The notes beneath the pieces are model-generated. The model saw only the letters and a list, made by a program, of their open reading frames with translations, had not been told where the DNA came from and made no database searches. A DNA stretch of 64,000 bases, from IMG/VR virus record IMGVR_UViG_3300033233_000001, positions 1 to 64,000 of that record, one strand, 5' to 3'. Shown in pieces: positions 1-64,000 of this stretch. Within the stretch, counting starts at the first letter, position 1, and every line of letters begins with the position of its first letter. The position numbers were made by a program, and so were the translations under genes.

Positions 1-18
1 CTCTTTCCCTACAGACGG

Positions 19-3000
19 ATGCTGCCGACGGCTATTTCCACTCAGGCGGTATTCGATCTCAGTGCCTCGGACGGCGAAACGGACCCAAAAGGAGTGGGCG
101 TCCGTCGGACCGAATTTGGGGTCGCACTCGAAAATGAGCACGACGGACGCCCACTCATTTCCGTAGAAACCTCACATGTTTCGGACGAGCGGCCGGCGTC
201 TAGTGGCACAACGCAGAGAGAAAGCTCACTGATTTCGGACGACTGGATGATTTCGTCGGCGCTCGGCCCGGCGTCGGTAGCTGTCGGCGATGTCCCGGAC
301 ATGTCTGGGCTACTGGACATGTCTGGGCTACTGGATCGGGTTGACCTTGAGGTCGGTCTTGGGCGAGCGAAACAGATCGCCAGCGACGGATATCGCTCGC
401 TCGCAGGACGATCCGGATGGAAACCGCTCGACGTCGTCGTCGCTGAGGTCGAAGCCGAACTGGCGGCAGCCAAGACCGAGGACGACATCATCGAGGGGAT
501 GAGCGGAGAAGGGGCTCGTCTTGCCGCGCTCCGGCAGCGGGCCGCTCTTCCGATCCCGACCCGAGACCCCCAGGACTGGGCCACGACCGCACGCCTCGTT
601 GCGGAGGAAACACGGCAACTCGTTGAACGCTACCGAAACGAGCGCGGAAAGCTCGCTCTGCTCTGTCCAAGCCCATCGGTCGGAAAAACATTCGCGATGG
701 TTGCAGCCGCCTGCGACGAACAGAGGTCCGGTCGACGCGTGGGCTACGCGGTTTTGTCCAGAGCGATGCTCGCCGAAACCGAGGCGCGTATCCGCGCCGC
801 AAACACCAAAGTCCATCTCTACGTGATCGAGGGTCGACATGAGGGGAATTGCTCAGAATTTGAGTCGGTCCAGATCGCGGAGAAGCTCGGCTATTTTCCC
901 GGGACCAACGTCTGCCCAGAGTGTCCCAAGGTGCCGCCCAGGCCGTTTATCTTGAACGGCCGAAAGAACATGGCTCCCGTCTATGCGAAGCTAGACGCTG
1001 GCGGACTCTGCGAATACTACGCGTCTAGGGTGCGTGCCATTAGAGATGTCGGGAAAGCCGCTGCCACCCCCGCCATCCATCAATACCCGATCATCCTGAG
1101 CACCCATGCCGGGCTCATGATCGGCACCTCGCTCTTCAACCACTTCGGCAAAATGGTTCCGATGTGGGAACGAAATAATCAAGAGTTTTGGGAGTTTGAC
1201 ACGATCTTCGTCGACGAAGATCCGTCGAGCGCGGTCGAGACGGTCTCGACGGTCGACGAGCGGCAACTCACCTATGCGCCCATCGACGACGAGACAGGTC
1301 TGCCGACGTCAGACGCGTACACAGAGGCGACGAAGCTCTTCAAATTGGCCTTTAGGATCGCGGCTTCGGAGCGTGCCGCCGCACGAGCGGACGGCTTTCT
1401 TGACCAGGCAACCGATGCGCCGAGCCAGATCCACAAGCGCAAGCACGGAAGCGACTATGCCGGAGAAGACCTGCTGACCCTGCTAGAGCGCGCAGCGTTG
1501 ACGATGGGTTCGGTGGGGATCGAGACGATACTCGCCGCAGTCGGGTCCTACGTACAGCCAAGCCCAAAGACAACGAAGTCCGGCGAAGACGATGACGTGG
1601 AAGTCGTCGACGTTGCTCCTTGCCCACAGGGAGATCTGTTTTCGTCTGAAACGGCCGAACAGCCTAGGCAGAAGGCCACCAAGAAGAAAAAGACGGCCAA
1701 GAGGTCCAACAGCGGAGGAGAGTTCCTCAAGCGCCGCCTGACGCTAGAAACAGCAGCGAAGCTCTTTCCGCACAGGCACCTCCAGGCGATCTGTGCCCGA
1801 CTCCACGACGAGTATTGGGATCGACGTCAAGCGCACGCGGCCAAGCGGGCCGACATCGACCTGGCCTACCGCGTCTACCTCAGACTGGACACCGAGGAAG
1901 ACCCGAAAACAGGAGCCGAGGTCACCCATGGGTCTATTTCCGTACGGAGTTCCGTTACGTTCGGCGCCAAGAACGCCAACGTCGTCTGTGGCGACGCCTA
2001 CGGCGGCGTTGCGGACTACGAACGAATCTTTCAGAGATTTCTCCGCGACGGCAACGTCGACGTCATCAATCACCGGGCCAAGTGGCCGAAAACCTCGACT
2101 CTCATCCGAATCGCCGCGCGCTCTAGGGCATCCGATCTGTCGGTTCGCGGCGATTTCATCGGGCACTGCAACTGGCACATCCGCAGCATACTGGGACTCG
2201 AACCAGGTCGAAAAGTTCTTTTTTACGTCCACTTGGGGCTCAAGCCGTGGCTCGAAGAGTGGCTGGATCGCGAACCGCTCGCGGCTGCGCTCGACGGCTA
2301 CGCCATCGATCACTGGGGATCAGGGCGCGGCAAGGACATCTACCGCGACTTCGACTCCTTTATCGCGGTCAGCGAGTACATCCCGAACATCGGCGGGATG
2401 ATTCACGAGGCCAACGCACGGGTCGCTCCACTGACAATTTACGCTCCCAATCTGGAGCGCCATGTGACTCTAAGACCAAGAGTCAGAATCGCGCATGAAG
2501 GCTCCGGAAAGTCGTTCACGAACACGATCCAGGAAGGACCGTTGGGCTCGATCTTTCAGCGCACCGCGATTGACGAGCTAGCGCAGGCGGTACACCGCAT
2601 CCGGCCGGCGATGACGGGCACACGACCGAAGCGATGCTGGATCCTAGGCTTCCACGTACCGCTCTCAGACGAGCTTCTAGCCGCGACAAACGCGAGCGTA
2701 GTTCGCGAGCAGAACCGGGAGCACATCGCGACGGAGATGGGCATCGACCGCGACCGCGCTGCACGATTCCAAGCGGATCTTGGAGTCCTGGGGTTCGTGT
2801 CGCGCTACGAAGCGGCAGCGGCGATGGGCGAAGTCTACCGAACGCTCGGGTGTTGGAGCCCGATCTTCGCCCACGCACTTCTTGCTGTGCCAGAGTGCGG
2901 CGGCCTGAGCCGTGTCCTTGTCGAGGCGACCGAGGATCGAATCCTCGATGAGGAGGGCGAACCCCTAGAGAGATACTCTCAGGGGTTCGCCCCGTTCATC

Positions 3001-3267
3001 GACCTGGAACGGCGTCCGTTCGTGGATCGTGTTCTCGCGCCACCATCGGGCTGGTCCGCGATTGCGGACAGAGTCCGTCAGCACTCGCTGTATCGGGATG
3101 CGGTCGAACTCTTCCGGGAGTCGCTGCCGGATCCTGTCGATTCGGGCCGTGTCGTTCGTGACTGGATGCCGCGCGGCAGTCACGGGGTCACGTGCATCGG
3201 GAATCCCCTGCGCATGGAGCGCGTGATCGACTACTACGCGCCCGGCGCTACGCCGCCGCCGTTCTGA
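19..3267 (+). CDS. Large helicase-like (SF2-related) replication protein; may extend upstream of the window
   Basis: 1082 aa; Walker A SPSVGKT, STH motif, Walker B IFVDEDP, HWGSGRGKDIY and ELAQAVHRIRP motifs; Cys cluster; frame open back to base 1. Confidence 0.6.
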   Translation: MLPTAISTQAVFDLSASDGETDPKGVGVRRTEFGVALENEHDGRPLISVETSHVSDERPASSGTTQRESSLISDDWMISSALGPASVAVGDVPDMSGLLDMSGLLDRVDLEVGLGRAKQIASDGYRSLAGRSGWKPLDVVVAEVEAELAAAKTEDDIIEGMSGEGARLAALRQRAALPIPTRDPQDWATTARLVAEETRQLVERYRNERGKLALLCPSPSVGKTFAMVAAACDEQRSGRRVGYAVLSRAMLAETEARIRAANTKVHLYVIEGRHEGNCSEFESVQIAEKLGYFPGTNVCPECPKVPPRPFILNGRKNMAPVYAKLDAGGLCEYYASRVRAIRDVGKAAATPAIHQYPIILSTHAGLMIGTSLFNHFGKMVPMWERNNQEFWEFDTIFVDEDPSSAVETVSTVDERQLTYAPIDDETGLPTSDAYTEATKLFKLAFRIAASERAAARADGFLDQATDAPSQIHKRKHGSDYAGEDLLTLLERAALTMGSVGIETILAAVGSYVQPSPKTTKSGEDDDVEVVDVAPCPQGDLFSSETAEQPRQKATKKKKTAKRSNSGGEFLKRRLTLETAAKLFPHRHLQAICARLHDEYWDRRQAHAAKRADIDLAYRVYLRLDTEEDPKTGAEVTHGSISVRSSVTFGAKNANVVCGDAYGGVADYERIFQRFLRDGNVDVINHRAKWPKTSTLIRIAARSRASDLSVRGDFIGHCNWHIRSILGLEPGRKVLFYVHLGLKPWLEEWLDREPLAAALDGYAIDHWGSGRGKDIYRDFDSFIAVSEYIPNIGGMIHEANARVAPLTIYAPNLERHVTLRPRVRIAHEGSGKSFTNTIQEGPLGSIFQRTAIDELAQAVHRIRPAMTGTRPKRCWILGFHVPLSDELLAATNASVVREQNREHIATEMGIDRDRAARFQADLGVLGFVSRYEAAAAMGEVYRTLGCWSPIFAHALLAVPECGGLSRVLVEATEDRILDEEGEPLERYSQGFAPFIDLERRPFVDRVLAPPSGWSAIADRVRQHSLYRDAVELFRESLPDPVDSGRVVRDWMPRGSHGVTCIGNPLRMERVIDYYAPGATPPPF
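297..335 (+). repeat. 18-bp tandem duplication (DMSGLL x2)
   Basis: GGACATGTCTGGGCTACT at 297-314 and 315-332, plus GGA. Confidence 0.9.
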
Positions 3268-3279
3268 ATCGAGGTCCCG

Positions 3280-4038
3280 ATGCTTCCGAATCGTTCGTCG
3301 AATCGTTCGTCGCGCTTCCAGCGCAAACCAGCCGCCGAGCCGCCGCCTAAGGCCGTCTCGACCCTCGCGGTACCGGATGCCCTCCTCGAATGGGGACGCG
3401 ATCCGTCTCGCGTTGTCGGCTGGTCTCGCGATTGGGCCCAGGAGGTCGCGGAGCTTGCCGCCGCGTCCGCGGTCGCTCCACTGACCGAAAGTGCCACCCA
3501 GCGCTTCCTGGCTCGACTGGAAGCCCTTGTCGCGGAGGCCGTCGCCGCCGGCCGCTCGGACCTGCTCGTCGGGCTCGACATCCAGACCGCTGAATGGCTG
3601 GGACTCAAGTACAGCGCGACTGTAAACGGTCGGTCGGTCGAGTTCGGCAAGGGCGGCGACTTCGAGTGGTCAGAGGTCCGCGTGCTGACGGTCGCGTACC
3701 AGGACGCGGTCGAGGCGAAGCGACTTCAGGTGGAGAGCGACGTCCAGACCGAGGACGCATCGGTCGAGTCCGAGGAGCCGGACCCGGAGAAGCTCGGGCC
3801 GTCCGCGCTCAATGCGATGGACCTCGTGCGTGGCGTGTTCCCGTCGGCGAAGGTCGCGGCTGCGCATCCGACGCAGCCGCTCGCGTGTTGTGCTTGCGGT
3901 GACACGTCGGGGTCGGCTAGAGTCGAGGCGGATCTAGGGTCCCTGTACTGCTGGACGTGCTGGTCGCAGAAGACCGGGGCGTACGTGTTGAGCGCGCCGC
4001 TCAAGGGGCGCGTGCCCTCGAATCGAGGTCGATCGTGA
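3280..4038 (+). CDS. Hypothetical protein with C-terminal Zn-finger-like motif
   Basis: 252 aa; CCACG...CWTC; GTGA overlap with next gene. Confidence 0.7.
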   Translation: MLPNRSSNRSSRFQRKPAAEPPPKAVSTLAVPDALLEWGRDPSRVVGWSRDWAQEVAELAAASAVAPLTESATQRFLARLEALVAEAVAAGRSDLLVGLDIQTAEWLGLKYSATVNGRSVEFGKGGDFEWSEVRVLTVAYQDAVEAKRLQVESDVQTEDASVESEEPDPEKLGPSALNAMDLVRGVFPSAKVAAAHPTQPLACCACGDTSGSARVEADLGSLYCWTCWSQKTGAYVLSAPLKGRVPSNRGRS

Positions 4039-4736
4039 AGCCAGTTGTCGCCGCAGAGATGAGTCGGGTTTACCCGCGTATACGGGACAGTCTGATCCGC
4101 GCGTCGCAGGGGACGGCGGGAAACGCGCCGATCGACTTGGGTTCGACTGCGAACACGCTCGAAAACGGGACAATCGTTCGTGTGTCCGACTACGACGCGT
4201 TTCGGCCTGGTCAGCAGATCTACTTCTACTTGACGGTCTACAACGGCGCGACTCCGGTGAACCCGCAAGATCCGTACATCTCGCGCGTACGCCTGAAGCC
4301 GTGGTGGCTCCGCACCAGCGACGACTTCCGGGCTCCCGGTGGTCCGGTTCCGCCGCTCGGGGCTCCGACGTGGACCAGCAACGACCAGCTTCAGTTCGGC
4401 GGCGGTACGGACGTGAACAACCGCGCGTGCTGGTTCCCGCACCCGAAGATGATCGACGTCAGCGAGTGGCAGTCGGTGAACCCGCCGCCGGCCGCGCCGG
4501 CCCGGCATTCGGACTCGATCATCGTCGACGAGGTCTTCGCGCTCGACCTCCAGCCCCCGACCGACGCGGGGTACCAGGCGACCTTGCTTGCCGGACAGAC
4601 CCTTCTCGGCCGCAGCACGGTCTTCCAGCTGCTTTCGCACGGCTGGGCGCTAGGGTTCACGCACCAATTCGACGTGGTCGGGCAGCCGGGGCCGCATCTA
4701 CTGATCGACCTGACCTGGCAGACCGGGACCCTCTAA
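4035..4736 (+). CDS. Putative virion structural protein
   Basis: GTG start overlapping the upstream stop; beta-rich composition; heads the tail gene block. Confidence 0.55.
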   Translation: MKPVVAAEMSRVYPRIRDSLIRASQGTAGNAPIDLGSTANTLENGTIVRVSDYDAFRPGQQIYFYLTVYNGATPVNPQDPYISRVRLKPWWLRTSDDFRAPGGPVPPLGAPTWTSNDQLQFGGGTDVNNRACWFPHPKMIDVSEWQSVNPPPAAPARHSDSIIVDEVFALDLQPPTDAGYQATLLAGQTLLGRSTVFQLLSHGWALGFTHQFDVVGQPGPHLLIDLTWQTGTL

Positions 4737-4889
4737 GGTCGGGCTTGCGTCGAGATCCTCTCGCGTGCGAGACTGCGTCCGGGCGTCTCGGGCGCGGTTG
4801 AATATGCCGATGTCCTGCGCCAGCACTAACCGTGAGCCCGCTCTGCTCGGTCGTCGACCGAAGCGGCTGCGTGCGTCGAGGGCTAGGTA

Positions 4890-6371
4890 GTGCCGGCTCG
4901 CCCCGAAGTACACTTTCCTCTGACGAGCGCGACGGGCACGGCGCCGTTGCCTGGTGGCGACCATTTCGCGCCGCGCTACTTGATCGGGAACATTCCTGCG
5001 GGCGATCCGGCTGTCGCTCAGGCGGGCGCATTCCGGTACATTCCAGATCCTGGTGACGGCACTGGTGTCCAGACGGCATTGGCCGAAGCGGCTGTGACCC
5101 TCGGCGATCTCTGGATTCGACCTGGCAGTTGGACATGGACTGTCGGCCCCCTCTCCATTCCGGCTGGTGTTCGTGTCTACTGTGCTGGCAAGGGAGCGAC
5201 GACGTTCAACGCTCCGGCGGCTGGCGACCAGGGGATGTTCATTCTCGGCTCGCAGTCGGAACTGCACGATTGTACCGTGCTCGTCCCCGTCGGCGCCGAT
5301 GCGGGGATCTCGCTTGCGCCGGTGATCGTCCGCGGTCGCGACACTCTGCTTCGGCGCATTGGCGTCCAGATCGCACCGTCCGCGACCAACGTGCTGCGCT
5401 CGTGCGTGAGGTACGAGTCCGCTGGCGATCCGACCGGCACCGAGGCTGGGTATATCGAGGACATCCAGCTTGTGTCGCAGACGCAGCGCAACACGCTTGC
5501 AGACCCGATTACTTTGCTGCACACGGCGACCACGGCCTCACCTGCCAGCGTTGAGGTGTACGGCGGCGGCGTGCGGTGCGAGGGCGGTGACATCTCGATT
5601 CGGGCAGCGGCAGATGTCGGGGTCGTCGATCTGAACCAGTGCGTGCTCAACAGCTGGAAGCTGCGCGGCGCGCTTTGTTCGGGGGCCGCGTCTACGGCTC
5701 CCACTCTGCGTCTCGATGACGTCGACATGCAGTCCGACCCGGCGCCGAACGCGGCTGCGATCGGGATCGACATCGTCAGCGACAGCGACAACACGGACCT
5801 GCGTCGGATTCGCCTGGTCGCACTCGGTACGTGTGCGACGGGCGTGCGGTTCGCTGCGTCGACCGGCGGGCTCGTGGCTCGTCCGGTCCTCGACAACGTT
5901 GCGGTGTCGGGGGTATGGACGACCGCCTATATTTCCTTCGTCGCGTCCCCAACCAGGCGCATCGACGTCGTGAACTGCCGCGTGATGATGTCAGCGACTG
6001 GCGTTGCATCGATTGGAATCGACCTTGGGGTCAACTATCGAGTGGCGCGCGTCCTCAACAACGACGTGTTCATGTCGACAGGCGGCGCCGGCTCAATCGG
6101 CATCCGCACGCAAGCGAACGCGGAACGTACGACCATCGAGGCAAATCATGTGTCGGGTTTGACGGGAACAACGGCGATCCAAGCTGGCGCAGCCACTACG
6201 ATCGTAAGCGGCAACGAGATCGCTACAGCAGGAACCGGCGTAGGCATCGATCTGACGAACTGCAACAACGGCATGGTCATTGGCAACGTCATCGACACCG
6301 GCGGAACGCCACTGAACGGGATCATCAACGCTCCGGTCACGTGCGAAGTCGCGCACAACGTGGTCATCTGA
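4890..6371 (+). CDS. Right-handed beta-helix (pectate-lyase-like) tailspike/depolymerase
   Basis: 493 aa; VQTALAEAA...GDLWIRPGSW...V.vyCAGKGAT start of beta-helix; repeated I.GN.I ladders. Confidence 0.7.
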   Translation: MPARPEVHFPLTSATGTAPLPGGDHFAPRYLIGNIPAGDPAVAQAGAFRYIPDPGDGTGVQTALAEAAVTLGDLWIRPGSWTWTVGPLSIPAGVRVYCAGKGATTFNAPAAGDQGMFILGSQSELHDCTVLVPVGADAGISLAPVIVRGRDTLLRRIGVQIAPSATNVLRSCVRYESAGDPTGTEAGYIEDIQLVSQTQRNTLADPITLLHTATTASPASVEVYGGGVRCEGGDISIRAAADVGVVDLNQCVLNSWKLRGALCSGAASTAPTLRLDDVDMQSDPAPNAAAIGIDIVSDSDNTDLRRIRLVALGTCATGVRFAASTGGLVARPVLDNVAVSGVWTTAYISFVASPTRRIDVVNCRVMMSATGVASIGIDLGVNYRVARVLNNDVFMSTGGAGSIGIRTQANAERTTIEANHVSGLTGTTAIQAGAATTIVSGNEIATAGTGVGIDLTNCNNGMVIGNVIDTGGTPLNGIINAPVTCEVAHNVVI

Positions 6372-6374
6372 ATC

Positions 6375-7697
6375 ATGGCGAATCGAAGCCCAATCTACAC
6401 GGTGGATTTTGCAGTTGCGCCTGACTCGCCGCAGGCGCTTGAGGGTCACCAGTTCTGGGGTCGATTTCCGTACGACGCTGGAGCCGTGAACACGGGCTCG
6501 TCGACCGGCGCGCGTCAGCTACCGAACGAAAAGGGAAATGCGCTGGCGAACCCGACGTTCGCGAGGCTTCAGGTCGGCGACTACGCTTGTACGAGCGACG
6601 CGACGCTGACAAACATCGGCTTCTATCAGTGCCGATCTGTCGGGACGGCTGGTGGTGCCGACGCTGTGTGGTGGCGTCTGGACGGTGTTAGGGAACAGTT
6701 TTTTGCTACGTCTACTTCGACGACCTTCACCGTCCCGGCGAACATCACGCAGGTGGATGTTTACCTTAGGCCAGGATCTGGCGGTGGCTCATCCGGCGCC
6801 GGTGGCGGCGCTGGCTTCGGGGGTGCGCCTGGCGGTGGCGGAGGCGGCGGCAAGGGCGGCGGTGCCGGTGGCGCGTGTTCGTTGCAAGGTCCATTTGGGA
6901 TCTCCACTACACCCGGAGAAGTGCTGACTCTAACGGTGGGAGCGGCTGGTACGGCGGGGGCGGCCGTGGCGGCGGGTGCCAATGGTCTTGCTGGCGGCGC
7001 TGGTGGCAACTCGGAGATCTTGCGCGGCGCAACGCGGTTGGTGCGGGCGGCTGAAGGTTCCAACATCGGTGGTGGTGCAGGTGCAGGCGCGGCGCTCGCC
7101 GGCACTGCGGGCACTGCGGGCGCAGTTGGTGTCGGCGGTACGACTGGCGCGGCCGGCGGCGTGGCCTGGCCTGGTGGTCCACTCAGCGGCGCGTCGTCCG
7201 CCGCGGTTACGGCCGGCGCCAACGGTGGCAACGGTGGCGCGGTCGCGGGCGGCGCGGGAGTGGCTGGCACCTCGATCAGCGCGGGCTCGCCGTTGACCTG
7301 GGGTATCAGCACGACCACGACGAACTCAACCGGCGGCGCTGCCGGTGCGACCGGCGGCACGAACGGCGGCGGCGGTGGCGGGGGCGCCGGTGGCTGCACA
7401 GGCAATGGCGACGAACGCGCGCTCTTTGGCCTCGCAATCCCCGCGCAGTCAGGCGCCGGTTCCGGCAAGGGCGCTGACGGCGGCGCTGGCGGTGCGGGCG
7501 CGGGCGCCGGGACCGGCGTCACGGGCACCGGAGGCGGGACGGGCTCCACTGGTTCGGGCGGTCGTGGCGGCGGCGGCGGCGGTGGCGGCGGCGGCGGCGG
7601 GGCCGGCGCGACGGCTGGCGGCGCTGGCGGCGGCGGCGGCGCTGGCGGCGTAGGCGACACCGGGTTTATTGTCATCGTCTGGGTGGGGACGACATGA
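6375..7697 (+). CDS. Glycine-rich tail fibre protein
   Basis: TFTVPANITQVDVYLRPGSGGG and GEVLTLTVGAAG motifs, long G/A tracts, ends GDTGFIVIVW. Confidence 0.8.
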   Translation: MANRSPIYTVDFAVAPDSPQALEGHQFWGRFPYDAGAVNTGSSTGARQLPNEKGNALANPTFARLQVGDYACTSDATLTNIGFYQCRSVGTAGGADAVWWRLDGVREQFFATSTSTTFTVPANITQVDVYLRPGSGGGSSGAGGGAGFGGAPGGGGGGGKGGGAGGACSLQGPFGISTTPGEVLTLTVGAAGTAGAAVAAGANGLAGGAGGNSEILRGATRLVRAAEGSNIGGGAGAGAALAGTAGTAGAVGVGGTTGAAGGVAWPGGPLSGASSAAVTAGANGGNGGAVAGGAGVAGTSISAGSPLTWGISTTTTNSTGGAAGATGGTNGGGGGGGAGGCTGNGDERALFGLAIPAQSGAGSGKGADGGAGGAGAGAGTGVTGTGGGTGSTGSGGRGGGGGGGGGGGGAGATAGGAGGGGGAGGVGDTGFIVIVWVGTT

Positions 7698-8245
7698 GGT
7701 ACGCGCTGATCAAGGACGGGACCGTGGAGACCGTGGCGGAAGCCGCTTCGTCCGACGTGTTCGTGCCGCTGGCTGACGAGGACGGGCAGGTCCCGGAGCA
7801 CTACTACGACGAAGCCGTGTTGCTTGCCGAAGGGTTTCGGGTCGAGTGCGGGGATCGGTGGGACGGCAAGTCCTTCGGTCCGCCGGTGCTCACGATCTCC
7901 GTCGACGATGCGAAGCAGATGCAGTACGCGCGAATCGATCAGCGGACGCGCGGGCTCATCTCGATCGGCTTCGAGCACCGAGGGATGAGGTTCTCGCTGT
8001 CGACAGAAGCGCAGGCGAATCTTTCACGTCTGCATCAGTTCGCCGACACGCTTGTGAGTGTTCGCTATCCGACGATCGACAACAGCGCTGAGCTTGTGCT
8101 TGCCGATGCCGACGAGATTCGCGCGTTCGTGCTGGATGCGGTGAGCGTTGTCAGCGACGCACTCCGGTCTGGAGTGGAGCAGAAAGCGGCCGTTCGTGCG
8201 TACACGACCGCCGCTGAAGTGCTCGCGTTTGCCGATCTGAGATAG
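7694..8245 (+). CDS. Tail fibre assembly/chaperone-like protein (DUF4376-like C-terminus)
   Basis: MRYALIKDGTVE start, GDRWDG, IRAYTTAAEV-type end; ATGA overlap with the fibre gene. Confidence 0.65.
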   Translation: MRYALIKDGTVETVAEAASSDVFVPLADEDGQVPEHYYDEAVLLAEGFRVECGDRWDGKSFGPPVLTISVDDAKQMQYARIDQRTRGLISIGFEHRGMRFSLSTEAQANLSRLHQFADTLVSVRYPTIDNSAELVLADADEIRAFVLDAVSVVSDALRSGVEQKAAVRAYTTAAEVLAFADLR

Positions 8246-8247
8246 GC

Positions 8248-9384
8248 ATGCCGCGCAGGTTCGGCAACCCGCATCAGCCGGTGACGTTCCCGGCCACGCC
8301 GCTGCTCGGCGGGCCGTTGCGGGCGGGCGCGACTCTCGTCATCGATCCCGCGGTCGACGGAACGCTTACTCGTGTTACGCAGAAGTCGGCGCGCCTTTGG
8401 ACTGACGATCATCTGATCACGCTCGCCGCTCCCGACGTCCGGGTTATCGAGGACTGGGGCGATGGTATCGGCGCGAGGCTGTTCCTGTCGTCGATCTACT
8501 CGGGCATCATGCGCGGGAGCGAGGGCGGCTCTGGCTGGGTAGGCGCGCCGTTGACGGTCGTGCCGGGGCAGGCTCCGAACGCGTCGCGTTCTGGATATAC
8601 GCAGGCAAGCGGTCAGGCGCGACGAGCCCTGGAGATCGCGACCGGGCGAACATGCGCTACCGTCTACTACCGTCAGGACGGTGCAAGTCCGAGTGCGAAC
8701 TGCTCGCTTTTGCTCGTGGACGCGGCTACTCACGCTGAGCTAGCGCGAGTGGACATGGTGGCCGACGCGTACTGGCGACGTGCGTTCGTCCAGGCGCTGG
8801 CGACAGCACAGCCAGCAGTCGCGTTGGAGACAGACCGTTCTGTGCAGTGGGCGCTGCCTTGGGCAACGTATCGGTCGGATCAGCTTGTTGGCTGGCCCGG
8901 GCCCTGGGCGCCGCAGTCGAGTAGCGTTCAGTATCTCACGTGTTATCCGGATATGTGGCTCCATCCTGCAATTCCTGAGGCGATACGGCATGGTCCGTTT
9001 GGCTTCTGGGTCAGCTTTGACTGGACCGGACCGCTTCACGACGACACCGACTTCGTCTCGATGGGGATCTTGAATACGATGGTCAGTCGGTGGTCCAACG
9101 GCGTGAATCCGTCGTTCTTCGGCATCAGAGCTAACTCTGCGTCGGTATACAAGGTGCGGATCGACGGGTGGCAGCCTGTTCGCCACGAGCCGTGTTGGAT
9201 TGAGGCGTATCCGGACGCGGGAACCCTATCTGTCAACAGCCCAAGTCAGGGCGTGTTGTCGGCGACTGGGACGCCATGGCTGTGGCCGACCGGTCAGTGG
9301 CAACTCGGAGCACGACTCAACGACTCCGTGGGGGTCGGAGCCCACGGTGCCGACGCACGCTTTGGGCCGATCTACACGTGGTGA
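8248..9384 (+). CDS. Putative tail/receptor-binding protein
   Basis: 378 aa, Trp-rich and beta-type; follows the fibre chaperone. Confidence 0.5.
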   Translation: MPRRFGNPHQPVTFPATPLLGGPLRAGATLVIDPAVDGTLTRVTQKSARLWTDDHLITLAAPDVRVIEDWGDGIGARLFLSSIYSGIMRGSEGGSGWVGAPLTVVPGQAPNASRSGYTQASGQARRALEIATGRTCATVYYRQDGASPSANCSLLLVDAATHAELARVDMVADAYWRRAFVQALATAQPAVALETDRSVQWALPWATYRSDQLVGWPGPWAPQSSSVQYLTCYPDMWLHPAIPEAIRHGPFGFWVSFDWTGPLHDDTDFVSMGILNTMVSRWSNGVNPSFFGIRANSASVYKVRIDGWQPVRHEPCWIEAYPDAGTLSVNSPSQGVLSATGTPWLWPTGQWQLGARLNDSVGVGAHGADARFGPIYTW

Positions 9385-9424
9385 ACGGCACGGTCTTCGC
9401 GGTAGCAAGCTACGGGCCACGGGG

Positions 9425-9439
9425 AGCTTGCGACACACT
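9425..9439 (-). promoter_or_regulatory. Conserved 15-bp intergenic motif AGTGTGTCGNAAGCT, copy 1
   Basis: + strand AGCTTGCGACACACT; same motif at 15077, 24031, 29910. Confidence 0.6.
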
Positions 9440-9491
9440 TTTTGTGGTCGGCACTTGCGCTGAACGCGCGGCTCGTCTAAGACGGGCGGCT

Positions 9492-10256
9492 ATGCGAAAT
9501 GCAACGATGGGTACCGGTCTGCTCCTCTCCATCATGTCGCTCGTGCTCTGCGCGGCCGGCATGCTGGAAGCGCAGGACGGCGAGGCAGGGGCACATCAGG
9601 CGGAGGATTCGGCGGTAGCAGTGGCAGCGGGAACGATCTCGGTCGACATGGGCTCGCAGCACGAGGGCGTGATGGAAGGCACAGGGGCGGAAGCTCCGGT
9701 AGCCGCGGAAGCTCTGGTAGCCAGTGCGCCTCGTCGACTTCCTGGCGTGACTCGTGATGATGCGTTGCTGGAGGCGAGGGCGTGTGCCCACGAAAGCACC
9801 TTCCGCGGCGGACGTGGCGGGACCTTCGATTGCGGAGCGCAAACACAAGTCATCCAGACACGTCGACGCGAGGGCGAGACCTTCTCTCACGCTCTTCTTC
9901 GTACGATGCCGCGGTTCGCGGCGCACACGACGTCGCGGGCTTGGGTGCACGCGTTGCCTGCTGGCCCTCTGCATGACGATCCTCCTGGCTGGCCATACGA
10001 GTATCCGGCGCGACATGACTCGGACGCCTGGCACTCGGTCTATCTGCGCGTGAGCGATTTCATGCTCGGCCGCGAGCCGCTGCCGTGCGCTGCGCCGCCG
10101 GAGCACTGGTTCGGCCGTCGTGCAGATCACGACCAACTCGCGGCGCGCCTCGCCTCTGGCCGTTGGGTCGAGGCCGATTGCAACCCCGGCGGCGCGCCAC
10201 AAACGCAGACGCTGAACGCGTATCTGACGCGCGTGAGCGCCCCGGTCTCGCCGTGA
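9492..10256 (+). CDS. Secreted/membrane protein, possible SleB-like cell-wall hydrolase
   Basis: N-terminal hydrophobic signal; DDALLEARACAHES resembles the hydrolase_2 D..LLAR.I..E motif. Confidence 0.4.
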   Translation: MRNATMGTGLLLSIMSLVLCAAGMLEAQDGEAGAHQAEDSAVAVAAGTISVDMGSQHEGVMEGTGAEAPVAAEALVASAPRRLPGVTRDDALLEARACAHESTFRGGRGGTFDCGAQTQVIQTRRREGETFSHALLRTMPRFAAHTTSRAWVHALPAGPLHDDPPGWPYEYPARHDSDAWHSVYLRVSDFMLGREPLPCAAPPEHWFGRRADHDQLAARLASGRWVEADCNPGGAPQTQTLNAYLTRVSAPVSP

Positions 10257-10336
10257 AGAAGGCCAGAGCACTGTCGAAGCCGCTTCCGAGGCCCTGGCCG
10301 GACGACATCGAGGTCGGCCAGGCAGTCTCGTTCGAC

Positions 10337-11678
10337 TTGAAATCCTCCGCTCCCTAGCCCGGAGGCTGAGGAAGCGGATTCCCAGGCTCACGCCCAAGAT
10401 CTTCCTGCTTCAACCCCGACCGCACCGGATTCCGAAGAACACGATGTCTTACACCAGGTCCACAGGCAGTCACCGCGAGACCCGCGGCCAGTTGTCGCAG
10501 TCCAGCTGCGAGAACGTTACGTGCAGCATTCACGTCGCGGTCGTGCTCAGCGCCACACTCTGGGCACTGCCATTCGCGCACGCTCAGCGGCAGGTCATCG
10601 AGAAGATACCCGCAGCAGCTGCATGTCTTGGAACTCGGAAACCAACGGTCGACCTTGATCAGGGTACGACCGTACCACTCGCACTTGTACTCCAACTGCC
10701 TCACCAACTCGCCCCAGCCGACATCGCTGATGGCCCGTGCCAGGCTCCGGTTCTTGATCATCCCACTGACGTTGAGACCTTCAACCGCGATCACTTGGGT
10801 TTCGCGAACGAGGTTGGTCGTCAACTTGTGGAGATTGTCCAGACGCCGGTCTGCTACGCGAGCGTTCAACTTGCCGAGCTTGATGCGAGCCTTGTCCCGA
10901 TTCTTCGAGCCTTTCTTTTTGCGCGCGAGACTGCGCGACAGGAACCTCTTGCGCCCGAGTTCACGGTCGTCGTGACGCGGGTTCGCGACCTTTTCACCCG
11001 TCGAGAACGTAACCAGCGACGTGATGCCCAGGTCAAGGCCGACGGCGCTCTCGATGGGCAGCGGCTTCAAGCGCTCGACTTTGTCCTCGCAGAGCAGCGA
11101 GACGTGCCAGCGGCCGGCAGCGTCGAGACCGACGGTCACGGTCGAGGGGTCGACGTTCTCCGGAAGCGGACGACTCCAACGGATGCCGAGCGGCGTGTCC
11201 ATCTTCGCGAGGGTCAGCTTGCCGTCGCGCCAGGTGAACGCGCTACGCGTGAACTCTGCGGAGCCACCGTCACCCTTCTTCTTGAACCTCGGGAACCTCG
11301 CTTGTTTCTTGAAGAACCTCTGCCGAGCACCGTGCATGTGCCGCAAGGCCTGTTGGAGCGGGACACACGAAACCGTGTTCAGCCAAGCGAATTCCGGCAG
11401 CTTCTTCCACGCCGTCAGGTGGGCACTCTGCTTGTTGTACGTCGGCGACTTCTTGGTCGCCGCGTACGAATTGTTGCATTCGCCCAGGCTATGGTTGTAG
11501 ACCCAGCGTGCACAGCCGATTGTCCGACGCAGCAGGGGCTCCTGCTCGGGCGTCGGGTAGAACCGGTAGCGGAAGCCGCGGAGGACCACGCGCAGAGCGT
11601 AGGGCACTTCGGCGACGAGATCAAGAACCGTTTCCTCCCCTGCCTGCAAAGCCGAGGCAGGGGTTTCCACGGAGGATC
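10337..11678 (-). mobile_element. IS200/IS605-family tnpB-only element 1 (IS1341-like)
   Basis: Right end GAAT + CCGCTTCC/GGGAGCGG hairpin ending TCAA; left-end hairpin CCCCTGCC/GGCAGGGG; inferred target TCAG (11679-11682); in-frame empty-site reconstruction. Confidence 0.85.
10354..11670 (-). CDS. tnpB: TnpB RNA-guided nuclease (true start possibly GTG 11589)
   Basis: FRYRFYPTPEQ HTH, RuvC VGLDLG / IAVEGL / DRDVNAA, Zn finger CSCCG...CPECG. Confidence 0.95.
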   Translation of the reverse strand: METPASALQAGEETVLDLVAEVPYALRVVLRGFRYRFYPTPEQEPLLRRTIGCARWVYNHSLGECNNSYAATKKSPTYNKQSAHLTAWKKLPEFAWLNTVSCVPLQQALRHMHGARQRFFKKQARFPRFKKKGDGGSAEFTRSAFTWRDGKLTLAKMDTPLGIRWSRPLPENVDPSTVTVGLDAAGRWHVSLLCEDKVERLKPLPIESAVGLDLGITSLVTFSTGEKVANPRHDDRELGRKRFLSRSLARKKKGSKNRDKARIKLGKLNARVADRRLDNLHKLTTNLVRETQVIAVEGLNVSGMIKNRSLARAISDVGWGELVRQLEYKCEWYGRTLIKVDRWFPSSKTCSCCGYLLDDLPLSVREWQCPECGAEHDRDVNAARNVLAAGLRQLAAGLAVTACGPGVRHRVLRNPVRSGLKQEDLGREPGNPLPQPPG

Positions 11679-12028
11679 CTGATGATAGTCGCCGGACTCG
11701 CCCTTGGCGTCTGCCGACTGTTCGGCATGGACATGGGCGATGTTATTGAGCGTGGCCTCCCGCAACACGAGTCGTCGCTGCTTGGCGTGCTGGAGTCTGA
11801 GCGCAAGCGTTCTGGCGATTAGCGTTGCTCGTTGCTCCCGCACGAGCACCTCGCTCGGAAGTCCGGGATCGAGTCGCCGCGCGCGGTTCTCGGCGTGGTA
11901 GTAGACCACGACGGGTGGCTTCGGCACGGCGGCCATCGGCATCGAGTGTCGGGCCGTTTCCGGCCTCGGTCAACTCGGATCCGAGTCCCCCTTGTTTCCT
12001 TGCGAGGTCGAGGTTACCGTCGTCGTTC

Positions 12029-12436
12029 ATGAACAACGGGAACCCGCGGAACACCTGGACCGAGGACAAGGGGATCGTCCTCGACGCCACGCAGTCCATC
12101 GAGGGCGGCCAGTACCTTCATCCCGACGACGAGAAGGTTGGCGAACACGTCGTGAAGAACGGCGCGCTGCTCGTGCACAACTGCCCGTACTGCCCGTCGC
12201 AGATCAAGCACATCGTCGTCTGGGGCGAGGTCGCGTGCTTCGTGCTCGGGACGCAGCTGCCGAACACGCAGGCGACGACCAGCGGCGTCTACTACCCGGT
12301 CCGCTGCGGCAGCTGCCAGAAGCAGACCAAGATCTTGGTCACCTGGCCGGAAATCACGCGCTACGTCGAGGACGGCGTGCGTCGGCAGGCACTGAAGCGA
12401 GACATCCTCGACGTGATGTACGGGCGCACGAAGTAA
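12029..12436 (+). CDS. Hypothetical Zn-ribbon protein
   Basis: CPYC and CGSC pairs. Confidence 0.65.
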   Translation: MNNGNPRNTWTEDKGIVLDATQSIEGGQYLHPDDEKVGEHVVKNGALLVHNCPYCPSQIKHIVVWGEVACFVLGTQLPNTQATTSGVYYPVRCGSCQKQTKILVTWPEITRYVEDGVRRQALKRDILDVMYGRTK

Positions 12437-12446
12437 GGAGATCCTC

Positions 12447-13409
12447 ATGGGCGACATGGACGAGCGAGAGCGGATGATCTTGGAGAACGAGCTTCTTCTC
12501 AAGCGCGAGCAAGAAAAGCGCGCCTGGTACGACAGACGAACGCAGCACCGCGAAGTCCTCGAAGCGGCGTACCAGCGGGAAGCCGCTGAAGCCGCTTCGT
12601 GCGGTCGCGCAGAAGCCGCCGCGGAGATGGCGGCGGAGCGAGAGGACGGCGCTCAAGCCTACGCACGCATGCTGCTGCTCGGGCGTCGCCAGGCGGCGGC
12701 GCTCACGACGTGTGTCGAAGCTCTCGAAGCTCTCGGGCGCGAGAGTGACGTCGCGGACGCGGAGAAGGTCGACCAGTCGCGCGACCACGTCCTGCGTGCG
12801 CTACGCGCGAACTTCTTCCAGCCGCCGGAGACGGCGTGGGAGCGCCTGGAACCGCTCTTCAAGGACATGCTGCCGATGATCGCGCCGATCATCGCGAAGG
12901 CGCAGACGCCACCGATCGTCGGGGGCATGGGACCGCTGTACCCGCCGCCAGCGCCATGCGTGCGGCCCGCCGCTCTGGAGGCGCCGTTTCTCTTGCCCGG
13001 TCAGATGGTGCGCACGCCGCTGGGTCTGATGCGCCTCGTGATGACCGGGGACGGACGGCTGATGTGCGAACGGCTTCAGTACGAGCGGACGCCGGGCTGG
13101 GGCGAGGTCAGGCAGACACCCGGCCCGTCGGTCGGCGACAACGAGTTCGACTGCAACGTGCCCGACTACGAGCCGCTCGTGACGCCCGCGCCCGCGCCAG
13201 ACGTGCAGGACGCGCCATGGGGAGAGGCGAGCGTCCCCCTCGTGCGGTACTGGGCCTCGATTCGTGACAGCCTCTCGGACGCTGATCTCGAAGAGGCGAT
13301 CCGCTTGGCGAACATCGAGCGCATGGACCGCATGGCCAAGCGCGTCGGCGCGGCCGCGACGGCCGATCCCCGCGCCGTCGTCGGCGACATCTACAGCGTC
13401 GCGGGCTGA
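12447..13409 (+). CDS. Hypothetical protein with N-terminal coiled coil
   Basis: 320 aa, AAGGAG RBS, helical E/R/A-rich N-terminus. Confidence 0.7.
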   Translation: MGDMDERERMILENELLLKREQEKRAWYDRRTQHREVLEAAYQREAAEAASCGRAEAAAEMAAEREDGAQAYARMLLLGRRQAAALTTCVEALEALGRESDVADAEKVDQSRDHVLRALRANFFQPPETAWERLEPLFKDMLPMIAPIIAKAQTPPIVGGMGPLYPPPAPCVRPAALEAPFLLPGQMVRTPLGLMRLVMTGDGRLMCERLQYERTPGWGEVRQTPGPSVGDNEFDCNVPDYEPLVTPAPAPDVQDAPWGEASVPLVRYWASIRDSLSDADLEEAIRLANIERMDRMAKRVGAAATADPRAVVGDIYSVAG

Positions 13410-13909
13410 GTTTTCTTCTTCGTCTTTTCATTCCTCGTCACCGGTGGCCACCGGCCGCCGAGCTTCTTCAGCCGCTTCTCCGCGACCTCGCGGTAGCCGT
13501 CGACGGCTGCGCGAAAGCGGACGAGCGACGCACGGTCGGCGAGCGTGAAGCCGGCGTCGATCATCGCGACGTCCATCGCATCGAGCCGGAAGAGCCAGCC
13601 GATGAAGAACGGCACGTCACCGATTGCCATCGCGCGGAGCGCGGTGCTCTCACTCGTGTCCCAGAGAAGGCGCAGGTACTTCTCGACGTACTTCGGCAGC
13701 TTCCGGTAGGGCACGTGCTGCTGCATGAACAGTAGCTCGCGCATCGCCTTCCAGGCGGCCATGAACGGCGCTGCGAGCGTGCCTTTCCGTGTCGTCCTTG
13801 GTGGCGGCAAGCTCGGGCCGCGCTGCGGCATCGGCGGTTCGTGGTCGACGAACGTCTCCGCCTCGTCGAGCAGGGCCTCGCGCTCAGTCTCGATCGTGGA
13901 CTTGTTCAA
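13391..13909 (-). CDS. Hypothetical protein
   Basis: 172 aa; ATGA overlap with the phosphatase gene. Confidence 0.6.
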   Translation of the reverse strand: MNKSTIETEREALLDEAETFVDHEPPMPQRGPSLPPPRTTRKGTLAAPFMAAWKAMRELLFMQQHVPYRKLPKYVEKYLRLLWDTSESTALRAMAIGDVPFFIGWLFRLDAMDVAMIDAGFTLADRASLVRFRAAVDGYREVAEKRLKKLGGRWPPVTRNEKTKKKTQPATL

Positions 13910-14361
13910 GGGCGCAGCACGTACGATCCGCGGAGGAACTGCTCGAACATCGGGTTCGAGAGTGCCTCCTGGTCGCCGCTCCGACGTCGAGCCTTGATGA
14001 GGTCGACGGCATTGTTGCCGCTCATGCCGTTGAGCCGCATGAGGGTGAGCCCCATGAGCAGGCCGCTGCGGTTAGCGCCCATGGCGCACGTGATGAGGCA
14101 GCGATGCCCGCGACGCGCGTGATCGGCGATCTTGCCGGCAAGCCCCCAGAGCAACTTGCCGACCTCGCGCGGGACTGGCCGGTAGATGTCGTCGTCGAGC
14201 GGGCAGTAGTAGACGTACTTGCCATTCGGCATGGTCGAGAACTTCGGCTGCATCTCCTCGGCGCAGTACACGACGACGTCCCAGTGCTGGAACATCGCCG
14301 GGTCCTTGCCGGGGTAGGCGCCTTGAGCGAGACGTTGGGGCACGATATAGTCGAAGTTCAC
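13906..14361 (-). CDS. Dual-specificity/tyrosine phosphatase family protein
   Basis: CX5R loop ITCAMGANRSG, general acid region PLDDD, NPMFEQFL end; AAGGAG RBS before GTG. Confidence 0.85.
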   Translation of the reverse strand: MNFDYIVPQRLAQGAYPGKDPAMFQHWDVVVYCAEEMQPKFSTMPNGKYVYYCPLDDDIYRPVPREVGKLLWGLAGKIADHARRGHRCLITCAMGANRSGLLMGLTLMRLNGMSGNNAVDLIKARRRSGDQEALSNPMFEQFLRGSYVLRP

Positions 14362-14487
14362 GACCGTCGTCTCCTTCGTCGTGTTCGATTTCGTTGCGGC
14401 TTCTGCCGCATTACCAGCCACGCCGCGCCGCCAAGAAGCATCAGTCCGGCCGCTCCTGCTACGGCCACGCCAACCCAGCCGAATGGG

Positions 14488-15033
14488 TTATGCGTGGCCA
14501 GAACGAAGAGGGTTGGTTAGTCTCCGCTGCACCTCATCGGCCATGGCCGAGCCCCACGGCTCTGCCCCGGCCGGCGTGAAATGCGGGTTCGGGTTGAAGT
14601 TCGCCGTCGGCGCCTGGTGCGGCAGCGACGTGCTCGTAAACGGGTAGGCGTCGATGAAGTCAGAGCCGAAGACGTTCGAGTGGATGGCCTTCACGCGGTC
14701 GCCGATCGCCTGCTGCGTCGGGTCCGCGTACTGCGGTGGCCCGGACAAGATGACCTTCGGACGTACCGCCTGCTTCAGCCTGACGAGCGCGTCGTGCAGG
14801 TTCTGGTTCGGCGCGTCGTTGTGGCCGAAGATCAGGAGAATCATGTCCGGGCGGAACGACGCGACCGTGTTCGTGTACTCGCTCCAGAGGTCGGGCATCC
14901 GCACGTAGTCGTACGGCCCCTTCCCGTCGTGCTCGATCTTCTGGACCGTGTGCCCGAGGGTCAGGAGCTTCCTCTGCGCGGCCGCTCCGGGGGTTCCGCT
15001 CTGGCTGTCGCCGACGATTAGGATCCTAGACAT
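14488..15033 (-). CDS. SGNH/GDSL hydrolase
   Basis: Block I ILIVGDSQS, block III FGHND, terminal PHFTPAG histidine. Confidence 0.8.
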   Translation of the reverse strand: MSRILIVGDSQSGTPGAAAQRKLLTLGHTVQKIEHDGKGPYDYVRMPDLWSEYTNTVASFRPDMILLIFGHNDAPNQNLHDALVRLKQAVRPKVILSGPPQYADPTQQAIGDRVKAIHSNVFGSDFIDAYPFTSTSLPHQAPTANFNPNPHFTPAGAEPWGSAMADEVQRRLTNPLRSGHA

Positions 15034-15076
15034 GGCGCGAGAATATCAGGCTGGACGGCTCGGCGCGAGTCGTGTT

Positions 15077-15091
15077 AGCTTGCGACACACT
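15077..15091 (-). promoter_or_regulatory. 15-bp motif, copy 2
   Basis: AGCTTGCGACACACT between divergent genes. Confidence 0.6.
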
Positions 15092-15092
15092 C

Positions 15093-15614
15093 GTGAGGAC
15101 CACGCCCAAAGATCGCGCAGAATCCGGCCGTTTCCTTCCGACGCGCCCCGTGCTGGCTGGCGACGTCTTCGCGCGCTGGACGGTCGTCGAGCCCTACGCA
15201 GGCGGTCGCCTGGCGTTCTGCCGCTGCGCTTGCGGGGCCGAGCGTCTGGTCTCGCGGAACAATCTCTTGAGCGGCCGCAGCGGGGGCTGTCGCGCGTGCA
15301 AGGGCGTGCGTCAGCGCGTCAGGCGCGACGTGACCGGCGAGGTCTGCGGTACGTGGCGCATCGTGTGCGATGACGAGCCGAGCATGAAGGCCTGGCGACA
15401 GGTCACCGCCGAGTGCCTGCGGTGCGGCGCGGAGTCATCGAAGAGCCTGCGCTGGCTGCGGTACAAGGGCGGCCTGCGGTGCGCCGCGTGCGACCGGCCT
15501 GCCGTCACGTACCAGGGCGTCCAGAAACGGCTGGCTCGTGGCTGGACGAGCGAGGAAGCGCGGACGCTGCCGGCGCGGACGGTCCCGGCGCGCTTGATTT
15601 CCGCGGGCGTCTAG
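15093..15614 (+). CDS. HNH-endonuclease-associated Cys-rich DNA-binding protein, no nuclease motif seen
   Basis: RWTVVE...CRCACG...L.SG.SGGC..C; C-terminal RLARGWTSEEA. Confidence 0.65.
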   Translation: MRTTPKDRAESGRFLPTRPVLAGDVFARWTVVEPYAGGRLAFCRCACGAERLVSRNNLLSGRSGGCRACKGVRQRVRRDVTGEVCGTWRIVCDDEPSMKAWRQVTAECLRCGAESSKSLRWLRYKGGLRCAACDRPAVTYQGVQKRLARGWTSEEARTLPARTVPARLISAGV

Positions 15615-15628
15615 CCTACGAGGACGGG

Positions 15629-16540
15629 ATGCCGAAGATCCGCTGGTTCGAGTTCAAGGCCTACTCGGGGATTGCCATCACCGGCGACGAGCCGGTGACG
15701 ATCATGGACCGCGGGCTCCACATGGACCGCGCTGTCTGGCTGACCTCGCAGCTGGAGGCGCCGAAGTACGGCAGCGTTCAGGGCTACGACGGGGCAGGCA
15801 TCTCGGGCGGGCTACTCCACAACGTCGCGGTGCTGCCGAAGACGATGGAACAGGGCGACCTCTGGAAGCTCGTCCGTCGTGCTCTCGATGCTGTCGCCCT
15901 GGTGAAGGGTGACCCGCCTGCGATCTCCGCGCTGCTCGCCGCGAACTTCTGGACGATCACGCCCGACGGCATCCTGCGGACGACCGCTGGCGTGAAGGTA
16001 TCGGGTCAGGCAATCCGCGATGTCGTGTCGCCGCCGAACGGTCGGGTCCCGAAGTCTGGCGCACAGTACAGCCAGGCTCTTGCGTGGGCGGGAGCGCTGT
16101 CCGCTCTTTTCTCGTCGAGGCCCGAGGCCAAGCTGGCGCAGAAGGTCTACGCGGCCGAGTGGCTTGCGCAGGGCCGGTCCGTCGTCGAGCTTCCTGTCTA
16201 CTGGGCGTTCACTGGAAACTTGGCAGTCGACTCTCCGATCGGCCTGCCAGCAGCGTCGCTGCCGGCCGAGGTGGACCTCGCGATGTGCGTTTACCACAGC
16301 TTCTCCGTGAACGCGCCGGCCCCGGCTGCGAAGGCGCTCGAAGGCGTGACCGTCAATCCTGCGAACCCGGTGAGCTTCGGTACGACGCTGATTCGCCGCC
16401 TCGGCAAGACCGCTTTCGGGCGCTGGACCGACGAGCCCGGCGACGGCAACAATCGCTATGACCGCACGCGTCGCGCGGTCTGGAAGAGCGATCTCTGGGA
16501 TAGCGCGATGGTGCGGCGACTGATGCCGCGTGACCTGTAA
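15629..16540 (+). CDS. Putative lysozyme-like peptidoglycan hydrolase
   Basis: LEAPKYGSVQGYDGAGISGGLLH resembles the E...avn.YD...S.G endolysin motif. Confidence 0.45.
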   Translation: MPKIRWFEFKAYSGIAITGDEPVTIMDRGLHMDRAVWLTSQLEAPKYGSVQGYDGAGISGGLLHNVAVLPKTMEQGDLWKLVRRALDAVALVKGDPPAISALLAANFWTITPDGILRTTAGVKVSGQAIRDVVSPPNGRVPKSGAQYSQALAWAGALSALFSSRPEAKLAQKVYAAEWLAQGRSVVELPVYWAFTGNLAVDSPIGLPAASLPAEVDLAMCVYHSFSVNAPAPAAKALEGVTVNPANPVSFGTTLIRRLGKTAFGRWTDEPGDGNNRYDRTRRAVWKSDLWDSAMVRRLMPRDL

Positions 16541-16552
16541 CGGAGGAAGAAG

Positions 16553-16924
16553 ATGCCGAAGATCTCTGGGTACAATTCGTTCCACGACCACGTCCACCAT
16601 GCGCTCGTCTTCAGGAAGACCGGCGCGGAGATCCGAGAGAAGGCCCTGTGCCTTCTGGAAGAGGTCGAGAGGTTGATCGCCGAGGGCGAAGCGCGCGTCC
16701 AAGACCTCTCGAAAGAGACGAACGCCGCCGACGCCGTGTCGGCCGTGCAGAGTTATGGTCGTCGGTCCGATCCGGACAGAGAGAATGAGCGTTTCCGTCA
16801 GGCGGTCGCCGACCTCCAGAGCAAGCGCGTCGATGCGGCTCGGCTTCGTACGGTTGCGAAGAACATCGAGTCCGATCGCGAGTTCGATCTCACGTTCGCA
16901 GAACTCGAATACTACGAGTTCTAG
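16553..16924 (+). CDS. Hypothetical coiled-coil protein
   Basis: 123 aa, GGAGG RBS. Confidence 0.7.
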   Translation: MPKISGYNSFHDHVHHALVFRKTGAEIREKALCLLEEVERLIAEGEARVQDLSKETNAADAVSAVQSYGRRSDPDRENERFRQAVADLQSKRVDAARLRTVAKNIESDREFDLTFAELEYYEF

Positions 16925-16927
16925 CGC

Positions 16928-17554
16928 GTGGCCGGCGACGTCGACATCTGCGAGTACTGCGGCCGGGAGATCCCCCCGATCGCCGACTGGTGTCTCTGCA
17001 TCTCGCACGAGGACAACGGCATCGCCGATCCGGAACGCCGCGAGTACCAGAAGAGGCTGCACGCGAAGTACGCGGCGCTGCGCGCGGCCCTTGCGGTGCG
17101 CATCGAGTGCTGGCAGTCGCCGGACGGAGGCGAGCTTACGTGTGCGCCAAAGTGGAACTGCGACGAGATGCGCGCGCGCGACATCATCGAGTCGGACGCA
17201 AGGCTGCTGTACGCGTACGACGTTGTGACCTGGCGCGAGGCGATGGACGAGCATCACCGGCGTCAGGGATGGGATCCGTACGTGCCGCCTGCCATGGAGC
17301 CTATTCCGCTGCTTCCGCCGCTACCTGGTCCGCATGCGGTCGACGAGCCACTGGTCTTCCAGCATCGACGACTCGACGAGCCGGAGTTCGACGCGACGGA
17401 CGGCGCGCATCCGGCTTGGTGGCGCGGCGAAGAGTACGGGGTCGCCCGTGTGATCGACATCATTCGCGAGGCCCTCGACGGCGAAAAGCCGGACAAGGGG
17501 GCCGCGTCCGACCTCGATCAACTCGTGCGCGACGTGCGAGCACTGGTGTCGTAG
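16928..17554 (+). CDS. Hypothetical protein
   Basis: 208 aa in a tightly packed operon. Confidence 0.65.
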   Translation: MAGDVDICEYCGREIPPIADWCLCISHEDNGIADPERREYQKRLHAKYAALRAALAVRIECWQSPDGGELTCAPKWNCDEMRARDIIESDARLLYAYDVVTWREAMDEHHRRQGWDPYVPPAMEPIPLLPPLPGPHAVDEPLVFQHRRLDEPEFDATDGAHPAWWRGEEYGVARVIDIIREALDGEKPDKGAASDLDQLVRDVRALVS

Positions 17555-17563
17555 GAGGAAAAA

Positions 17564-17809
17564 ATGTCGGAGAAGATCGCCAAGCTTCAGGGACTCGTGC
17601 TCGGGGTTGTCCGCGCGAAGAAGGCGTATGGCGCGACCGACGAAGAGATCGAGAAGGCGTTGTCGCTGCGGCACCAAAGCGCTAGCGCTCGTCGTCGTGA
17701 ACTCGTGCTCAAGAACCTCGTGGTCGACTCTGGTGGCACACGTATCGGTGGCGGTGGCCGTCGCGTCACCGTGTGGGTAGCCCGGCAAGAGCCGAAGAAA
17801 AAGCCGTGA
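17564..17809 (+). CDS. Winged-helix DNA-binding protein
   Basis: GATDEEIEKAL..HQSASARRRELV...VVDSG.TR; GGAGG RBS. Confidence 0.75.
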   Translation: MSEKIAKLQGLVLGVVRAKKAYGATDEEIEKALSLRHQSASARRRELVLKNLVVDSGGTRIGGGGRRVTVWVARQEPKKKP

Positions 17810-18024
17810 TCGGCACGCTCTACAAGGACGACGGTGCCGCGGTCGGCTGCACCGATACCCACTACGTCCGCTCGTATGACTACGGCGCCGCTGGTTTTTG
17901 GGTCGCCGACAAGGTTGGCTTCAAGACCTGGGCGCTCGACGGCCGGCCTGTCACACGCGCCGAGGCGGCGGCGGCGGTCGGCGTGCCGGAGGAGGCGCTG
18001 GCGCGCTGGGCGGCGACGATCTGA
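17806..18024 (+). CDS. Hypothetical protein
   Basis: GTGA overlap with the upstream gene. Confidence 0.55.
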   Translation: MIGTLYKDDGAAVGCTDTHYVRSYDYGAAGFWVADKVGFKTWALDGRPVTRAEAAAAVGVPEEALARWAATI

Positions 18025-18292
18025 CCGGCGGCTCTGCCTCGCGGACGAACACGTCTGGCACATCGCCGGTGCGGATGACGATCGCGACGTCGGCGATCGG
18101 ACGGTCGAGTACGTCTGTCGCGGTCTCGATGGCGTCGGCGACTTCGCCGGCCGCGAGCGAGCGCCGGACCTCGGCGACCGTGTGCTCGTGGAGATCAACG
18201 CGCGACCATCCGTCGGTCTCGGCGAGGAGCATCGAGGTCGAGTACGTGCAGGTCGCGAGCACTTCGGGTTGTGCGTAGAGCTTCTTCGTCAT
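17951..18292 (-). CDS. Hypothetical protein
   Basis: ATGA overlap with the upstream metallopeptidase gene. Confidence 0.5.
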   Translation of the reverse strand: MTKKLYAQPEVLATCTYSTSMLLAETDGWSRVDLHEHTVAEVRRSLAAGEVADAIETATDVLDRPIADVAIVIRTGDVPDVFVREAEPPVRSSPPSAPAPPPARRPPPPPRRV

Positions 18293-18726
18293 CGGGCGAG
18301 CCTCCTCGGTCGCGTCTTCTTCCCCTGGCACTTCACGCACTGGATGTCCAGGTCGCCGTATCGGACGGCGTTGCCGAAGACGTACTCCGCGATCTTGTCC
18401 GCCCGGCGCTCGACGCTCTCCGGCAGGCGCTTGCCCAGCCGCTTCGGTAGCTCGGCACCGTAACGGTGGTCGAGGGCGTGTCCCATCTCGTGGGCCATCA
18501 GCCCTTCGATGTACTCGCTCGGCAGCGCCTCGATCTTCTGGGCGAAGCTGATACGGAACGGCGGCTTCACCGTGCAGAAGCCGAACTGCCGCTCGGCGCC
18601 AGCACCGTTGTCGCTGCCGGCGTTCTCGTCGTGGTGGAGTTCGAGAGTGCCGAAGTCCGGGAACTGCTTTTCGAGGTCGTCGAAGAGACGGTCGAAGCAG
18701 GCCTGAGCGCGCGGCAGGCGAGGCAT
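18289..18726 (-). CDS. Zn metallopeptidase-like protein
   Basis: LMAHEMGHALD (HExxH). Confidence 0.7.
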   Translation of the reverse strand: MPRLPRAQACFDRLFDDLEKQFPDFGTLELHHDENAGSDNGAGAERQFGFCTVKPPFRISFAQKIEALPSEYIEGLMAHEMGHALDHRYGAELPKRLGKRLPESVERRADKIAEYVFGNAVRYGDLDIQCVKCQGKKTRPRRLAR

Positions 18727-18729
18727 GAC

Positions 18730-19251
18730 TTACGGCACCGTCTGTTCGGCGAGTTCGACGAGGGGGCCTACGCGCAGGTCTTCGTCGATTTCGCGCCAGT
18801 GGATTCCGTAGCCGTCGGCGCCGAGCGTCCACTTCGAGCGCTGCTTCGCGGTCGCATCGCGCAGACGTGGGAACTGGTCCCAGCGAACGGAGATCGTACG
18901 GTCATCGGCGAGGAAGACGAGCATCGTTGGACCGCGGAACGCGACGCGAACGGCAAGCGGCTCGGGCTCGAAGTCGAAGAGGAGTCTCCTGCCGCGCGAT
19001 GAGCGCTCGACCGAAAAGACTTGGTCTCCGGCTTTGAGGCCAATGTTTTCGACTTGGTACCGCGGAACGGGGAGGAAGAGTGTATTGCCGATCTGAACGA
19101 TCGTGTGACGGCGCGCGCGACTGATCTTTCGCAGGACGGCTTCAAGAGCGCGCCGGAACTGCCTGTCGCTCATGGTACTCTCGTCCAGATCAATCAGGAC
19201 GCGCTCTCCGGTTGGTGCCCGTCGCTCGATGATCCGACGTGGCTTACTCAC
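18730..19251 (-). CDS. AbrB-like + DUF2442 antitoxin-type fusion
   Basis: IVQIGNTLFLPVP...GLKAGDQV (AbrB); WDQFPRLRDATAKQRSKW...GYGIHWREIDEDL (DUF2442). Confidence 0.75.
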   Translation of the reverse strand: MSKPRRIIERRAPTGERVLIDLDESTMSDRQFRRALEAVLRKISRARRHTIVQIGNTLFLPVPRYQVENIGLKAGDQVFSVERSSRGRRLLFDFEPEPLAVRVAFRGPTMLVFLADDRTISVRWDQFPRLRDATAKQRSKWTLGADGYGIHWREIDEDLRVGPLVELAEQTVP

Positions 19252-20174
19252 GTCCGCACCCCCGCGAACTTCCCCTCTGCATCTACGATCACGCCGCCGC
19301 CGGGGAAGATGTTGGGCAGGCCGCACTGATCGAGCACGGCGCGGCCCTGCTCGCCGCCTAGCTGGAGGTCGAGGAAGGAGGCGTCGATCTGCATCGACGT
19401 CATCAGCCGCAGGATCACGTCCGGCCACGTCTTCGGCTCCCAGCCGTTCTTCTGCTCCTGCTGGATCTGCGTCCGGATGCGATCGAGCAGGTCTGGGCTT
19501 TCGACGCTGCCCATGTCGCTGTCCGGCGCAGCCGCTTCATCGACGCGTGCGGCAAGCTCGTCCCGGTCTTCCTCTGCGTGGTCACTGATGTCGATCGTCT
19601 TGCCGATCTGGACGACCATGTCCTCCGGCAGGCCGAAACCGTCCTCCTCGATCCGAGCCGGCGACCATTCCCGCTTGACCGCGTCGACCGCCTCGTTTGA
19701 CGGCGCGTTGTTGTGTTCGAGCGCCTCTACCAGCGCGCGTTTTCGAGCGCTCATCTGTTCTGGCGTCGCTCGGCGCTGCTGCGTCTCTGGCGCCGCCTCC
19801 AGCGTCGGACCGTAGGCGGCGAGGGCCTCGGCGAGCGTCTGCGGCGGGAACTCGACTGGCAGGGCTACGAGCCACGGATGGTCCTCGCGTTTCTTCGGGA
19901 GCATCTTCTCTTCGACGCGTACGAGTGGCGTCTGCGCGTCCCCGTAGAAGTCCGCGTGCGCCACGATCGGCGGCATCACCTCAGCGTCTGCACTCGACGC
20001 AGCGACGACCATCCCCTGCTTGATTCCCTCGCCGTAGGCCATCGCCTCCATCTTGCCGAGGTTCCGCATGACCTCGACGAGCGTCTGCTGCGGCAGGTGC
20101 GGCAGGAGCCGGAGGTAGACCTCTGACCTGAGCGTCAGGTACCGACGCTCGTCTTCGCCGAGACGGAAACGCAT
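19248..20174 (-). CDS. Hypothetical protein
   Basis: 308 aa, overlap-coupled to its neighbours. Confidence 0.65.
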   Translation of the reverse strand: MRFRLGEDERRYLTLRSEVYLRLLPHLPQQTLVEVMRNLGKMEAMAYGEGIKQGMVVAASSADAEVMPPIVAHADFYGDAQTPLVRVEEKMLPKKREDHPWLVALPVEFPPQTLAEALAAYGPTLEAAPETQQRRATPEQMSARKRALVEALEHNNAPSNEAVDAVKREWSPARIEEDGFGLPEDMVVQIGKTIDISDHAEEDRDELAARVDEAAAPDSDMGSVESPDLLDRIRTQIQQEQKNGWEPKTWPDVILRLMTSMQIDASFLDLQLGGEQGRAVLDQCGLPNIFPGGGVIVDAEGKFAGVRT

Positions 20175-20177
20175 GAT

Positions 20178-20426
20178 CTAGTCGTCGGCGTCCGAGAAGA
20201 GGTCGGGGATGTCGCCTTCCTCGTTCCCGAAGGCGCCGTCGATCCCCTCGTCGTCTTCGTGACCGTGATCTTCGGCCGTGATCGCCGTCGCCTTCGCGAA
20301 CGCGACGATCCACGCGCCGAGACTGCGCGGTCGCTGGTCGAGGCGATCCATGATCTCCTCGCGATGCGCGTCGAGCCACTCCTCGAACTCGTCGCGGATG
20401 ATCGTACCGGTTTTCGTGTTGGCCAT
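20178..20426 (-). CDS. Small acidic-tailed hypothetical protein
   Basis: 82 aa, D/E-rich C-terminus. Confidence 0.6.
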   Translation of the reverse strand: MANTKTGTIIRDEFEEWLDAHREEIMDRLDQRPRSLGAWIVAFAKATAITAEDHGHEDDEGIDGAFGNEEGDIPDLFSDADD

Positions 20427-20654
20427 GCGGCGAGGATGAGCACGAACTGGGCGGTCTTGCAAGGGGGTCCCAGAAGAGGTAGAACACTCTCGGAACGACG
20501 GAGACCTGGGCGTCCTCGGCAGTCGTTTCTGCTGTCCTGATCAGACGGCGACCTCTCCTCCCTAGCCCCGGCTCCGACGCGCTCTCCTCGTCGTCTGCGC
20601 GGCGGGGGGGGATCGACACGCGATCGCTGGACGGATACGATCCGTCGCGTAGCC

Positions 20655-21092
20655 ATGAGCGAGAACGTCACCGGATACGAAGAGGTCGCAGCCGCAATCG
20701 CCGATGCCTGCCGTGGGCCCTCGGGCACGCCCCACGAACGGCAGGCCAGCGCGGCACTGCTGGCGGCAGCGATTCACCGTGAGATGGCCGCGCTGGTCCG
20801 CGCACTCCACCGCGAGGAACTTGTCGACGCCAACCTGTTCGAGAACGGCGCCACCGTCACCCTCCGCCAGAACGGTGTGTCGGTCGAGGTCCAGCGCCTC
20901 TCCGGCCAGCACCGTCTGCGGGTCGAGATGTACGGGTTCGACGCGAGTCTCGTTCCACCTGGTCAGCGGGTTACCCAGGGCGACGTCGCGGCGCGCACCG
21001 TCGAAGAGTGCGGCGTTCTTGCACGAGCGTTCGTGCAAGCGATCGGCAATCTGATCCGCCAGGAGAGCATCCGGCGAGGGCGGTCCCAGTGA
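20655..21092 (+). CDS. Hypothetical protein
   Basis: 145 aa after a ~230 bp divergent intergenic region. Confidence 0.6.
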   Translation: MSENVTGYEEVAAAIADACRGPSGTPHERQASAALLAAAIHREMAALVRALHREELVDANLFENGATVTLRQNGVSVEVQRLSGQHRLRVEMYGFDASLVPPGQRVTQGDVAARTVEECGVLARAFVQAIGNLIRQESIRRGRSQ

Positions 21093-21233
21093 ATGTGGGC
21101 AGCGGCTCTACTTCATGGGCACGCGGGCGTTGCTAGGCAAAGCCGTGCGTAGTGCGTGGCATCGGGGTACGCCTCGATGATCGTCCACGAGCCAAAGCGC
21201 ATGCCGTCTGCATATGTCCTCGTGCGCGACACG

Positions 21234-21689
21234 CTACGACGGCCTGTCCTTCTTCTTCCGCTTCTCCGCTAGCTCGTCGGGCGGCGGAGGAGCGGCGTCG
21301 CGGTAGCCGGGACCTGGTTCTTCCGGAGGGCGCGTCAGGGCATCGACGGGTATGTGCCAGATTTTGCCGTCATTCGCCTCGCTATCGCCCGGCAACTGCA
21401 AGAACTGCAAGACCGCCTTGTTCTTCTTCTCTTTTGGTTCGTGCGTGAACCCGATGAGCGTTCCGATGGTTTTCGTCGGACCATCGCCCAGTGTCACCAG
21501 TACTCTGTCGCCTGGCTTCCAGATGACGGGCGGCTTCTTCGGAGGCGGTGGTTCCTTTTCCTTCGGAGGCGGCGACTCCTTCGGTTTCTGAGAGTCCTTC
21601 GGACGCTGTCCGATCGTGCGGCCAATCGCGACCCCGCATCCGAGACCGGTCATCACGCCGCTAGCGATCAGTAGGATGGTCGTGAACAT
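21234..21689 (-). CDS. Membrane-anchored protein with KOW/SH3-like domain
   Basis: N-terminal TM segment; WKPGDRVLV motif; Pro/Lys linker. Confidence 0.6.
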   Translation of the reverse strand: MFTTILLIASGVMTGLGCGVAIGRTIGQRPKDSQKPKESPPPKEKEPPPPKKPPVIWKPGDRVLVTLGDGPTKTIGTLIGFTHEPKEKKNKAVLQFLQLPGDSEANDGKIWHIPVDALTRPPEEPGPGYRDAAPPPPDELAEKRKKKDRPS

Positions 21690-22312
21690 CACGTGACTCT
21701 CCGCGATCCGCCTCGTGGTCGCATTCCGATACCGGTTAGCGATTGTTGATGTGCCTGGCACTCCTCTTTGGTGGCGAACGGCTCGTTGGTCCGGCTTCTC
21801 AGTTCGGGCGAAAGTACGAATCGCGCCGGCTTCTGCCCCTTCGGGATGGTCTGCGCCTCTTCGGTCGTCCAGCCGTGTGCGAGACGGGCGAAGATCGCCT
21901 GGCGAGAGATCCCAGTGCGGATCTGCGCGGCCTGCCCGGCGGTCACGTCGCAGTGCACGCATCGAAGGCTGTAGCGTTTCGCGTTACTACGGATGTAGTG
22001 CAAGCCGCGCACGGTGCGTCGATCGCAACGTGTGCAGGTCAGGATGACCATCTCGTCCTCGATCTCGGTGATGACGAAGTCTTGAAGTCGCTTGCCCAGC
22101 AGCCTCTCTCGCCACCCGGTCCAGCACGCAAGGCAGCTCTTGGTGGCGCCGGAAGCGAGGTGGCCTCGCACGATGTTCTTGATCGTGCCGCAGTCGCAGC
22201 GACAGCGTGCATAGCCGTGCTTACCATCAGCGAGCGCCTTCGACAGATACGCCTCGATGATCGTCCAGCGATTGAAACGCATGCCGTTCTTGTAGTTTTT
22301 CTTGCTAGGCAT
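21689..22312 (-). CDS. Cys-rich HNH-associated paralog 2
   Basis: RWTII...CRCDCG...LASGATKSC..C; RLAHGWTTEEA. Confidence 0.65.
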   Translation of the reverse strand: MPSKKNYKNGMRFNRWTIIEAYLSKALADGKHGYARCRCDCGTIKNIVRGHLASGATKSCLACWTGWRERLLGKRLQDFVITEIEDEMVILTCTRCDRRTVRGLHYIRSNAKRYSLRCVHCDVTAGQAAQIRTGISRQAIFARLAHGWTTEEAQTIPKGQKPARFVLSPELRSRTNEPFATKEECQAHQQSLTGIGMRPRGGSRRVT

Positions 22313-23030
22313 CGCGCGGCGCCCCTCGTCGCGGTCGTCCGCGCGGACGGACGCCGTCGCCGGTCAGCGCCTGCTCGTGCGTGTATCCGAGCCGGCGCCG
22401 CGAGTGATATGTGCCTGGAGAAACACCGGCTGCGCGCGACTGTGCGGCCGCCAAGCCCCAGTTCTCGGGACGTTTCGCGCTGGTCGCGGCACGCGGCCGT
22501 GGACCGGCACGGAAACGTTCCGGCATCTGTCCTCTAGAGAGCGTCGTTGCCTCTTCCCGCGTCCAGCCGTGTGCGATGCGCGACATGATGGCTTGGCGCG
22601 AGACGCCCGTGGCAGTGATGGCGGCAGCGCTCGCGATGACCGAGCAGTGCGAGCAGGATCCGTGCGTCTTGGTGCGCCGCATCGTCATGACGGTGAGCCG
22701 GTCAAGGATCGACGCGTGAGTACACACGGAGCACCGCAGCACGACCATCGTGCCATCGACCTCGATGACCGTGCGTGGTCCGAAGGAGAGTCCAAGGAGG
22801 GCTATTGGCTGCCTCTTTGCTGACGAGCAGACCTGACAGCGCGGCGTGTGACGCTGTCGTCCGCTGCGGACAATGTATCCGTGCCGGAGGAACGGACGAA
22901 AGATACTTCTGAGCGCGCCGCAATCGCACCGGCAACGCGCGTATTGCGACTTGCCGTCCACCGGGTAGGCGTCGAGGATGGTCCAGGTGCCGAAGCGCAT
23001 GCCATCGGCGTATTGACGCGGACTGCCCAT
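22305..23030 (-). CDS. Cys-rich HNH-associated paralog 3
   Basis: TWTIL...CRCDCG; RIAHGWTREEA; second RRRLGYTHEQA motif. Confidence 0.65.
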   Translation of the reverse strand: MGSPRQYADGMRFGTWTILDAYPVDGKSQYARCRCDCGALRSIFRPFLRHGYIVRSGRQRHTPRCQVCSSAKRQPIALLGLSFGPRTVIEVDGTMVVLRCSVCTHASILDRLTVMTMRRTKTHGSCSHCSVIASAAAITATGVSRQAIMSRIAHGWTREEATTLSRGQMPERFRAGPRPRAATSAKRPENWGLAAAQSRAAGVSPGTYHSRRRLGYTHEQALTGDGVRPRGRPRRGAPRDA

Positions 23031-23037
23031 GGCGTGC

Positions 23038-23394
23038 TCAGCGACTCCCAGGCCGGTCAAGGCTCACGCCGAACGAGTAGCCGCTGCCGGGACCGGCGCG
23101 CAGCATCACGGAGCGGCCGTTCGACCAGTGATTGATCTTGTCGGAGGCGAACTCCAGGTTCCACGGGATGCCGCCGCGCAGAACAGTCTGCGAGACGTCG
23201 ATGGTGCGTGCGACCATCGCGTCCATTTCGATGTGTTCGGGGGCATCGTACGGCCGGGACCCGAACCACTTCTTGTAGAAGTCCCAGTCGTACGAGAACG
23301 GCTTGCTCGCTGCGACCCAGCCGCTGAGCAGGTCGATAAGTTCCTCGCGGTTCAGCGGTGCGTGCGAGAAGTCGAGCTTGAGGCGTGCGGTCAC
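23038..23394 (-). CDS. Hypothetical protein
   Basis: GTGA overlap; coding-like composition. Confidence 0.55.
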   Translation of the reverse strand: MTARLKLDFSHAPLNREELIDLLSGWVAASKPFSYDWDFYKKWFGSRPYDAPEHIEMDAMVARTIDVSQTVLRGGIPWNLEFASDKINHWSNGRSVMLRAGPGSGYSFGVSLDRPGSR

Positions 23395-24029
23395 TGGTCG
23401 TCTTCCGTCAAGGCCGAAAACCCCGCGGCTCGTAGCGCGTCGACTTCGTTGTAGTCCAGGGGGATGGCGAACGCGTGTTTCCAGCGTCCCCGGGCCGCCG
23501 GGTCGTCGAGGTGCATCGCGTGTCGTGCCCAGTGACGAACGACGATCAGTGCTGGGAGTGCGAACGTCAGCCAGAGTGCTTCGTCGCCGCACAGTGCCAT
23601 GGCGGGCACTGTGAGGAGGAGGAAACCGAGTAGGACCGAAAAGAGGGCTTCGGAGGTAAAGACGAGGGCAGGCACGTCCTTGCTCTCCTCCATGCCGAAC
23701 AGCGTTGTTTGCAGCAAGAAGCGAGGCAGCAGGCGTAGGCCGCGCGGTAGCCATCGGACGCCGCCCGGCAAAGCGCGAACGACGGCCAGAAGCGCGCGCG
23801 GTACGGCGCGCGTCGCGCGGAAGGCTCCGGTCGCCACCGTCGCGATCAGCCAGGCGAGTCCGATGGCGACGTTCGCAAACAGCCCGAACACGAAGACAGG
23901 CGCCGCGATCAGCGCGCGCCCTACGAAGCGGGCCGCGATCGAGAGCGGCCTCATCGGCGAAAACGGCAGCGGAATGTGCCGGGGCGCACACGGTACGGCA
24001 GGCGATCGGTACGGGGTTTCTGGCGGCAT
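23391..24029 (-). CDS. Multi-pass membrane protein
   Basis: Several hydrophobic segments. Confidence 0.6.
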   Translation of the reverse strand: MPPETPYRSPAVPCAPRHIPLPFSPMRPLSIAARFVGRALIAAPVFVFGLFANVAIGLAWLIATVATGAFRATRAVPRALLAVVRALPGGVRWLPRGLRLLPRFLLQTTLFGMEESKDVPALVFTSEALFSVLLGFLLLTVPAMALCGDEALWLTFALPALIVVRHWARHAMHLDDPAARGRWKHAFAIPLDYNEVDALRAAGFSALTEDDQ

Positions 24030-24030
24030 G

Positions 24031-24045
24031 AGCTTACGACACACT
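24031..24045 (-). promoter_or_regulatory. 15-bp motif, copy 3, with adjacent TGTCGGACA palindrome (24054-24062)
   Basis: AGCTTACGACACACT in the divergent gap. Confidence 0.6.
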
Positions 24046-24099
24046 AACACAAGTGTCGGACAGTGGCAAGCCCGCCCGTGGATGCAGTAAGCTCCGGGC

Positions 24100-24909
24100 A
24101 TGACCTACCGAGCGGGCGTGCCGCTGTATGACCTTGACCTGCGTCGGGGCTCGTCGTTTTACACCGTGAACGCCGTGCCGATCCCTTCCTGGCGCTCGGT
24201 GCGAGCGCTGTACGGGCTCGGGGAGTCGCCGGCCCCGGCGCAGTTGGGTCGGATCAAGACGGCGGACGGCTGGTCGTACCAGATCACGCCGGAGGACGCG
24301 CTCTGGATCGCACGCTCGATCCAGTACGAGGGCGGGAACAGGATCGCAACGCTCTGGACCTACGCGCAGAGGCTCGCGCAGCGCCGCGGCACGAATCTCG
24401 CGACGCTCGTGCGCGGGCACAGCCAGCCGGTGAACCCGATGTGGGCGTCGGCGACGGCTTCAGGCTGCGTCGCGCATCCGGACCGGTGCACGCCGGCACA
24501 GCTTGCGCGCCGGCAGGAGGCAGCGACCCGACAGTGGGATGACCTGTCGTCTGCTTCGACAGTGCTGCGCTGGGCGCAGGCATACACGCCGAACGTCGTG
24601 CCGCGCGCGACGGACTTCGCCGACGCGACCGTCTCGCGGCACTTCTTGAGTCAGAACCCGCAGGCACGGGTCGTGATGCGCGACGGCAACTGGTATCTCG
24701 CGGAGGGCGCTGATAGCGCGCCGCGCGGTGGATCGATCGGGTGGCCGGAGAACTACGTCACGATCGAGTATGAGAGCCGGGTCGCTCGCCGAAGCCTCTT
24801 GGCCGGCGTGCCAAGCTGGGTTCCGTTTGCGGTGGCCGGGGGCGGTGGGCTGCTCGTGCTCGGCGGCGTCGCGGTCTGGGCCGCACGACAGCCGAAGGCG
24901 AAGATCTAA
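24100..24909 (+). CDS. SleB/hydrolase_2-like protein with C-terminal TM anchor
   Basis: EDALWIARSIQYEGG motif; hydrophobic C-terminus followed by basic tail. Confidence 0.45.
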   Translation: MTYRAGVPLYDLDLRRGSSFYTVNAVPIPSWRSVRALYGLGESPAPAQLGRIKTADGWSYQITPEDALWIARSIQYEGGNRIATLWTYAQRLAQRRGTNLATLVRGHSQPVNPMWASATASGCVAHPDRCTPAQLARRQEAATRQWDDLSSASTVLRWAQAYTPNVVPRATDFADATVSRHFLSQNPQARVVMRDGNWYLAEGADSAPRGGSIGWPENYVTIEYESRVARRSLLAGVPSWVPFAVAGGGGLLVLGGVAVWAARQPKAKI

Positions 24910-24925
24910 GGCAAGGAGCGCTGTC

Positions 24926-25903
24926 GTGAACTTCAAAAGCTACATCGTGTTGTTGCTGCTCGTCCTGTTTCCGTCGTGCGGGCCTCGTCCGCCTGATTCG
25001 GACGCTGGTCCGCCGGATTCTGGTCCGCCCGAGTTGACGCGCCTGCGCATCATCAACGGTTCGACCGGGACGCTCTGGATCTTCTATCAGATCGGCTCCG
25101 GCGGCGGCTCGATGTCAACGGCGCATCAGGTGCAACTCGCAGCAGGCGGACACATCGACTATCCGATCCCTGACGAAGGCCTCGCGGCCACTCGCTTCTG
25201 GGCAGGGTCTGGATGCGACGACACGGGGAACAACTGTGCGATCGGTCAGAGCGGTGGTCCCACGAGCGAGGGCTTCAACTGCCCGACGTACGGCTGTGCT
25301 CCGCCCGTCGACAGCAAGTTCGAGGGCACCTTCGGCTGTCTGCCGTCGGTGCCGACTGCCGACTGTCAGATCAACCCGTCGAGCCCGACGAGCGCGCCGC
25401 TTCCTACTACCGACTCCTGGGACACCAGCATGGTCGACGGCTTCACGCTGCCGTTCCGCGTCGACGTCATCGGCGACTGTCCGGGCGGCCCGACGAGCAA
25501 CGCGATCGACTGCTCGATGTTGCCGATGAGTATGTGTCCGACGGCCGAAGACCTCTCGACCGGCGGCATGTTCCCGGCGCTGGCCGCTGAGGACATGGAC
25601 GTCACGAACCCGTCGACGATGGCGATTGCCGGCTGCTACGCCGACTGTGCGCGCCTCACGTTCTCTCAGTGGGGCGGCCTCTCGTACGCGCCGGCTTCTC
25701 CCGAGGCGCAGATGTACTGCTGCCCGACGCCGCCGATCTCGCCCGATGCGTGTCGCACCGGGCCTGTCGCGAGCACGGGCTACACGGATCTTGTGCATCG
25801 GACCTGTCCGCAGGTCTATGCCTACTCGTACGACGACGGGACGGGGCTGTTCTCCTGTCCGGCCGGCGTGCGGTACGAGGTCACGTTCTACGCGGCGCAG
25901 TAG
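24926..25903 (+). CDS. Thaumatin-like (PR-5 family) secreted/lipoprotein
   Basis: RFWAGSGCD, KFEGTF, WDTSMVDGFTLP, CPQVYAYSYDD, FSC...YEVTF; 16 Cys after the signal Cys18; AAGGAG RBS. Confidence 0.85.
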   Translation: MNFKSYIVLLLLVLFPSCGPRPPDSDAGPPDSGPPELTRLRIINGSTGTLWIFYQIGSGGGSMSTAHQVQLAAGGHIDYPIPDEGLAATRFWAGSGCDDTGNNCAIGQSGGPTSEGFNCPTYGCAPPVDSKFEGTFGCLPSVPTADCQINPSSPTSAPLPTTDSWDTSMVDGFTLPFRVDVIGDCPGGPTSNAIDCSMLPMSMCPTAEDLSTGGMFPALAAEDMDVTNPSTMAIAGCYADCARLTFSQWGGLSYAPASPEAQMYCCPTPPISPDACRTGPVASTGYTDLVHRTCPQVYAYSYDDGTGLFSCPAGVRYEVTFYAAQ

Positions 25904-25911
25904 GCAGCCGC

Positions 25912-26196
25912 TTACGACGCTCGGGCTGCCCGGCTGGTCGCGCGCCGCCGCGCCGGTGGTTTTCGGAAGCGGATGACACGCCCCGGCATTTCCCACAGAG
26001 CCAGTGCGCTGACATCGCGACCGTCTCCGAGTGCGAGGCCCATGCCCTCGTCGACGACGCGCACGTTTTTCGCGCTGCGCACCCATGGGAGTTTCATTTT
26101 GACTACGGTGATCGAACCGTTGACGCCGAAAAAGAGACGCACCTCGTTCTTCGTGAGCCACTCGGCCATGCGCAGCAGCGGGTATGACTTGGACAT
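25912..26196 (-). CDS. DUF2442-like protein
   Basis: VRVVDEGMGL..GDGRDVSALALW; downstream partner of the DUF4160 gene. Confidence 0.5.
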   Translation of the reverse strand: MSKSYPLLRMAEWLTKNEVRLFFGVNGSITVVKMKLPWVRSAKNVRVVDEGMGLALGDGRDVSALALWEMPGRVIRFRKPPARRRATSRAARAS

Positions 26197-26201
26197 TTCG
26201 G

Positions 26202-26477
26202 TCACCTCACCTTCGGCGGCGGGATCTTGAGCGGCGTTGTGCCAGCCTGCGCAGCGTCCCATGCGGCCTGTAGCTCGTCGCGTCGCAGTTCGATGAACGC
26301 CTTGATGAGCTTCTTCCCGGACGGGTGCATCTTTCCAACGATCATCGAGCCGTCATCGAGCGCGAACGATGCGGCATATTCCGCTGCGAAGGCGTGAATA
26401 TGTGGTCGATGATGCTGTGCGTTCTTCTCAAAGAAGACCGCGATAACGATCCCGTAAAACCTGCACAACTCGGCCAC
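26202..26477 (-). CDS. DUF4160 family protein
   Basis: ELCRFYGIVI.VF...HHRPHIHA...ELRRDELQAAW...IPP. Confidence 0.85.
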   Translation of the reverse strand: MAELCRFYGIVIAVFFEKNAQHHRPHIHAFAAEYAASFALDDGSMIVGKMHPSGKKLIKAFIELRRDELQAAWDAAQAGTTPLKIPPPKVR

Positions 26478-26748
26478 AGCGGGAAACTAGCACGCCGCCT
26501 GGTTCAGGTCGACAGCCGCACCATCGGCACGGTTTCACGCTCGCCGCTCGGCTCGTCCTCGGTGCGCTCGAATCCTCAAGACGTTCTGGGTCCTGATCCT
26601 GGTCCGGCGCCGATGCCGGTCTCGTCGAGCCCGCCGAGCGCCGCTTCGAGCAGCCGGTCTCCGACGACGCGCCCTCGGGAGACAGCTTCGATCCAGATGA
26701 GGTACGCGATGTTTTCGTCGCCCGTTCGCGTGCGCATGTCCTCTGCGA

Positions 26749-26916
26749 TCAGTCCGTGGCAACGAGCGACTCGATCGGGATCTCGAACCTCGCGTGCAGC
26801 GCGCGAATCATCGCGAGCGTGAGCGGTCGCTTGCCGTTCATGATCTCTCGAACGCGCCGCCTGTTCCCGAGGAGTCCTTCGAGGTCGCGTTCGGTCAGGC
26901 CACCGGCTTCAAGATG
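26749..26916 (-). pseudogene. HigA-type antitoxin HTH fragment with no start codon
   Basis: Manual translation: GLTERDLEGLLGNRRRVREIMNGKRPLTLAMIRALHARFEIPIESL. Confidence 0.75.
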
Positions 26917-26948
26917 ACTTCTTGGTCGTGGTTCGCATCGGCGGCATT

Positions 26949-27977
26949 CTAGCCGATGATCGGCCCTGCCATCGTCACAGCCGCTTCGCGCACGCGCCGC
27001 AGGCTGTTGACGAGCGACGGCGGCGGAGCGCGTAGCTGGCCGAGGTAAAGGCGCGTCGCGTTAGGCCACGCGAGATCGAGGAGCCGCTGCGCGTCGTGCA
27101 GACGCACATCGTCTCTCTCGTCGCCGTCGCGGTCGGCGAGTCGCCGAAGACCACGCAGTACCTTGACCTTCGCCGGGTCGAGACCCGCGCGCACGGCGGC
27201 ACGTTTGACGATCGTCCAGATGACGTCGTTGTGCAGCGGACGTTCGGGGTCGAGGCCGGGCGCGATCGGACACGCTTTGGCCTCGCCGAAGACGCCGCTG
27301 TCGGGTCCCAGCCGCTTCAGTCGTCCGGCGCTGAGCCAGTGCGCCTGGATCGCGGTGTACGCCTCGTCGGGTAGCTTGAAGTTTTTCGGACCTCTCTTGC
27401 CAGTGACGCGATAGGTACGAGGTGACGTCGAGAGGCTGAGGTCGCGGATTCGCAGGTCGGCGACTTCGGATCGTCGCCGCCCGGTGTAGGCGAGAAAAAT
27501 AAGGACCGCGCGATCACGCATGCCGATCGGATCTGTCGGGAGTGCGTCGACCATCTTCTGGAAGTCGGCCCACTCGACGCCGGTCGCAGTGGTCGTCTCG
27601 TCGTCTGGGAGCACGTCCTTACGCCCGAGGAGATCGAACGGGTTCCGAGAGATGGTCTTCTTGTGTGCGAGGAACGTGAAGAACGCGTCGACGGCCGCGA
27701 GGCGCGTGCAGATCGTACTTTTCGAGTAGCCGTAGTTGACGAGGTAGCGCTTGTACTCCTCGGCGTCTTCGGCCGAGACCGAGCACAGGTCTTTCCACTG
27801 GACCAGGTCGAGGAACTGTCGGACACCATGTCGATACGTGCGCCGCGTGTTCTTCGGCTTGTTGACCAAGAATGCGTACATGGCGGCCACGATCGCACGC
27901 GTACGGTCGGGGTCGTCGCCGCCGATGGGCACGACATCGGATTCCGCTACGGACGAACGAGCTAGATTTTCGGCCAT
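26949..27977 (-). CDS. Tyrosine recombinase/integrase (XerC/D-like), divergent active site
   Basis: SAM-like N-domain (NTRRTY...STICTRLAAV), RDRAVLIFLAYTGRRRSEV, TGKRG, RGLRR, TRLY. Confidence 0.85.
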   Translation of the reverse strand: MAENLARSSVAESDVVPIGGDDPDRTRAIVAAMYAFLVNKPKNTRRTYRHGVRQFLDLVQWKDLCSVSAEDAEEYKRYLVNYGYSKSTICTRLAAVDAFFTFLAHKKTISRNPFDLLGRKDVLPDDETTTATGVEWADFQKMVDALPTDPIGMRDRAVLIFLAYTGRRRSEVADLRIRDLSLSTSPRTYRVTGKRGPKNFKLPDEAYTAIQAHWLSAGRLKRLGPDSGVFGEAKACPIAPGLDPERPLHNDVIWTIVKRAAVRAGLDPAKVKVLRGLRRLADRDGDERDDVRLHDAQRLLDLAWPNATRLYLGQLRAPPPSLVNSLRRVREAAVTMAGPIIG

Positions 27978-28057
27978 CGCGACGGATTCTAGTCCGGCTG
28001 TTGACAGAATCAAAAGTGTCGGACAATCTGTGCCTCTGCATGCAAATCAAGGACTTC

Positions 28058-28240
28058 ATGGCTGAGGGCGCGCCGCGCGTTGGGCTCCGGGTCAAGGTCA
28101 AGGGCAAGGACGGCGAGGACGACGTCGTCGGCGAGTTCCGCCGTTTCAAGGCCGAGGGCCGGAAGGTCATGCTCGTCCTGAAAGTTGGTCGTCGGCTCGT
28201 GGAAGTCAGGCCGCAGGACGCGATCGCCGCGCTCGTGTAA
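28058..28240 (+). CDS. Small SH3-like hypothetical protein
   Basis: 60 aa; PRVGLRVKV. Confidence 0.55.
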   Translation: MAEGAPRVGLRVKVKGKDGEDDVVGEFRRFKAEGRKVMLVLKVGRRLVEVRPQDAIAALV

Positions 28241-28250
28241 GGTGTCCGAC

Positions 28251-28598
28251 ATGTCCGACGCCGACTGGAAGTGCATCGACGCCGACTGGAATGCGTGGTG
28301 GTACGGCAACAAGTACCTCGTGCGTGTGGCGCGGCATCGTGGTCCGCCGCACTGGATGCACGGGATGCACTGGATGGTCGAGGTGTGCGTGCTCGTGTAC
28401 TCCGGCGAGGCGCCGATCACCCTCCGGTCGCGGCCGGTCTTCGAGGAGCACGACGAGGCGCTCGCGGTGGGCCGCGCGTGGTGTATGGCTGACGAGGCGC
28501 AGCGCGCGGCGCTGGAGCATTTCGTGGACCGGGGCTACGATGCGCCGGTCGATGTGATCGGCCGGCTGGTCGGGAAGATTCTGGGCGAGACGGTCTGA
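28251..28598 (+). CDS. Hypothetical protein
   Basis: Trp-rich; 9-bp triplet repeat encoding HWMHGMHWM. Confidence 0.55.
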   Translation: MSDADWKCIDADWNAWWYGNKYLVRVARHRGPPHWMHGMHWMVEVCVLVYSGEAPITLRSRPVFEEHDEALAVGRAWCMADEAQRAALEHFVDRGYDAPVDVIGRLVGKILGETV

Positions 28599-28631
28599 GT
28601 CGGCGCGGGCTGGGCGCTCGCCGGAGGCGAT

Positions 28632-29348
28632 ATGGGACGCGGGAATCACTTCGACGGCATCGGCGGGATCTTCTCGACGAGCATCTTCGGGCACACCGAC
28701 CGACTTCTGCCGGAGTGGGACGGTGACGACGAGCTTGATGCGCTCGTCGATGATGACGACAACGGTCGGCATCGGAGAGAGGAAGCCGTGTGGCCGGAGT
28801 CGATGAAGCTTGTGGAAGCGTCTCCGTCGTCGACGCTTCACGAGGAGAAGCCTTTCGAGTTCAAGTTTCCGCGTGTGGAGTCCGTGCCGCTGCCGCCGGG
28901 CGACTGGTACCTGTGGCTCGACGACGAACGCGACCCGCGCGTCGTGCTCGCGCCTGACAACGGCCCGAACTGCCTCGGCCTACGCTACGCGCAGTACGCG
29001 ACGACCGGGCTCGCCGCCGTCGACTGGAAGTGGGCGAAGTCGGTCACCGAGGCAATCGCTCTCTGCGAAGAGCACGGCGCGCCGAAGGTCATGGCTCTCG
29101 ATCATGACCTCGGCCTCGGTCCCGATCTCTCGACGCCGCAGACGGTCATGCCGTTCCTGCGCTGGCTCAGCGAGCGCGCCGATGTCACGACGTGGTTCGT
29201 GCACTCGGCGAACCCGGTCGGGCGCGACAACATCGCGAGCTACATGCGCTCGTGGGAGAGCGTGGCCGAGATCGTCGCTGCCAGCGAGAAGCGCATCGCC
29301 GTCGACTTCGACGAGGACGCGCCGCTCTCCCGCCCATCGCGCGCCTGA
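28632..29348 (+). CDS. Cyclic-phosphate-processing receiver-like domain protein
   Basis: LWLDDERDP, MALDHDLG, VHSANPVG motifs. Confidence 0.75.
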   Translation: MGRGNHFDGIGGIFSTSIFGHTDRLLPEWDGDDELDALVDDDDNGRHRREEAVWPESMKLVEASPSSTLHEEKPFEFKFPRVESVPLPPGDWYLWLDDERDPRVVLAPDNGPNCLGLRYAQYATTGLAAVDWKWAKSVTEAIALCEEHGAPKVMALDHDLGLGPDLSTPQTVMPFLRWLSERADVTTWFVHSANPVGRDNIASYMRSWESVAEIVAASEKRIAVDFDEDAPLSRPSRA

Positions 29349-29623
29349 TGTCTTTCGTCGTCCACTGCAAGAAGGCGCCGTATGACGTCTACATCGGGCG
29401 CCCGTCGCCCTGGGGCAACCCGTTCAGCCACAAGGCCGGCACGCTCGCCGAACACCGAGCCGCGACGCGCGAAGAGGCGGTCTCGAAGTACGAGGCGTGG
29501 CTGCTCGCGCAGCCAGCGCTGGTAGAGCGCGCAAAGCGCGAGCTACGCGGGAAGGTGCTGGCGTGCTGGTGCAGTCCGCTTGCCTGTCACGGAGACGTTC
29601 TTGCGCGTCTTGCGAACGAGTGA
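29348..29623 (+). CDS. DUF4326 family protein
   Basis: DVYIGRPSPWGNPF, LRGKVLACWCSPLACHGDVL. Confidence 0.9.
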   Translation: MSFVVHCKKAPYDVYIGRPSPWGNPFSHKAGTLAEHRAATREEAVSKYEAWLLAQPALVERAKRELRGKVLACWCSPLACHGDVLARLANE

Positions 29624-29625
29624 GC

Positions 29626-29868
29626 TTAGCCGCGCGTGCTCGTCACGAGCTTGCCGTCGTGCCGCTCGCACGGGACGACCACGACTTCGTAGCCGTCGAG
29701 CGGAATGCCGCCGCTCACGTAGTCGTCCAGAAGCTGCTGGCCGTTTTCCGTGTCGAACCAGACCGGACTGTCCGTGAGGTCGGTCGCGACGCGCATCGCG
29801 TCGGCACGGCTGCCTTCGACGATTTCGATGAGGCCACGGCTGCGGTGGACGACGGCGTAGATAGACAT
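29626..29868 (-). CDS. Hypothetical protein
   Basis: 80 aa. Confidence 0.5.
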   Translation of the reverse strand: MSIYAVVHRSRGLIEIVEGSRADAMRVATDLTDSPVWFDTENGQQLLDDYVSGGIPLDGYEVVVVPCERHDGKLVTSTRG

Positions 29869-29909
29869 GGGAGCCGAGCCTAGCGCAGACCGGCGCCGGC
29901 CGGAAGTGT

Positions 29910-29924
29910 AGTGTGTCGGAAGCT
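29910..29924 (+). promoter_or_regulatory. 15-bp motif, copy 4, with TGTCGGACA at 29934-29942
   Basis: AGTGTGTCGGAAGCT in the divergent gap. Confidence 0.6.
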
Positions 29925-30001
29925 CTTGACGGCTGTCGGACAGTCGTGCGAGCGTCATCATCGTGACGACTCGTCGGAGGCCAGGCGACACGGCGGAGCA
30001 G

Positions 30002-30667
30002 ATGCGCGTGCTCAGTCAGTACCGCGTGGTCGAGGGCGGTCCGCTGCCGGCGCTGCCGGCGAAGAGCTTTCTGGAAATCCTGGACGAGACGTTCCGCGAT
30101 GCAGAGACCAACTTCCTGAAGGAGAGCGACATGGTGATTCACATCGGCGACGAGTCCGGCACGCACAAGGTGATCAGCGCCGACGCTTTGGAGCACGAGA
30201 CGCGTGCGGGCTGGCGGCTCGTCCGCGTCATCACGTGCGACGGGCCGATCCGGTACATGGTGAAGCCCGCCGAGCAAGGCACGCAGGCGAACAACTGGCA
30301 GCACTCTTTCGATCAGTACGCCGAGGAGGTCGGAACCGTGACGCGGTTTCTTGTCGCGAAGGGCCGCGCGACTGAGGCGGCGGAGCTTGATGAGCAGATC
30401 GCGGCTCTGCGCGCGGAGAAGAATACGGCCGAGGAGCGGTGCGTCGTGCTCACGAAGGACTCGGAGAAGATGGCCGACACGCTCGGGAAGACCGAGAAGG
30501 CGCTCGACTCCGAGAAGGCGCTGACCACCAGGCTGCGTACAGATCTCGCGGAGCAGGCCACTCGTCTCGCGGAGCAGGCCACTCGGTTCCGAAAGATGGA
30601 AGCGGACGTCGCCAAGCTGCGTACGGCTATCGGAGCACTGGGCATGAAGGAAATCCTCGGCGGTTGA
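30002..30667 (+). CDS. Coiled-coil protein
   Basis: Heptad C-terminal half; 21-bp duplication 30544-30585 (LAEQATR x2). Confidence 0.7.
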   Translation: MRVLSQYRVVEGGPLPALPAKSFLEILDETFRDAETNFLKESDMVIHIGDESGTHKVISADALEHETRAGWRLVRVITCDGPIRYMVKPAEQGTQANNWQHSFDQYAEEVGTVTRFLVAKGRATEAAELDEQIAALRAEKNTAEERCVVLTKDSEKMADTLGKTEKALDSEKALTTRLRTDLAEQATRLAEQATRFRKMEADVAKLRTAIGALGMKEILGG

Positions 30668-30749
30668 GTCGCTGCTTGCATATCCCGACAGACGCGTTAC
30701 TGTCCGTCGAATCGTGCGAGTCGCGCGATACGAAAGAGAGAAGAGCACC

Positions 30750-31304
30750 ATGAGCGTTTCCGATCAGATCCGATCCGAGATCGAGTCCTTCGCATCCAAG
30801 ATGACCGCCCTCGTTCGACAAGAGGCTCTCAACGCCGCGATGTCGGCGCTGGGTGGTCCGGCCAGCGCGCCGCGTGTGCGAGTCGAGGTCGAGGCTCCCG
30901 GCGAGTATCGGCGTCCGGCCGTGACGCGTCAGCGTGCGGCGACGGTCAACAAGCGTGCGGTGACCGGCAAGAGCGGTCAGAAGCGCGATCCGGAGGCGCT
31001 TGCGGCTCTGGTGAAGGCGGCCGGCGGGTACATCCTGGCGCATCCCGGTCAGGGCGTGGAGCAGATCGGCGCGGCGCTGAAGTACGCGACGGCGGAACTC
31101 GCGCTGCCGATCCGCAAGCTGCTCGCGGCGAAGGTGATCACGCGCAAGGGCCAGAAGCGCGCGACGAAGTACTTCCCGGCAGCCGCGAAGGCCGCGCCAA
31201 AGGCAAAGGCCGCGGCGACCAAGAAGGCGCCGAAGGCCAAGGCCAGCAAGGCGGTTGCGAACGGCAAGGCCGCGACGCCGCCGAGCGAGCCCGCCGCCGA
31301 GTGA
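30750..31304 (+). CDS. Myxobacterial-type DNA-binding protein with K/A-rich tail
   Basis: KRDPEALAAL...HPGQGVEQI...LALPIRKL...GQKRATKYF plus histone-H1-like AKKAPKAK tail. Confidence 0.75.
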   Translation: MSVSDQIRSEIESFASKMTALVRQEALNAAMSALGGPASAPRVRVEVEAPGEYRRPAVTRQRAATVNKRAVTGKSGQKRDPEALAALVKAAGGYILAHPGQGVEQIGAALKYATAELALPIRKLLAAKVITRKGQKRATKYFPAAAKAAPKAKAAATKKAPKAKASKAVANGKAATPPSEPAAE

Positions 31305-31400
31305 GCGCATGACGCTCGCCGAGACGGACGAGCGGGTCTCGTCGCTCCGAGCGAGGCTCGTGAGCGGTGAGGCCCAGATCGTTCCGTAGCCGAGATCCCG

Positions 31401-32228
31401 ATGGCCGATCCCATCCACCTCTTCGACATCGCGGCGTACCTGCACCGGGCCATGTACGTCGTGTACGGGGACAACGCGTCGACCACGCCGTCGACGGACG
31501 AGACGTTCATCGTGCACGCGTGCGGCATGCTCGCGAACACGATGGAGAAGCTCGGTGTGCGTCGCATGGCGGTTGTGCGTGACTCGGTCGTGCCGTCGAA
31601 GCGATGCGAGGAGTACCCGGCGTACAAGGCCGACCGCAAGCCGCACACGCCCGTGTTCGCGGCGCAGTCGCCGCGCTTCTTCAGCGCGCTCCGCGACGTG
31701 AGCGTCGCGGTCGTCGAGGCCGAGGCGTACGAGGCCGACGATCTGATCGCGACGCTCGTCGGCCAGGAGCGCGGCACGCAGTACGTCGTCGTCTCGTCGG
31801 ACAAAGATCTGCTCGCATGCCTCGCGACGGAGCGCACGAGCTTCTACGATCCGATGAAGAACGTCGAGGTGACGCGCGAGATGTTCGTCGCGCGCTTCGG
31901 TATCCAGCCGAGCCAGATGTACGACTACACCGGCCTCGTCGGCGACACCGCCGACGGCATCCCTGGCGTGCCTGGCATCGGTCCGAAGACGGCTGCGAAT
32001 CTGCTGCGGGATTTCGGTACGCTCGACGAGGTGTACGACGAGAGTCGAGCACAGGCGCTCGCCGAGGCTGTGCCAGGCGCGAAGACGCTCGACAAGCTCC
32101 TGGCGCACAAGGAGGACGCGCTGCTCTCGCGGCGGCTCGCTCGTCCGTGGATCTGCAAGGGCCTGACGCTGACGGGTGACGCGTTCGCTGCGCCGCCGTC
32201 GAGCGTCGTGCGGAGGGCATGCGGATGA
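31401..32228 (+). CDS. 5'-3' exonuclease / flap endonuclease (PolA N-domain-like)
   Basis: YKADR, YEADDLIATL, SSDKDL, GDTADGIPGVPGIGPKTA. Confidence 0.95.
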   Translation: MADPIHLFDIAAYLHRAMYVVYGDNASTTPSTDETFIVHACGMLANTMEKLGVRRMAVVRDSVVPSKRCEEYPAYKADRKPHTPVFAAQSPRFFSALRDVSVAVVEAEAYEADDLIATLVGQERGTQYVVVSSDKDLLACLATERTSFYDPMKNVEVTREMFVARFGIQPSQMYDYTGLVGDTADGIPGVPGIGPKTAANLLRDFGTLDEVYDESRAQALAEAVPGAKTLDKLLAHKEDALLSRRLARPWICKGLTLTGDAFAAPPSSVVRRACG

Positions 32229-32560
32229 GCACGAAGAAGAAGGTCGCCGACTTCGACTGGCTTGCGTGGATCGAGTACGGTGCAGTCAAGGTCCAGCCCG
32301 TGATCTCGCGTCGGGGCGTCGAGTTCTGGTCCGCCGGCTTCACGACGCTGTCCGCTGGCGGCTGGCAGAACGTCATGGCGACCTACGCTGTCGGCGCGTC
32401 GGCGTTGGAGGCGCTGAGCAATCTCCGCGACGGCATCGTGCTCTACAAGGACGGGTCGCGCGTCGGACCTCACGTGCTCAAGCGCGAAGACCTGCCGGCC
32501 GCGACACGGAAGCTCGTCGCGCTGAGGAAGCGGCGACGCGGGAAGGGCAACCTCTCGTGA
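32225..32560 (+). CDS. Hypothetical protein
   Basis: ATGA overlap. Confidence 0.6.
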   Translation: MSTKKKVADFDWLAWIEYGAVKVQPVISRRGVEFWSAGFTTLSAGGWQNVMATYAVGASALEALSNLRDGIVLYKDGSRVGPHVLKREDLPAATRKLVALRKRRRGKGNLS

Positions 32561-32783
32561 AGATGCGACACGGAAGCGACGCACGCGATCGACTCTTGAT
32601 CCGCCGGACGGCTCTGTCGTGGATCAGTTGGATAAACGGTAGGGCTCCACTGGCTTGTCCACGCGGCTCGATGCTCGATCGCATGTTCCGCGAGACGGAG
32701 GATCTGATCATCGCCGAGGTGAACCGCACGCATCCGCCGGACGACATCGATCTCGTCACCGAGTTCAGTACGGAGAAGCGCCC

Positions 32784-33176
32784 ATGAAGAAGTTTCTCGT
32801 CGTCGAGCGGCAGGTTGGCGGCTGCGACTACACGATCGGCTGTGGCGTCCGCGTCTACACCGAAGAAGCCGAGTCGATGGCCGCGCTCGTCGCCAAGTTC
32901 AAGCGCGGCTGCGTGCTCACGGAGGACGAGTGCTACGGCACGGACGCGCCGCATCCTGATGAGTCCGACCTGTGGGACCGGTGCAGCGGCTGGCTCGAAG
33001 GGGAACAGGCGCGCGAGTCGGTCGCGGTCTACGAGATCGGCGAGAGCGTCGCGCTGTCGCTGGTTGTGTGGCGGAAGGAAGCTCGCGTGACCGAAGCCGC
33101 TCGGGCAGCGGCGGACGCCGAGAAGAACGAGCGCGACACGCTGAAGAAGCTCCAGCAGAAGTACGGTGCGCCGTAA
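32784..33176 (+). CDS. Hypothetical protein; stop codon supplied by the IS right end
   Basis: TAA at 33174-33176 lies inside the element terminus GTAA. Confidence 0.7.
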   Translation: MKKFLVVERQVGGCDYTIGCGVRVYTEEAESMAALVAKFKRGCVLTEDECYGTDAPHPDESDLWDRCSGWLEGEQARESVAVYEIGESVALSLVVWRKEARVTEAARAAADAEKNERDTLKKLQQKYGAP

Positions 33177-34475
33177 ACCTAACCCCGGCCTAAAGGCCGA
33201 GGCTTTGCACCTGAGTGACAACATGGAGATGCCCGTAGGTACCCCCAACACTCGACGCGTCCGGCCGGGTTACAGCGGCCAGGCTCATGGCACTGTACGT
33301 CGCGAGACCGCGACGGCTGATGTTCTGAGCCGCGATGGTATCGGCATGACCAGCGTGGCCACACCATACGCATTCAAAGACTGCCTGGCTCTTCCGGTTC
33401 GCCTTGCTGACGAAGCCGCACGCCGGACACGTCCTCGACGTGTTCCGGGGGTCGACCACCATCAGCGCGACGCCCGCCAAGCACGCCTTGTAGGTCACGA
33501 AGCCACGCAGCTGAGCAAAAGACCACGAGGAGCGCACCCGACGCTGTGCCTTCCGAACCGTTGTCCGCTCGCGGATGCCCGTCAGGTCTTCCAGGGCAAT
33601 CCCACGTCCGGTGTCTTTGGCACGGGTGACGATCTTCTTGCTCACGCGATGGTTCGTGTCTCTAGCGAATCTCATCTCCTTCCTGCGACGCTTCTTCAGA
33701 AGCCGCTTCGCACTCTTGGTACCAACAGACTGGAGCTTCGAGCGGGTGTTAGCGTACCGCTCGCGGACGACATTCAGGTGGTCTCCCGCGAAGACCGTAC
33801 CGTCCGAGTCGGTCGTGATGTTCACGACGCCGAGGTCTACGCCGAGAAAGTCGACGGGCTCTGCGGGCTTCTCGTACGGGATGCTGACGCTGACGAGCAG
33901 GTAGAACTCGTTGTCGCGGAAGACCAAGTCGGCCTCGCCGTACTTCGAGGAGAGCAGGCGTTCTCGGTCAGCGTCGCGGAAGAGGATGGGACAGCGGATG
34001 CGACCGTCGAGTGTCGTGAGCGTGATTTCCGTCGACTCCTTCTTGAACGAGTACAGTCTCGTGTCGTAGGCGACGCTGCCGCGCGGGCGGAAGGTCGGGC
34101 AGATACTGCGGTCGCGGACGTAGGCGTCGCAGACCTTTGCAATCGTCCGAATGGCCATCTGCGACGGGAGGCCGAAATCGGCTCGCATGTCGTAGTAGAA
34201 CAGCCGCTGGAGCCGGCGCTTGTCGGCGAGCTTGTGCTCGAAGGCTCGGGGCGCGAGCCAGTTGGCCGCAGCGTTCATGCGCTCCATGGTCGAGAGCAGC
34301 GAGTCGCGCGGCGCCTCGTCGAGCACGAGCTTGCCCTGGACAACCAGAACGGTCGGCGCGTCGGGCTTCTTCGGCTTGCACTTGCGAACCACGGGCGGAT
34401 GGTACCACAGATCTGGAGCACGGAGCAGCGCTTCCTCCCCGCCCTGAAGGACGGGGCTTCCGCGCTGGAGATGTG
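33173..34475 (-). mobile_element. IS200/IS605-family tnpB-only element 2
   Basis: Right end AAAG-CCTCGGCC/GGCCGGGG...GGTTTAC; left-end hairpin CCCCGTCC..GGGCGGGG; target TCAC (34476-34479); TnpA-tail remnant RFLPALKDGASA on + strand. Confidence 0.9.
33190..34392 (-). CDS. tnpB: TnpB RNA-guided nuclease, different clade from elements 1 and 3
   Basis: RuvC FLGVDLG / IALEDL / HADTIAA; CPACG...CVWCG. Confidence 0.95.
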   Translation of the reverse strand: MVRKCKPKKPDAPTVLVVQGKLVLDEAPRDSLLSTMERMNAAANWLAPRAFEHKLADKRRLQRLFYYDMRADFGLPSQMAIRTIAKVCDAYVRDRSICPTFRPRGSVAYDTRLYSFKKESTEITLTTLDGRIRCPILFRDADRERLLSSKYGEADLVFRDNEFYLLVSVSIPYEKPAEPVDFLGVDLGVVNITTDSDGTVFAGDHLNVVRERYANTRSKLQSVGTKSAKRLLKKRRRKEMRFARDTNHRVSKKIVTRAKDTGRGIALEDLTGIRERTTVRKAQRRVRSSWSFAQLRGFVTYKACLAGVALMVVDPRNTSRTCPACGFVSKANRKSQAVFECVWCGHAGHADTIAAQNISRRGLATYSAMSLAAVTRPDASSVGGTYGHLHVVTQVQSLGL

Positions 34476-34838
34476 GTGAACCGCATGGCCGCGATCAACG
34501 GCGCGTTCAAGGAGCTACGCGCACTCGGTCTCGCTGCTCACCAGGACTGGCAGTGCTGCCAGACGTGCGGCCTCGACGAGATCATGACTGAAGTGGACTC
34601 GGCGGATAAGCGTCCGCGCGGCTACGTCTTCTATCACGAGCAGGACGCCGACATGCTCATCAAGTACGGCTCGTGCTGCGTGGCCTACGGCTCGACGTCG
34701 GACGACGCGACCGACGCAGACGCCGAATGTATCGGCCGCGAGGTCGCGGAGACCTTGCAACGCCACGGCTGTCGAGTGGAATGGGACGGCACATGTTCGC
34801 AGCGGATTGCGGTCTGGTGCGACGTGGTGCAGGCGTGA
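34476..34838 (+). CDS. DUF6891-like hypothetical protein
   Basis: AFKELRALG..AHQDWQCCQTCG, GYVFYHEQD, V.WDG...RI. Confidence 0.65.
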   Translation: MNRMAAINGAFKELRALGLAAHQDWQCCQTCGLDEIMTEVDSADKRPRGYVFYHEQDADMLIKYGSCCVAYGSTSDDATDADAECIGREVAETLQRHGCRVEWDGTCSQRIAVWCDVVQA

Positions 34839-34848
34839 GGAGACGACG

Positions 34849-35253
34849 ATGAAGCGACGACTGCGAAAGAAGAAGAAGCTCGGCGAGTTTCGCGAGTACG
34901 GGTTCCAGCTGGTGGCTCGCTATCCGGCGGAGATCACGGAAGAACAGCTGGACTCGCTGCTGATGGAACTGTTCAACTTCGTCGAACACAGGAACCTCGG
35001 CGTTGGCGGCGGCTGCGGCCGCGATGTCGAGATGTTCGTCTGTCGACTGTGTCGTCGACATCGATGCTGTAGCTGCATCAGAAAGTACGGTCGTGACCGT
35101 AATCTCGGCCCCGTAACCGAGATGGACAGATCGGCTGTCGTCGAGTGGTTCCGCGCGCACGGTGCGCTTGCTGAGGCCGGTCCACTCATCGACGCGAACC
35201 ATCACAGCGAGGCCGAGTTCGAGTCGTCGATCCCGAAGTTGGACGCTGCGTGA
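34849..35253 (+). CDS. yggL: YggL (DUF469) 50S-ribosome-binding family protein
   Basis: RRLRKKKKLGEFREYGF, GGG...FV, TE.DRSAVVEW; Cys-rich insert. Confidence 0.75.
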   Translation: MKRRLRKKKKLGEFREYGFQLVARYPAEITEEQLDSLLMELFNFVEHRNLGVGGGCGRDVEMFVCRLCRRHRCCSCIRKYGRDRNLGPVTEMDRSAVVEWFRAHGALAEAGPLIDANHHSEAEFESSIPKLDAA

Positions 35254-35443
35254 CCCTCGACGACGCGGTCAAACACGCTGCTGGGATGCAGCTGACTGGC
35301 CGCGATGCCATTGCGGTGCACGTGCTCGTCGAGGCCGGTAAGCGCGTCTTGAAGGTGAAGCGACCGATTCGCGAGCTTGCGGAAGCCGTGTCGCCCGAGG
35401 GGCATCTGAATCAGGTTGACCTGCTCGGAGAGGATGGAGAGCC

Positions 35444-35605
35444 ATGAGCGAGCCGGAGAAGAAGCCGCCCGGCCCGAAGCCGCGCCCCGGTGAACACTGC
35501 TCCTTCTGCGGCGAGAAGGCGAGGGTCGTCTCAGGTCCGTGCGTGTACATCTGCGAGGAGTGCGCGAAGCTGGTCTGCGAGATCTTCGCGGAGAACCCGA
35601 CGTGA
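35444..35605 (+). CDS. Stand-alone ClpX C4-type zinc finger
   Basis: Manual translation HCSFCGEKARVVSGPCVYICEECAKLVCEI (53 aa, below the ORF-track cutoff). Confidence 0.8.
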   Translation: MSEPEKKPPGPKPRPGEHCSFCGEKARVVSGPCVYICEECAKLVCEIFAENPT

Positions 35606-36006
35606 GCGAGTGGCCGAAAGAATTCCGATGCGAGGGACACGCCTGTTGCGGGGCACTTCTGCGCGTCGAGCAGGCGGACGTGTTCACCCACCTTCACCGT
35701 GGCCCCAAGCGTTGGGCCTTCAAGTGCCCATGCGGCGTTCAGACGGACCTGCCGAGTCCGGTGCTGTTCAGCGCGCCGCCGTACGACGAGTGGCTGAAGG
35801 CCCACGGTTTCGCCGTCATGAGCGGCCACGAACACAAGCCGGTGTTCGACACGTACGCGACTCTGGAAGAGGCCGAGCGCGAGGCACTGGCGTACTCTCG
35901 CGCTCGTCGCCGATGGGGCGACCACGTCTACTGCGGGATCGACATCCAGGACGCCAAGGGCGCCGTGGTCAAGCACGTGAACTACTACAAGCGGAAGCGG
36001 TCATGA
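35602..36006 (+). CDS. Hypothetical Cys-containing protein
   Basis: GTGA overlap. Confidence 0.55.
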   Translation: MSEWPKEFRCEGHACCGALLRVEQADVFTHLHRGPKRWAFKCPCGVQTDLPSPVLFSAPPYDEWLKAHGFAVMSGHEHKPVFDTYATLEEAEREALAYSRARRRWGDHVYCGIDIQDAKGAVVKHVNYYKRKRS

Positions 36007-36085
36007 GAAAGAAGCGCACCGATGCTACGATGGCCGAGCGCGTCGGCCTGCCGAAGGACGCTGACATCGCAGAGGAAGGCCGCTG

Positions 36086-36529
36086 ATGCCGCAGATTTAC
36101 GGCGGCTCACCCGAACGAGCGAGCATTCGTGAGGAAGAGATCGCAGAAGCACAGTTCGTGCTTCAGGACTCTTGGGGGTCACACTCGAAGTCCAGTTCGC
36201 TACGCGTTGGAACGCGGCGCGTTGACGTTCGCCGTGAGCCACGGGGCTGGGTCGGAGTCGTCCACGACATGGACACGCACGAAGGGCCAGGCCGTGAGGT
36301 TTGGCGCGACACCGCGGTGTGGGTCGAGAAGTACGATGCAGCCTGGCGAGCAGAGGTGTGGCTGTGGGATCACGGTGGCGTTTGGGCAGCGGGCAAGATC
36401 CGGTACTGGTACGTCGGAGACCTGGACGGTTCGTTCACGAAGTATCGCGATGAAGACAACGGCAGCAGCACGGTCGTCGGCAAATGGGCAAGCTGGGCCG
36501 AGATGGCCGAGATGGAGCATGACGAGTGA
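36086..36529 (+). CDS. Hypothetical protein
   Basis: 147 aa, Trp-rich. Confidence 0.55.
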   Translation: MPQIYGGSPERASIREEEIAEAQFVLQDSWGSHSKSSSLRVGTRRVDVRREPRGWVGVVHDMDTHEGPGREVWRDTAVWVEKYDAAWRAEVWLWDHGGVWAAGKIRYWYVGDLDGSFTKYRDEDNGSSTVVGKWASWAEMAEMEHDE

Positions 36530-37287
36530 ACCACCACTACTGGCTCCACCAGGGCGACGCGACCGAGTGGCTGAAGTCGCTTCCGGCCGCGAGCGTCGAC
36601 CTCGTCGTCACAGATCCGGCATATTCCTCTCTGGAGAAACACCGCAAGGTTGGAACGACCACGCGTCTCAAGGTCAGCGAGGGGTCGAGTAACGAGTGGT
36701 TTCAGGTCGTCGAGAACAGCTACTTCCCGAGCTTCTTCGCCGAGGCGGCCCGCGTCCTGAAGAAGAATCGCCACCTGTACGTCATGTGCGATGAAGAGAC
36801 AGCGGATATCATCAAGCCGATGGGGCGCGCTGCCGGCTTCACGTTCTGGAAGTCGCTTGTCTGGGTCAAGGTCGGCTCTAAGAACCGATGCAAGATCGAT
36901 GCGGGAATGGGCTACCATTACCGTGCTTCTAAGGAATTCATCCTGTTCTTCGAGGTCGGGAAGCGAAAGCTGAACGATCTGGCCCGTTGCGACGTATTGC
37001 CCGTCCCGAAGGTTCGCCGGGCGTTTCCGACCGAGAAGCCGGTCGAGTTGAACCGCATCCTGATCGAGCAGAGCACGCAGCCCGGCGAGGTCGTGATTGA
37101 CGCGTTCATGGGCTCGGGCAGCGCAGGAGAAGCCGCGTTGCAGTGTGGGCGGTCGTTCTGGGGGAACGACCTGTCCGACGAGGCGATGGTGGTTGCACGC
37201 GCCCGGCTTTCGGGTTACGACGGCGTGAAGTGTCTGACAGGTCTACCGCCGCCGCTTCCGACGTCGCAGACGCTTCTCGCGCTCTGA
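36526..37287 (+). CDS. N6/N4 DNA methyltransferase (beta class)
   Basis: LVVTDPAY, FPTEKPVEL, VIDAFMGSGSAG. Confidence 0.9.
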   Translation: MNHHYWLHQGDATEWLKSLPAASVDLVVTDPAYSSLEKHRKVGTTTRLKVSEGSSNEWFQVVENSYFPSFFAEAARVLKKNRHLYVMCDEETADIIKPMGRAAGFTFWKSLVWVKVGSKNRCKIDAGMGYHYRASKEFILFFEVGKRKLNDLARCDVLPVPKVRRAFPTEKPVELNRILIEQSTQPGEVVIDAFMGSGSAGEAALQCGRSFWGNDLSDEAMVVARARLSGYDGVKCLTGLPPPLPTSQTLLAL

Positions 37288-37949
37288 GTGGCGCGCCGTC
37301 GGCTGGAAAAACGCACCTCGGCGAGGTCGCGTTCGACGACGTCTTCCCGTTCATCACGTTCGAGAAGAGCCGGCGCGAGTACGTGGTCAACGGCGTGGCG
37401 TATTCGGTCAAGATGGACAGCGAGCGGTACCACTTGTTCAAGGAGAGTCGGGCGTGTTCAGCGTGCGGGCTCGTGGGGACGCGGCTGATGCTCGACATCA
37501 TCCGCGGCGCGAACAGTCCGCACTTCAATCTCTACGCCGAGGAGAACGGCGCACTCGTGTTGATGACGAAGGACCACATCATTCCACGGAGTGCGGGCGG
37601 GACGAACGCTCTCGACAACCTTCGGACGATGTGCGCGCCGTGCAACGAGGTGCGCGGGAGCTACGATAGCTTGACGCTGGAACAGATCTGCGAGCTTCGG
37701 CGATTGCGCACGGAAGTGCTGGCTCGTGAAGCAGAGTGCAAGGTCGCGCACGACGCGGTGATGGCGGCGGCGGCGGTCAGCAACGAGAGCGCAGAGTACG
37801 CCGCGGCGCTGGCGCACCTTCGCGATCTGGAACAGGCGCTGCTTGCGGTGTTGCGCCGAGGGCGCGAGGTGCATCCGCGCGTGGATCTCGCGTCAACACG
37901 GCGCCTTTCCCGCGAGATCGAGAAGCTGCTTCTGGAGAAGACGACGTGA
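37143..37949 (+). CDS. HNH endonuclease (start uncertain)
   Basis: TKDHIIPRSAGGTNALDNLRTMCAPCN. Confidence 0.85.
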   Translation: MWAVVLGERPVRRGDGGCTRPAFGLRRREVSDRSTAAASDVADASRALSGAPSAGKTHLGEVAFDDVFPFITFEKSRREYVVNGVAYSVKMDSERYHLFKESRACSACGLVGTRLMLDIIRGANSPHFNLYAEENGALVLMTKDHIIPRSAGGTNALDNLRTMCAPCNEVRGSYDSLTLEQICELRRLRTEVLAREAECKVAHDAVMAAAAVSNESAEYAAALAHLRDLEQALLAVLRRGREVHPRVDLASTRRLSREIEKLLLEKTT

Positions 37950-38154
37950 CCCCTCGCAGACTCGCCGATGCCACGCGGTTCCTATCCGAGCGCTGCACGA
38001 CCTGCGGCGACCTTCTCTTCGAGGTCGCGCACGTCGTCAAGGATGGCGCGCTTTTCTGCAACGACGACTGCGCACGTCGGCTGCACAAGATGAAGCGGCG
38101 GGTGTTCTGGGAGACGCACGGAGTCTCGTGCGTCTGCGTGGAGTGCTGCGGATA

Positions 38155-39066
38155 ATGGGCGACACCTGGCAATACCGAGTGCGCGTGAGCGGGCCGGACC
38201 GCGCGAAGTGGCTGAGGAAGGCCACCAAGGACACGCTCGGTACCGGAAAAACCGCGCACTACTCCTGGTCAATGCTCGGTCGCTTCGCTGATGGAAAGAC
38301 GTTTCCTGCCGGCGGTACCTGGTACAACGTCGTCTTGCGAAAAGCCGAGGAGTACGTCGAGCTACTCGGCAACTTCAGCGGCGCGCCAGGCATCTACTTC
38401 GAGAAGAAGAGCAAGTACACGGATCGATTCAGGCATGGGCCTGCGCTCTTCGCCGGCTTGAACATCACCGCCGAGGTCGTCGGTCACACCTGGCATGCCG
38501 ACGGTCCGACCGGCATCCACAGCTACCGCGACGTCTACAAGCGTGGTCGCCGAACGAAGATCGAGAAGAGCGATAGCGTCGAGATCGCCGAACGGTACGC
38601 GCCGGAACTGCTCAAGGAGTTCCCGGACGACTACACGCCGCAAGAGCGATCCGAGATGGCTCGCGAAGCCGCCGAGTGGAGGGCGCGAAAGGCGCGTGAG
38701 GAGGCGGAGAAGGCGGCCGCGAAGCGCGCCACGTGGGATGCCCTGCGACCCGGCGCGTTCGTCGAGATCCGCCACGCGGGCAAGGACTGGATGGACGCAG
38801 GCGTGCATCGCTGTCTCGTCGTCGAGTCGGTGACGGCCGAGAGCGGCATCTTCCGCGAGACGCTCGCTGGTGAGACGTACGGTGGTGATCGCCTCGTCGT
38901 GAAGTTCTCCGAGAAGTTCTCGATTCAGCGTATGCAGGTGTATTGCGGGCATGGGCGCGATCGTCGTACGTCAGCGCCGTGCGCCGACTGCGAGCATGAT
39001 CGCGAGGAATCCGCGCGCATGGTCAAGTACATGTTGCACGGGCTTCGTGCTCGTGTGGTTCTCTGA
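38155..39066 (+). CDS. Hypothetical protein
   Basis: 303 aa; TAATG coupling. Confidence 0.65.
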   Translation: MGDTWQYRVRVSGPDRAKWLRKATKDTLGTGKTAHYSWSMLGRFADGKTFPAGGTWYNVVLRKAEEYVELLGNFSGAPGIYFEKKSKYTDRFRHGPALFAGLNITAEVVGHTWHADGPTGIHSYRDVYKRGRRTKIEKSDSVEIAERYAPELLKEFPDDYTPQERSEMAREAAEWRARKAREEAEKAAAKRATWDALRPGAFVEIRHAGKDWMDAGVHRCLVVESVTAESGIFRETLAGETYGGDRLVVKFSEKFSIQRMQVYCGHGRDRRTSAPCADCEHDREESARMVKYMLHGLRARVVL

Positions 39067-39085
39067 GGAGGCAACGAGACGCTCC

Positions 39086-39550
39086 ATGGCGAAGGGCAAG
39101 CTCAAGAAGGCATCGCAGTCGCGACCAGCGGCTCGGCTACGGCAGGCGGTCGGCGCGGGCCCAGACGAAGAGGTCGAGGTCTCGACGCCGCGATTCGAGC
39201 GGCCGGCAGGCGAGTCTGGACCGACGGCGGCGCCGCGGACGATCGTCGAGTACAACGCGCTTCGATCGACGTCGGACGCGCAGCGTCAGGTCATGGGCAT
39301 GCGCAGGTGGGGCCGGCCGGAGCCGCATGACCTGACGGCGGGGGCCCGAGAACGCGGTACCAAGCGTGCCGATCTGACCGGGTCGCCGATGCTCTGGCTG
39401 TTCCCCGGCGAGTGGTACAAGCACATCCCCGCTGGCTACGAGGTCGTTTCGATCACCTACTGCGTCGAGAAGTTCAGGCCGGGCAAGACCGACAACGACA
39501 TCCGGTTCGGGTGCTTGGCGTACGGCATTCTCGTGAGGGACGCGTCATGA
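39086..39550 (+). CDS. Phage-type hypothetical protein
   Basis: LWLFPGEWY...DNDIRFGCLAYG; GGAGG RBS. Confidence 0.65.
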   Translation: MAKGKLKKASQSRPAARLRQAVGAGPDEEVEVSTPRFERPAGESGPTAAPRTIVEYNALRSTSDAQRQVMGMRRWGRPEPHDLTAGARERGTKRADLTGSPMLWLFPGEWYKHIPAGYEVVSITYCVEKFRPGKTDNDIRFGCLAYGILVRDAS

Positions 39551-39825
39551 AGGTCTACTACGTCACGAAGTGGGCTCTTACGGCCGGCATTCTTCGGGTG
39601 CGCGCCGACCAGGCTGAGGTCACCGACGACGGCAGGCATCTGCGGACGAGCAACCTGGGCAGCCGCACAACTGTCGGCTCGTTCTTCGTCGACAAGAAGG
39701 ACTGGTTCGAGTCGTTCCCGGAGGCAGAAGCGCGTGTCGAGCATCTGAAGAAGGCGCGGTATACGGCGCTGAACAAGGCACTTGCCAAGCTCTCCCAGGC
39801 GGTTCCGATCAAGGATTTCGAGTAG
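39547..39825 (+). CDS. Hypothetical protein
   Basis: YYVTKWALTAGI; ATGA overlap. Confidence 0.65.
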   Translation: MKVYYVTKWALTAGILRVRADQAEVTDDGRHLRTSNLGSRTTVGSFFVDKKDWFESFPEAEARVEHLKKARYTALNKALAKLSQAVPIKDFE

Positions 39826-39834
39826 GAGGCGAAT

Positions 39835-40131
39835 ATGGCTCTGTTTTTTCCGATGATGATCGCGGGCGTAGCGAGCGAGTCAGGTATCAAGACGCCGAAT
39901 TTCGCGACAAAGCGCTCGGGCTCGGGCGATCCGAACGACTTCGACGCCAACGAGTACCCGCACTTCCACGTCTTTTGCGAGGTCACGCTCGGCAAGCCGA
40001 TCAACGCGAGTTCCTGGGACATGTGGGCCACGCACAACGCGAAGGTCATCGCGGCGCTCAGCGAAGAGCGCGTGAAGGCCGTGACCTACGGCGACCTCGT
40101 GGACATGGGTCTCGAACCGTCCTGCCGCTGA
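39835..40131 (+). CDS. Hypothetical protein
   Basis: GGAGG RBS. Confidence 0.6.
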   Translation: MALFFPMMIAGVASESGIKTPNFATKRSGSGDPNDFDANEYPHFHVFCEVTLGKPINASSWDMWATHNAKVIAALSEERVKAVTYGDLVDMGLEPSCR

Positions 40132-40142
40132 GCGTGAGCGTT

Positions 40143-40871
40143 ATGGAACAGATCTACGGCGTCAACGGGCTGTTGTTCTGGTCGGAGCGTGAGATCCGCC
40201 TCCGCCAGATGATGCGCGAGCACTTCGCCGCCGAAATGACGGTGGCGCTACGACAGGTGAACGCGGCGTGGCAGGTGACGGAAATCGAAGCGCCACTTCT
40301 GACCCCGCGCGCAGCGATCAATCCGAACTACACAGACGACGATGTGTGGACGCAGGTGGGGCGTGACCTTGTTCTGCGTCCAGAGACGACGCCGGGCTCA
40401 TACGCGTACGCGTGCCACATGATCCAGCACGAGGTCTTCCGACCGCCGACGTGCGTGTGGCAGGCAGGCAAGAGCTTTCGTCACGAGCAGGACCAGGTGA
40501 CGAAGAACATGCGGCTCAAGGAGTTCCACCAGCAAGAGTTCCAGTGCATCTACGCCGCGGACACGGCGAACGACTACATGGAGGCGTTGGCGCCGCGGGT
40601 GAAGAGCATGATCGCTGAGATCGTCGGTCTGCCGTCGCGGCTCGCGGAGAGCGACCGGCTGCCCAGTTACAGCCGAAGGACGGTGGATGTCGAGGTCGAC
40701 AACGGCGACAAGTGGATGGAAGTCTGCTCGATGAGCACGCGGCTCGACTTCCCGATGAAGGCGCAGATCTTCACCAAGAAGGGCGTGATCAAGAAAGACC
40801 TGCTGGTGTTTGAGGTCGCGATCGGCTTGGACCGGTGCGTCTACAACTTCGAGCAGCGAGCGGCGAGGTAG
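40143..40871 (+). CDS. Class II aminoacyl-tRNA-synthetase-like catalytic core (Gly/Pro-type), no anticodon domain
   Basis: 242 aa; LRPETT, motif 2 QAGKSFRHE...MRLKEFHQQEFQ, RLPSYSRRTVDVE, EVCSMSTRLDF, motif 3 EVAIGLDR. Confidence 0.8.
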   Translation: MEQIYGVNGLLFWSEREIRLRQMMREHFAAEMTVALRQVNAAWQVTEIEAPLLTPRAAINPNYTDDDVWTQVGRDLVLRPETTPGSYAYACHMIQHEVFRPPTCVWQAGKSFRHEQDQVTKNMRLKEFHQQEFQCIYAADTANDYMEALAPRVKSMIAEIVGLPSRLAESDRLPSYSRRTVDVEVDNGDKWMEVCSMSTRLDFPMKAQIFTKKGVIKKDLLVFEVAIGLDRCVYNFEQRAAR

Positions 40872-40876
40872 TAGTC

Positions 40877-41749
40877 ATGTCGTATGCGCATTTGCCCAAC
40901 CTCTACAAGGACCAGACCGTCCTTCTCTTTCGCGAGTGTTACGCGATGGAGAAGCTGGACGGCACGAGCGCTCACGTCTCATGGCGTCACGGCAAGGTCT
41001 GGTTCTCGCCCGGTGGCGAGTCGGCGGTGCGCTTTCAGGCGTGCTTTGACGAGTCGACGCTGACTGCTGCGTTCGAGAAGCTCGGCCACGAGACGGTCAT
41101 CGTGTACGGCGAGGCCTACGGCGGCAGCTGCCAGAAGCAGACATGGCGGTACGGACCGAGCCTGCGGTTCTGCGCGTTCGAGGTGCAGATCGGCGACCTC
41201 TGGCTGTCCGTTCCCGAGGCGCACGAGTTCGTGAAGAAGCTCGGCCTCGACTTCGTGCATTACGTCAAGTGTTCAACCGACCTCGCGGTGCTCGATGCGC
41301 AGCGCGATGCACCGAGCGAGCAGGCGCGCCGTAACGGTGTCGAGGGCGACCAGCCACGGGAGGGCATCGTCATCCGTCCGCTCGTCGAGATGCGCATCGG
41401 CACCGATCGCATCGTCGCCAAGCACAAGCGCGACGACGAGCGTGAGACGGCGACGCCGCGCAAGGTCGTCGACCCCGCGCAGCAGGAGGTGCTGACGAAG
41501 GCCTCGGCGATTGCCGTCGAGTGGGTCACCTCGACTCGTCTTCAGCACGTGCTCGACAAGATGCCGCAGGGCATCGGGATCGAGAAGACCGGCGACGTCA
41601 TCCGCGCGATGACCGAGGACGTCGTGCGCGAAGGCGCTGGCGAGTTCGTCGACAGCAAAGAAGCGCGGCAGGCCATCGGTAAGCGCGCCGGGGAACTCTT
41701 CCGCGCGCACATCAAGAAGGCTGCGTTCGAGCCGAAGGAGACGACATGA
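40877..41749 (+). CDS. ATP-dependent RNA ligase (Rnl2-like)
   Basis: Motif I EKLDGT, VYGEAYG, FCAFEV, EGIVIRP, AKHK. Confidence 0.8.
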   Translation: MSYAHLPNLYKDQTVLLFRECYAMEKLDGTSAHVSWRHGKVWFSPGGESAVRFQACFDESTLTAAFEKLGHETVIVYGEAYGGSCQKQTWRYGPSLRFCAFEVQIGDLWLSVPEAHEFVKKLGLDFVHYVKCSTDLAVLDAQRDAPSEQARRNGVEGDQPREGIVIRPLVEMRIGTDRIVAKHKRDDERETATPRKVVDPAQQEVLTKASAIAVEWVTSTRLQHVLDKMPQGIGIEKTGDVIRAMTEDVVREGAGEFVDSKEARQAIGKRAGELFRAHIKKAAFEPKETT

Positions 41750-42057
41750 CCCCGTTGCGAGTACTGGTCGCGTGGGATGCGCACGCGTGGATTGCCGTCT
41801 GTTTGGAGCGGTATGTGATGGCTCAGGGAAGTGACGAGGAAGACGCGCTCGACGGACTGTCTGCGGTTTGGCGAGCGCAGTCGGACCTCAATCAACGTGA
41901 AAGTCGGCTGTGGGAGGACATCATGGCCGCGCCGGCATGGGCTCACGCGCAGTATCTAGCGCTGCCTGCTGGCTACGAGTGGCACTGCGCCGAATACGGT
42001 GCCGATCGTACGATCCAAGATCGCGTGTTCGAGGTCCGAAAAGAGCCCAAGCGATGA
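41746..42057 (+). CDS. Hypothetical protein (HicB-like N-terminus possible)
   Basis: WIAVCLE..VMAQG..EEDAL. Confidence 0.5.
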   Translation: MTPLRVLVAWDAHAWIAVCLERYVMAQGSDEEDALDGLSAVWRAQSDLNQRESRLWEDIMAAPAWAHAQYLALPAGYEWHCAEYGADRTIQDRVFEVRKEPKR

Positions 42058-42438
42058 GCACAGGCGTCCACTGGACCTGTCGCAAGTCCGGGCACTGGCT
42101 CGGGACCACTCCGAGGTGTGCTTTCGAGGCACGGAAGTTCGCAGCTGGATGGCGCTTGCGTGTGGGCTCACTGCCGTGGGAAGAGAGGGCGTACAAGACG
42201 TTTTCTGAACTCGCACATGCCGCCGATCGGCTGTTGCCTGCGAATGAGCAGTTGTGGGGGACCCGATCTGGGACTGGTGCGGAGCGGCCGTCATGAAGAA
42301 GAAAAAGAAGCCGAGTGCGACAGAGGAACGTGAGAGCCGCCGCGAAAAAGAAAGACGCTTGCAAAGGAGAGCCCTCTACATCATGCGGGACCTGGGGCTG
42401 GTGCGGGGAGACACGAAGCTGGCGCGAGCGCGGCCGTC

Positions 42439-43023
42439 ATGAAGAAACCGAAGAAGAAGCTAGCCAAGCGCTCGCCGAAAAAGAAGAGTCTGCCGGAGCC
42501 CGGCGTGCTGGCGCTGGGCGTGGCCAAGAACGGCGAGATCACGGTCACCGACAGCAAGGGCAAGACAGAGCCGCTCTTCCCTGGCGGCGAGGCCGGACGC
42601 AAGGCGCTCAACGAGCAGCTGGACGAGATGCGCTGGTCGATTCACGAGGGCGGCGTCGAGATCGACGTGGGTGGCGCCTGTCCTGTCCAGGGCGAGGGCA
42701 CGGTCGACGGCTGCGAGGTGTACTTTCGGTCACGAGGCGAGTTCTGGTCGCTGGAGATCACGGCCGACCATGACGATCCGTTCGCCGTCGGTGCCGGGCC
42801 GGGTGGCAAGCCGGGCTGGTTCTTCGAGGTCGGCTACGGCGCCTGGCCGGACGCTGGCTGGATGAGCGGCAAGCACAGCAAGCAGTGCTTCCTCTCGGCC
42901 GTCAATGCGTGGCGTAAGGCGGGCGGACCGAAGGCGACGCAGGGACAGCTGAAGCTGTACCGTCGGTGGCCGGTGCCGGCCGGGCCCGGCGATGAGCCCA
43001 AGGCCTGGCGAGCCCGCCGATAA
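42439..43023 (+). CDS. Hypothetical protein
   Basis: 194 aa. Confidence 0.6.
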   Translation: MKKPKKKLAKRSPKKKSLPEPGVLALGVAKNGEITVTDSKGKTEPLFPGGEAGRKALNEQLDEMRWSIHEGGVEIDVGGACPVQGEGTVDGCEVYFRSRGEFWSLEITADHDDPFAVGAGPGGKPGWFFEVGYGAWPDAGWMSGKHSKQCFLSAVNAWRKAGGPKATQGQLKLYRRWPVPAGPGDEPKAWRARR

Positions 43024-43092
43024 CGTCGGACAACGCTGCGTTTTGTAGTTGCATGCCGCGCGACACGCGCTACTAAGAGGGCGAGGGTACGC

Positions 43093-43389
43093 ATGCCGCT
43101 ACTTCGCACAGATCTGGATCGTCGCTTCTTCCTCGACGTGACCGCCGACGGTGCCGTCTTCATTCGCGAGCGGGGACATCCGAAGATGTCCGGCGCACTG
43201 CCGACGTTCACGACCGACACGCACGACCAGGCGCTGATGCTTCAGCAGCGGCACTGCCGTCGAGCCCGAGACGGCTCGGGCATCTACCGGCTCAACGAGC
43301 CGCCGACCGATCTCGATGCTCTGGGGGGCATCACCGATCTGTTCCGGCTCACCTACGAGGCGATGCTCGCGCGGGAGCAGCGCGCATGA
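43093..43389 (+). CDS. Hypothetical protein
   Basis: 98 aa; first gene after a short intergenic gap. Confidence 0.6.
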   Translation: MPLLRTDLDRRFFLDVTADGAVFIRERGHPKMSGALPTFTTDTHDQALMLQQRHCRRARDGSGIYRLNEPPTDLDALGGITDLFRLTYEAMLAREQRA

Positions 43390-44300
43390 CGCACTCAGGC
43401 ATCGGCGTGGTCATCGCACGCTTCCAGACGACGGAGCTTCACGCGGGGCACCGTGCGCTCCTCGACGAGGTCACGGCGCGGCATCGGCATGTGCTGATCG
43501 TGCTCGGCGTCGCGCGCACGTACGTGCCGACGTTCCAGAACCCGCTGGACGTGGCGCGCCGTGAGCAGATGGTGCTCCACCGGTATCCGAACGCGAAGAT
43601 CGTGAGTCACCGCGACTGCCGCTCGAACGTGCGCTGGTCGGACGGGCTCGACAAGCTCATCGCGAGTGCGATCCCCGGCCAGACAGAAGCCACGCTCTAC
43701 GGGTCGCGCGCGAGCTTCATCGGCAGCTACACGGGCAAGTATCCGTACGTCGAGCTTCCGGAGATCGCGGACATCTCGGGGACCGAGCTTCGACAGGAAG
43801 CAGTCGACCGCCCCGCGCTGTCGCGCGAGTTTCGGGCGGGCGTCGTCTACACGGCGACGACGCGCCCGCCGCTGGTGTTCCAGACCGTCGACATCGCGAT
43901 CGTGAACGGCGATCGGACGCAGGTGCTGCTCGGCAGCAAGCTGGAGGACGACGGCGGCCTGCGCTTCATCGGCGGCTTCGTCGATCCGAAGGACGCGAGC
44001 CTCGAAGCGGCTGCCAAGCGCGAGGCGTTCGAGGAGACCGGAGGCATCGAGCTAGCGGACTTCCGGTACATCGGGTCGTCGAAGATCGACGACTGGCGGT
44101 ACCGGGACACGCGCGACGCGATCATGACGAGCTTCTTCGTCGCGACCCACGTCTTCGGCGCGCCAAAGGCATCGGACGATCTGGACGGGTCGGCGAAGTG
44201 GTATCCGATCTTCGAGATCCGAGACAAGCTCGTCGAGGAGCATCGCGTGCTCGAATCGATGCTGCGGGCGCACGGAGATGGCGCGCGGTGGTGGCGATGA
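43386..44300 (+). CDS. nadM: Bifunctional NMN adenylyltransferase / Nudix ADP-ribose pyrophosphatase (NadM-Nudix)
   Basis: ARFQ...HAGH, NPL...R; Nudix box GGFVDPKDASLEAAAKREAFEETG. Confidence 0.9.
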   Translation: MTHSGIGVVIARFQTTELHAGHRALLDEVTARHRHVLIVLGVARTYVPTFQNPLDVARREQMVLHRYPNAKIVSHRDCRSNVRWSDGLDKLIASAIPGQTEATLYGSRASFIGSYTGKYPYVELPEIADISGTELRQEAVDRPALSREFRAGVVYTATTRPPLVFQTVDIAIVNGDRTQVLLGSKLEDDGGLRFIGGFVDPKDASLEAAAKREAFEETGGIELADFRYIGSSKIDDWRYRDTRDAIMTSFFVATHVFGAPKASDDLDGSAKWYPIFEIRDKLVEEHRVLESMLRAHGDGARWWR

Positions 44301-44722
44301 GTGACGACGAGCGGCTTCGGCTCAAGAAGTTCCTTCTCCGCCTTCACTGGGTCCTGAACCATCCGAGTGCAGGCGGCATGGCGACCATGGCCTATGTACA
44401 TGGCTACGAGTACAAGGGGCCGGTGCTCGACCAGGGCGAGATCAGGACGATGGCCGGTCTGCCGGTGGAGCTTCCGAAGCCGGAGTATCCGGAAACCGAG
44501 TTCTGCGTCGAGCGCAGCCCGCCGCGGCACAACGAGTACCGTGAGATGGGCAGGCCGGTGGAGGCGAACATCGCGTTTCGCGGGACAGCCGAAGCGTGCC
44601 ACGCGTGGATCAAGAAGGAGCGTGCCGACAAACGCTACGACGTGAACACGACTGGCCGCATGCTCCGTACGGAAGAGGAGTGCGAGCGCGCGTTCTGCGC
44701 GCTGTACTGCGTCGAGATCTAA
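44297..44722 (+). CDS. Hypothetical protein
   Basis: Overlap-coupled. Confidence 0.55.
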   Translation: MSDDERLRLKKFLLRLHWVLNHPSAGGMATMAYVHGYEYKGPVLDQGEIRTMAGLPVELPKPEYPETEFCVERSPPRHNEYREMGRPVEANIAFRGTAEACHAWIKKERADKRYDVNTTGRMLRTEEECERAFCALYCVEI

Positions 44723-45546
44723 TGGAGCCCTGGCTAGAAGCTTTCATGATTGGCGACGCGTACGGAAGTGGCTTTGAAATGAAGCCGCCGGAGTACGTCG
44801 CGGAGTTCAACGACGGTCTGACGTACCGGCAGCACGGACTCGATCCGACGCATCGGCCTGGCATGCCGACCGACGACACACAGATGACGATGGCTGTGCA
44901 GGACGTCATGCAGGACGGCTGGGCGAGCGCTCTGCCAATCTCGTACGCCCGTGCCTTCTGCAAAGCATACGCGGCGGCGCCTGCTCCTGGGTACGGCAGG
45001 AGGATGCGCGAGAACCTGGAGGCGGCGATCCGCGCCGAAGCGCCTGGGGCGGCACTGATGCTCGCATGCCAGGGCGGGCTTGCGAGCGGCGTGTTCGATA
45101 CGTGCGGGGCCGCGATGCGTGCGCTTCCGTGCGCTGTCAGCCGGTCGAGCGGCGATAATAGTGATGTCGCCTGTTCGGCGGTCGTGCAGGCGCGATCGAC
45201 GCACCATCATCCGGACTCGATCGACGCGGCTATCGCGGTGGCGCTCGCCGCATGGGTTCCTCTCAGGCTCGACGTCGCGACCGATTTTGTCGAGTGGCCG
45301 TCGCCGTCCAAGTGGACGCCAGGTCAGTGGGAGCGCGGCACCACGCGCGGCAAGGACATCGTGCAGGCGGCGCTCGGGCTGCTCGTACGTCACGACTCGC
45401 TCCATCGGCTGCTGATCGAGTCGGTCGCGCTCGGCGGCGACGTCGACACGCTCGCGGCGCTCTGTCTCGGCATCGGCGCGCTCGCGCCGAAGCGGTGGAA
45501 GAACGATCTGCCGCAGGCGCTGCGGGATGGGCTGGTGCGGCCGTGA
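44722..45546 (+). CDS. ADP-ribosylglycohydrolase (ARH/DraG family)
   Basis: IGDAYG, TDDTQMT, GAAMRALP, GGDVDTLAA. Confidence 0.9.
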   Translation: MEPWLEAFMIGDAYGSGFEMKPPEYVAEFNDGLTYRQHGLDPTHRPGMPTDDTQMTMAVQDVMQDGWASALPISYARAFCKAYAAAPAPGYGRRMRENLEAAIRAEAPGAALMLACQGGLASGVFDTCGAAMRALPCAVSRSSGDNSDVACSAVVQARSTHHHPDSIDAAIAVALAAWVPLRLDVATDFVEWPSPSKWTPGQWERGTTRGKDIVQAALGLLVRHDSLHRLLIESVALGGDVDTLAALCLGIGALAPKRWKNDLPQALRDGLVRP

Positions 45547-46013
45547 TCGGCCAGCCAGGGGACGATGACGCTGCGGAGCGGTTCTATCGCGTCGTGCTCG
45601 CTGACGTGAGCGGGACCGCGACGGACGAAGAGAGCGACATGCTTCGCGCCGATCTCGACTCGGCGCAGGAATGGCGCGCGGTACTCGTGCGCATCTTGCA
45701 AGACACAGAGGCTGCTCTCACGCGGATTCGTGCGGACGTGCAGAGGAAGCACACCGACTGCTTCAAGCGTGGTTCGCGCGGCAAGCAGGAGTACCATGAC
45801 TACGCGGCGGCGAAGGAGCGCGAGCGCGCTGGGCTGGTGAAGCAAAAGGCCGCGGTCGTCGAGGCTCTGAAAGAAGCTAAGTCTGTCTTTGTGTCGCTCC
45901 ACGAGGAGAAGGAAACCCGGGACGGAGGCCAGTGGAATCGCATCGAGAAGAAGGTGGACGCGCTGACCGTGAAGCTCGACGCCCTTCTCGCGAAGATGGA
46001 CATGCGGCCGTGA
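45543..46013 (+). CDS. Coiled-coil hypothetical protein
   Basis: GTGA overlap. Confidence 0.6.
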   Translation: MIGQPGDDDAAERFYRVVLADVSGTATDEESDMLRADLDSAQEWRAVLVRILQDTEAALTRIRADVQRKHTDCFKRGSRGKQEYHDYAAAKERERAGLVKQKAAVVEALKEAKSVFVSLHEEKETRDGGQWNRIEKKVDALTVKLDALLAKMDMRP

Positions 46014-46070
46014 CGCTCGCTCGCAAGAAGTTGTCCGTGCTGCGCGACCACGTGGGCGACGAGCGCTTCC

Positions 46071-46223
46071 ATGACGGACGACGCGTGGTTGGAGATCGCC
46101 TCGGCGCTCAGCGTCGGCAAGCCGACCGTCAGTCGTTGGAAGAACGGAGTGATCGCGCCTCCGCCGACGGTGCGTCGGTGTCTTCGTCAGTGGTTGCTGA
46201 AGCGCATGGAGGAGAGCACATGA
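46071..46223 (+). CDS. Small XRE-type HTH protein
   Basis: Manual translation EIASALSVGKPTVSRWKNGVIAP. Confidence 0.6.
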   Translation: MTDDAWLEIASALSVGKPTVSRWKNGVIAPPPTVRRCLRQWLLKRMEEST

Positions 46224-46585
46224 CGATCATGGACTACGCGACGGAGATCCACGAGGCGTGTACGCGCGCCGCCGCCGACTTCTTCATCGACATCGAGCCT
46301 GGCCGTCGCATCATGCTCTCGCTCGACAACGACATGGCGGATGACGGCAGCTGCTTCGTGCTGCACCGCGAGCGTGTGGAAGAGGGGCCGCCGACGTGGG
46401 GCGTGTACTTCTGGCGGCCCTGGATCGGCGGTGGCGGTCGCGCGATGGTGCCACTCTCCGATGCGCCTCTGACGGCGAGACTCGACTTCATCGAGAGCGC
46501 CGGCCGGCTGCGAGAGGCCTACCTCAAGCAGATCGCGTGGTACGAGATGCGGGCATCGGCAAGATTCGGGAAGGCAAGCCCGTGA
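46220..46585 (+). CDS. Hypothetical protein
   Basis: GGAG RBS; ATGA overlap. Confidence 0.6.
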   Translation: MTIMDYATEIHEACTRAAADFFIDIEPGRRIMLSLDNDMADDGSCFVLHRERVEEGPPTWGVYFWRPWIGGGGRAMVPLSDAPLTARLDFIESAGRLREAYLKQIAWYEMRASARFGKASP

Positions 46586-46830
46586 GTGAGCACGAGTTCG
46601 ATCCGAAGTGTCCGGACTGTCGACCGGTACTGCTGGACCCGACGACCGGTCGCATGCTGGGGCCGAAAGACCCGGCGATGGTTGCAGCCAGCAAGGCCTG
46701 GGACGAGCAGCTGACGCGCGAACAGCAGGAGGCGTGTCATCGGGTCTGGGTGAAGAACAGCCGAGATCCCGCCGACCTGGAAGCGCTGGAGTGCTTCGCG
46801 GCCATGATGCAGAAGATGGCTGGGAACTGA
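46582..46830 (+). CDS. Hypothetical protein
   Basis: CPDC; GTGA overlap. Confidence 0.6.
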   Translation: MSEHEFDPKCPDCRPVLLDPTTGRMLGPKDPAMVAASKAWDEQLTREQQEACHRVWVKNSRDPADLEALECFAAMMQKMAGN

Positions 46831-46844
46831 GAGGAGACACCAAG

Positions 46845-48215
46845 ATGGGTAGCGGCGAGAACATTTTGCTAGCCAGCGACAGTTACAAGATTTCTCACTG
46901 GCGGCAATATCCGAAGGGCACGCAGCGCGTGTATTCCTTCATGGAGTCTCGCGGTGGCGTCCACGCCGACGTGACCTTCTTCGGCCTCCAGTACCTGCTG
47001 ACGCGGTACCTCGAAGGGCCGGTGGTTACGGCCGAAGATCTGGCCGAAGCCACTGACTTCTACCGCGCGCACTTCGGCGCAGATCTGCTGAACGTCGACG
47101 GCTGGCAGCACATCATCGACAAGCACGGCGGCCGTCTACCGGTCGAGATCTGCGCCGTTCCGGAGGGCACGGTCGTGCCCGTGCGCAACGTGCTCATGAC
47201 GATCGAGAACACGGACCCGAAGGTCCCGTGGCTGACGAATTTTCTAGAGACGTTGCTGTGCCAGGTGTGGTACCCGGTCACGGTTGCCACGCAATCGCGC
47301 GCGATGCGCAAGCTGATCCTCGACGCGCTGGAGCATACCGGCGACCCGTCTCTCGTGGATTTCAAGCTCCACGACTTCGGCTTCCGCGGCAGCACGTCGG
47401 TCGAGTCCGCTGGCATCGGCGCGGCGGCGCACCTCGTGAACTTCAAGGGCACTGACACCGTCGCTGGCCTCGTGCTCGCGCGCGACTACTACAGCGAGCC
47501 GATGGCCGGTTTTAGCGTGCCTGCCAGCGAACACAGCACCATCACGTCCTGGGGCCGCGAGCACGAGGTCGACGCGTACCGCAACATGCTCGACCAGTTC
47601 CCGACCGGGCTCGTGGCCTGCGTGTCGGACAGCTACGACATCTACGCGGCCTGTCGCGATCTCTGGGGTACCGAGCTTCGAGACCGCGTGCTCTCGCGCG
47701 ACGGCTGTCTCGTCGTGCGGCCGGACAGCGGCGATCCGCCGACCGTCGTCGTCACGGTGCTCGACATCCTCGGCGAGAAGTTCGGGTTCACCATCAACGA
47801 GAAGGGCTACCGCGTGCTCGACCCGCACGTCCGCGTCATCCAGGGAGACGGCATCGACTACGAGATGCTTGGGAAGATCCTCTCTGCGATGGAGCGTGCC
47901 CGCTGGTCGGCCGATAACGTCGCGTTCGGCTCTGGCGGGGGCCTTCTCCAGAAGGTGAACCGCGACACGCAGAAGTTTGCGATCAAGTGCTCGGCCGTGC
48001 AGATCAACGGTGAATGGCGTGACGTGCTCAAGGACCCGGTAACCGACCCTGGGAAGAAGTCGAAAGCCGGGCGCCTGCGTCTCGTCCGCGAGGACGGCGT
48101 GTACAAGACAGTGACCGGCGAGGGCCCGACGCTGCTGGAGCCGGTGTTCCGTGATGGCGTCGTGTTGCGGCGACAGACGTTCGCTGACGTGCGCCGCCGG
48201 GCTGTTGCCACATGA
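46845..48215 (+). CDS. nadV: Nicotinamide phosphoribosyltransferase (NAMPT)
   Basis: SDSYKISH, HDFGFRG, PASEHS, VSDSYD, RPDSGDP, IQGDGI, FGSGGGLLQ, RDTQKFAIKCS. Confidence 0.97.
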   Translation: MGSGENILLASDSYKISHWRQYPKGTQRVYSFMESRGGVHADVTFFGLQYLLTRYLEGPVVTAEDLAEATDFYRAHFGADLLNVDGWQHIIDKHGGRLPVEICAVPEGTVVPVRNVLMTIENTDPKVPWLTNFLETLLCQVWYPVTVATQSRAMRKLILDALEHTGDPSLVDFKLHDFGFRGSTSVESAGIGAAAHLVNFKGTDTVAGLVLARDYYSEPMAGFSVPASEHSTITSWGREHEVDAYRNMLDQFPTGLVACVSDSYDIYAACRDLWGTELRDRVLSRDGCLVVRPDSGDPPTVVVTVLDILGEKFGFTINEKGYRVLDPHVRVIQGDGIDYEMLGKILSAMERARWSADNVAFGSGGGLLQKVNRDTQKFAIKCSAVQINGEWRDVLKDPVTDPGKKSKAGRLRLVREDGVYKTVTGEGPTLLEPVFRDGVVLRRQTFADVRRRAVAT

Positions 48216-48478
48216 AGCCGCTAGAGTTCAAGGAGAAGATGTACGCGCTGCTCATGCGAGCGGCACAGAACGAGCTTGAGCCTAGCGTGGTCCTTTCCGA
48301 GCTTGGTGATGCGTACGCGTGTCTGGCTCACTGCGGGGGCGTATCGAAGGAAGACGCGTTGAAAGAGATAGCCGACCTCTACGACGACAACGTTGTCATT
48401 GGACACGAGATGGAACGTGAACGCGGCGTACACGGTAGAAACGGATGCTCCGATCCATCCCTTCGGAGACGGCGCTGA
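48212..48478 (+). CDS. Hypothetical protein whose 3' end runs into the first CRISPR repeat
   Basis: ATGA overlap with nadV; last codons encoded by repeat 1. Confidence 0.55.
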   Translation: MKPLEFKEKMYALLMRAAQNELEPSVVLSELGDAYACLAHCGGVSKEDALKEIADLYDDNVVIGHEMERERGVHGRNGCSDPSLRRRR

Positions 48479-48532
48479 CGGGGGGAAGACGATGCCGAGC
48501 AAGACGACTGTAGAAACGGATGCTCCGATCCA

Positions 48533-48994
48533 TCACTGTTCCTCGGCGCGGGAACCCCGTCCTTCAGGACGAGGAGGAGCGCCGCTCCGGTTTTGGTTCT
48601 GGACGTAGCGCGCGACGACTTCTAGCGGCGCGCCGCCGCACGACACGGCGCAGTAGCTCGGCGACCAGAAGTGATCTCCCCAGAGCACGTTCGTGACCTC
48701 GCGAAAGTTCTGCGCCCGCAGCCGTCGCGCGGACACACCCTTGAGCGAGTTCACGAGCTTGGCGATCGCGACCTTCGGCGGGTAGTCGATGAGCAGATGC
48801 GCGTGGTCCGGCTCGAAGTTGGCCTCCCGAAGCTCGCTTCCGAAGTCGGCGCAGACCTCAACCCACGACGCTCGCAGAATCTCGAACGCTCGCTCCGAGA
48901 TCGCGCCTCGCCGGTACTTCGGCACGAAGACCAAGTGCACGGACAGCTTGTGCACGACGTGCCGCCCCTTGCGAAAGTTCTCGACCTGTGCCAT
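48533..48994 (-). CDS. tnpA: IS200-type Y1 HUH transposase
   Basis: HLVFVPKYRR, DHAHLLI (HUH), LVNSLKGVSAR, FWSPSY, RYVQNQ. Confidence 0.97.
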   Translation of the reverse strand: MAQVENFRKGRHVVHKLSVHLVFVPKYRRGAISERAFEILRASWVEVCADFGSELREANFEPDHAHLLIDYPPKVAIAKLVNSLKGVSARRLRAQNFREVTNVLWGDHFWSPSYCAVSCGGAPLEVVARYVQNQNRSGAPPRPEGRGSRAEEQ

Positions 48995-50305
48995 CCTGGC
49001 GTTTCTAGCATGTCGGACACCGACGGCAAGACCAAAAAGCTCAGGACGTCTCGGTACCGGGTCTATCCGACCGACGAGCAGGTCGCCCGCATCGAAGCGT
49101 GGCAGGATCCGCTGCGTCTGCTCTGGAATCTCGGCAACCAGCAGTACTTGTTCTCGCAGGAGCGTTGCCGTTACGGTCGGAAGTGGCCGCACCCGTTCGA
49201 GCAGGCGAACCAGTTGACCGAACTTCGCGCTGAACACGAGCGGCTGCGCGACGTCCCGTACGATCTTGCCGCGCGCGTCTTCGTCGAGTTGAACCTGTCC
49301 TGGCAGCGATGCTGGGCTGGGCTCGCCGAGCAGCCGCGGTTCAAGTCGAAGAATCGCGGCGACTGGACGGTCATGTGCGAGCCGAACCCGAAGGTGTTTC
49401 GGGCCGAGGATGATGCGATCGTCTTCCCGAAGCTCGGGCGGATCGAAGCGGTCGTCCACCGTCCTCTGCTCGGCAAGCCGAAGACCTGCACGATTACCCG
49501 TGACATAGATGAGTGGTACGTCTCGATCGCCTGCGAAGTCGTACGCGATCCTGATGCGTTGCCGCCGCCCGTGCCGGTCGGCGCGCCGGTCGGCATCGAC
49601 CGCGGCGTAGTGAACCTGTTGATGGACAGCAACGCGCGGCCGACGGCGAACGCGCGGTACGACGACCAGACACGTGTGCAGGTCGCTCGTGCGCAGCGCT
49701 CTGCGGCCAAGAAGAAAAAGGGAGGAAAGAACAGGAAGAAAGCAAACAAGGTTGTATCCCGTCTGCGAAGGAAGGCGCGCCGGCAGCGCGACGCCGTTCT
49801 GCATCGCGAGAGTCTTCACTACGCCAAAAATCACAGCGTGGTGGTCATCGAGAAGCTGAACCTCCCGAACATGACGAGGAGTGCGAGTGGCACGGTCGAG
49901 GAGCCCGGTACGAACGTCGCGCAGAAGCGCGGGTTGAACCGGAGCATCCTCGGCGCGGGCCTCGGCAAGTTCGGGACGTACTTGAAGTACAAGGCCAAGG
50001 ACCACGGGTCGACGGTTGTCGAGGTACCGGCGGCCTACACGTCTCAGACGTGCTCGTCGTGCGGACACGTCGCGGCCGAGTCCCGGAAGACACAGAGCGA
50101 GTTCGAGTGCGTCGCGTGCGGTTATTGCCTGCATGCTGACGTGAACGCTGCCAAGGTGATACTCAGCCGTGGAACCCACGGCGGTGCAGTCTGCGGAGGA
50201 TCCGGCGCCCTAGGCCGCCCGAAGAAGCAGAAACTCCGCGTCGTGAGGCGCGGATCTCGATCTGTGTCCGGGAAAGCCCCGGACTTCAGGCCGGGGTAGG
50301 TTTAT
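48537..50305 (+). mobile_element. Complete IS605-type element 3 (divergent tnpA and tnpB)
   Basis: Left-end hairpin CCCCGTCC-TTCA-GGACGAGG after TCAC; right end AAAG-CCCCGG/CCGGGG-TAGGTTTAT; both ends align to element 2. Confidence 0.9.
49010..50299 (+). CDS. tnpB: TnpB RNA-guided nuclease, 429 aa
   Basis: RYRVYPTDEQ; RuvC VGIDRG / VVIEKL / HADVNAA; CSSCG...CVACG. Confidence 0.97.
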   Translation: MSDTDGKTKKLRTSRYRVYPTDEQVARIEAWQDPLRLLWNLGNQQYLFSQERCRYGRKWPHPFEQANQLTELRAEHERLRDVPYDLAARVFVELNLSWQRCWAGLAEQPRFKSKNRGDWTVMCEPNPKVFRAEDDAIVFPKLGRIEAVVHRPLLGKPKTCTITRDIDEWYVSIACEVVRDPDALPPPVPVGAPVGIDRGVVNLLMDSNARPTANARYDDQTRVQVARAQRSAAKKKKGGKNRKKANKVVSRLRRKARRQRDAVLHRESLHYAKNHSVVVIEKLNLPNMTRSASGTVEEPGTNVAQKRGLNRSILGAGLGKFGTYLKYKAKDHGSTVVEVPAAYTSQTCSSCGHVAAESRKTQSEFECVACGYCLHADVNAAKVILSRGTHGGAVCGGSGALGRPKKQKLRVVRRGSRSVSGKAPDFRPG

Positions 50306-50576
50306 GAAGGTAACCCTGACCACGGTGGTAGAAACGGATGCTCCGATCCATCCCTTCGGAGACTCGTAGGCCATCTTGCTACGCTCCGTCGGGTCTCGTG
50401 TAGAAACGGATGCTCCGATCCATCCATTCGGAGACGACGCACAAGGCCACCTGCGAGATCTCTGCGGGTTCGCGAGTAGAAACGGATGCTCCGATCCGTC
50501 CCCTCGGAGACCTCACCGGCACGTGCAGCCGGGCGCGATACTCGACGGACGGTAGGGTTCAAGGTATCCTCGCGAG

Positions 50577-51095
50577 ATGGACACATCCTCCGAGAAGGAC
50601 ATCTGGTGGTTTTTACTCACTTTTTGGCCGTCGATCGTGGTCGCGCTCGCCGTCTACGGCGGCGGCGTGACGGCGAATCGCATCGCGGGGGTCTTCGTGC
50701 CGGCTGCGAAGGACTACTTGACCGGCAAGACGGCCGACGCCGATCCGAAGTGGCCGCTGACCTTCCGGCTCTGGGCCGCGACACGCACCGCGCACCCGTT
50801 CTTCGTCGGCGGGTCCTTCGCATTCGTGCCTGGCCTGCCGCATCCGGACTTCATCAGTAGCCAAGTTAGCGCGGTTCTCTGGTTCGCATTCGCTGGCATG
50901 ATGAACGGTCAAGTCCACATGCTCGTTGATGCTATGAGCAGTCAGGTCCAGAAGGTCGTTGGCAGTCTCGCGCCTGCGATCCGAACACGTCTCGGCCTGC
51001 GTCCGACGACAGTGCCCCCGGGACCGCCCGAGGCGGCGGCCCCAGCCGCTTCAGACAAGCCGCCGTCCGACCCGCCGCCACCGGAGGCCGCGTGA
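50577..51095 (+). CDS. Membrane protein (holin-like possible)
   Basis: 2-3 hydrophobic segments; Pro-rich tail. Confidence 0.55.
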   Translation: MDTSSEKDIWWFLLTFWPSIVVALAVYGGGVTANRIAGVFVPAAKDYLTGKTADADPKWPLTFRLWAATRTAHPFFVGGSFAFVPGLPHPDFISSQVSAVLWFAFAGMMNGQVHMLVDAMSSQVQKVVGSLAPAIRTRLGLRPTTVPPGPPEAAAPAASDKPPSDPPPPEAA

Positions 51096-51370
51096 ACCTC
51101 GTCGAGGCCGCGACGCCTGTCCGTTTCGTCCGGGAGGTCGTGGCCGGCGGCGTGCGTTTCGAGCGTGGGCACGAGACGGAAGCGAAGCTGCTGCCGCGCG
51201 GCGTTCTGCCGAAAGACGGCGACGTCACGATCTTCCACGAGTCGAAGTACTGGAATGTCGAGGAATGGAGACCACGCGGGTACTGTCTGGTCCGAACCAT
51301 GGTGCCGTGGATGCACGAAGTCGACGTTCCGCGCTCGGCGCTGAAACTCAACTGGTCCAGGAGGCGATGA
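51092..51370 (+). CDS. Hypothetical protein
   Basis: GTGA overlap. Confidence 0.55.
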   Translation: MNLVEAATPVRFVREVVAGGVRFERGHETEAKLLPRGVLPKDGDVTIFHESKYWNVEEWRPRGYCLVRTMVPWMHEVDVPRSALKLNWSRRR

Positions 51371-51449
51371 TGATGTTCGTCGAGTTTCTGCACTTCCTGT
51401 TCGTCGCGTTTGCCGTCTGGCTCGTCGACCTGTTCACGTGGCCGGCCAC

Positions 51450-51824
51450 ATGAGCAAGCAGTACACGGCGAAGATGCGTCCAGATGTGGGCATGTCTCGC
51501 GTCAATCTCGCCGGGCTCGTCCCCGACGAGATCATGTATGGCCCTGGTGGCTCATTGATCGTCGAAGTCGAGGTTGTTCGCGCAGTCACGTCGGAGTTCA
51601 TGCACGTGATGTTGCAGTTGCAGGAAGGGAGCCATCCAGAGGGGAACGTCGACATCATCTCAGGCTCGACGACTGTGTTCAGGATGTCGAGGAGAATCGA
51701 GGCCCGTCGTGGATGGGACCTAGTGGCGTGCTTTTACTACGGTGCGTGGTACTCGACGCCGGCCGTGCAGACCGCGGAGTCGGACAATTACGTCATCGTG
51801 CGCGTCTCGTCGAGACCGGCATGA
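51450..51824 (+). CDS. Hypothetical protein
   Basis: ATGA coupling. Confidence 0.55.
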   Translation: MSKQYTAKMRPDVGMSRVNLAGLVPDEIMYGPGGSLIVEVEVVRAVTSEFMHVMLQLQEGSHPEGNVDIISGSTTVFRMSRRIEARRGWDLVACFYYGAWYSTPAVQTAESDNYVIVRVSSRPA

Positions 51825-52174
51825 CGCTCACGCGTGCACAGCTGACGCTCGTGGCGCTTGCGGTCATGCTGCTGCTTGCGGTGACCTTCGCCGTCGGTCG
51901 CGGCTGCGGCTCGACACCGGGCGGCGTCGAGCCCGTCCACATGGGCATTGACGCCGGCCCTGGTGAGGCCGTGATCGCCGCGCGCCTCGACGCGGCGGTC
52001 CAGGCCGGCGAGGCCCACATGCAGCAGATCGAGGACAAGTTCGAGGATGATCTTGCGGCGTTCGACCAGCGGCAACGCGAGGAGTACGAGCGCCTGCGCG
52101 GCGGCGATGACCTAGAGGCCGCTGCCCGCATGCTTTCCGACTGGAATCGGAGTCGACGCGATGCCGGCGCCTAG
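51821..52174 (+). CDS. N-terminal TM + coiled-coil protein (spanin-like possible)
   Basis: LTLVALAVMLLLAVTFAVG followed by a helical domain. Confidence 0.5.
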   Translation: MTLTRAQLTLVALAVMLLLAVTFAVGRGCGSTPGGVEPVHMGIDAGPGEAVIAARLDAAVQAGEAHMQQIEDKFEDDLAAFDQRQREEYERLRGGDDLEAAARMLSDWNRSRRDAGA

Positions 52175-53045
52175 AAAGCAGAAGCTCCTCTACTACCGCG
52201 GCACCCGCAGCGTCGATCCGACGCAGACGCGGCTCAAGACGCTGTCGTTCACGCCGTGCCTCGGCGCCGCGCTGATCTACTCAGCGCAGCCGGGCGACAC
52301 CTGGGGCAAGCGAAAGACCGCGTTCGTTGATAGCTCGTCTGTCCACGCGGCCACGCTGGATGCAGACCCGAAACTCGTGCTCGGCGACGAGATCACCATC
52401 GGACTCGGCGAGGTGCTGCGCGAACTCCGCTATGGCAAAGAGAACGGCATTACGCACGAAGAGGTCTTGAAGGTCTATAACTACTTGCACAAGCGCGCGC
52501 TCGGACAGGTTGCTGCCGGTGAGTTCGTGTACCGATACCACGACGAAGACGGCGAAGAGATTGAGGACGCCGACATCCCGATCTCGTTCTCGAATCCGTA
52601 CACGATCATCAACTATCTCGCGAAGGAGGACTTCGACGGCGCGTCGGATGACGAGGAGGCGCTGGCCGCTGCTGACCGGCTCGTGGCCGACACGTTCGTC
52701 TTCGTGGACGTCCCGACCGTGCAGAAGGTCGCGACGCGTCTCGGCTTCCGGAGCATCTTCTACACGGACGTCTTCGGCGGCGGCGAGTCGGCGGCAGAGG
52801 AGCTTCTCGACGCGGCGATTGACGACATCGACTGCGTGTCGATGTGCACCGACCTCGACGGCCGCGATGTGCCCTGTCATGAGACCGTGCGACCGCTACC
52901 GGGTGCGGTCATCGAGTACGAGTGGACGCGCCCGTCGAAAGAGATCGTGGATATGGCGCTCGGGCGAGAGCAGGCGGCGAGCGCGAACCGTCGGCGAAAA
53001 AGCCGGTCGCCGAGCGCGCGGTCTCGTGCTAAGCGTCGGGCGTGA
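52161..53045 (+). CDS. Putative ADP-ribosyltransferase-fold protein
   Basis: LLYYRGT...LSFT...AALIYS resembles ART strand 1-2 motifs; acidic C-terminal half. Confidence 0.4.
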   Translation: MPAPRKQKLLYYRGTRSVDPTQTRLKTLSFTPCLGAALIYSAQPGDTWGKRKTAFVDSSSVHAATLDADPKLVLGDEITIGLGEVLRELRYGKENGITHEEVLKVYNYLHKRALGQVAAGEFVYRYHDEDGEEIEDADIPISFSNPYTIINYLAKEDFDGASDDEEALAAADRLVADTFVFVDVPTVQKVATRLGFRSIFYTDVFGGGESAAEELLDAAIDDIDCVSMCTDLDGRDVPCHETVRPLPGAVIEYEWTRPSKEIVDMALGREQAASANRRRKSRSPSARSRAKRRA

Positions 53046-53605
53046 GCACGCGTCGCGGCAGCAAACGGACGAGTCGGGGGAAGAAGTTTCTCTCGTACGC
53101 GGTGCTTTCTAAGGCCGCGAAGGCTGTCGCGAAGATCGATCCGACAGCGGCTATTGCCGGAGGCTACGGGCTCACGGCGTTCGGATCGCGCCGTCTCACC
53201 GGCGACCTCGACGTCCTGTCTTCCGAGGTGCCGGACGGCGTGAAGCCGCTTCGGTCTCTTTCGTTCGGCGGCGTTCGGACGAACATCGGCGGTGTGCCGA
53301 CGGACTTCATCGTGCGAAACGACGAGGTTGCAGCACTGTACGAGGCAGCGCGTGCGTCGGCCGTCAAGGTGCCTGGGTATCCACTGCGTGTTGTGCAGCC
53401 CGAGTACATGGTGTCGCTCAAGCTCTACGCGGGGCGCCCGAAAGACCACGGCGACATCGAGACGATCTTCGGCTGGGACATTGATCGCAAGAAGACTCTC
53501 GCTATTGCCGGGAGGTATCTCGGCATCATGGCGATCAAAGATCTGGAACAGATGATGGCCATCAGCGACTGGAAGAGGTCGCGCAACCTCGACGAGGATG
53601 AATGA
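53042..53605 (+). CDS. Nucleotidyltransferase (AbiEii/DUF6036-like)
   Basis: IAGGYGL...RLTGDLDVL; LKLYAGRPKDHGDI. Confidence 0.75.
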   Translation: MSTRRGSKRTSRGKKFLSYAVLSKAAKAVAKIDPTAAIAGGYGLTAFGSRRLTGDLDVLSSEVPDGVKPLRSLSFGGVRTNIGGVPTDFIVRNDEVAALYEAARASAVKVPGYPLRVVQPEYMVSLKLYAGRPKDHGDIETIFGWDIDRKKTLAIAGRYLGIMAIKDLEQMMAISDWKRSRNLDEDE

Positions 53606-54090
53606 AGTACCTCTACGCCGCCGCGCTCGCCGCGCTCGTTCTCTCGCCGGCCGTAGTCTCCGGACAGGAAGCGCCTGGCACGCCCGACCAGTTCCAGCTG
53701 CCGACCCCGGCCTCGGACATCTTGCCGCTGCATCGCGGCACTGCCGCGCCGCGCGACGGGCTCCTGATCGACGCGGCCGACCTTCTTCAGATCCAGCAGT
53801 CCTACGAGCGCATGCGCTACCTGCTAACGCGTACGGCCGAGCGCGACACGGAACTCTGCGACGTGCGCGTACAGATCGAGCACGCTCACACGCTGGCCGC
53901 CGAGGAGCGGCTGACGCTGCGAGATGACCTATGGGGCGCGCGGCAGGTCGAGCTTGTCGCACAGGTCCAGGCGACGCAGGAGCAGGTCAGGCGCGCGGCG
54001 GAACGCGGCTGGTACGAGCAGCCAATCCTGTTCGTGGTCATCGGGGCCGCGATCGTGGGGGCCATCTGGATCGCGACGGCGGTGCGGTGA
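53602..54090 (+). CDS. Signal peptide + coiled coil + C-terminal TM protein
   Basis: MKYLYAAALAALVL...; ILFVVIGAAIVGAIWIA. Confidence 0.6.
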   Translation: MKYLYAAALAALVLSPAVVSGQEAPGTPDQFQLPTPASDILPLHRGTAAPRDGLLIDAADLLQIQQSYERMRYLLTRTAERDTELCDVRVQIEHAHTLAAEERLTLRDDLWGARQVELVAQVQATQEQVRRAAERGWYEQPILFVVIGAAIVGAIWIATAVR

Positions 54091-54114
54091 CCCGCCCGAG
54101 CGCAGTGGCGCCGG

Positions 54115-54462
54115 TCATGCGGCTCGCTTGCGAGGTTTGCTGACGCGCTTGGCGCTCCGTTCGGCGTGGTTGCCGAGCCCGACGATGTGCCTCCGTCCGT
54201 CGAGAACCACGCAGAGTTCAAGCTCGCCCCCGAGCGCCTTCGCGTACTTCGCGACGGTTGAGACGAGACAGTCTTCTCGCTTCTCCGCTCGCGAGATCTC
54301 GCTCTGCGTGCTGTCGGCCTTCTCGGCGACCTGCTGCTGCGTGAGCCCCTGGCTGCGCCGTAGAACGTCGAGTCCGATTACGCTGCCTCGCCGATGATGA
54401 CCGCGGCCGATGATCTTGCAGCGCGCAAAGTCGATTTCAGGCATGTCATGAACCGTCATCAT
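54115..54462 (-). CDS. XRE-family HTH (HigA-like antitoxin/regulator)
   Basis: LRRSQGLTQQQVA...QSEISRAE...STVAKYAKALGGEL. Confidence 0.85.
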   Translation of the reverse strand: MMTVHDMPEIDFARCKIIGRGHHRRGSVIGLDVLRRSQGLTQQQVAEKADSTQSEISRAEKREDCLVSTVAKYAKALGGELELCVVLDGRRHIVGLGNHAERSAKRVSKPRKRAA

Positions 54463-54474
54463 GTACCACGAGCA

Positions 54475-54924
54475 CTATTCAGTCAAGGCTCTCCACCGCG
54501 TGCAGCATCCGCCCTCGTCGACCTCCGCCGGTCGCCAGCCGCCCCGCACGACCTCGCCGACCGCGAGGCAGGCTCCGGCCGTGCTGTGTCCTCCGGTCGG
54601 CCTGAAGGCCACGCAGTTCCCGCAGGCCGTCCCCGGCTCGCCGACGGTCACCAAGCCGCTGGTCGCAGGCTCCACCGGCTGGATGCCGGGTAGGTCGATC
54701 CAGTCCGGAAGCGGCTCGCCGTAGACGTGGTAGCCGCAGACCGCGGTCGCGGCCACACGCACGCTCTTGCGGTGGATGACGCAGCGTCGGCCACTCGAAT
54801 CCCAGGCGACGCAGTTTCGACAGAGCCTGCCCTCGCCGGTGCCGGTCGGCGCTACGTAGAGGACTTCGGCCGGCGTCGGAGGTGGCGGAAACTTGGCTAA
54901 AATCGGCAGCTTGAGTCTGGACAT
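54475..54924 (-). CDS. Protein with two Cys-rich (HiPIP-like) motifs
   Basis: CRNC..C..H..CGYH and CGNCVAF..C..GGCC..W. Confidence 0.55.
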   Translation of the reverse strand: MSRLKLPILAKFPPPPTPAEVLYVAPTGTGEGRLCRNCVAWDSSGRRCVIHRKSVRVAATAVCGYHVYGEPLPDWIDLPGIQPVEPATSGLVTVGEPGTACGNCVAFRPTGGHSTAGACLAVGEVVRGGWRPAEVDEGGCCTRWRALTE

Positions 54925-54980
54925 GTTGGCGAGCCTACGCCGATCTTGACCTCGCCGCGAGCGGCTTCTAGGATCGGCCG

Positions 54981-55244
54981 ATGGCGAACGTGCGTCGAAA
55001 GCGAACGACGGAAGAGCAGGCCCTCTACGACCAGATCCAGAACGCGAAGCGGCTTCGCGTGGAGCAGGCGGCTGAGATCGACCGTGCGGTCGACCTGCTC
55101 TTCGAGGTCCCGGCCGAAGAAGCGACCGACGCGGTGCTTGGCGTGCGCGCGCGCTTTGCGCTCTCGGCGCGTCGTCGGTTCGACGAGACGACGCAGCGGC
55201 TGGCACGGCTCGAAGAGCGCTACGAGGCGCTGCGTCCACTGTGA
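54981..55244 (+). CDS. Coiled-coil hypothetical protein
   Basis: 87 aa. Confidence 0.6.
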   Translation: MANVRRKRTTEEQALYDQIQNAKRLRVEQAAEIDRAVDLLFEVPAEEATDAVLGVRARFALSARRRFDETTQRLARLEERYEALRPL

Positions 55245-55522
55245 CGCGAGCCGAGCGACTCTTCCCGCTTGCCGAGCGGTACATCCAGCTGGTGCTCGAA
55301 CGGCGGCACATGGCGCTGCGGATGAACAAGCGCGATGTCTCGAAGCTCGACATCGACATCGACGAAGCACTGCGCGACTACGAGTCCGCTGAGGCGCGCG
55401 AGACGGTCGCGCAGATGGATTCCGATCTGCCGCCGCGATCTCCGGCACGACCACGACCTGGCGCTCGTCGATACGGACCGAGTCACCCGTGGAACAGTCG
55501 GGCGGTGCCGCCGAAGCGATGA
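55241..55522 (+). CDS. Hypothetical protein
   Basis: GTGA overlap. Confidence 0.5.
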   Translation: MTRAERLFPLAERYIQLVLERRHMALRMNKRDVSKLDIDIDEALRDYESAEARETVAQMDSDLPPRSPARPRPGARRYGPSHPWNSRAVPPKR

Positions 55523-55686
55523 GCTATCCGGGTTCGCCTTGTGCCAGCCAGTTCAGATACTGGTCGACGAGGTAGTCGGGGTCGGCCGTGTTCGCGTCGA
55601 AGAGTTCTGGTCGCAGAGCCGACTGCCGTGCGTAGCGCATGAACTTCATGAAGCGCCGCAGATGCTCTCGCTGTGATCCGGAAAGC

Positions 55687-56052
55687 TCAGCCCGCATCGG
55701 GGCCCCGTGCCACTCGAAGCGCGGCCGTCATGAGTGCGAGGTCGTCCTTGCCGGCCGCGTCCGGCCGGATGGCGTCGACCGCGGCCCTGGCCTCGGCCTT
55801 CTTGAACCCGAGGCTCACGAGCGTCTTCTCTGTGCCGGCGAGCTTCTTCTCGCGGTTCTCGATCTCGCCGCGCGCGACGATGTCGGCGGCGATCCGCGCC
55901 TTCGTGTTGCGATCGCTGGCCGGATGCGCGACGGCCACGAGCGCACGCCGGACGATAGCGCGGGCGCCGTCGAAGATCTCGTCGAGCGGCAGGCTCAGGC
56001 TGATCCAGCGGTTGATGTGCACGTGGGCGCGGCTGCGGAGTTTTCCTGCCAT
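55687..56052 (-). CDS. Protein with RuvA C-terminal-like domain
   Basis: TLVSLGFKKAEARAAVDAI...LMTAALR. Confidence 0.6.
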   Translation of the reverse strand: MAGKLRSRAHVHINRWISLSLPLDEIFDGARAIVRRALVAVAHPASDRNTKARIAADIVARGEIENREKKLAGTEKTLVSLGFKKAEARAAVDAIRPDAAGKDDLALMTAALRVARGPDAG

Positions 56053-56111
56053 GACGTCCTGCTTGTGACACACTCTAGACGATGCGGCGTCGCTTGTCGA
56101 GAGCGCCGCGA

Positions 56112-56599
56112 CTACGTCGTCGGCGGCACGAACGAAGCGCACGGCTTGTCCTCGGCACGCCAGCGCCGCAAGAGGCCCGCGAGCAGCCATCCGCGGTCGG
56201 TGAGCTTGAAGACCGGCATCAGGCCCGTGCCGTTCCACTCCAGCAGCCCCTCGTGCTCCATGTCGGACGCCTGATCCCAGTCGTCGTGTCCGAAGAGATC
56301 GACGTCCTTGAGCCGTGTCGGGTAGCGCTTGACGATCGGATTGTGGCCGAGTGTCTCCTCGCCGTCTGCGCCGCGTCAAAGTGACCACGACGCGGGCGTC
56401 CTGGCTCTGAGCGCATGTTGTCTGCGTTCGGCTTGCCGTCGTAGTCGACGCACCTCGTCTCGATGTATAGCAGTGTCGACCAGTGATCCTTGCTCCAGCG
56501 AGCCATCGCGATGGGCTTGCCATCCCACTCGGCGACGAGGCGTAGGCTGGGCGCTTCCGCCGCGGGTATCGTTTTCGTAGCTGCCGTCTTCGTTGCCAT
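56112..56599 (-). pseudogene. Frameshifted hypothetical gene
   Basis: HWSTLLYIETR..NMR in one frame; KRYPTRLK..HDDWD..FKLTDRGW in the -1 frame; shift near 56366-56375. Confidence 0.65.
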
Positions 56600-57309
56600 C
56601 AGTCCTCCTCGCACCGCAGCTTGAAGCGGCGGTCGACCATCTTCCAGTTGTCTATTGGAATCATCGCGCGACACCCGGCCTTGCAGAGCGCCTCGTAGAC
56701 CTCGGCGACGATGAACCAGCCGATGACGGCGGGGTCGGTGGTCGCGAGCCAGTGGGCGTCGACGCGGCTCAGGTAGGGGTCCTCGGCAGAGTAGTTGGTG
56801 AGCCGCCCCATCTTGCAGATCTGTGCGACGTGCGTGTACGACTCTTCGGACGACTCTTCGGAGAGGAGGTCGACGAGCACGGAGTCATGTTCACCGTCGT
56901 CTTCGGGCGGTTCGTGTCCGCGCGTCGCCATGCGGAACTTGTTGCCGCCTTCGTCGTATGTGCCGTCGTTTTTGCCGCGCCAGATGTACGGCTTCTTGGC
57001 CTCGAAGGACCAGCGCGTCGGGTCGACGATCGTCTCGCAGTTGACGCCGTACTTGCCGCGCTCGTTGGGCAGCACGATCCAGCCGTGGTTACAGAACGCC
57101 TGTCCGGCTCGTCCCTCCCAGTAGCCCTTCGGGCTGATCTCGCCGAGCCAGTGGCCGTAGACTGCGACGCCGCCGAAGTACGACGCGAGCTTACTGGCGA
57201 CCGCGAAGCAGTTGCCTTCCCAGTCCGCGACCGGCAGCCCGACGAGCTTCTCGGCGCCGCGCATCGTGAGCTTGGCCTTGACGGGACCGTCGATGACGTG
57301 GACGGTCAC
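56599..57309 (-). CDS. Hypothetical protein
   Basis: GNCF...HGW..IVDPTRW motifs. Confidence 0.65.
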   Translation of the reverse strand: MTVHVIDGPVKAKLTMRGAEKLVGLPVADWEGNCFAVASKLASYFGGVAVYGHWLGEISPKGYWEGRAGQAFCNHGWIVLPNERGKYGVNCETIVDPTRWSFEAKKPYIWRGKNDGTYDEGGNKFRMATRGHEPPEDDGEHDSVLVDLLSEESSEESYTHVAQICKMGRLTNYSAEDPYLSRVDAHWLATTDPAVIGWFIVAEVYEALCKAGCRAMIPIDNWKMVDRRFKLRCEED

Positions 57310-57310
57310 G

Positions 57311-57820
57311 TCACCACCCGTTGGTGAGGTAAGCCTCGCGCACCGCGTCGTCGTCGCACTCCAGCGCAGCGTCGAAGATCAGCAGAAACTTGTTGTCATC
57401 GGTCTCCGTGTCGTAGCAGACCATGACGTGCGTCTTTGTGCGGTAGACCCACTTCGGCAGGAAGCGCTGTGTGTAGATGGGCCCGCCGAAGAACTCTGGA
57501 TAGTTGGCCTTGGTGTCCTTGCCGGACGCGATGTCGGCTTCCAGGTGGGCGCGGGCGTCCTCGAAGGTGCGCGCTGCGAGCGGCTCGTCCGAGTAGACCA
57601 GCTTGGCGCCGGCCCCTTCTCCGCCCACCAGCATCCAGCGCTGTCCGCGGCAGTCGTCGAGCGGGATCTCAACATAATCTGGCTTGTAGCAGAACGCCTT
57701 GTGGACGGCGGCCTTCGCCGAGAAGTACGCGTCGATCTGCGTGTCCAGTGGTGTGAGCTTCTTCTTCTTCATCGGAGCGAGCTTCTTCTTCTTCATCGGA
57801 GCGAGCTTCTTCTTCTTCAT
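57311..57820 (-). CDS. Hypothetical protein with triplicated N-terminal MKKKKLAP
   Basis: In-frame ATGs at 57820, 57796 and 57772. Confidence 0.7.
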   Translation of the reverse strand: MKKKKLAPMKKKKLAPMKKKKLTPLDTQIDAYFSAKAAVHKAFCYKPDYVEIPLDDCRGQRWMLVGGEGAGAKLVYSDEPLAARTFEDARAHLEADIASGKDTKANYPEFFGGPIYTQRFLPKWVYRTKTHVMVCYDTETDDNKFLLIFDAALECDDDAVREAYLTNGW

Positions 57821-57826
57821 CGGAGC
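57755..57826. repeat. Perfect 3 x 24-bp tandem repeat
   Basis: GAGCTTCTTCTTCTTCATCGGAGC x3. Confidence 0.95.
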
Positions 57827-58089
57827 GACTTTCGCTTGCGCTTCACGCGCCGGCCGCGAGCGAAGAGGCACTTGATCGCCGCCTGCTTCGCGGCGTACAT
57901 GATGTCCTGCATCTCGTCGTTGGTGAAGTCCGGCGGCCTCTCCAGGCCGAGGTCCGCACTCACGCGGCCGATTGGTCGCATGTGCGGGTGTTGGTCGTCC
58001 TTCGTCCACCGCGAATGTTCGGTGGTGAAGACGTGGAGGTGCAGCAGCACCTCTTCCGCGAATGCCGGGCCCTGGTCCTTTGCGCTCAT
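57817..58089 (-). CDS. Hypothetical protein
   Basis: ATGA-coupled. Confidence 0.55.
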   Translation of the reverse strand: MSAKDQGPAFAEEVLLHLHVFTTEHSRWTKDDQHPHMRPIGRVSADLGLERPPDFTNDEMQDIMYAAKQAAIKCLFARGRRVKRKRKSLR

Positions 58090-58406
58090 TGTTCGTAGCC
58101 CTCGGCAAGTGGCAGCGGACACCAATCTGGCGGCGGCCAGTACTCTGGAAACCCGCCCTTGCCCGGCGGTCCCGGCGGCAGCGGACGGAAGCAACGAAAC
58201 GGCTGGCCTGATCCGTCAGTGAACGGAGGACGCCCGTCTTGGTCCAGCCGACCCTCGGTCTTAGGGTGGTAGCAAGCCGAAGATGCTCGGCTGTGCACGC
58301 AGTCGCAGCACGCGCTGATCACCAGCAGCCGCTGGCCCGGCTGCGGCTTCGCTCGCTCGCTCGCTGTGGCCGCTTCGCGAGCAGCGCGCGCTTTCGTCAT
58401 GGTCAT
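58086..58406 (-). CDS. Cys-containing hypothetical protein
   Basis: CCDC..CYHP..WCPL. Confidence 0.55.
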   Translation of the reverse strand: MTMTKARAAREAATASERAKPQPGQRLLVISACCDCVHSRASSACYHPKTEGRLDQDGRPPFTDGSGQPFRCFRPLPPGPPGKGGFPEYWPPPDWCPLPLAEGYEQ

Positions 58407-58810
58407 CGTTTGGCCTTTGCCTCTGCGGCGACGTCCATGGCCTCCATGACAAGCCGGATGGCCACGGTGCGTGCGTCGTACGTTAGCGGACATGGCTCCG
58501 TCTCGTAATCGTAGATGGCAACGCCAAGCGTTTCCACCGCCTCCGTGAGCACGGCGAGCGCGGCCTCTGCGACGCCCCTGGCGCGCATCTCCCTGAAGAG
58601 CGCGCGACCGTCCGCGTCGTGCAGATCGACGCGGCGTGTCAGCGCTGCCTTCGTCTCGTAGAGGACGACGGTCAACCGCTCGACCTCGTGGAGAAGTTCC
58701 CACCGCTCGTCCACGGCGGCGGGCCACGGGCGCTCGAAGCCCTTCGAGCGGATCTCCGCGAGGCGCTCCGGCGTCACGACGACCTCGGAACGCGTTGCGA
58801 GCCGAAGCAT
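58403..58810 (-). CDS. Hypothetical protein
   Basis: ATGA-coupled. Confidence 0.5.
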   Translation of the reverse strand: MLRLATRSEVVVTPERLAEIRSKGFERPWPAAVDERWELLHEVERLTVVLYETKAALTRRVDLHDADGRALFREMRARGVAEAALAVLTEAVETLGVAIYDYETEPCPLTYDARTVAIRLVMEAMDVAAEAKAKR

Positions 58811-59082
58811 GTGTTGCACGTTTGCCACCCGTGCCCCCACCCGACGAACACGCTGCCGGCGACGTGGTTCCTGGCGTCCGGCGGACGCTTGCACTTCTGG
58901 CACTCGTCGTCGTCGGTGCGGAACCACCCGCGCGCGCGCAGCCAGCTTGCAGTCACGTTCGCGTCGGGCTTCATCACGAGGCCGGTCGGGAACGGCCGCC
59001 GGTCGATCACTTCGATCACCTCGAACGCGTCGCCGTGCGGACCCTCCCATACGTCGCCGACCTGATGGCGCTCGTCGCTCAC
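58774..59082 (-). CDS. Zn-finger hypothetical protein
   Basis: CQKC...CNTC; GTGA overlap. Confidence 0.5.
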   Translation of the reverse strand: MSDERHQVGDVWEGPHGDAFEVIEVIDRRPFPTGLVMKPDANVTASWLRARGWFRTDDDECQKCKRPPDARNHVAGSVFVGWGHGWQTCNTCFGSQRVPRSS

Positions 59083-60542
59083 GGCGTCCTCCAGCGGTCG
59101 AAGAACGAGGGCTCGCGGAGTGCGAGGAGGCCGAGGCGCGCGCCGAGCTTGCAGAGCGCCTCGTGGTAGGCCTCGCTCAGATGATCTGACTCGAAGGAAT
59201 GACCGAACTCGTGAACGAGTAGCTGAAGCACGTCCTCGTCGAGCGGGCTCTTGTCGAACCAAGCCTTGCCGAGGCGCGCGACGTTGAAGTGCAGCACGCC
59301 GTCGCCGAAGCACGCGGCGTAGCGGCCCTGGAAGTCGTTGAGGATCGCGACGTAGACGCGACCGCGCAGTAGCCGCTCGCCGAGCGCCTTGCTGAACTCG
59401 ACGATGCGCTCCATGCCGGGCGTCCACTTGTCGCGCGGGTAGTCGCAGTCGCGGCCGCCCGCGGCGAAGATGACCTTGGGGCTCGGCGTGACCTGCCCCG
59501 CCGGGAGCGCCGCGCCCGAGCGTCGGATCGATTCCCAGGCCGAGCCCGAGAAGCTGCCGGCCTCGATGATGCTGTAGCCCTTGCTCATCGCGAGTTTGGT
59601 GCCCTCGGGGTCGCTCGGGTCGCGCACGACGCGCTTCTCGCCGTAGCGCTCGGTGATGACGGCCGTGACCGCCTCGTCGGTGACGAGCTTGCTCTCGATG
59701 GCGTCATCGACCCATGCCTCTCGCGCGTGTGCGCCGAGCCGGTCGTGCATCTCGTTGACCACGAGCGCGCGGAGCTTGCGCGCGTAGGCCGGCGTGACGT
59801 TGTCGCGGTCGCTGTTCAGCGGAGTCTTCTGCGCGACGTCGCAGTGCCACGCTCCGTCGAGCACGACGACGGGGATGCCCATCTCGTAGAGCGTGGGGCT
59901 CTCGCCTTCGCGCACGTCGTAGAGGCAGACCTTCGTGAAGCGCTCGGTCGGGCGCAGGTAGCCCTCGTCGTCTGCGATCTCCGTCGGCAGCTGGGCCTCG
60001 AACTCGCGGACGATCTCGCGCGACGGCAGGCGCACACCGTTGAGCGTGACGATCACGCTGGGCGGCACGAGCACGCTGTGGACGGCCCGCTCGGTGCGTG
60101 CTGCGTCCTCCTTCGTCATCCGCAGGTGCACGGTGACGACGCTGCCGCCGCCGGTGCGAGCCTTGCTGTGGTGCCGGCCGCGCTCGTCGAAGACGACGGT
60201 GCCGGTCGTCGTCGCGATCGAAGCGTACGTGCTCGCGGCGATCACGAGCTTCTCGCCGAGGTTGAAGCGCCCGCGCTGCTCGGGGTTGGCCTTCTTGGCC
60301 GACTCGGCGAAGAGCGTGTACGCGTGCCGCAGGTCGGTGAAACCCTCGGGGTTGTCGTCGGCCACGACGAGGACCCACGTGCCGCGCTTGTTCTCGTCGG
60401 GCGCGAGCGTGACGCCCACACGCATCGACTTCTCGTCGAGGCTGTTCTGGATCAACTCCAGCGCTGCGAACTCGATGCCGCGCCGGGCGAGGAGCTTGCG
60501 GAGGCCGACGCGGTCGACCTCGAAGTGCTGAGCAGTGGTCAC
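59079..60542 (-). CDS. GHKL (HSP90-like) ATPase with C-terminal HExxH motif
   Basis: ELIQNSLDE, VADDNPEGF, GRFNLGEK; LLVHEFGH. Confidence 0.8.
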   Translation of the reverse strand: MTTAQHFEVDRVGLRKLLARRGIEFAALELIQNSLDEKSMRVGVTLAPDENKRGTWVLVVADDNPEGFTDLRHAYTLFAESAKKANPEQRGRFNLGEKLVIAASTYASIATTTGTVVFDERGRHHSKARTGGGSVVTVHLRMTKEDAARTERAVHSVLVPPSVIVTLNGVRLPSREIVREFEAQLPTEIADDEGYLRPTERFTKVCLYDVREGESPTLYEMGIPVVVLDGAWHCDVAQKTPLNSDRDNVTPAYARKLRALVVNEMHDRLGAHAREAWVDDAIESKLVTDEAVTAVITERYGEKRVVRDPSDPEGTKLAMSKGYSIIEAGSFSGSAWESIRRSGAALPAGQVTPSPKVIFAAGGRDCDYPRDKWTPGMERIVEFSKALGERLLRGRVYVAILNDFQGRYAACFGDGVLHFNVARLGKAWFDKSPLDEDVLQLLVHEFGHSFESDHLSEAYHEALCKLGARLGLLALREPSFFDRWRTP

Positions 60543-60829
60543 CAGCCACCGCCTTCCGCGCGGTCTGCGCAGCGGTCGCACTGGTAGCCGCGCGCTACGT
60601 CGGCCGGCGTCAGCACGTTAGGCGCACAGCACGTTGGGCACGAGTGGATGCGTGGGTTCGAGCGCGTCGCGGCGCGCAGCGCCGAGCGGCCGCCCGGATC
60701 GGCGAAGCGCGTGCCGTCTGCCAGTGGCGCGCTCGGATCGTCCGAGTCGTCGTCCCCGCGCTCGACCTCCGAGTCGTCGACCTCCGAGTCGTCGTCCTCG
60801 TACGGATCGATGTAGTTGTCCTCGTCCAT
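60539..60829 (-). CDS. Acidic N-terminus + Zn-finger protein
   Basis: DDSEV x2 (15-bp duplication); CPTC...CDRC. Confidence 0.7.
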   Translation of the reverse strand: MDEDNYIDPYEDDDSEVDDSEVERGDDDSDDPSAPLADGTRFADPGGRSALRAATRSNPRIHSCPTCCAPNVLTPADVARGYQCDRCADRAEGGGW

Positions 60830-60874
60830 CTCGGCTCCTCCTGTCCGCCATGTTCGGCGGCTCACCTGGAAATG

Positions 60875-60902
60875 AATCTAGCACGTCGTTCGCGGTGCGC
60901 AA
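60875..60902 (-). promoter_or_regulatory. sigma70-like promoter with extended -10
   Basis: TTGCGC-N16-TAGATT with TGC directly upstream of -10. Confidence 0.55.
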
Positions 60903-61167
60903 GTGCCTATCGCAACAAAACACAGCGCTGTCGGACCGTCACCAAGCGCCCGGCCCGCGCTTGCCGCGTCGCGCGGTGCCCTCTCCCATGTTCGAGCGCC
61001 CGACGTGCGTGGGTGTGCCCTTCTGCTTCTTCGTCTGCTTGTGCGGGACGATCTGGCTGCGGTCCGGTCCGTGTTCTTTCCGGTAGCCAGTCGCGCCGCA
61101 GTTGCAGGTGAAGCGGCCCATCTCCATGGGCATCGGAGTCCACTCGTGCGTGTGGTCGTCCACCGCC

Positions 61168-61647
61168 TTACGCTGTCCCGAGCTTCTGCTTGAGCGCTTC
61201 GAGTTGACGCAGGTCGCGGGCCCGCTCTTCCGACGCGTCGGCGGCCTTCTTGCGTTCTTCCTCGGCCGTGTCCTTCGCCTTCTTTTCGGCGAGCCGCTTG
61301 TCGGCCACCTCGTGCGCCTCGGCGGCGATGGACCGGGCTTCGGCGGACAGCGCGCGAAGCTCCGCGTACTCCTCTTGCAGATCGTCCGTACCGGCGTCGG
61401 AGTCGATGCCAGCGCTGTTGACGAAGACGTGGCTCTGTCGATCGCCGTAGGGCGTCCGATACGTGCGTACCTCGGTGCCCCCCAGGAAGTACGCGTGTGC
61501 AAGCGCGGCGACCGCGTGCTCGCGCGTCTCTTCTAGGGAGATCTCGAAGGCGCTGTGCGTGCGATAGTCGAGATGTGACCCGCTGTGGGAAGCCCCGTCT
61601 GCGCGGTAGGTCACCACGGTGTACAGTCTCAGCGCGTTGTTGCTCAC
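61168..61647 (-). CDS. Hypothetical protein
   Basis: GGAGG RBS; coiled-coil tail. Confidence 0.65.
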   Translation of the reverse strand: MSNNALRLYTVVTYRADGASHSGSHLDYRTHSAFEISLEETREHAVAALAHAYFLGGTEVRTYRTPYGDRQSHVFVNSAGIDSDAGTDDLQEEYAELRALSAEARSIAAEAHEVADKRLAEKKAKDTAEEERKKAADASEERARDLRQLEALKQKLGTA

Positions 61648-61949
61648 GTTTCCTCCTTGCCCGTGTCCACGGGCAGTGTGATCTGCACGTCGGCCTGTAG
61701 GCCCAGGTCGCGCATCGCGCGATAGACTTGGTGCTCCAACTCGTTCAGCGTCGAGTTGATGGGCCCCCAGGCGAGTTCCGCGTCGCGGCCGGCCACCGTC
61801 ACCTCGATCGTGTACTTGTGCTTCTTCACGTCGGTGGGCTCCGGCGCGTGATGGCTACCACGCGCGTGCGCGCCCAGCGCACGGCGAGGCCGATCCACGG
61901 CAGTGCGGCGAGGATCGCAAACAACTCGTCTTGGCAAAAATGCACCGGC

Positions 61950-62333
61950 TCAGCCCTTCGCACGCTTCGCGGCGGGCGTGGTCGATGAGGATCGTCGGTC
62001 GCGAAGGCGAAGTTGCCGCCACGTGCGTCTTGAGGTACCGTCTGCGCTGGATGCTCCGATCCATCCACTCGGAGACGCCAGACGCGCGAGCCGCGCCCAC
62101 GCTTGCTGCGCCGCGGCCCCGAAGACGGGGCGCGCCGCGCCGGGGAGCATGACGCCGACGTCCGCCGGCAGCAGGCCAGTGGCGATCCAGTACTCGCCGG
62201 TCGGCGTGCCGTAGACCGGCTCCGCCTCGTCGATCTCGCGCTCCTGGGCTTCGACGAGCACTTCCGAGCGGCCGTCGAAGATCCACAGGCCGCTGTCGCC
62301 GCCCTGGTCCCAGGTGAGGTCGAAGATGCGCAT
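61950..62333 (-). CDS. Hypothetical protein whose 3' part reads through the solitary repeat
   Basis: TGATG coupling to the upstream gene. Confidence 0.5.
   Translation of the reverse strand: MRIFDLTWDQGGDSGLWIFDGRSEVLVEAQEREIDEAEPVYGTPTGEYWIATGLLPADVGVMLPGAARPVFGAAAQQAWARLARLASPSGWIGASSADGTSRRTWRQLRLRDRRSSSTTPAAKRAKG
62049..62076. repeat. Solitary 28-nt CRISPR repeat unit
   Basis: GGATGCTCCGATCCATCCACTCGGAGAC = repeat positions 9-36 with 2 mismatches. Confidence 0.85.
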
Positions 62334-62671
62334 CAGAGGCACCAGAGCCCTTCGCCGCCGAAGTCGCCGTGGGTCTCGCCGTTCGGGAAGCGGACCTTGA
62401 CGGCGCAGCCGCGCGGGTCGCCGTTGAAGTCGATCTGCGTCACGCCGTACTCCTTGAGCGCGGCCGACACGCGCGCTTCGAGACGCGAGTCGCGCTTCTC
62501 TTCGCGCTCGGTGAGGCTGCGGTTGCAACCGGTCTCTGCCAGCGTGTGCAGGCTGTGCGCGTCGCGCAAGATCGCGATCGCTTCGCGCGCGATGATGTGC
62601 GCGGGCTTGGTCTTCGGCGCGTACCGCGCGAGGACCGCAACGAAACAGGCCGTGTCTTCGAGGTTGCTCAT
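62333..62671 (-). CDS. Hypothetical early protein
   Basis: FNGDPRGCAVKV motif. Confidence 0.7.
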   Translation of the reverse strand: MSNLEDTACFVAVLARYAPKTKPAHIIAREAIAILRDAHSLHTLAETGCNRSLTEREEKRDSRLEARVSAALKEYGVTQIDFNGDPRGCAVKVRFPNGETHGDFGGEGLWCL

Positions 62672-62719
62672 GATCTTCTTCTTCCTCTCGTCCGGCGTGT
62701 CTGCCGGCTCACGTCCATC

Positions 62720-62748
62720 TATCTAGCAATCGCCCCGTGCGCTGTCAA
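62720..62748 (-). promoter_or_regulatory. sigma70-like promoter
   Basis: TTGACA-N17-TAGATA with TGC extended -10. Confidence 0.7.
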
Positions 62749-62978
62749 GCGTCTGTCGCAACGTTTCGCAGCAGGGTCAGACCCGGCGAGTGAGCGCTTC
62801 TTGTCGGTCATCGTCTCCTCCTTCTCGTGCGTCGCGCGCTGCTCTCGGTACCGGCTTCTCCCCCGGCCTAGAATGGGGGCGTCTTTGACCGGTCGGTTGG
62901 CTTCTGGCCGTCGCCTCTGCCGCTTGGCCCTTTGCATGACCGAGCCCGCTCCGAGAGCAGCGCGCGACGCGCGCGCGT

Positions 62979-63398
62979 TCAGCCGTAAACGAGTTCTCCC
63001 AGAAGCGAAAGCTGCACCAGCACATCTCCAGTGATCGCGTCGTACTGGTCGGCGACGAAAGCCGCGAAGTGCTTCGGGTGCTTCGCGGCCATCAGGTCGA
63101 GACCGCGCTGGATGACCTTGCCGTTGAGCACGAGCGGCTCGTAGTCCTTGTCGCCCTCGTCCGTGCCCGTGTCGTCGTCGTCGACGCGGCAGACGACCGC
63201 GCCGCCCTGTACCGGGTAGTCGCAGTACTCGTGGATCATGCCGTCGCCGAGCAGCGGCTTCACCGCGCCGCGCGGCTTGCGGTACGTCATGATCCGGCAC
63301 CAGCTGCCGCAGCCGTAGCTGCCGCCCTCGAATGCCGAGCAGAGCAGGCCGGCGACCTTCTCCGCTGTGATCTCCGTCGTGACCGTGAACGCGCGCAT
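62979..63398 (-). CDS. Phage hypothetical protein
   Basis: SAFEGGSYG..W; DAITGDVLVQLSLLGELVYG. Confidence 0.7.
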   Translation of the reverse strand: MRAFTVTTEITAEKVAGLLCSAFEGGSYGCGSWCRIMTYRKPRGAVKPLLGDGMIHEYCDYPVQGGAVVCRVDDDDTGTDEGDKDYEPLVLNGKVIQRGLDLMAAKHPKHFAAFVADQYDAITGDVLVQLSLLGELVYG

Positions 63399-63445
63399 GG
63401 GTCTGTCTCTCTTTCAGGTCGCCGTGTTGGGCGACTCACAAGCGT

Positions 63446-63473
63446 ACTCCAGCAATGCTCGCAGCGGTGTCAA
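63446..63473 (-). promoter_or_regulatory. sigma70-like promoter
   Basis: TTGACA-N16-TGGAGT with the same ATTGC upstream as the 62720 promoter. Confidence 0.55.
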
Positions 63474-63477
63474 GCGC

Positions 63478-63723
63478 CTACAAGCCGATTGCCGCGATTG
63501 CGGTCGCGAGGTCCGCCCCGCGCCCGATGTACGTGAGCGGTGTCGGCGTGTAGCCGTGGTCGCAGCGCGATGCGTGTTCTGGCAGGAAGACGCCGGGGTA
63601 CAGCGTCGCGTCGGTGACGGCCACCGTGAAGCGCCCGCCGCGAGCGTAGGCTCGCACCTGACCGCCGCGAGCGCGGACGTCGCGCAGAAGCTCTAGGCCG
63701 TTCTCGACGGCGTGACGGCTCAT
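63478..63723 (-). CDS. Hypothetical protein
   Basis: 81 aa. Confidence 0.5.
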   Translation of the reverse strand: MSRHAVENGLELLRDVRARGGQVRAYARGGRFTVAVTDATLYPGVFLPEHASRCDHGYTPTPLTYIGRGADLATAIAAIGL

Positions 63724-63725
63724 GG

Positions 63726-64000
63726 TCAGACGCATCGATCCTCCATCGTGGGCGGCAGCGCGCGGTGGCACGCGCGGTACGTAGCCTCGAACGCCTCAAG
63801 CTCCGACCAGTCCTTGCGCCGGAGGTTGAGCACGGCCTTGACGTGGACGTGTGCCGCGTCGCGCGTTCGGAATGACGCTTCGTTGTAGAGGTACGCGGTC
63901 CCGCCGACGCCGATGAAGAGGTCGCACGGGTTGTACGAAGCTCCGTCCAACGGCAACCACAGCCAGACGGTCGTGCCCTGCGGGTTCGAGATCTTGTAGC
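63726..64000 (-). CDS. Hypothetical protein, 5' end outside the window
   Basis: Frame open to the window edge. Confidence 0.55.
   Translation of the reverse strand, partial: YKISNPQGTTVWLWLPLDGASYNPCDLFIGVGGTAYLYNEASFRTRDAAHVHVKAVLNLRRKDWSELEAFEATYRACHRALPPTMEDRCV

Follow-up and report, generated by a model that had tools for sequence, protein, structure and literature searches.

The region from 48435 to 50511 holds a genuine CRISPR array, probably of the type V-M (Cas12m) repeat family with the + strand as sense strand, in a phage genome of about 298 kb whose assembled contig has no cas12m. Its 2,077 bp are not one array, with about 1,770 bp (48535-50304) formed by an IS200/IS605 element carrying tnpA and tnpB. 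Our verdict on the locus is an orphan, transposon-split, type V-M-like array. The first-pass annotation had called the whole region a mini-array; a CRISPR-type array in a phage was indeed present, but the transposon had been missed. The window analysed here spans 64,000 nucleotides of a 297,749-bp virus contig, which CheckV estimates to be about 90% complete.

Table 1. Features of the array, the inserted element and their surroundings (window positions)
Feature	Position	Strand	Remarks
Element B, second IS605-like element, tnpB-only	33190..34494	-	Extent is the stop-to-stop open frame
nadV (nicotinamide phosphoribosyltransferase)	46608..48215	+	Pfam NAPRTase 1.5e-62, NAMPT_N 1.3e-39
88-aa ORF (P0003)	48212..48478	+	No family match; start overlaps nadV stop codon
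Repeat 1	48435..48470	+	Identical to consensus; covariance model (R1) 10.3 bits, positions 1-36
Spacer 1, 39 nt	48471..48509	+	No target found
Repeat 2 stump, first 25 nt only	48510..48534	+	Ends in CCATC
tnpA, Y1 (HUH) transposase, 153 aa	48533..48994	-	PF01797 (Y1_Tnp) 5.8e-37; NF033573 5.6e-38
IS200/IS605-family insertion, ~1,770 bp	48535..50304	+	Ends from element B, L049, L051
Left-end subterminal hairpin CCCCGTCCTTCAGGACGAGG	48555..48574	+	20 nt inside left boundary
tnpB, RNA-guided nuclease, 429 aa	49010..50299	+	NF040570 (guided_TnpB) 223 bits; PF07282, PF01385
Right-end hairpin CCCCGGACTTCAGGCCGGGG, then TAGGTTTA	50277..50304	+	Element ends at ~50304
Remnant between transposon and repeat 3, 23 nt	50305..50327	+	Differs from the missing part of repeat 2
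Repeat 3	50328..50363	+	Identical to consensus
Spacer 3, 36 nt	50364..50399	+	No target found
Repeat 4	50400..50435	+	One change, C27A in loop; covariance model 12.5 bits
Spacer 4, 40 nt	50436..50475	+	No target found
Repeat 5	50476..50511	+	Two changes, A23G and T28C, in loop
Membrane-like 172-aa ORF (P0004), downstream of array	50577..51095	+	
Partial stray repeat, last 28 nt	62049..62076	+	Hairpin and AC tail kept

The array and its surroundings

The 36-nt repeat, GTAGAAACGGATGCTCCGATCCATCCCTTCGGAGAC, occurred in four full copies and one 25-nt stump, with 0 matches in 100 shuffles. The start-to-start spacing was regular (75, 72 and 76 nt), and the spacers of 39, 36 and 40 nt were unique and mutually unrelated. 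These are the features of CRISPR arrays in general, namely at least three direct repeats of 23-55 nt with regular spacing and unique spacers of similar length. The repeat length and the 36-40 nt unique spacers had been described correctly before, except that repeat 2 is only 25 nt long. Because the 1.8 kb ahead of repeat 3 are an IS element, three intact spacers and a 23-nt remnant are present, not the four spacers counted earlier. Substitutions within the array were confined to repeat positions 23, 27 and 28, inside the range of 23-28 already noticed, and repeat 5 is the decayed distal end of the array.

Transcription of the operon that includes nadV, upstream, probably continues into the array. 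The ORF behind nadV extended with its final 44 nt into repeat 1 and spacer 1, confirming the overlap seen in the first-pass annotation. The array had no leader of its own, in keeping with its earlier description as leader-poor, and no promoter-like site was found for it. Two copies of the repeat lay elsewhere in the genome. The partial copy (window 62049) sat at the end of an ORF. A solitary full copy (genome 204952) fell within the beginning of a small ORF and had a DUF192-gene homolog about 250 nt upstream. In a related scaffold, the DUF192 gene directly precedes cas12m. A reading of the repeat as peptide-coding sequence (VETDAPIHPFGD) was dropped, since the frame stops two codons past repeat 3 and the repeat has low GC3.

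In total, the 298-kb genome contained four CRISPR arrays of three repeat families. The three arrays besides the one under study did not match its repeat, nor did a Cas12f-like gene and its tracr-like RNAs, also present on the contig. The repeat of two other arrays, here termed the sister repeat, was 20/36 identical to the studied one (P ~1e-4). These two arrays consisted of 3 and 5 repeats that had remained nearly identical, with 228 nt of flank conserved at 97.8% identity. The genome also encoded four full TnpB genes and one fragment, with two further TnpB genes inside the window besides the one within the array.

Searches for the repeat in other genomes returned no array. Rfam gave no match at the gathering threshold or at E<=10. 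An exact 19-mer of the repeat had 0 matches in IMG/VR and five chance matches to coding DNA in 185,579 GTDB species genomes, the one in Polyangiaceae lying in an ORF without a surrounding array. A gapped 12-mer pair identified 36 loci in the JGI metagenomes, all of them coding tandem repeats except the contig of the window itself. Matching the repeat to Myxococcota arrays, as proposed earlier, gave 0 matches in 401 genomes with 3 mismatches and a free loop allowed. The spacers had no match beyond chance in the window, as stated before, or in the whole 298-kb genome. The suggested search against viral genomes likewise yielded no target in GenBank phages (blastn) or in IMG/VR (exact 22-mers, three spacers), and the related loci contained none.

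The transposon inside repeat 2

Within the loop of repeat 2, the element lay directly 3' of CCATC, its likely target (TAM). The corresponding left flanks of related elements were TCATC, TCATC and TCACC, giving a target of YCAYC. Similarity among the four elements, which included element B, L049 and L051, stopped at 48535 and 50304. Element B, whose ends resemble those of the inserted element, was used to set these boundaries. The left-end hairpin was conserved in L049 and, at 34421-34465 with 87% over 45 nt, in element B. The left and right hairpins have CCCCG...CTTCAGG in common. The right end of the element was 8 nt beyond its hairpin. The tnpB gene was divergent from tnpA in an IS605-like arrangement, and more than 3,000 TnpB homologs were found, the nearest being 56% identical. 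The tnpA stop codon was formed across the junction with the repeat 2 stump, and the frame had no stop inside the element. A Y1 TnpA together with TnpB, subterminal hairpins, and insertion 3' of a short motif without duplication identify the element as IS200/IS605.

Like IS605, IS608 and ISDra2, this element pairs a Y1 tnpA with a divergent tnpB, bears similar subterminal hairpins on its two sides, has entered 3' of a short conserved motif without target duplication, and terminates on the right 8 nt past the hairpin. In contrast to them, the element has the target YCAYC, a CRISPR repeat loop as its site, a tnpA frame without an internal stop, and a right flank that does not continue the repeat. 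This flank differs from the missing part of repeat 2, so the junction is not fully accounted for by a simple cut-in event. From what is known of IS200/IS605 elements, the 23 nt concerned (50305-50327) are the predicted guide of the TnpB omega-RNA.

The earlier statement that the window holds no cas gene stood insofar as no matching effector lay nearby, but it overlooked TnpB, a relative of Cas12, in the middle of the array. Since tnpB ends 28 nt upstream of repeat 3 and runs in the same direction, TnpB might use the repeats as guides, forming a TranC-like intermediate between transposon and CRISPR. This TnpB was also the best partial match to the Cas12m profile among the TnpB-like ORFs of the genome (57.5 bits, C-terminal 130 positions only), and TranC (LaTranC, PDB 9jfq, a weak match) similarly has a TnpB-like gene adjoining CRISPR-like repeats. 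However, the right end of the element (50304) was the same as in relatives free of repeats, and no such repeats were found beside the nearest TnpB relatives (L049-L052 and element B). The repeat was dissimilar to the tnpB 3' region and to the element ends, and both the repeat copies and the sister arrays occur without any TnpB. The presence of tnpA and of both hairpinned ends indicates an ordinary autonomous IS, and, unlike in TranC, the adjacency came from insertion. With a repeat unlike the element 3' end and relatives lacking an array, a TnpB-CRISPR hybrid was rejected, and repeat use by TnpB is highly improbable.

Repeat fold and comparison with Cas12m loci

The stem CTCCGA/TCGGAG (positions 14-19/29-34), a perfect 6 bp followed by an AC tail, was preserved in each full-length copy as well as in the partial one of 28 nt. 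Of the two folds proposed by the first-pass annotation, only this one was conserved. The alternative stem GGATG/CATCC was broken in the solitary copy and contained a C-A mismatch on the - strand in repeat 5. The predicted folding energy was -10.2 kcal/mol for the - strand and -8.7 kcal/mol for the + strand, neither better than shuffles, and the repeat hairpin alone was also no better (z=-1.07). The + strand was supported by the decay at the right end of the array, as had been argued before, and by covariance-model matches on this strand only. No anti-repeat or inverted copy of the repeat exceeded the genome background, and no duplex with the flanks or the tracr-like scaffolds formed beyond shuffles. 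A candidate anti-repeat at 50583-50615 was within the background and was rejected. Neither a tracrRNA nor an anti-repeat is expected in type V-M (PMC11013384).

These observations bear on the class 1 system of a host, from which the array had been thought to borrow, with - strand crRNAs processed by a host Cas6. In favour of this reading, 8 nt follow GGATG/CATCC on the - strand, the geometry of a Cas6 handle, and this strand folds slightly better. The geometry loses its force with a stem that is broken in one copy and weakened in another, and with folds that do not beat shuffles. Moreover, the decay polarity and the family register indicate the + strand, cas6, RAMP and cas5 were not found on the contig, and no array with the repeat was found in the species genomes (exact 19-mer), the 401 Myxococcota genomes (3 mismatches, free loop) or the JGI metagenomes. 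The decay, the covariance matches and the register shared with arrays downstream of cas12m point to class 2, type V-M, and we give the class 1 reading almost no credence.

The subtype was assigned because a related phage was found with the same repeat family behind its effector. A 54%-identical homolog of P0004 pointed to L088, a 166-kb phage-like scaffold related to the phage. There, an array of ten or more 36-nt repeats begins within 20 nt of the end of a 638-aa ORF and has the same orientation. The ORF was Cas12m by a full-length match to PDB 23vw_A (E=4e-68), and it also matched Cas12m2 8hio (E=1.5e-28) and PADLOC Cas12u1 (E=1.8e-95). Cas12m homologs of this clade were often found on contigs of 140-500 kb. 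A consensus and a covariance model were built from the gap-free alignment of 36 repeats from five cas12m loci (L088 and four others). All five had 36-nt repeats with conserved columns, an AC tail and a hairpin at 14-19/29-34, which was 94% paired compared with 66% in shuffles and 16-39% in slid controls. All six pairs of this hairpin covaried, with changes on both sides.

The studied repeat matched 21-22 of the 32 consensus columns, in register and on the + strand. The genome background for this match was a mean of 8.9 (sd 2.6), and nine of about 595,000 unrelated 36-mers reached 21 (~1.5e-5). Eight of ten invariant or near-invariant columns of the Cas12m set were kept; C11 and G20, invariant in the model set, differed. 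Covariance-model scores were weak (10.1-12.5 bits, full length, + strand), with E=0.025-0.09 in a 2.4-kb search, and the repeats were absent from the E<=1 list in the 377-kb genome-wide search. The sister repeat provided the top seven genome-wide matches, at 19.3 bits. The best single relative of the studied repeat was 64% identical. A likeness to the Cas12j-2 repeat (sequence from PMC11048056; 15/36, P=0.03) was weak and was superseded by the Cas12m match.

Type V-M (formerly V-U1) arrays, such as those of MmCas12m, GoCas12m and myxophage MV-1, have in common with the studied array the 36-nt repeat with its conserved columns, the hairpin next to the spacer, the AC tail, and the lack of tracrRNA, anti-repeat and adaptation genes (PMC11013384; bioRxiv 10.64898/2026.09.14.751636). 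At the cas12m loci L088 and L095, the array likewise starts right behind the preceding ORF and is leaderless. In contrast to these arrays, the studied one has no cas12m adjacent or anywhere on the 298-kb contig, its repeat is a divergent member of the family, and it is interrupted by a transposon.

Source of the effector and possible roles

On the 298-kb contig, cas12m, cas1, cas6, RAMP and cas5 were not found, and neither were PF01881, PF03787 and PF09704. Neither tblastn with the L088 Cas12m nor the PADLOC Cas12u1 profile detected a full-length Cas12m in the 297,749 bp; the Cas12m queries matched only the C-terminal RuvC/TNB part of TnpB and Cas12f-like ORFs. The PADLOC scan covered 72 ORFs of at least 300 aa, with the best 25 families listed, a list that a single match could have escaped. 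Five large unknown ORFs had no match in Pfam, NCBIfam or PADLOC, and in PHROGs two matched non-Cas families only. Three of the five gave nothing against PDB sequences, and one matched only viral hypothetical proteins in the protein atlas. A search of IMG/VR found no relative of either the Cas12f-like protein or Cas12m, and only one of 151 sampled Myxococcota genomes had a homolog.

The Cas12f-like gene (genome 170288-171946) matched AsCas12f structures (E ~5e-15) and PADLOC Cas12u3 (E=2e-26). As the sole Cas effector found on the contig, in a genome with three paralogous tracr-like scaffolds, its product might serve the studied array, and cas genes elsewhere on the genome had been named earlier as a possible explanation. 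Such a gene does exist, but it serves a different repeat. Its own array has the unrelated repeat R_B (8/32 to the V-M consensus and 11/36 to the studied repeat), with which alone the scaffolds paired strongly (z=-3.2 to -6.5), the studied repeat being at background. None of the scaffolds lay near the studied array. A type V-F array of the Cas12f-like gene was rejected, the repeat not being complementary to the tracr-like anti-repeats, and service by this nuclease is very unlikely.

With no cas12m on the contig, the array is either a relic or dependent on an enzyme of outside origin. As a relic, it would be the inactive remains of a lost cas12m locus, with the IS insertion, the lack of a leader, the repeat decay and the scattered single copies as stages of erosion. 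The missing cas12m, the destruction of repeat 2, the changes in repeats 4 and 5, the existence of a solitary and a partial copy and the spacers without targets all fit this, as does the solitary copy near the DUF192-gene homolog, whose counterpart adjoins cas12m in the related scaffold. Nevertheless, no difference has arisen between repeats 1 and 3, and the substitutions in the various copies all fall outside the stem and the conserved columns, a pattern that looks like constraint and not free decay. The two sister-repeat arrays keep near-identical repeats and flank, and the contig is by estimate only about 90% complete. We regard a dead relic as possible, at clearly less than even chance. The repeats, especially the solitary ones, might instead act as decoys that sequester Cas12m from a host or a rival phage. 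Camara-Wilpert et al. reportedly described RNA anti-CRISPRs consisting of solitary repeat units in 2023, and the isolated copies here (genome 204952 and window 62049) are putative counterparts. Solitary units with an intact hairpin lie away from any array, the phage has repeats of the family without the enzyme, and related large contigs carry cas12m with arrays. On the other hand, a decoy has no need of the regular, unique, spacer-sized intervals in the array, and, unlike the RNA anti-CRISPRs, both isolated copies overlap ORF ends and may be debris. A decoy role is unlikely.

Under the preferred reading of a genuine type V-M-family array, the array would be part of the rightward nadV transcript, in line with the co-transcription of V-M arrays and the gene preceding them. 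A Cas12m-type protein would bind the hairpin and cut the precursor inside the repeat without tracrRNA, and the resulting 50-60-nt crRNA would be carried to PAM-flanked DNA. The protein would bind this DNA without cutting, leading to silencing. With no cas12m gene of its own on the contig, the phage would have to obtain the enzyme in trans, and the source may be the host, a co-infecting relative that carries cas12m, or the ~10% of the genome outside the contig (CheckV estimate). The transposon would have arrived later, destroying repeat 2 and leaving repeats 3-5 downstream of tnpB.

Orphan and mini CRISPR arrays have reportedly been described in huge phages and other viruses (Al-Shayeb et al. 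2020; Faure et al. 2019; Medvedeva et al. 2019). Like them, the studied array is short, belongs to a large phage and has no cognate cas, with the enzyme presumably supplied in trans. Known arrays of this kind usually share a near-identical repeat with a host array, whereas no host array with such a repeat was found here. Other differences are that the effector of the family binds DNA without cutting, and that the same phage carries a complete, unrelated Cas12f-type locus.

The array, which repeat searches with exact and near-exact matching had failed to place, has now been given a subtype. If active, it would exemplify a virus with guides for a Cas enzyme that is not among its own gene products and that acts by silencing rather than cutting, with a bearing on phage-phage and phage-host conflict. 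The first claim of a Cas12m carried by phage dates only from a preprint of September 2026. A more speculative proposal, which we consider rather doubtful, combines parasitism by guides alone on a DNA-binding effector with an IS605 lineage possibly homing into V-M arrays. The phage would keep several Cas12m-type arrays and solitary repeats but no cas12m, and its guides would reprogram or jam the Cas12m of competing jumbo phages or of the host. Genes of a rival would thereby be switched off reversibly, since the enzyme silences DNA but does not cut it. The CCATC loop motif was present in 8 of the 36 V-M repeats examined and coincides with the YCAYC target of the IS605 lineage, so these elements could home into such arrays. 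The locus displays an RNA-guided transposon inserted within a CRISPR repeat, with its predicted guide and target motif now defined, and the genome forms a compact natural collection of TnpB-to-Cas12 stages.

Structure of the array and its interruption by a transposon

The array at window 48435-50511 is built from a 36-nt unit, GTAGAAACGGATGCTCCGATCCATCCCTTCGGAGAC, present in four full copies and in a fifth copy that retains only its first 25 nt. Successive copies start 75, 72 and 76 nt apart, and the spacers of 39, 36 and 40 nt are each unique. Full copies were not expected by chance (none in 100 shuffles), which bears out the 36-nt repeats with unique spacers described in the first-pass annotation. 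That annotation had placed all substitutions within positions 23-28, and the changes within the array were indeed confined to positions 23, 27 and 28. It was also right that the first repeat overlaps the end of an ORF just after nadV; this ORF encodes 88 aa, and its start sits on the stop codon of nadV. The array showed no promoter-like site, and its transcription would occur by read-through from the nadV operon. We found no protospacers for the spacers in the phage's own genome, in GenBank phages, in IMG/VR (exact 22-mers of three spacers) or in the fetched loci.

The roughly 1,770 bp between the 25-nt stump and the third repeat proved to be non-spacer DNA encoding two proteins, a Y1 transposase (TnpA) and a TnpB, which had been overlooked. 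We set the ends of this IS200/IS605 element against those of three others, namely the tnpB-only element at 33190-34494 in the window and two loci of TnpB relatives, L049 and L051, obtained through TnpBs 55-56% identical. On the right, similarity to all three ended at 50304, 8 nt past a hairpin (50277-50296), and on the left it ended at 48535, 20 nt before a related hairpin (48555-48574). In this element the bases abutting the left end are CCATC; the comparison elements have TCACC, TCATC and TCATC, which therefore places the insertion 3' of a YCAYC motif. The IS200/IS605 family inserts 3' of such a motif, and the one used here is the loop of repeat 2. In the preferred reading, the insertion destroyed repeat 2, and repeats 3-5 now follow tnpB. 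On the right side of the element, the adjoining 23 nt (50305-50327) do not continue repeat 2. Possibly, 24-28 nt were lost; alternatively, repeat 2 may have been degenerate before the insertion, with a short spacer after it. The latter implies a 48-nt period, consistent with the short periods of 44-57 nt in other arrays of the type V-M (Cas12m) family. The tnpA frame has no stop within the element. Its TGA takes two bases from the end of the repeat stump and the third from the start of the element (48533-48535), so that the left end codes for the final 19 aa of TnpA.

Relation of the repeat to Cas12m loci

P0004, the gene directly downstream of the array, has a homolog (54% identical) on a related 166-kb scaffold, L088. 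Five kb beyond this homolog lies a 638-aa ORF (L088:15335-17251), and an array, of which ten 36-nt repeats were scored, starts no more than 20 nt after it in the same direction. Judged by homology, this ORF is a Cas12m: it matched PDB 23vw_A over its full length (E=4e-68), Cas12m2 (8hio, E=1.5e-28) and PADLOC Cas12u1 (E=1.8e-95). More than 340 homologs were found; many lie on contigs of 140-500 kb, and Polyangiales genome bins hold two. Four more cas12m loci were examined, three with arrays and one with a single repeat directly after the gene. The arrays of L092, L094 and L095 reach lengths of about 28 units, with drifting repeats and periods of 44-57 nt mixed with 70-76 nt, and gene callers had placed ORFs over them.

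Thirty-six repeats from five cas12m loci, none of them from this phage, aligned ungapped to nCAGCAACGGCTGCGCAGnGCCnTCGAAnCTGCGAC. A hairpin at columns 14-19/29-34 was paired in 94% of cases versus 66% in shuffles and 16-39% in slid controls, and all six of its pairs had changed on both sides. The repeat of our array forms a perfect stem of its own sequence in the same columns and carries the AC tail of the cas12m repeats. It matched 21-22 of the 32 specified columns, a score equalled by only 9 unrelated 36-mers among about 595,000 from the genome; its best single relative was 23/36 identical. With a covariance model of the 36 repeats, its copies aligned over their full length on the + strand, though they scored only a weak 10.1-12.5 bits, and the repeat is therefore filed as a putative divergent member of the V-M family. 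The third repeat family of the genome, ATCGCAATGGCTGCCCGGTGCCCTGAAACCGGTGAC, topped the whole genome with 19.3 bits. This sister repeat, oriented by repeat decay and by a 228-nt flank, matched 23/32 consensus columns, was 28/36 identical to one L094 repeat, and was 20/36 identical, ungapped, to the repeat of our array (P about 1e-4). Its two arrays are orphans, and they share the 228-nt flank at 97.8% identity. This flank contains a 43-nt hairpin that also occurs in the Cas12f tracr region (170199-170241).

The array is best read as a + strand, tracr-less guide array of the Cas12m type, whose enzyme would have to be provided in trans. Cas12m effectors use one crRNA of 50-60 nt without a tracrRNA, process its precursor within the repeat, and recognize T/C-rich PAMs; they bind DNA but leave it uncut, so that the target is silenced (PMC11013384; PMC10442227). 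A preprint of September 2026 described a myxophage Cas12m adjoining an array and claimed that no phage example had preceded it (bioRxiv 10.64898/2026.09.14.751636).

CCATC, the insertion site used here (repeat positions 21-25), is the commonest loop motif of the Cas12m-type repeats (8/36, alignment A2). Because it fits the YCAYC flank of this IS605 lineage, such elements may land repeatedly in V-M arrays. One L094 spacer (L094:5592) gave an 18-nt exact match to genome 94932-94949 (single-query blastn E=1e-4, with 45 spacers tried). As GoCas12m reads an 18-bp heteroduplex, a match of this length hints weakly that one phage targets another.

Candidate effectors and alternative readings

The window covers the first 64 kb of a 297,749-bp IMG/VR virus contig with 65% G+C and a completeness estimated by CheckV at about 90%. 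No cas12m was found on the contig; the L088 Cas12m (by tblastn) and the Cas12u1 profile matched only the C-terminal part of the TnpB and Cas12f-like ORFs. Among 151 sampled Myxococcota genomes, one had a Cas12m homolog (the Polyangiaceae genome G076), and its repeat is the same as that of the Polyangiaceae locus L093. No match to Cas1, Cas6, RAMP or Cas5 profiles was seen on the contig.

The strongest competing explanation sees in the array the remains of a cas12m locus that has been lost. Two single copies of the repeat occur elsewhere on the genome, a full copy with four changes and a 28-nt partial copy. The full copy lies about 250 nt downstream of a gene homologous to the DUF192 gene found immediately before cas12m on L088. 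However, all changes in all copies spare the stem and the conserved columns, which argues against free decay. The single copies also bear on the host class 1 system acting through Cas6 that the first-pass annotation had proposed. The CTCCGA/TCGGAG stem is intact in both, whereas the GGATG/CATCC stem on which that proposal relied is broken in the full copy; together with the missing Cas6, RAMP and Cas5 matches, this makes it a less likely reading.

Two kinds of protein on the phage itself were considered as users of the array. The inserted TnpB belongs, as an ordinary member, to a family with more than 3,000 proteins, no CRISPR repeats of this kind were found near its relatives, and the repeat shows no similarity to the ends of the element. 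For these reasons, the transposon is read as a probable later arrival and not as the effector of the array, and use by this TnpB is less likely. A k-mer scan revealed three further arrays on the genome, the two sister arrays and one with a repeat unrelated to ours. The latter is followed by an inverted copy of its repeat inside a 190-nt structured segment, which has two paralogs on the genome, and then by a 552-aa gene for a Cas12f-like protein. Use of our array by this protein is also less likely, as the tracr-like segments pair only with the repeat of the Cas12f-like locus and not with ours. An RNA decoy is likewise a less likely role than that of a Cas12m-type guide array.

Coordinates of features in the window and on the full contig
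Feature	Coordinates	Strand	Details
Array, full repeats	window 48435, 50328, 50400, 50476		one change at 50400, two at 50476
Array, repeat stump	window 48510		first 25 nt
Y1 transposase (tnpA)	window 48533-48994	-	PF01797 5.8e-37
TnpB	window 49010-50299	+	NF040570 223 bits
Solitary full repeat	genome 204952-204987		L006:1501-1536
Partial repeat	window 62049-62076		last 28 nt of repeat
Further TnpB	window 10354-11742	-	full
Further TnpB	window 33190-34494	-	full
Further TnpB	genome 176960-178213	-	full
Further TnpB	genome 127500-127670	+	C-terminal fragment
Unrelated array	genome 169725-170033		36-nt repeats, 4 of them good and 1 degenerate
Tracr-like scaffold	genome 170086-170289		190 nt, anti-repeat at start
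Cas12f-like gene	genome 170288-171946	-	552 aa; Cas12f structures E about 5e-15; PADLOC Cas12u3 E=2e-26
Second scaffold copy	genome 172510-172814		after degenerate repeats, on the gene's other side
Third scaffold paralog	genome 71571-71729		
Sister array	genome 87309-87643		5 repeats; orientation opposite to the next
Sister array	genome 131193-131376		3 repeats
Ro60/TROVE homolog	genome 174275-176161		
RtcB RNA ligase	genome 113858-116569		
UvrD-type helicase	genome 87842-91210		

Solitary repeats, scaffolds and other cargo

The solitary full repeat lies in frame within the first codons of a 76-aa ORF for a CxxCxGxG zinc finger. The partial copy, with its hairpin intact, extends over the end of a - strand ORF; both of its loop changes (27A, 28C) recur in the solitary full copy.

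The region at genome 169725-172814 (L056, L067 and L079) looks like a complete miniature type V-F/V-U3 locus. Read by eye, the RuvC-I motif of its Cas12f-like protein is apparently ALHRG, with His in the expected Asp position. The third scaffold paralog adjoins no array, and in place of the anti-repeat it has a self-complementary 7-bp hairpin (CGTCAGA/TCTGACG), resembling a naturally fused single guide.

Besides the TnpB inserted in the array, the phage carries three TnpB genes of full length, together with a C-terminal fragment of another. For one of the full proteins the best match was an IS607-type TnpB model, with a score under the curated cutoff; this protein has a paralog that is 36% identical. 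The ends of the tnpB-only element are about 85% like those of the element in the array, but its TnpB differs strongly; the TnpA encoded in the array may mobilize it. A Ro60/TROVE homolog adjoins a TnpB gene. The RtcB RNA ligase showed signs of an intein, with weak Hint and LAGLIDADG matches, and the UvrD-type helicase gave sub-threshold intein-splicing and LAGLIDADG matches.

Follow-up and report, generated by a model that had tools for sequence, protein, structure and literature searches.

An IS200/IS605-family insertion sequence carrying tnpA and tnpB inside a CRISPR-like array of a phage-like genome

An intact IS200/IS605 element with divergent tnpA and tnpB genes was identified between the truncated second repeat and the third repeat of a CRISPR-like array, within a 64,000-nt stretch of DNA (the window) that is part of a 298-kb contig. 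The arrangement is probably the result of a selfish, ordinary insertion of the IS605 type, which broke one repeat-spacer unit of an array carried by a phage-like genome. A sequence-only reading of the window had already described an intact tnpA/tnpB element within the array, and this was confirmed by the repeat search and Pfam; the element is co-oriented with the array. The further proposal of that reading, a nascent Cas12-like state with a TnpB reprogrammed against the source of a spacer, is weighed below. The coordinates of all features are given in Table 1.

Table 1. Features of the interrupted array and of the inserted element (positions in the window).
Feature	Position	Strand	Basis
Repeat 1, 36 nt, consensus	48435..48470	+	repeat search
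Spacer 1, 39 nt, unique	48471..48509	+	
Repeat 2 remnant, first 24 nt of the repeat, all consensus	48510..48533	+	
Candidate target/TAM CCAT, last four bases of the repeat 2 remnant	48530-48533; alternative TCAC, 48533-48536		
IS200/IS605-family element	48534 (target CCAT) or 48537 (target TCAC)..50305	+	homologue comparison
tnpA, Y1 (HUH) transposase, 153 aa; stop codon spans the left boundary	48533..48994	-	Pfam
Left-end subterminal imperfect palindrome; GGAA (48551-48554) 5′ of the foot	48555..48574	+	
tnpB, 429 aa	49010..50299	+	Pfam OrfB_IS605 and Cas12f1-like_TNB
Predicted omegaRNA scaffold, over the 3′ end of tnpB	50114..50305	+	conserved helices common to 8 homologues
Right-end subterminal imperfect palindrome; AAAG 5′ of the foot; cleavage tetranucleotide TTAT at 50302-50305	50277..50296	+	
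Predicted omegaRNA guide (first 16-20 nt) in the 22 nt of unique sequence from the right end to repeat 3	50306..50327	+	
Repeat 3 (exact, 50328-50363), spacer 3 (36 nt), repeat 4 (1 mismatch, 50400-50435), spacer 4 (40 nt), repeat 5 (2 mismatches, 50476-50511)	50328..50511	+	
Solitary repeat part off the array, 3′ 27 nt (hairpin and AC)	62050..62076	+	

The array consists of five repeats of 36 nt, four full and one truncated, at a spacing of 72-76 nt; none would be expected from shuffled sequence. Repeats 1 and 3 are exact copies, and the truncated copy starting at 48510 matches the consensus for 24-25 nt. The three complete spacers resemble each other only to the degree found in shuffled sequence, and the idea that they are diverged duplicates was rejected (best pair p = 0.04 in 28 comparisons). 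The locus therefore shows what is used to define a CRISPR array, namely at least three near-identical repeats of 23-55 nt, regular spacing and unique spacers of similar length. Two solitary repeat copies were detected in the same contig using a looser hairpin pattern, which matched no others. Exact searches with 22 nt of the repeat in IMG/VR and the JGI metagenomes matched the source contig alone.

No Cas family was found among 52 ORFs sampled across the 64-kb window (a partial gene set), and no cas gene was found near the solitary repeat located about 150 kb away, where precomputed Pfam marks and one ORF of 987 aa were considered. This 987-aa ORF and an ORF of 1082 aa at the start of the window were examined as candidate Cas effectors and rejected, as neither matched a Cas12 or TnpB chain in the PDB or a TnpB profile. 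In Rfam, neither CRISPR-DR nor any other family matched. For protospacers, the guide (5′ 20 nt), spacer 3 and spacer 4 were searched in IMG/VR and matched nothing beyond the source contig. Only chance-level matches (E >= 0.7) were obtained in the cultured phages of INPHARED, and none within the window. The locus is probably a small, orphan, cas-less CRISPR array of type V-like appearance, belonging to a phage-like replicon of ~298 kb. Cas-less mini-arrays and solitary repeat units are documented in viruses (PMC7099407). No tRNA was found in the window.

The TnpA protein gave a full-length match to Pfam Y1_Tnp (E 5.8e-37), and its translation contains the HUH motif (HAH) and the C-terminal tyrosine region. 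In TnpB, the RuvC triad D197/E281/D377 is complete; when 12 TnpB sequences were aligned, its columns did not vary, and neither did those of the zinc-finger cysteines C348, C351, C367 and C370. The best matches of the protein include TnpB chains of solved structures with E values of 1e-14 to 6e-32. The closest relatives in the protein database are 50-58% identical, whereas the best relative in GTDB genomes reaches 33%. Copies above 58% protein identity were not found in any database searched, and a megablast search against phages and plasmids returned no closer IS copies. Taken together, the element is probably an autonomous insertion sequence of the IS200/IS605 family. Two more tnpB genes are present in the window; both are located at non-array sites, have no adjoining tnpA and are 29% identical to the tnpB of the element.

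The element carries subterminal imperfect palindromes at both ends and no terminal inverted repeats, as do IS605 and IS608. Hairpins of this type were found in viral contigs at about 100 ends of IS200/IS605 elements. The right end at 50305, proposed previously, agrees with the termini of homologous elements: two related IS copies at different sites (L146 and L148) are identical through TAGCATTAC and differ immediately thereafter. For 9 of 11 homologues the terminus is TTAC, located 6-7 nt past the tnpB stop codon. The terminus found here is TTAT, so that its last base is atypical.

In IS608, each cleavage site is matched by a guide tetranucleotide located 5′ of the hairpin (PMC3201880), and a similar match may apply here in part. 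At the right end, AAAG stands with TTAT, which departs in its last base from the TTAC of 9 of 11 relatives. At the left end, GGAA fits CCAT and not TCAC. The fourth target base and the base 5′ of the left hairpin form a Watson-Crick pair in 21 of 28 related ends. In the present element this base is an A and predicts a T, the last base of CCAT but not of TCAC. The three closest left ends invariably read CCAT followed by CA, with C, T or G as the next base. Counting against CCAT is its distance of 21 nt to the hairpin, the largest value in the range of 15-21 nt found in the relatives. On the basis of the covariation rule and the three close relatives, CCAT in the loop of the repeat hairpin is the more likely left target, and the left boundary is probably 48534 rather than the previously assumed 48537 after TCAC. 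Since the left flank is repeat sequence and the favoured target lies in it, the element probably entered a repeat and not a spacer.

The predicted omegaRNA region was analyzed with RNAalifold in an alignment of nine sequences, resulting in 48 consensus pairs, 12 of which are accompanied by compensatory changes. The conservation ends at the right end of the element. TnpB guides consist of the DNA following the right end and are always derived from the flank. With the right end at 50305 supported by homologous elements, the predicted guide is formed by the 22 nt preceding repeat 3 and would therefore be derived from the array. These 22 nt occur once in the window and occupy the place of the 3′ part of a spacer, as had been stated before, and are most simply explained as the 3′ remnant of one. 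Expression of the omegaRNA and all activities of the element are inferred.

The interrupted unit is incomplete. At least the remaining 12 nt of repeat 2 and approximately 14-18 nt of the spacer are missing, which, together with TTAT in place of TTAC at the right end, does not fit the clean insertion that had been assumed. An empty-site allele or a related phage was not found. Where other viral contigs contain a relative of NAMPT (<=65% identity), the NAMPT-Nudix pair is the only shared part, and neither an array nor common neighbours accompany it.

The following course of events would account for these observations. The element would have transposed into repeat 2, most likely at the CCAT of the hairpin loop. 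A later deletion at the right junction would have removed the rest of repeat 2 and the 5′ part of the spacer, possibly with further units, and probably also the terminal C of the element, after which 22 nt of spacer would adjoin the right end; this order, deletion after insertion, is inferred. Following excision by TnpA, TnpB, in the usual selfish role expected of it, would cut the empty site after resealing (the target joined to the 22 nt), and the element would then be regained by recombination with a sister genome that still carries it. The effect on the array would be damage: repeat 2 without its 3′ hairpin handle, one spacer destroyed and the array divided into two parts.

In a different history, unlikely but the most probable of the alternatives, the element entered the spacer at a CCAT (or TCAC); repeat 2 contains the same CCAT(C), and a short deletion reaching from one to the other then removed the repeat end and the spacer start. 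It places the junction in a sequence of 4-5 nt common to repeat and target, which suits slippage or a microhomology deletion, and it leaves the right junction as made by TnpA, with no deletion needed on that side. However, the TTAT terminus then needs its own explanation, given that in 9 of 11 relatives TTAC is paired to an AAAG guide, and a perfect CCAT target is already present in the repeat. The sequence-only reading also placed the insertion in the spacer, at a TAM, and concluded that TnpB is programmed against the element from which the spacer came, in an incipient transition from TnpB to Cas12 that still keeps tnpA. This was judged very unlikely. In its favour, the guide position holds what appears to be the 3′ part of a spacer, and repeats 3-5 begin 29 nt past the tnpB stop codon on the same strand with the degenerate repeat 5 in distal position. 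A nuclease gene with a co-oriented array directly downstream is the arrangement of conserved Cas12 loci, and among the routes proposed for the origin of type V systems is the insertion of a transposon beside an array already present (PMC10691335). The co-orientation of tnpB and array at this locus counts against an ordinary insertion. On the other hand, the left flank is repeat and not spacer, so the TAM would be repeat-derived and a protospacer carrying both TAM and guide match would be expected by chance only; about 23-27 nt or more of the repeat-spacer unit are gone. The suggested search for TAM plus guide matched the source contig alone, and viral contigs, cultured phages and the window yielded no protospacer, whether accompanied by a TAM or not. 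The repeat resembles the omegaRNA only at chance level: the best local score between them was 14, a value reached by 40% of random window segments. One complement of the repeat (16 of 19 positions) is near chance and falls within a conserved part of the tnpB reading frame, some 375 nt upstream of the right end. An array-like repeat was found at none of the 46 loci of TnpB relatives with 26-58% identity, the element has kept an intact tnpA, and the two further tnpB genes, both unrelated, occupy non-array sites. Nothing points to a use of the CRISPR repeats by TnpB or to a capture of the array. Highly improbable as well is a snapshot of the transposon-into-array route, in which read-through fuses the scaffold to the spacer remnant and the downstream repeat-spacer units and TnpB already interferes with the source element of the spacer, or in which an original, repeat-derived guide made TnpB attack every repeat copy and the deletion was an escape from self-targeting.

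The nature of the repeats and the reliability of the assembly were considered in the same way. It is rather doubtful that the repeats are not CRISPR but another structured family (RNA handles of an unknown system or regulatory hairpins) in one of which the element landed. The lack of cas genes among the 52 sampled window ORFs and around the solitary copy, the missing CRISPR-DR match in Rfam, the spacers without any match and the two solitary copies elsewhere in the genome are consistent with this, but five 36-nt repeats at 72-76 nt with unrelated spacers of 36-40 nt are the signature of CRISPR. In addition, the stem is conserved and the loop variable, the most degenerate copy is terminal in the array, and the viral mini-arrays and solitary units mentioned above provide a precedent (PMC7099407). 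An assembly chimera, with an IS from another genome joined via the repeats, is barely credible. Misjoins typically arise at repeats, and the unit flanking the IS is not complete, but the junctions are identical in the JGI, ENA and Logan contigs, assemblies which may have raw reads in common and are thus not fully independent. The ENA contig is circularly permuted and differs by 1 SNP in 7.3 kb, outside the feature. The Logan contig of 1.9 kb runs continuously through repeat 1, spacer 1, the whole IS, the 22 nt and repeat 3, and a chimera would require two switches back into the same phage.

The divergent orientation of tnpA and tnpB is that of IS605. The right cleavage site is located 9 nt 3′ of the hairpin foot, where IS608 has 10 nt. 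At the left end, the foot is preceded by the target at a distance of 18-21 nt, where IS608 has 19 nt. Unlike its IS605 and IS608 relatives, the element has a TnpB that is 50-58% identical at best and occurs as a single copy, since no second copy of the end hairpins was found in the 298-kb contig. It also differs by TTAT instead of the TTAC right terminus of the family and by the target, which is probably CCAT and is TCAY in most relatives. Protein architecture and catalytic triad are those of OMEGA nucleases such as ISDra2 TnpB, and the predicted scaffold likewise overlaps the 3′ end of tnpB, stops at the right end and takes its guide from the flank; the expected role, by analogy, would be cutting of the empty donor site for homing. 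In contrast to known OMEGA systems, the flank is CRISPR-array sequence in a phage-like genome.

A comparable event was described for Haloquadratum walsbyi, in which the MITE HqIRS37 interrupts a spacer of a cas-less array and array sequence was lost (PMC3119063). In both cases a transposable element breaks a cas-less array with loss of array sequence alongside, whereas the element described here encodes an RNA-guided nuclease and its predicted guide is taken from the array. TranC and early type V systems (Cas12f-like) share the TnpB-sized RuvC nuclease directly upstream of a co-oriented array. In these systems, however, the omegaRNA was split to give rise to repeat and tracrRNA, and a clade has kept the association; in the present case repeat and omegaRNA are unrelated, tnpA and both ends are present and the relatives have no array. 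LaTranC matched the TnpB of the element with an E value of only 2.5e-5. The array itself resembles the mini-arrays of viruses in being short, cas-less and located on a replicon of viral type with additional solitary repeat copies; compared with other virus-borne mini-arrays, the spacer targets and a cognate host system were not found.

If the proposed reprogramming were true, the locus would represent an extant stage on the way from transposon nuclease to CRISPR effector, a transition so far inferred from trees alone. The evidence points to a routine event instead, in which an element of the IS605 family inserted into and damaged a phage-borne array. The CRISPR repeat itself may have served as the transposase target, given the CCAT in its hairpin loop, and a huge-phage-like genome can hold three unrelated tnpB elements. 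One model of the origin of Cas12 calls for a TnpB transposon beside a pre-existing, co-oriented array, and the locus provides a concrete case of this arrangement.

The array lies in a window of ~65% G+C that covers positions 1-64000 of a contig of 297,749 bp (IMG/VR UViG 3300033233_000001, JGI Ga0334722_10000009). The same genome was found in ENA ERZ27248239 (k141_4574762, 297,555 bp), circularly permuted relative to the JGI contig, with the array at 228 kb compared to 48 kb. The different start points of the two assemblies point to a molecule that is probably circular, circularly permuted or terminally redundant. Over 7.3 kb, a single SNP (at 51789) separates the JGI contig from the ENA contig. 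A Logan contig of run SRR10861649 is identical to 48441-50356; it runs from repeat 1 and spacer 1 through the truncated repeat, the complete element and the 22 nt beyond it into the first part of repeat 3. Although these assemblies may share reads, it is very unlikely that the locus is a double chimera. The tnpA/tnpB element inside the array, described in the sequence-only reading, is real and was well mapped there.

In the 52 window ORFs scanned, an integrase, DNA methyltransferases, a 5'-3' exonuclease, an RNA ligase, a NAMPT-Nudix NAD-salvage pair and an ADP-ribosylglycohydrolase were identified, with zero matches to capsid, terminase or tail proteins; the window holds no tRNAs. The label "phage" is therefore that of the IMG/VR assignment alone, and the window content gives no confirmation. 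The NAMPT-Nudix cassette is the sole part of the array neighbourhood common to other viral contigs, where full-length NAMPT matches show 42-65% identity. An ORF with a thaumatin-family domain (24728-25903, plus strand; Pfam E 3e-16) is unusual in a phage-like replicon.

Features of the array and of the replicon carrying it (window positions unless a contig stretch is named)
Feature	Position	Strand or remark
Further tnpB, 438 aa	10354-11670	minus
Further tnpB, 400 aa	33190-34392	minus
NAMPT + Nudix/cytidylyltransferase pair (NAD salvage cassette)	43386-48215	immediately upstream of array
Repeat, 36 nt	48435, 50328, 50400 (1 mismatch), 50476 (2 mismatches)	start positions
Truncated repeat copy	begins 48510	
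Solitary repeat copy, 3' 27 nt (hairpin + AC)	62050-62076	plus
Second solitary repeat, nearly full length	L151:1802-1837 = L172:11672-11707 (minus strand)	~205 kb in same contig

The chance expectation for copies of the 36-nt repeat is none. The spacers are 39, 36 and 40 nt in length, with a mutual similarity within the range of shuffled sequences, and by its geometry the locus is a CRISPR array. In its 3' part, the repeat folds into a hairpin with CTCCG and CGGAG as arms and 11 nt in the loop; AC follows the hairpin. The stem is preserved in every copy, the loop bases differ, and degeneration is strongest in the final repeat, which fits plus-strand transcription and a type-V-like order of handle, then spacer. 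A non-CRISPR repeat family would agree with the lack of detected cas genes, both in the sampled window ORFs and (by Pfam marks) in the 20 kb surrounding the solitary copy ~150 kb away, with a repeat matching no Rfam CRISPR-DR family, with spacers matching nothing and with the two solitary copies elsewhere in the contig; against the CRISPR geometry of the array, this explanation is unlikely. The nearer solitary copy, 11.5 kb downstream of the array, lacks the first 9 nt of the repeat and differs from it at just two loop bases. The distant one shows 4 changes in 36 nt and is near a DnaJ-domain gene. Both are reminiscent of the mini-arrays and single repeat units carried by viruses. A 987-aa ORF 4 kb from the distant copy was rejected as a Cas effector, with no match to PDB chains or to a TnpB profile.

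The stretch from the truncated repeat to repeat 3 contains a Y1 transposase gene (minus strand) and tnpB (plus strand). In an alignment of 12 TnpB sequences (this TnpB and 11 relatives), the columns of its RuvC D/E/D triad and of its four zinc-finger cysteines are invariant. Its best matches include TnpB chains of solved structures; TranC and Cas12 chains are distant matches only.

Because no close copy of the element was found in any database searched, its ends were defined with metagenome TnpB relatives that are 50-58% identical. At two different sites (L146 and L148), copies of a single related IS share the same sequence through ...GGGGTAGCATTAC and are unrelated immediately thereafter. TTAC forms the right terminus in 9 of 11 homologues, 6-7 nt beyond the tnpB stop. 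Alignment to these homologues confirmed the right end at 50305, where it had been placed before, although the window's element ends in TTAT. The 190 nt preceding it are conserved at the DNA level, and RNAalifold predicts 48 consensus pairs over the right-end region, of which 12 show compensatory changes; the omegaRNA scaffold therefore looks intact. In a homologous element (L149:2773-2815), 20 nt starting with the terminus ATTAC are tandemly duplicated just beyond the right end, resembling a doubled terminus plus guide.

In IS608, the four bases 5' of each hairpin pair with the cleavage site and in this way guide the transposase to it (PMC3201880). Of 28 related left-end-like contexts taken from viral contigs, 21 have a fourth target base that is Watson-Crick complementary to the base immediately 5' of the hairpin (G with C in 10, A with T in 10, T with A in 1). 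The window's base is an A, predicting T; CCAT (48530-48533) fits and TCAC (48533-48536) fails. TCCAT followed by CA is present in each of the closest three left ends (those of the window, L142 and L145), the next base being C, T or G; in most relatives, too, CA follows the target. Based on the pairing rule and these closest left ends, the boundary probably lies at 48533/48534. The CCAT is part of the consensus repeat, within the hairpin loop. The proposed boundary falls within the tnpA stop codon (minus-strand TGA, 48533-48535), whose last base is the T of the target; this is also so in L142 and L145. At the left flank, CCG, 1-2 bases and TCCATCA occur in the window (48525-48535), L142 (1512-1522) and L145 (979-990). 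Such likeness in three homologous elements of unrelated genomes is far above chance, and suggests an extended, possibly structural, target preference that the CRISPR repeat happens to meet.

The element thus placed appears to have entered, or now to abut, a repeat rather than a spacer; the insertion at TCAC within a spacer proposed earlier is disfavoured by the CCAT in the repeat and by a left flank consisting of repeat. After a simple insertion, the right flank would be expected to start with the other 12 nt of the repeat. Observed were 22 unique nt leading directly into repeat 3, at least 12 nt of repeat and ~14-18 nt of spacer being lost from the interrupted unit. The simplest history would be a single deletion at the right junction after insertion, which would also account for the odd terminal T of the element. 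The main alternative is insertion into the spacer, then a left-side microhomology deletion. Under either history, the 22 nt are most simply read as what is left of the 3' part of a spacer, and the omegaRNA would carry them as guide. The proposed spacer-derived guide holds to this extent, as a trivial outcome of how TnpB guides arise. The TnpB guide always matches the donor site re-formed on excision, and by this match TnpB favours the retention of its transposon (bioRxiv 10.1101/2023.03.14.532601; discussed in PMC10691335). Since the TAM comes from the repeat, a foreign protospacer would have it beside a match to the 22 nt only by chance, contrary to the expected reprogramming against the spacer's source.

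A nascent Cas12-like state was likewise not borne out. The similarity of the repeat to the omegaRNA region does not exceed its similarity to random parts of the window, no array-like repeat was found at 46 loci with relatives of the array-borne TnpB, and tnpA and both element ends are retained. Within tnpB (49931-49949, plus strand), 16 of 19 nt are complementary to the repeat core, 10 of them without interruption; this segment, ~375 nt before the right end, codes for the conserved TnpB motif LNRSIL; the exact core has by our estimate a ~5% chance in an element of this size, and the complementarity is probably coincidental. The two further tnpB genes show ~29% identity to the array-borne one, with no Y1 tnpA in the flanking ORFs tested. 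With three independent TnpB lineages within 64 kb of one phage-like genome, the replicon simply is a frequent landing place for tnpB elements. In one type V route proposed in PMC10691335, a transposon inserts beside a pre-existing array, which lies downstream of it. Because this arrangement is matched here, a nascent effector keeps a small probability.

The locus is best explained by an ordinary IS605-family insertion and a later deletion in a phage-borne orphan array. Transposable elements within CRISPR arrays are on record, e.g., a MITE in a Haloquadratum spacer (PMC3119063).

What the first reader, a model, noticed from the sequence alone, without database searches (positions are those of the whole stretch)
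48510..50327. Non-clean insertion junction: about 25 nt missing and right end TTAT instead of TTAC
Seen: removing the element leaves 25 nt of repeat + AC + 22 nt before the next repeat (49 nt, versus 72-76 nt for intact units). The right end has guide AAAG but ends TTAT, while sibling element 2 has AAAG...TTAC. Known: IS200/605 insertion is non-deleting, and in IS608 AAAG specifies TTAC and GAAT specifies TCAA; elements 1 and 2 obey this. Inference, two models: (a) insertion in the spacer, then a TC-microhomology deletion of the repeat 3' end and spacer start; (b) a deletion removing the last right-end base plus the repeat remainder. Either may immobilise the element and fix the guide, an early domestication step.
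Basis: partly seen in the sequence, partly recalled or inferred. Interest (0 to 1): 0.7.

Follow-up and report, generated by a model that had tools for sequence, protein, structure and literature searches.

The report
IS605 transposon inside a phage CRISPR repeat
An ordinary IS200/IS605-type jumping gene (tnpA plus tnpB) sits in the second repeat of a small cas-less CRISPR array on a 298-kb phage genome; about 26-30 bases beside its right end are missing and its last base departs from the family rule, a small scar with no sign of domestication.

Summary
The interpretation needs correcting.

**What is there:** a 1,772-bp IS200/IS605-family element (48534-50305) with tnpA on the minus strand and tnpB on the plus strand, both apparently intact. 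It interrupts repeat 2 of a five-repeat orphan CRISPR array on a 297,749-bp virus contig.

**The rule used:** the published IS608 guide/cleavage-site pairing. It held for 41 of 45 right ends and 9 of 10 left ends of TnpB relatives.

**Left junction:** the left-end guide GGAA predicts target CCAT. That is exactly repeat nt 21-24, in the loop of the repeat hairpin, 21 nt 5' of the left hairpin. The left junction is therefore clean.

**Right junction:** all missing DNA lies right of the element. It comprises repeat nt 25-36, 14-18 nt of spacer, and possibly whole units.

**Right end:** guide AAAG is paired with TTAT. All 11 relatives with AAAG end in TTAC.

**Most likely history:** one secondary deletion starting at, or one base inside, the right end.

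**Possible selection (inferred):** a clean insertion would have produced an omega-RNA guide whose first 12 nt match sister repeats.

**Not found:** a second copy, an empty site, or any evidence of domestication.

Interest is low to moderate.

The parts
48435..48470 (+). CRISPR repeat 1 (36 nt, intact). The spacer that follows, 48471-48509, is 39 nt.
   Evidence: As RNA it folds into a 6-bp stem (nt 14-19 with 29-34) and a 9-nt loop.
48510..48533 (+). Repeat 2, first 24 nt only. It ends in CCAT (48530-48533), which is the inferred TnpA target and TnpB TAM core and lies in the loop of the repeat hairpin.
   Evidence: Exact match to the repeat. CCAT is predicted from the left-end guide GGAA by the IS608 pairing geometry, tested on relatives. 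Loop position.
48534..48590 (+). Left end of the element. It has a 21-nt linker starting CAC (48534-48554) whose last four bases are the guide GGAA (48551-48554), an imperfect hairpin (48555-48574), and an outer GCGC stem around an internal loop.
   Evidence: It is 87-88% alike to the left end of element 2. The same two-tier structure is seen in L019, L001 and L002.
48533..48994 (-). tnpA, a Y1 (HUH) transposase of 153 aa. Its stop codon TGA is the complement of 48533-48535 and so straddles the left junction.
   Evidence: Pfam Y1_Tnp E 5.8e-37. It aligns to ISDra2 and IS608 TnpA structures with the HxH motif and the catalytic Tyr (PSYC) conserved.
49010..50299 (+). tnpB, an RNA-guided nuclease of 429 aa, transcribed divergently from tnpA (IS605-like layout).
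   Evidence: Pfam OrfB_IS605 and Cas12f1-like TNB. It aligns to solved TnpB structures with the RuvC D/E/D motifs present. The best relative in 5.8 billion proteins is 58% identical.
50273..50305 (+). Right end of the element: guide AAAG (50273-50276), imperfect hairpin (50277-50296), and tail TAGGTTTAT ending in TTAT (50302-50305). The family rule predicts TTAC here.
   Evidence: The tail length (9 nt) matches relatives (8-10 nt).
50306..50327 (+). A 22-nt remnant of the spacer's 3' end, which is now the omega-RNA guide region. Repeat nt 25-36 and 14-18 nt of spacer that should precede it are absent.
   Evidence: It abuts repeat 3 as other spacers abut their repeats. No match in the genome, the fetched loci or viral contigs.
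50328..50511 (+). Repeats 3, 4 and 5 (50328-50363, 50400-50435, 50476-50511) with spacers of 36 and 40 nt. Repeat 5 has two mismatches and looks like the degenerate terminal repeat.
33173..34475 (-). Element 2 (comparator). It carries tnpB only. Its left end is TCAC | CAC..., guide GAAG, hairpin. Its right end is AAAG, hairpin, TTAGGTTTAC.
10337..11681 (-). Element 1 (comparator). It carries tnpB only. Its left end is TCAT | CAGG..., guide GAAA, hairpin. Its right end is GAAT, hairpin, ...TCAA.

Best explanation
**What it is.** An autonomous IS200/IS605-family insertion sequence with an IS605-like layout: divergent tnpA and tnpB, 1,772 bp. It transposed as single-stranded DNA into the second repeat of an orphan CRISPR array on a huge phage.

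**Where it landed.** It inserted immediately 3' of CCAT, which sits in the loop of the repeat's hairpin. Its left-end guide GGAA base-pairs with that tetranucleotide. The left junction is intact.

**What happened afterwards (inferred).**
- A single deletion next to the right end removed the rest of the repeat (12 nt) and the first 14-18 nt of the spacer, possibly plus whole repeat-spacer units.
- The deletion probably began one base inside the element. The terminal C of the expected TTAC is gone, and the T now in its place would then come from the spacer. Alternatively the C mutated to T.

**Consequences.**
- One spacer has lost its repeat handle, and the array is split by 1.8 kb.
- The right cleavage site now pairs with its guide through a G-T wobble instead of G-C. 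This may lower excision.
- The omega-RNA guide is now 22 nt of spacer instead of repeat sequence.

**Plausible selective reason (inferred).** A clean insertion would have given a guide starting with the 12 repeat-derived bases. Repeats 1 and 3 carry those same 12 bases next to the same CCAT. ISDra2 TnpB needs only about 12 TAM-proximal base pairs, so the phage would have targeted its own array.

**Shown:** the element, its genes, both ends, the clean left target, the missing right-flank DNA, and the TTAT deviation.
**Inferred:** the order of events, one deletion rather than two events, the self-targeting pressure, and reduced mobility.
For: - **Genes:** identified by Pfam and by alignment to solved TnpA and TnpB structures, with catalytic residues present.
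- **Pairing geometry:** the cleavage-site first base pairs with guide base 2, the second with guide base 1, the third is an unpaired A, and the fourth pairs with guide base 4. This is the published IS608 geometry (PMC3201880).
- **Rule at right ends:** 41 of 45 recognisable right-end hairpins carry the predicted tetranucleotide 4-7 nt after the hairpin, across six guide types.
- **Rule at left ends:** 9 of 10 canonical left-end hairpins carry the predicted site 16-21 nt upstream, two of them at 21 nt.
- **This element's left end:** GGAA predicts CCAT, found at 48530-48533, 21 nt from the hairpin. The 24 bases to its left are an uninterrupted repeat.
- **Elements 1 and 2:** both obey the rule at both ends.
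- **This element's right end:** AAAG with TTAT, against TTAC in 11 of 11 relatives with AAAG.
- **Right flank:** it lacks the repeat's last 12 nt.
- **Assembly:** a Logan contig confirms both junctions at the same depth as the flanks.
- **Self-targeting premise:** TnpB tolerates mismatches beyond about 12 bp (PMC10097598). Repeats 1 and 3 carry CCAT followed by the same 12 nt.
Against: - No second copy of this element and no empty or undeleted allele was found in any collection or in the source sample. The ancestral sequence of the unit is therefore unknown, and the deletion is inferred only from array periodicity.
- The left boundary rests on a pairing rule, not on an observed empty site. A relative (L036) starts its left end at TGTTC. 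By homology that would put the boundary 3 nt further right, after TCAC.
- Four of 45 relatives also have one guide/site mismatch, so TTAT could be this element's native end.
- The TAM of this TnpB and its tolerance of 12-nt matches are extrapolated from ISDra2.
- A single deletion clipping exactly one base of the element cannot be told apart from a flank deletion plus a C-to-T transition.
Confidence: 0.6

Rival explanations
1. Recombination between two copies. One copy of the element inserted in a repeat after CCAT. A second copy, in the same orientation, inserted in a downstream spacer. Homologous recombination between them deleted everything in between. The surviving element keeps the left flank of copy 1 and the right flank of copy 2. 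TTAT is then an unrelated point mutation or the native end.
For: Every intact repeat carries the CCAT target, so multiple insertions in the array are plausible. The flanks are non-contiguous while both element ends are complete. The missing amount is known only modulo one repeat-spacer unit.
Against: Only one copy exists in the 298-kb genome and in the source sample. The second copy would need a CCAT in the lost part of a spacer. This model does not explain why the only deviant base of the right end sits exactly at the irregular junction.
Confidence: 0.15
2. The element inserted into the spacer 3' of TCAC, so the left end starts at TGTTCC (48537). A later deletion then removed the repeat's 3' end and the start of the spacer on the left side.
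For: By homology with L036 (TCAT | TGTTCTTCGGGG...) the left end could begin at TGTTCC with an 18-nt linker. Element 2 uses TCAC as its target.
Against: Guide GGAA predicts CCAT. TCAC would leave an A-C mismatch at the cleavage-proximal position, and only 1 of 45 surveyed right ends deviated at that position. The model makes both ends of the element deviant. It also needs a left-side deletion whose endpoint happens to recreate an exact CCAT at an allowed distance, and it leaves TTAT unexplained.
Confidence: 0.08
3. No element-associated deletion. The array already contained a truncated unit (24 nt of repeat joined to the 22-nt remnant), the insertion was clean, and TTAT with a G-T wobble is the element's native functional end.
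For: IS200/IS605 insertion is precise. About 9% of relatives show one guide/site mismatch. No ancestral allele is available.
Against: The earlier truncation would have to end exactly at the base after which the element later inserted. The other three units are regular at 72-76 nt.
Confidence: 0.08
4. Assembly chimera. The junctions were produced by mis-joining at repeated sequence.
For: Assemblers break at CRISPR repeats. The Logan contigs end inside repeats.
Against: One Logan contig of 1,916 nt runs without a difference from repeat 1 through spacer 1, the partial repeat, the whole element and the 22-nt remnant into repeat 3. Its depth equals that of the flanks.
Confidence: 0.02

Closest known systems
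IS608 (Helicobacter pylori) and ISDra2 (Deinococcus radiodurans), the studied IS200/IS605 elements
   Same: Y1 HUH TnpA plus TnpB. Subterminal imperfect hairpins. A 4-nt guide 5' of each hairpin that pairs with the cleavage tetranucleotide. Insertion 3' of that tetranucleotide with no duplication and no terminal inverted repeats. An omega-RNA running out of the right end. The pair AAAG-TTAC is the same pair IS608 uses at its left end.
   Different: tnpA and tnpB are divergent here. The left target is CCAT with a 21-nt linker. AAAG is used at the right end. The right site is TTAT (G-T instead of G-C). The flank beside the right end is deleted. TnpA is only distantly related (E about 1e-19 to the solved TnpAs).
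IS605 / IS606 (H. pylori), with divergent tnpA and tnpB (from my own knowledge of ISfinder descriptions)
   Same: Gene order and divergent orientation, with the left end beside the 3' end of tnpA and the right end beside the 3' end of tnpB.
   Different: There is no detectable close sequence relationship. The closest TnpB in public data is 58% identical and comes from metagenomes.
TranC / type V-U systems: TnpB-sized nucleases that work with CRISPR arrays (PMC13565253; LaTranC structures appear)
   Same: A TnpB-family nuclease gene lies next to CRISPR repeats. Its scaffold RNA is followed by a spacer-derived segment and then a repeat.
   Different: This is a complete mobile element with its own TnpA and both ends, and it interrupts the array. 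The repeat bears no resemblance to the omega-RNA scaffold. There is no sign of RNA splitting or a tracrRNA. The juxtaposition is explained by insertion.
Orphan (cas-less) CRISPR arrays of huge phages (from my own knowledge: Al-Shayeb et al. 2020)
   Same: A short array of 36-nt repeats and 36-40-nt spacers on a roughly 300-kb virus contig with no recognisable cas gene.
   Different: This array is interrupted by a transposon. Two solitary repeat-like units lie elsewhere in the genome.

Membership tests
IS200/IS605 family insertion sequence | Y1 (HUH) single-strand transposase TnpA | tested here: met
   Pfam Y1_Tnp E 5.8e-37. The HxH motif and catalytic Tyr align with ISDra2 and IS608 TnpA.
IS200/IS605 family insertion sequence | TnpB (OrfB) with a RuvC-like nuclease domain and zinc ribbon | tested here: met
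   Pfam OrfB_IS605 and Cas12f1-like TNB. The D/E/D motifs align with a solved TnpB-family structure (9j09, labelled 'Transposase'); 8bf8 is listed as a hit only.
IS200/IS605 family insertion sequence | Subterminal imperfect hairpins at both ends on the same (top) strand, with no terminal inverted repeats | tested here: met
   Left hairpin 48555-48574 and right hairpin 50277-50296, each with one mismatch. The termini are not inverted copies of each other (read).
IS200/IS605 family insertion sequence | The 4-nt guide 5' of each hairpin pairs with the cleavage tetranucleotide | tested here: inconclusive
   Left end: GGAA-CCAT, fully complementary. Right end: AAAG-TTAT, where the last pair is G-T instead of G-C. 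Relatives obey the rule in 41 of 45 cases.
IS200/IS605 family insertion sequence | Precise insertion 3' of the target without gain or loss of flanking DNA | tested here: not met
   The left flank is intact. The right flank lacks repeat nt 25-36 and 14-18 nt of spacer. This is read as a secondary deletion, not as a property of the insertion.
IS200/IS605 family insertion sequence | Mobility: several copies, circle junctions or empty sites | tested here: not met
   The element is a single copy in the genome and the sample, and no empty site was seen. The contigs used drop rare variants, so absence is weak evidence.
CRISPR array | Three or more near-identical direct repeats of 23-50 nt separated by unique spacers of similar length | tested here: met
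   Five repeats of 36 nt and spacers of 39, 36 and 40 nt. The spacers are unique in the genome.
CRISPR array | Associated cas genes | tested here: not met
   No Cas family was found among the large ORFs of the 298-kb contig by Pfam or PADLOC, and a motif scan found only four TnpB genes. The search was not exhaustive.
CRISPR array | Spacers match foreign DNA | tested here: inconclusive
   Only the 22-nt remnant was searched in viral contigs, with exact matching, and gave no hit. Other spacers were tested only against this genome and the fetched loci.
TranC / nascent type V CRISPR-Cas | A TnpB-like effector without a transposase or transposon ends, using repeat-derived crRNA | tested here: not met
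   TnpA and both ends are present. The repeat is unrelated to the right end or the scaffold.

The most novel reading that the evidence does not exclude
The insertion plus deletion has fused the omega-RNA scaffold of an active TnpB directly to the 3' 22 nt of a CRISPR spacer, followed by intact repeats. If that transcript is made and trimmed at the next repeat, TnpB would be guided by a spacer acquired by a CRISPR system. That would be a natural snapshot of how a transposon nuclease could start to draw guides from an array. A weaker form is that the deletion was selected because the clean insertion made TnpB target the sister repeats.
Probability: 0.04. Interest if true: 0.85.

Novelty: new member of a known kind. 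Interest (0 to 1): 0.3.

Why it matters
Taken alone, this is one more IS200/IS605 element. It is notable only for its site, the loop of a CRISPR repeat on a huge phage, and for a small scar at its right end.

Two points have some wider use:

- **The pairing rule as an annotation tool.** The IS608 guide/cleavage-site pairing held across about 55 ends of very distant TnpB relatives. It can therefore be used to place IS200/IS605 boundaries to the base, and to flag ends that no longer match their guide.
- **A testable prediction about repeated DNA.** Any TnpB element that lands in a repeated sequence creates an omega-RNA whose seed matches the sister repeats. That predicts selection for flank deletions or for loss of TnpB. 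A survey of IS605 insertions in CRISPR repeats, REP elements and similar sequences could test this.

If such deletions proved common, this locus would be a first example. With a single case it remains a hypothesis.

Tried and rejected
- **A second copy of the element, to define its ends.**
  - Genome contigs: best relative 33% identical.
  - Viral contigs: best 29%.
  - The 5.8-billion-protein search: best 58%.
  - The phage's own genome: none.
  - The source sample at 80% likeness: none.
- **An empty or undeleted allele.**
  - The repeat was searched in viral contigs and metagenome contigs; only the window's own contig matched.
  - The spacer remnant gave no hit.
  - Logan contigs of the one holding run showed no skipping joint.
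- **Related phages, via the neighbouring NAMPT gene.** 57 loci up to 65% identical were found, but none has an array there.
- **ORF restoration after removing element 2, as a boundary test.** It was uninformative, because the element sits at a stop codon and both candidate boundaries keep a stop.
- **A Cas effector.**
  - Pfam, PADLOC and PDB sequence searches of the large ORFs found none.
  - A zinc-ribbon/RuvC motif scan found only TnpBs.
- **Rfam.** There was no significant family in 48300-50700.
- **Other ideas considered and rejected.**
  - A downstream surrogate right cleavage site (TAAC at 50311-50314): it is in the wrong position, has a mismatch, and does not reduce the missing DNA.
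  - The 22 nt being carried donor flank: there is no matching cleavage site.
  - Two adjacent arrays with a degenerate terminal repeat: that would leave a 13-nt gap.
  - Direct TnpB cleavage of its own flank: the right end is not TAM-like.
Full report
**Context.** The window is the first 64 kb of a single 297,749-bp contig (Ga0334722_10000009, sediment metagenome). The tools treat it as a virus record. It is 60-68% G+C. Elsewhere it carries intein-bearing helicases, RtcB and a Ro60 homologue, so it looks like a huge phage.

**The array.** A 36-nt repeat occurs intact at 48435, 50328, 50400 and 50476, and as an exact 25-nt prefix at 48510. None is expected by chance.
- Spacers are 39, 36 and 40 nt, and the last repeat has two mismatches.
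- As RNA the repeat folds into a 6-bp stem closing a 9-nt loop near its 3' end.
- No cas gene was found. Pfam and PADLOC scans of the large ORFs gave nothing. A zinc-ribbon/RuvC motif scan of all ORFs of 250 aa or more found only TnpB genes.
- The array is therefore an orphan. Two solitary repeat-like units lie at 62038-62076 and at genome position 204952-204987.

**The insert.** Between the partial repeat and the next repeat lie two genes.
- tnpA is a 153-aa Y1 transposase on the minus strand (48533-48994, Pfam E 5.8e-37).
- tnpB is a 429-aa gene on the plus strand (49010-50299).
- TnpA aligns with the ISDra2 and IS608 enzymes and keeps the HxH motif and the catalytic tyrosine.
- TnpB aligns with solved TnpB structures and keeps the three RuvC acidic motifs.
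- The genome has three more tnpB genes and no other tnpA: element 1 at 10337-11681, element 2 at 33173-34475, and one at about 176960-178210.
- Element 2 is not a copy of this element. Its TnpB is 27% identical. It does share 87-88% identity over about 35-45 nt at each end.

In IS608 the first two bases of the guide pair with the second and first bases of the cleavage tetranucleotide. The third base, an A, is unpaired. The left site lies 19 nt 5' of the hairpin and the right site 10 nt 3' of it (PMC3201880). I tested this on relatives of this TnpB fetched from metagenomes and viral contigs.
- Right ends: 41 of 45 recognisable hairpins have exactly the predicted tetranucleotide 4-7 nt after the hairpin. 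The pairs seen are GAAT-TCAA, AAAT-TTAA, AAAG-TTAC, GAAG-TCAC, GAAC-TCAG and CAAG-TGAC. Four ends deviate by one base (examples).
- Left ends: 9 of 10 canonical hairpins have the predicted site 16-21 nt upstream, two of them at 21 nt.
- Elements 1 and 2 obey the rule at both ends.

**Left junction.** The left-end guide is GGAA (48551-48554), which predicts CCAT. CCAT is present at 48530-48533, 21 nt from the hairpin, and it is nt 21-24 of the repeat, inside the hairpin loop. Everything to its left is uninterrupted repeat. The element therefore starts at C48534 with CAC, as element 2 does after its TCAC target. The left junction is a normal, clean IS200/IS605 junction.

A relative (L036) begins its left end with TGTTC after TCAT. 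That boundary has three costs:
- it leaves an A-C mismatch at the cleavage-proximal position;
- it leaves two flank bases that belong neither to the repeat nor to the element;
- it makes both ends of the element deviant.

I give it about 10%.

**Right junction.** The right end reads AAAG (50273-50276), hairpin (50277-50296), TAGGTTTAT (50297-50305). Tail length and sequence match relatives: TAGCATTAC in L019 and L087, and TTAGGTTTAC in element 2. All 11 relatives with AAAG end in TTAC. The last base is therefore the one that departs, replacing a G-C pair with a G-T wobble.

A clean insertion would be followed by the repeat's last 12 nt. Instead 22 nt follow that run straight into repeat 3 like the end of a spacer. 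With the element removed the unit is 46 nt instead of 72-76. So 26-30 nt are missing, or that amount plus any number of whole units.

**Is it real?** A Logan contig assembled independently from the one public run that holds this DNA covers 48441-50356 without a difference. Its word depth is 17.6, against 18.6 and 17.2 for the flanking contigs. The structure is not an artefact of the deposited assembly, and the element is fixed in that population. No contig skipping the element was seen, but such contigs drop rare variants.

**Most likely history.** The two anomalies are a missing flank and a deviant terminal base, and they sit at the same phosphodiester bond. The simplest account is one deletion that began one base inside the right end, with the T coming from the spacer. 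A flank deletion plus a C-to-T transition cannot be excluded, nor can a native TTAT end (9% of relatives carry one mismatch). Recombination between two copies, one in a repeat and one in a spacer, would give the same flanks. I rate that at about 15%.

**A possible reason the deletion survived.** TnpB guides are the roughly 16 nt that follow the right end, and the TAM is the transposase's target (PMC13565253). ISDra2 TnpB needs only about 12 TAM-proximal base pairs and tolerates distal mismatches (PMC10097598). A clean insertion after CCAT would have made a guide whose first 12 nt are the repeat's last 12 nt. Repeats 1 and 3 carry exactly CCAT followed by those 12 nt. The phage would then have aimed its own nuclease at its own array, and removing those 12 nt ends that. 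This is inference from one locus and from another TnpB's properties.

**On domestication.** Nothing here supports it.
- The transposase, the nuclease and both ends are intact.
- The guide of any IS605 element is its flank, so a flank deletion changes the guide but does not fix it.
- If the element excised now, the donor joint would still read CCAT followed by the present guide, which is the normal homing substrate.
- The CRISPR repeat is unrelated to the omega-RNA scaffold.
- Whether TTAT lowers excision is untested.

**What could not be done.**
- No other copy of this element exists in any collection searched. The best TnpB is 58% identical.
- No other contig carries this repeat or the spacer remnant.
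- Phages sharing the neighbouring NAMPT gene have no array there.
- The ancestral unit is therefore unknown, and the order of events is inferred.

**Verdict.** This is a new member of a well-known family, with a small and partly explained scar.

Noticed in passing
window 62038-62076, and genome position 204952-204987 (L033:7153-7188): Solitary repeat-like units lie far from the array. The 204-kb copy is full length with 4 mismatches and lies just after an ORF's stop codon. The 62-kb copy keeps only the 3' hairpin half. Neither is followed by a further repeat.
   Followed up: partly
window 33173-34475 compared with 48534-50305: Element 2 has no tnpA, and its TnpB is only 27% identical to that of element 3. 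Even so, its terminal hairpins are 87-88% alike to those of element 3. It may depend on element 3's TnpA in trans, but with a different left guide (GAAG, target TCAC).
   Followed up: partly
window 48533-48535: The tnpA stop codon (TGA on the minus strand) straddles the left junction. Its last base is supplied by the T of the CCAT target. The final 19 codons of tnpA are encoded by the left-end hairpin region and are not conserved in relatives.
   Followed up: no
window 50266-50284; L019 and L087 right ends: The right-end guide AAAG also sits in the loop of an alternative stem. That stem changes by compensatory substitutions between relatives: GTCCGGG/CCCGGAC here, CGGGGC/GCCCCG in L019, and GAGGC/GCCTC in L087. 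This suggests an omega-RNA stem overlapping the DNA-level TnpA guide.
   Followed up: no
L082:2001-3829 (IMGVR_UViG_3300017785_007468): A TnpB-like gene (33% identical, residues 79-384 matched) is followed about 300 nt downstream by a nine-repeat CRISPR array of 37-nt repeats on a viral contig. This may be a compact type V or TranC-like system.
   Followed up: no
L037:541-760 and L038, downstream of its tnpB: IS200/IS605 ends occur in tandem. A right end finishing in TTAC is followed directly by another left end (L037), and two right ends sit in series (L038).
   Followed up: no
window 6783-7664: A long GGC-rich stretch of degenerate 9-18-nt periodic repeats would encode a glycine/alanine-rich protein segment (family D1).
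   Followed up: no
window 57736-57831: Three to four tandem 24-nt units (TCTTCTTCTTCATCGGAGCGAGCT) (family D6).
   Followed up: no
genome 174275-178210 (L032): A Ro60/TROVE homologue with a vWA domain (627 aa) lies next to the fourth tnpB gene. Inteins with LAGLIDADG domains sit in a UvrD helicase, RtcB and a ResIII helicase elsewhere in the genome.
   Followed up: no
window 46608-48215: A nicotinamide phosphoribosyltransferase gene (NAMPT_N plus NAPRTase domains) lies immediately upstream of the array. Homologues up to 65% identical occur on many large viral contigs, without arrays beside them.
   Followed up: partly
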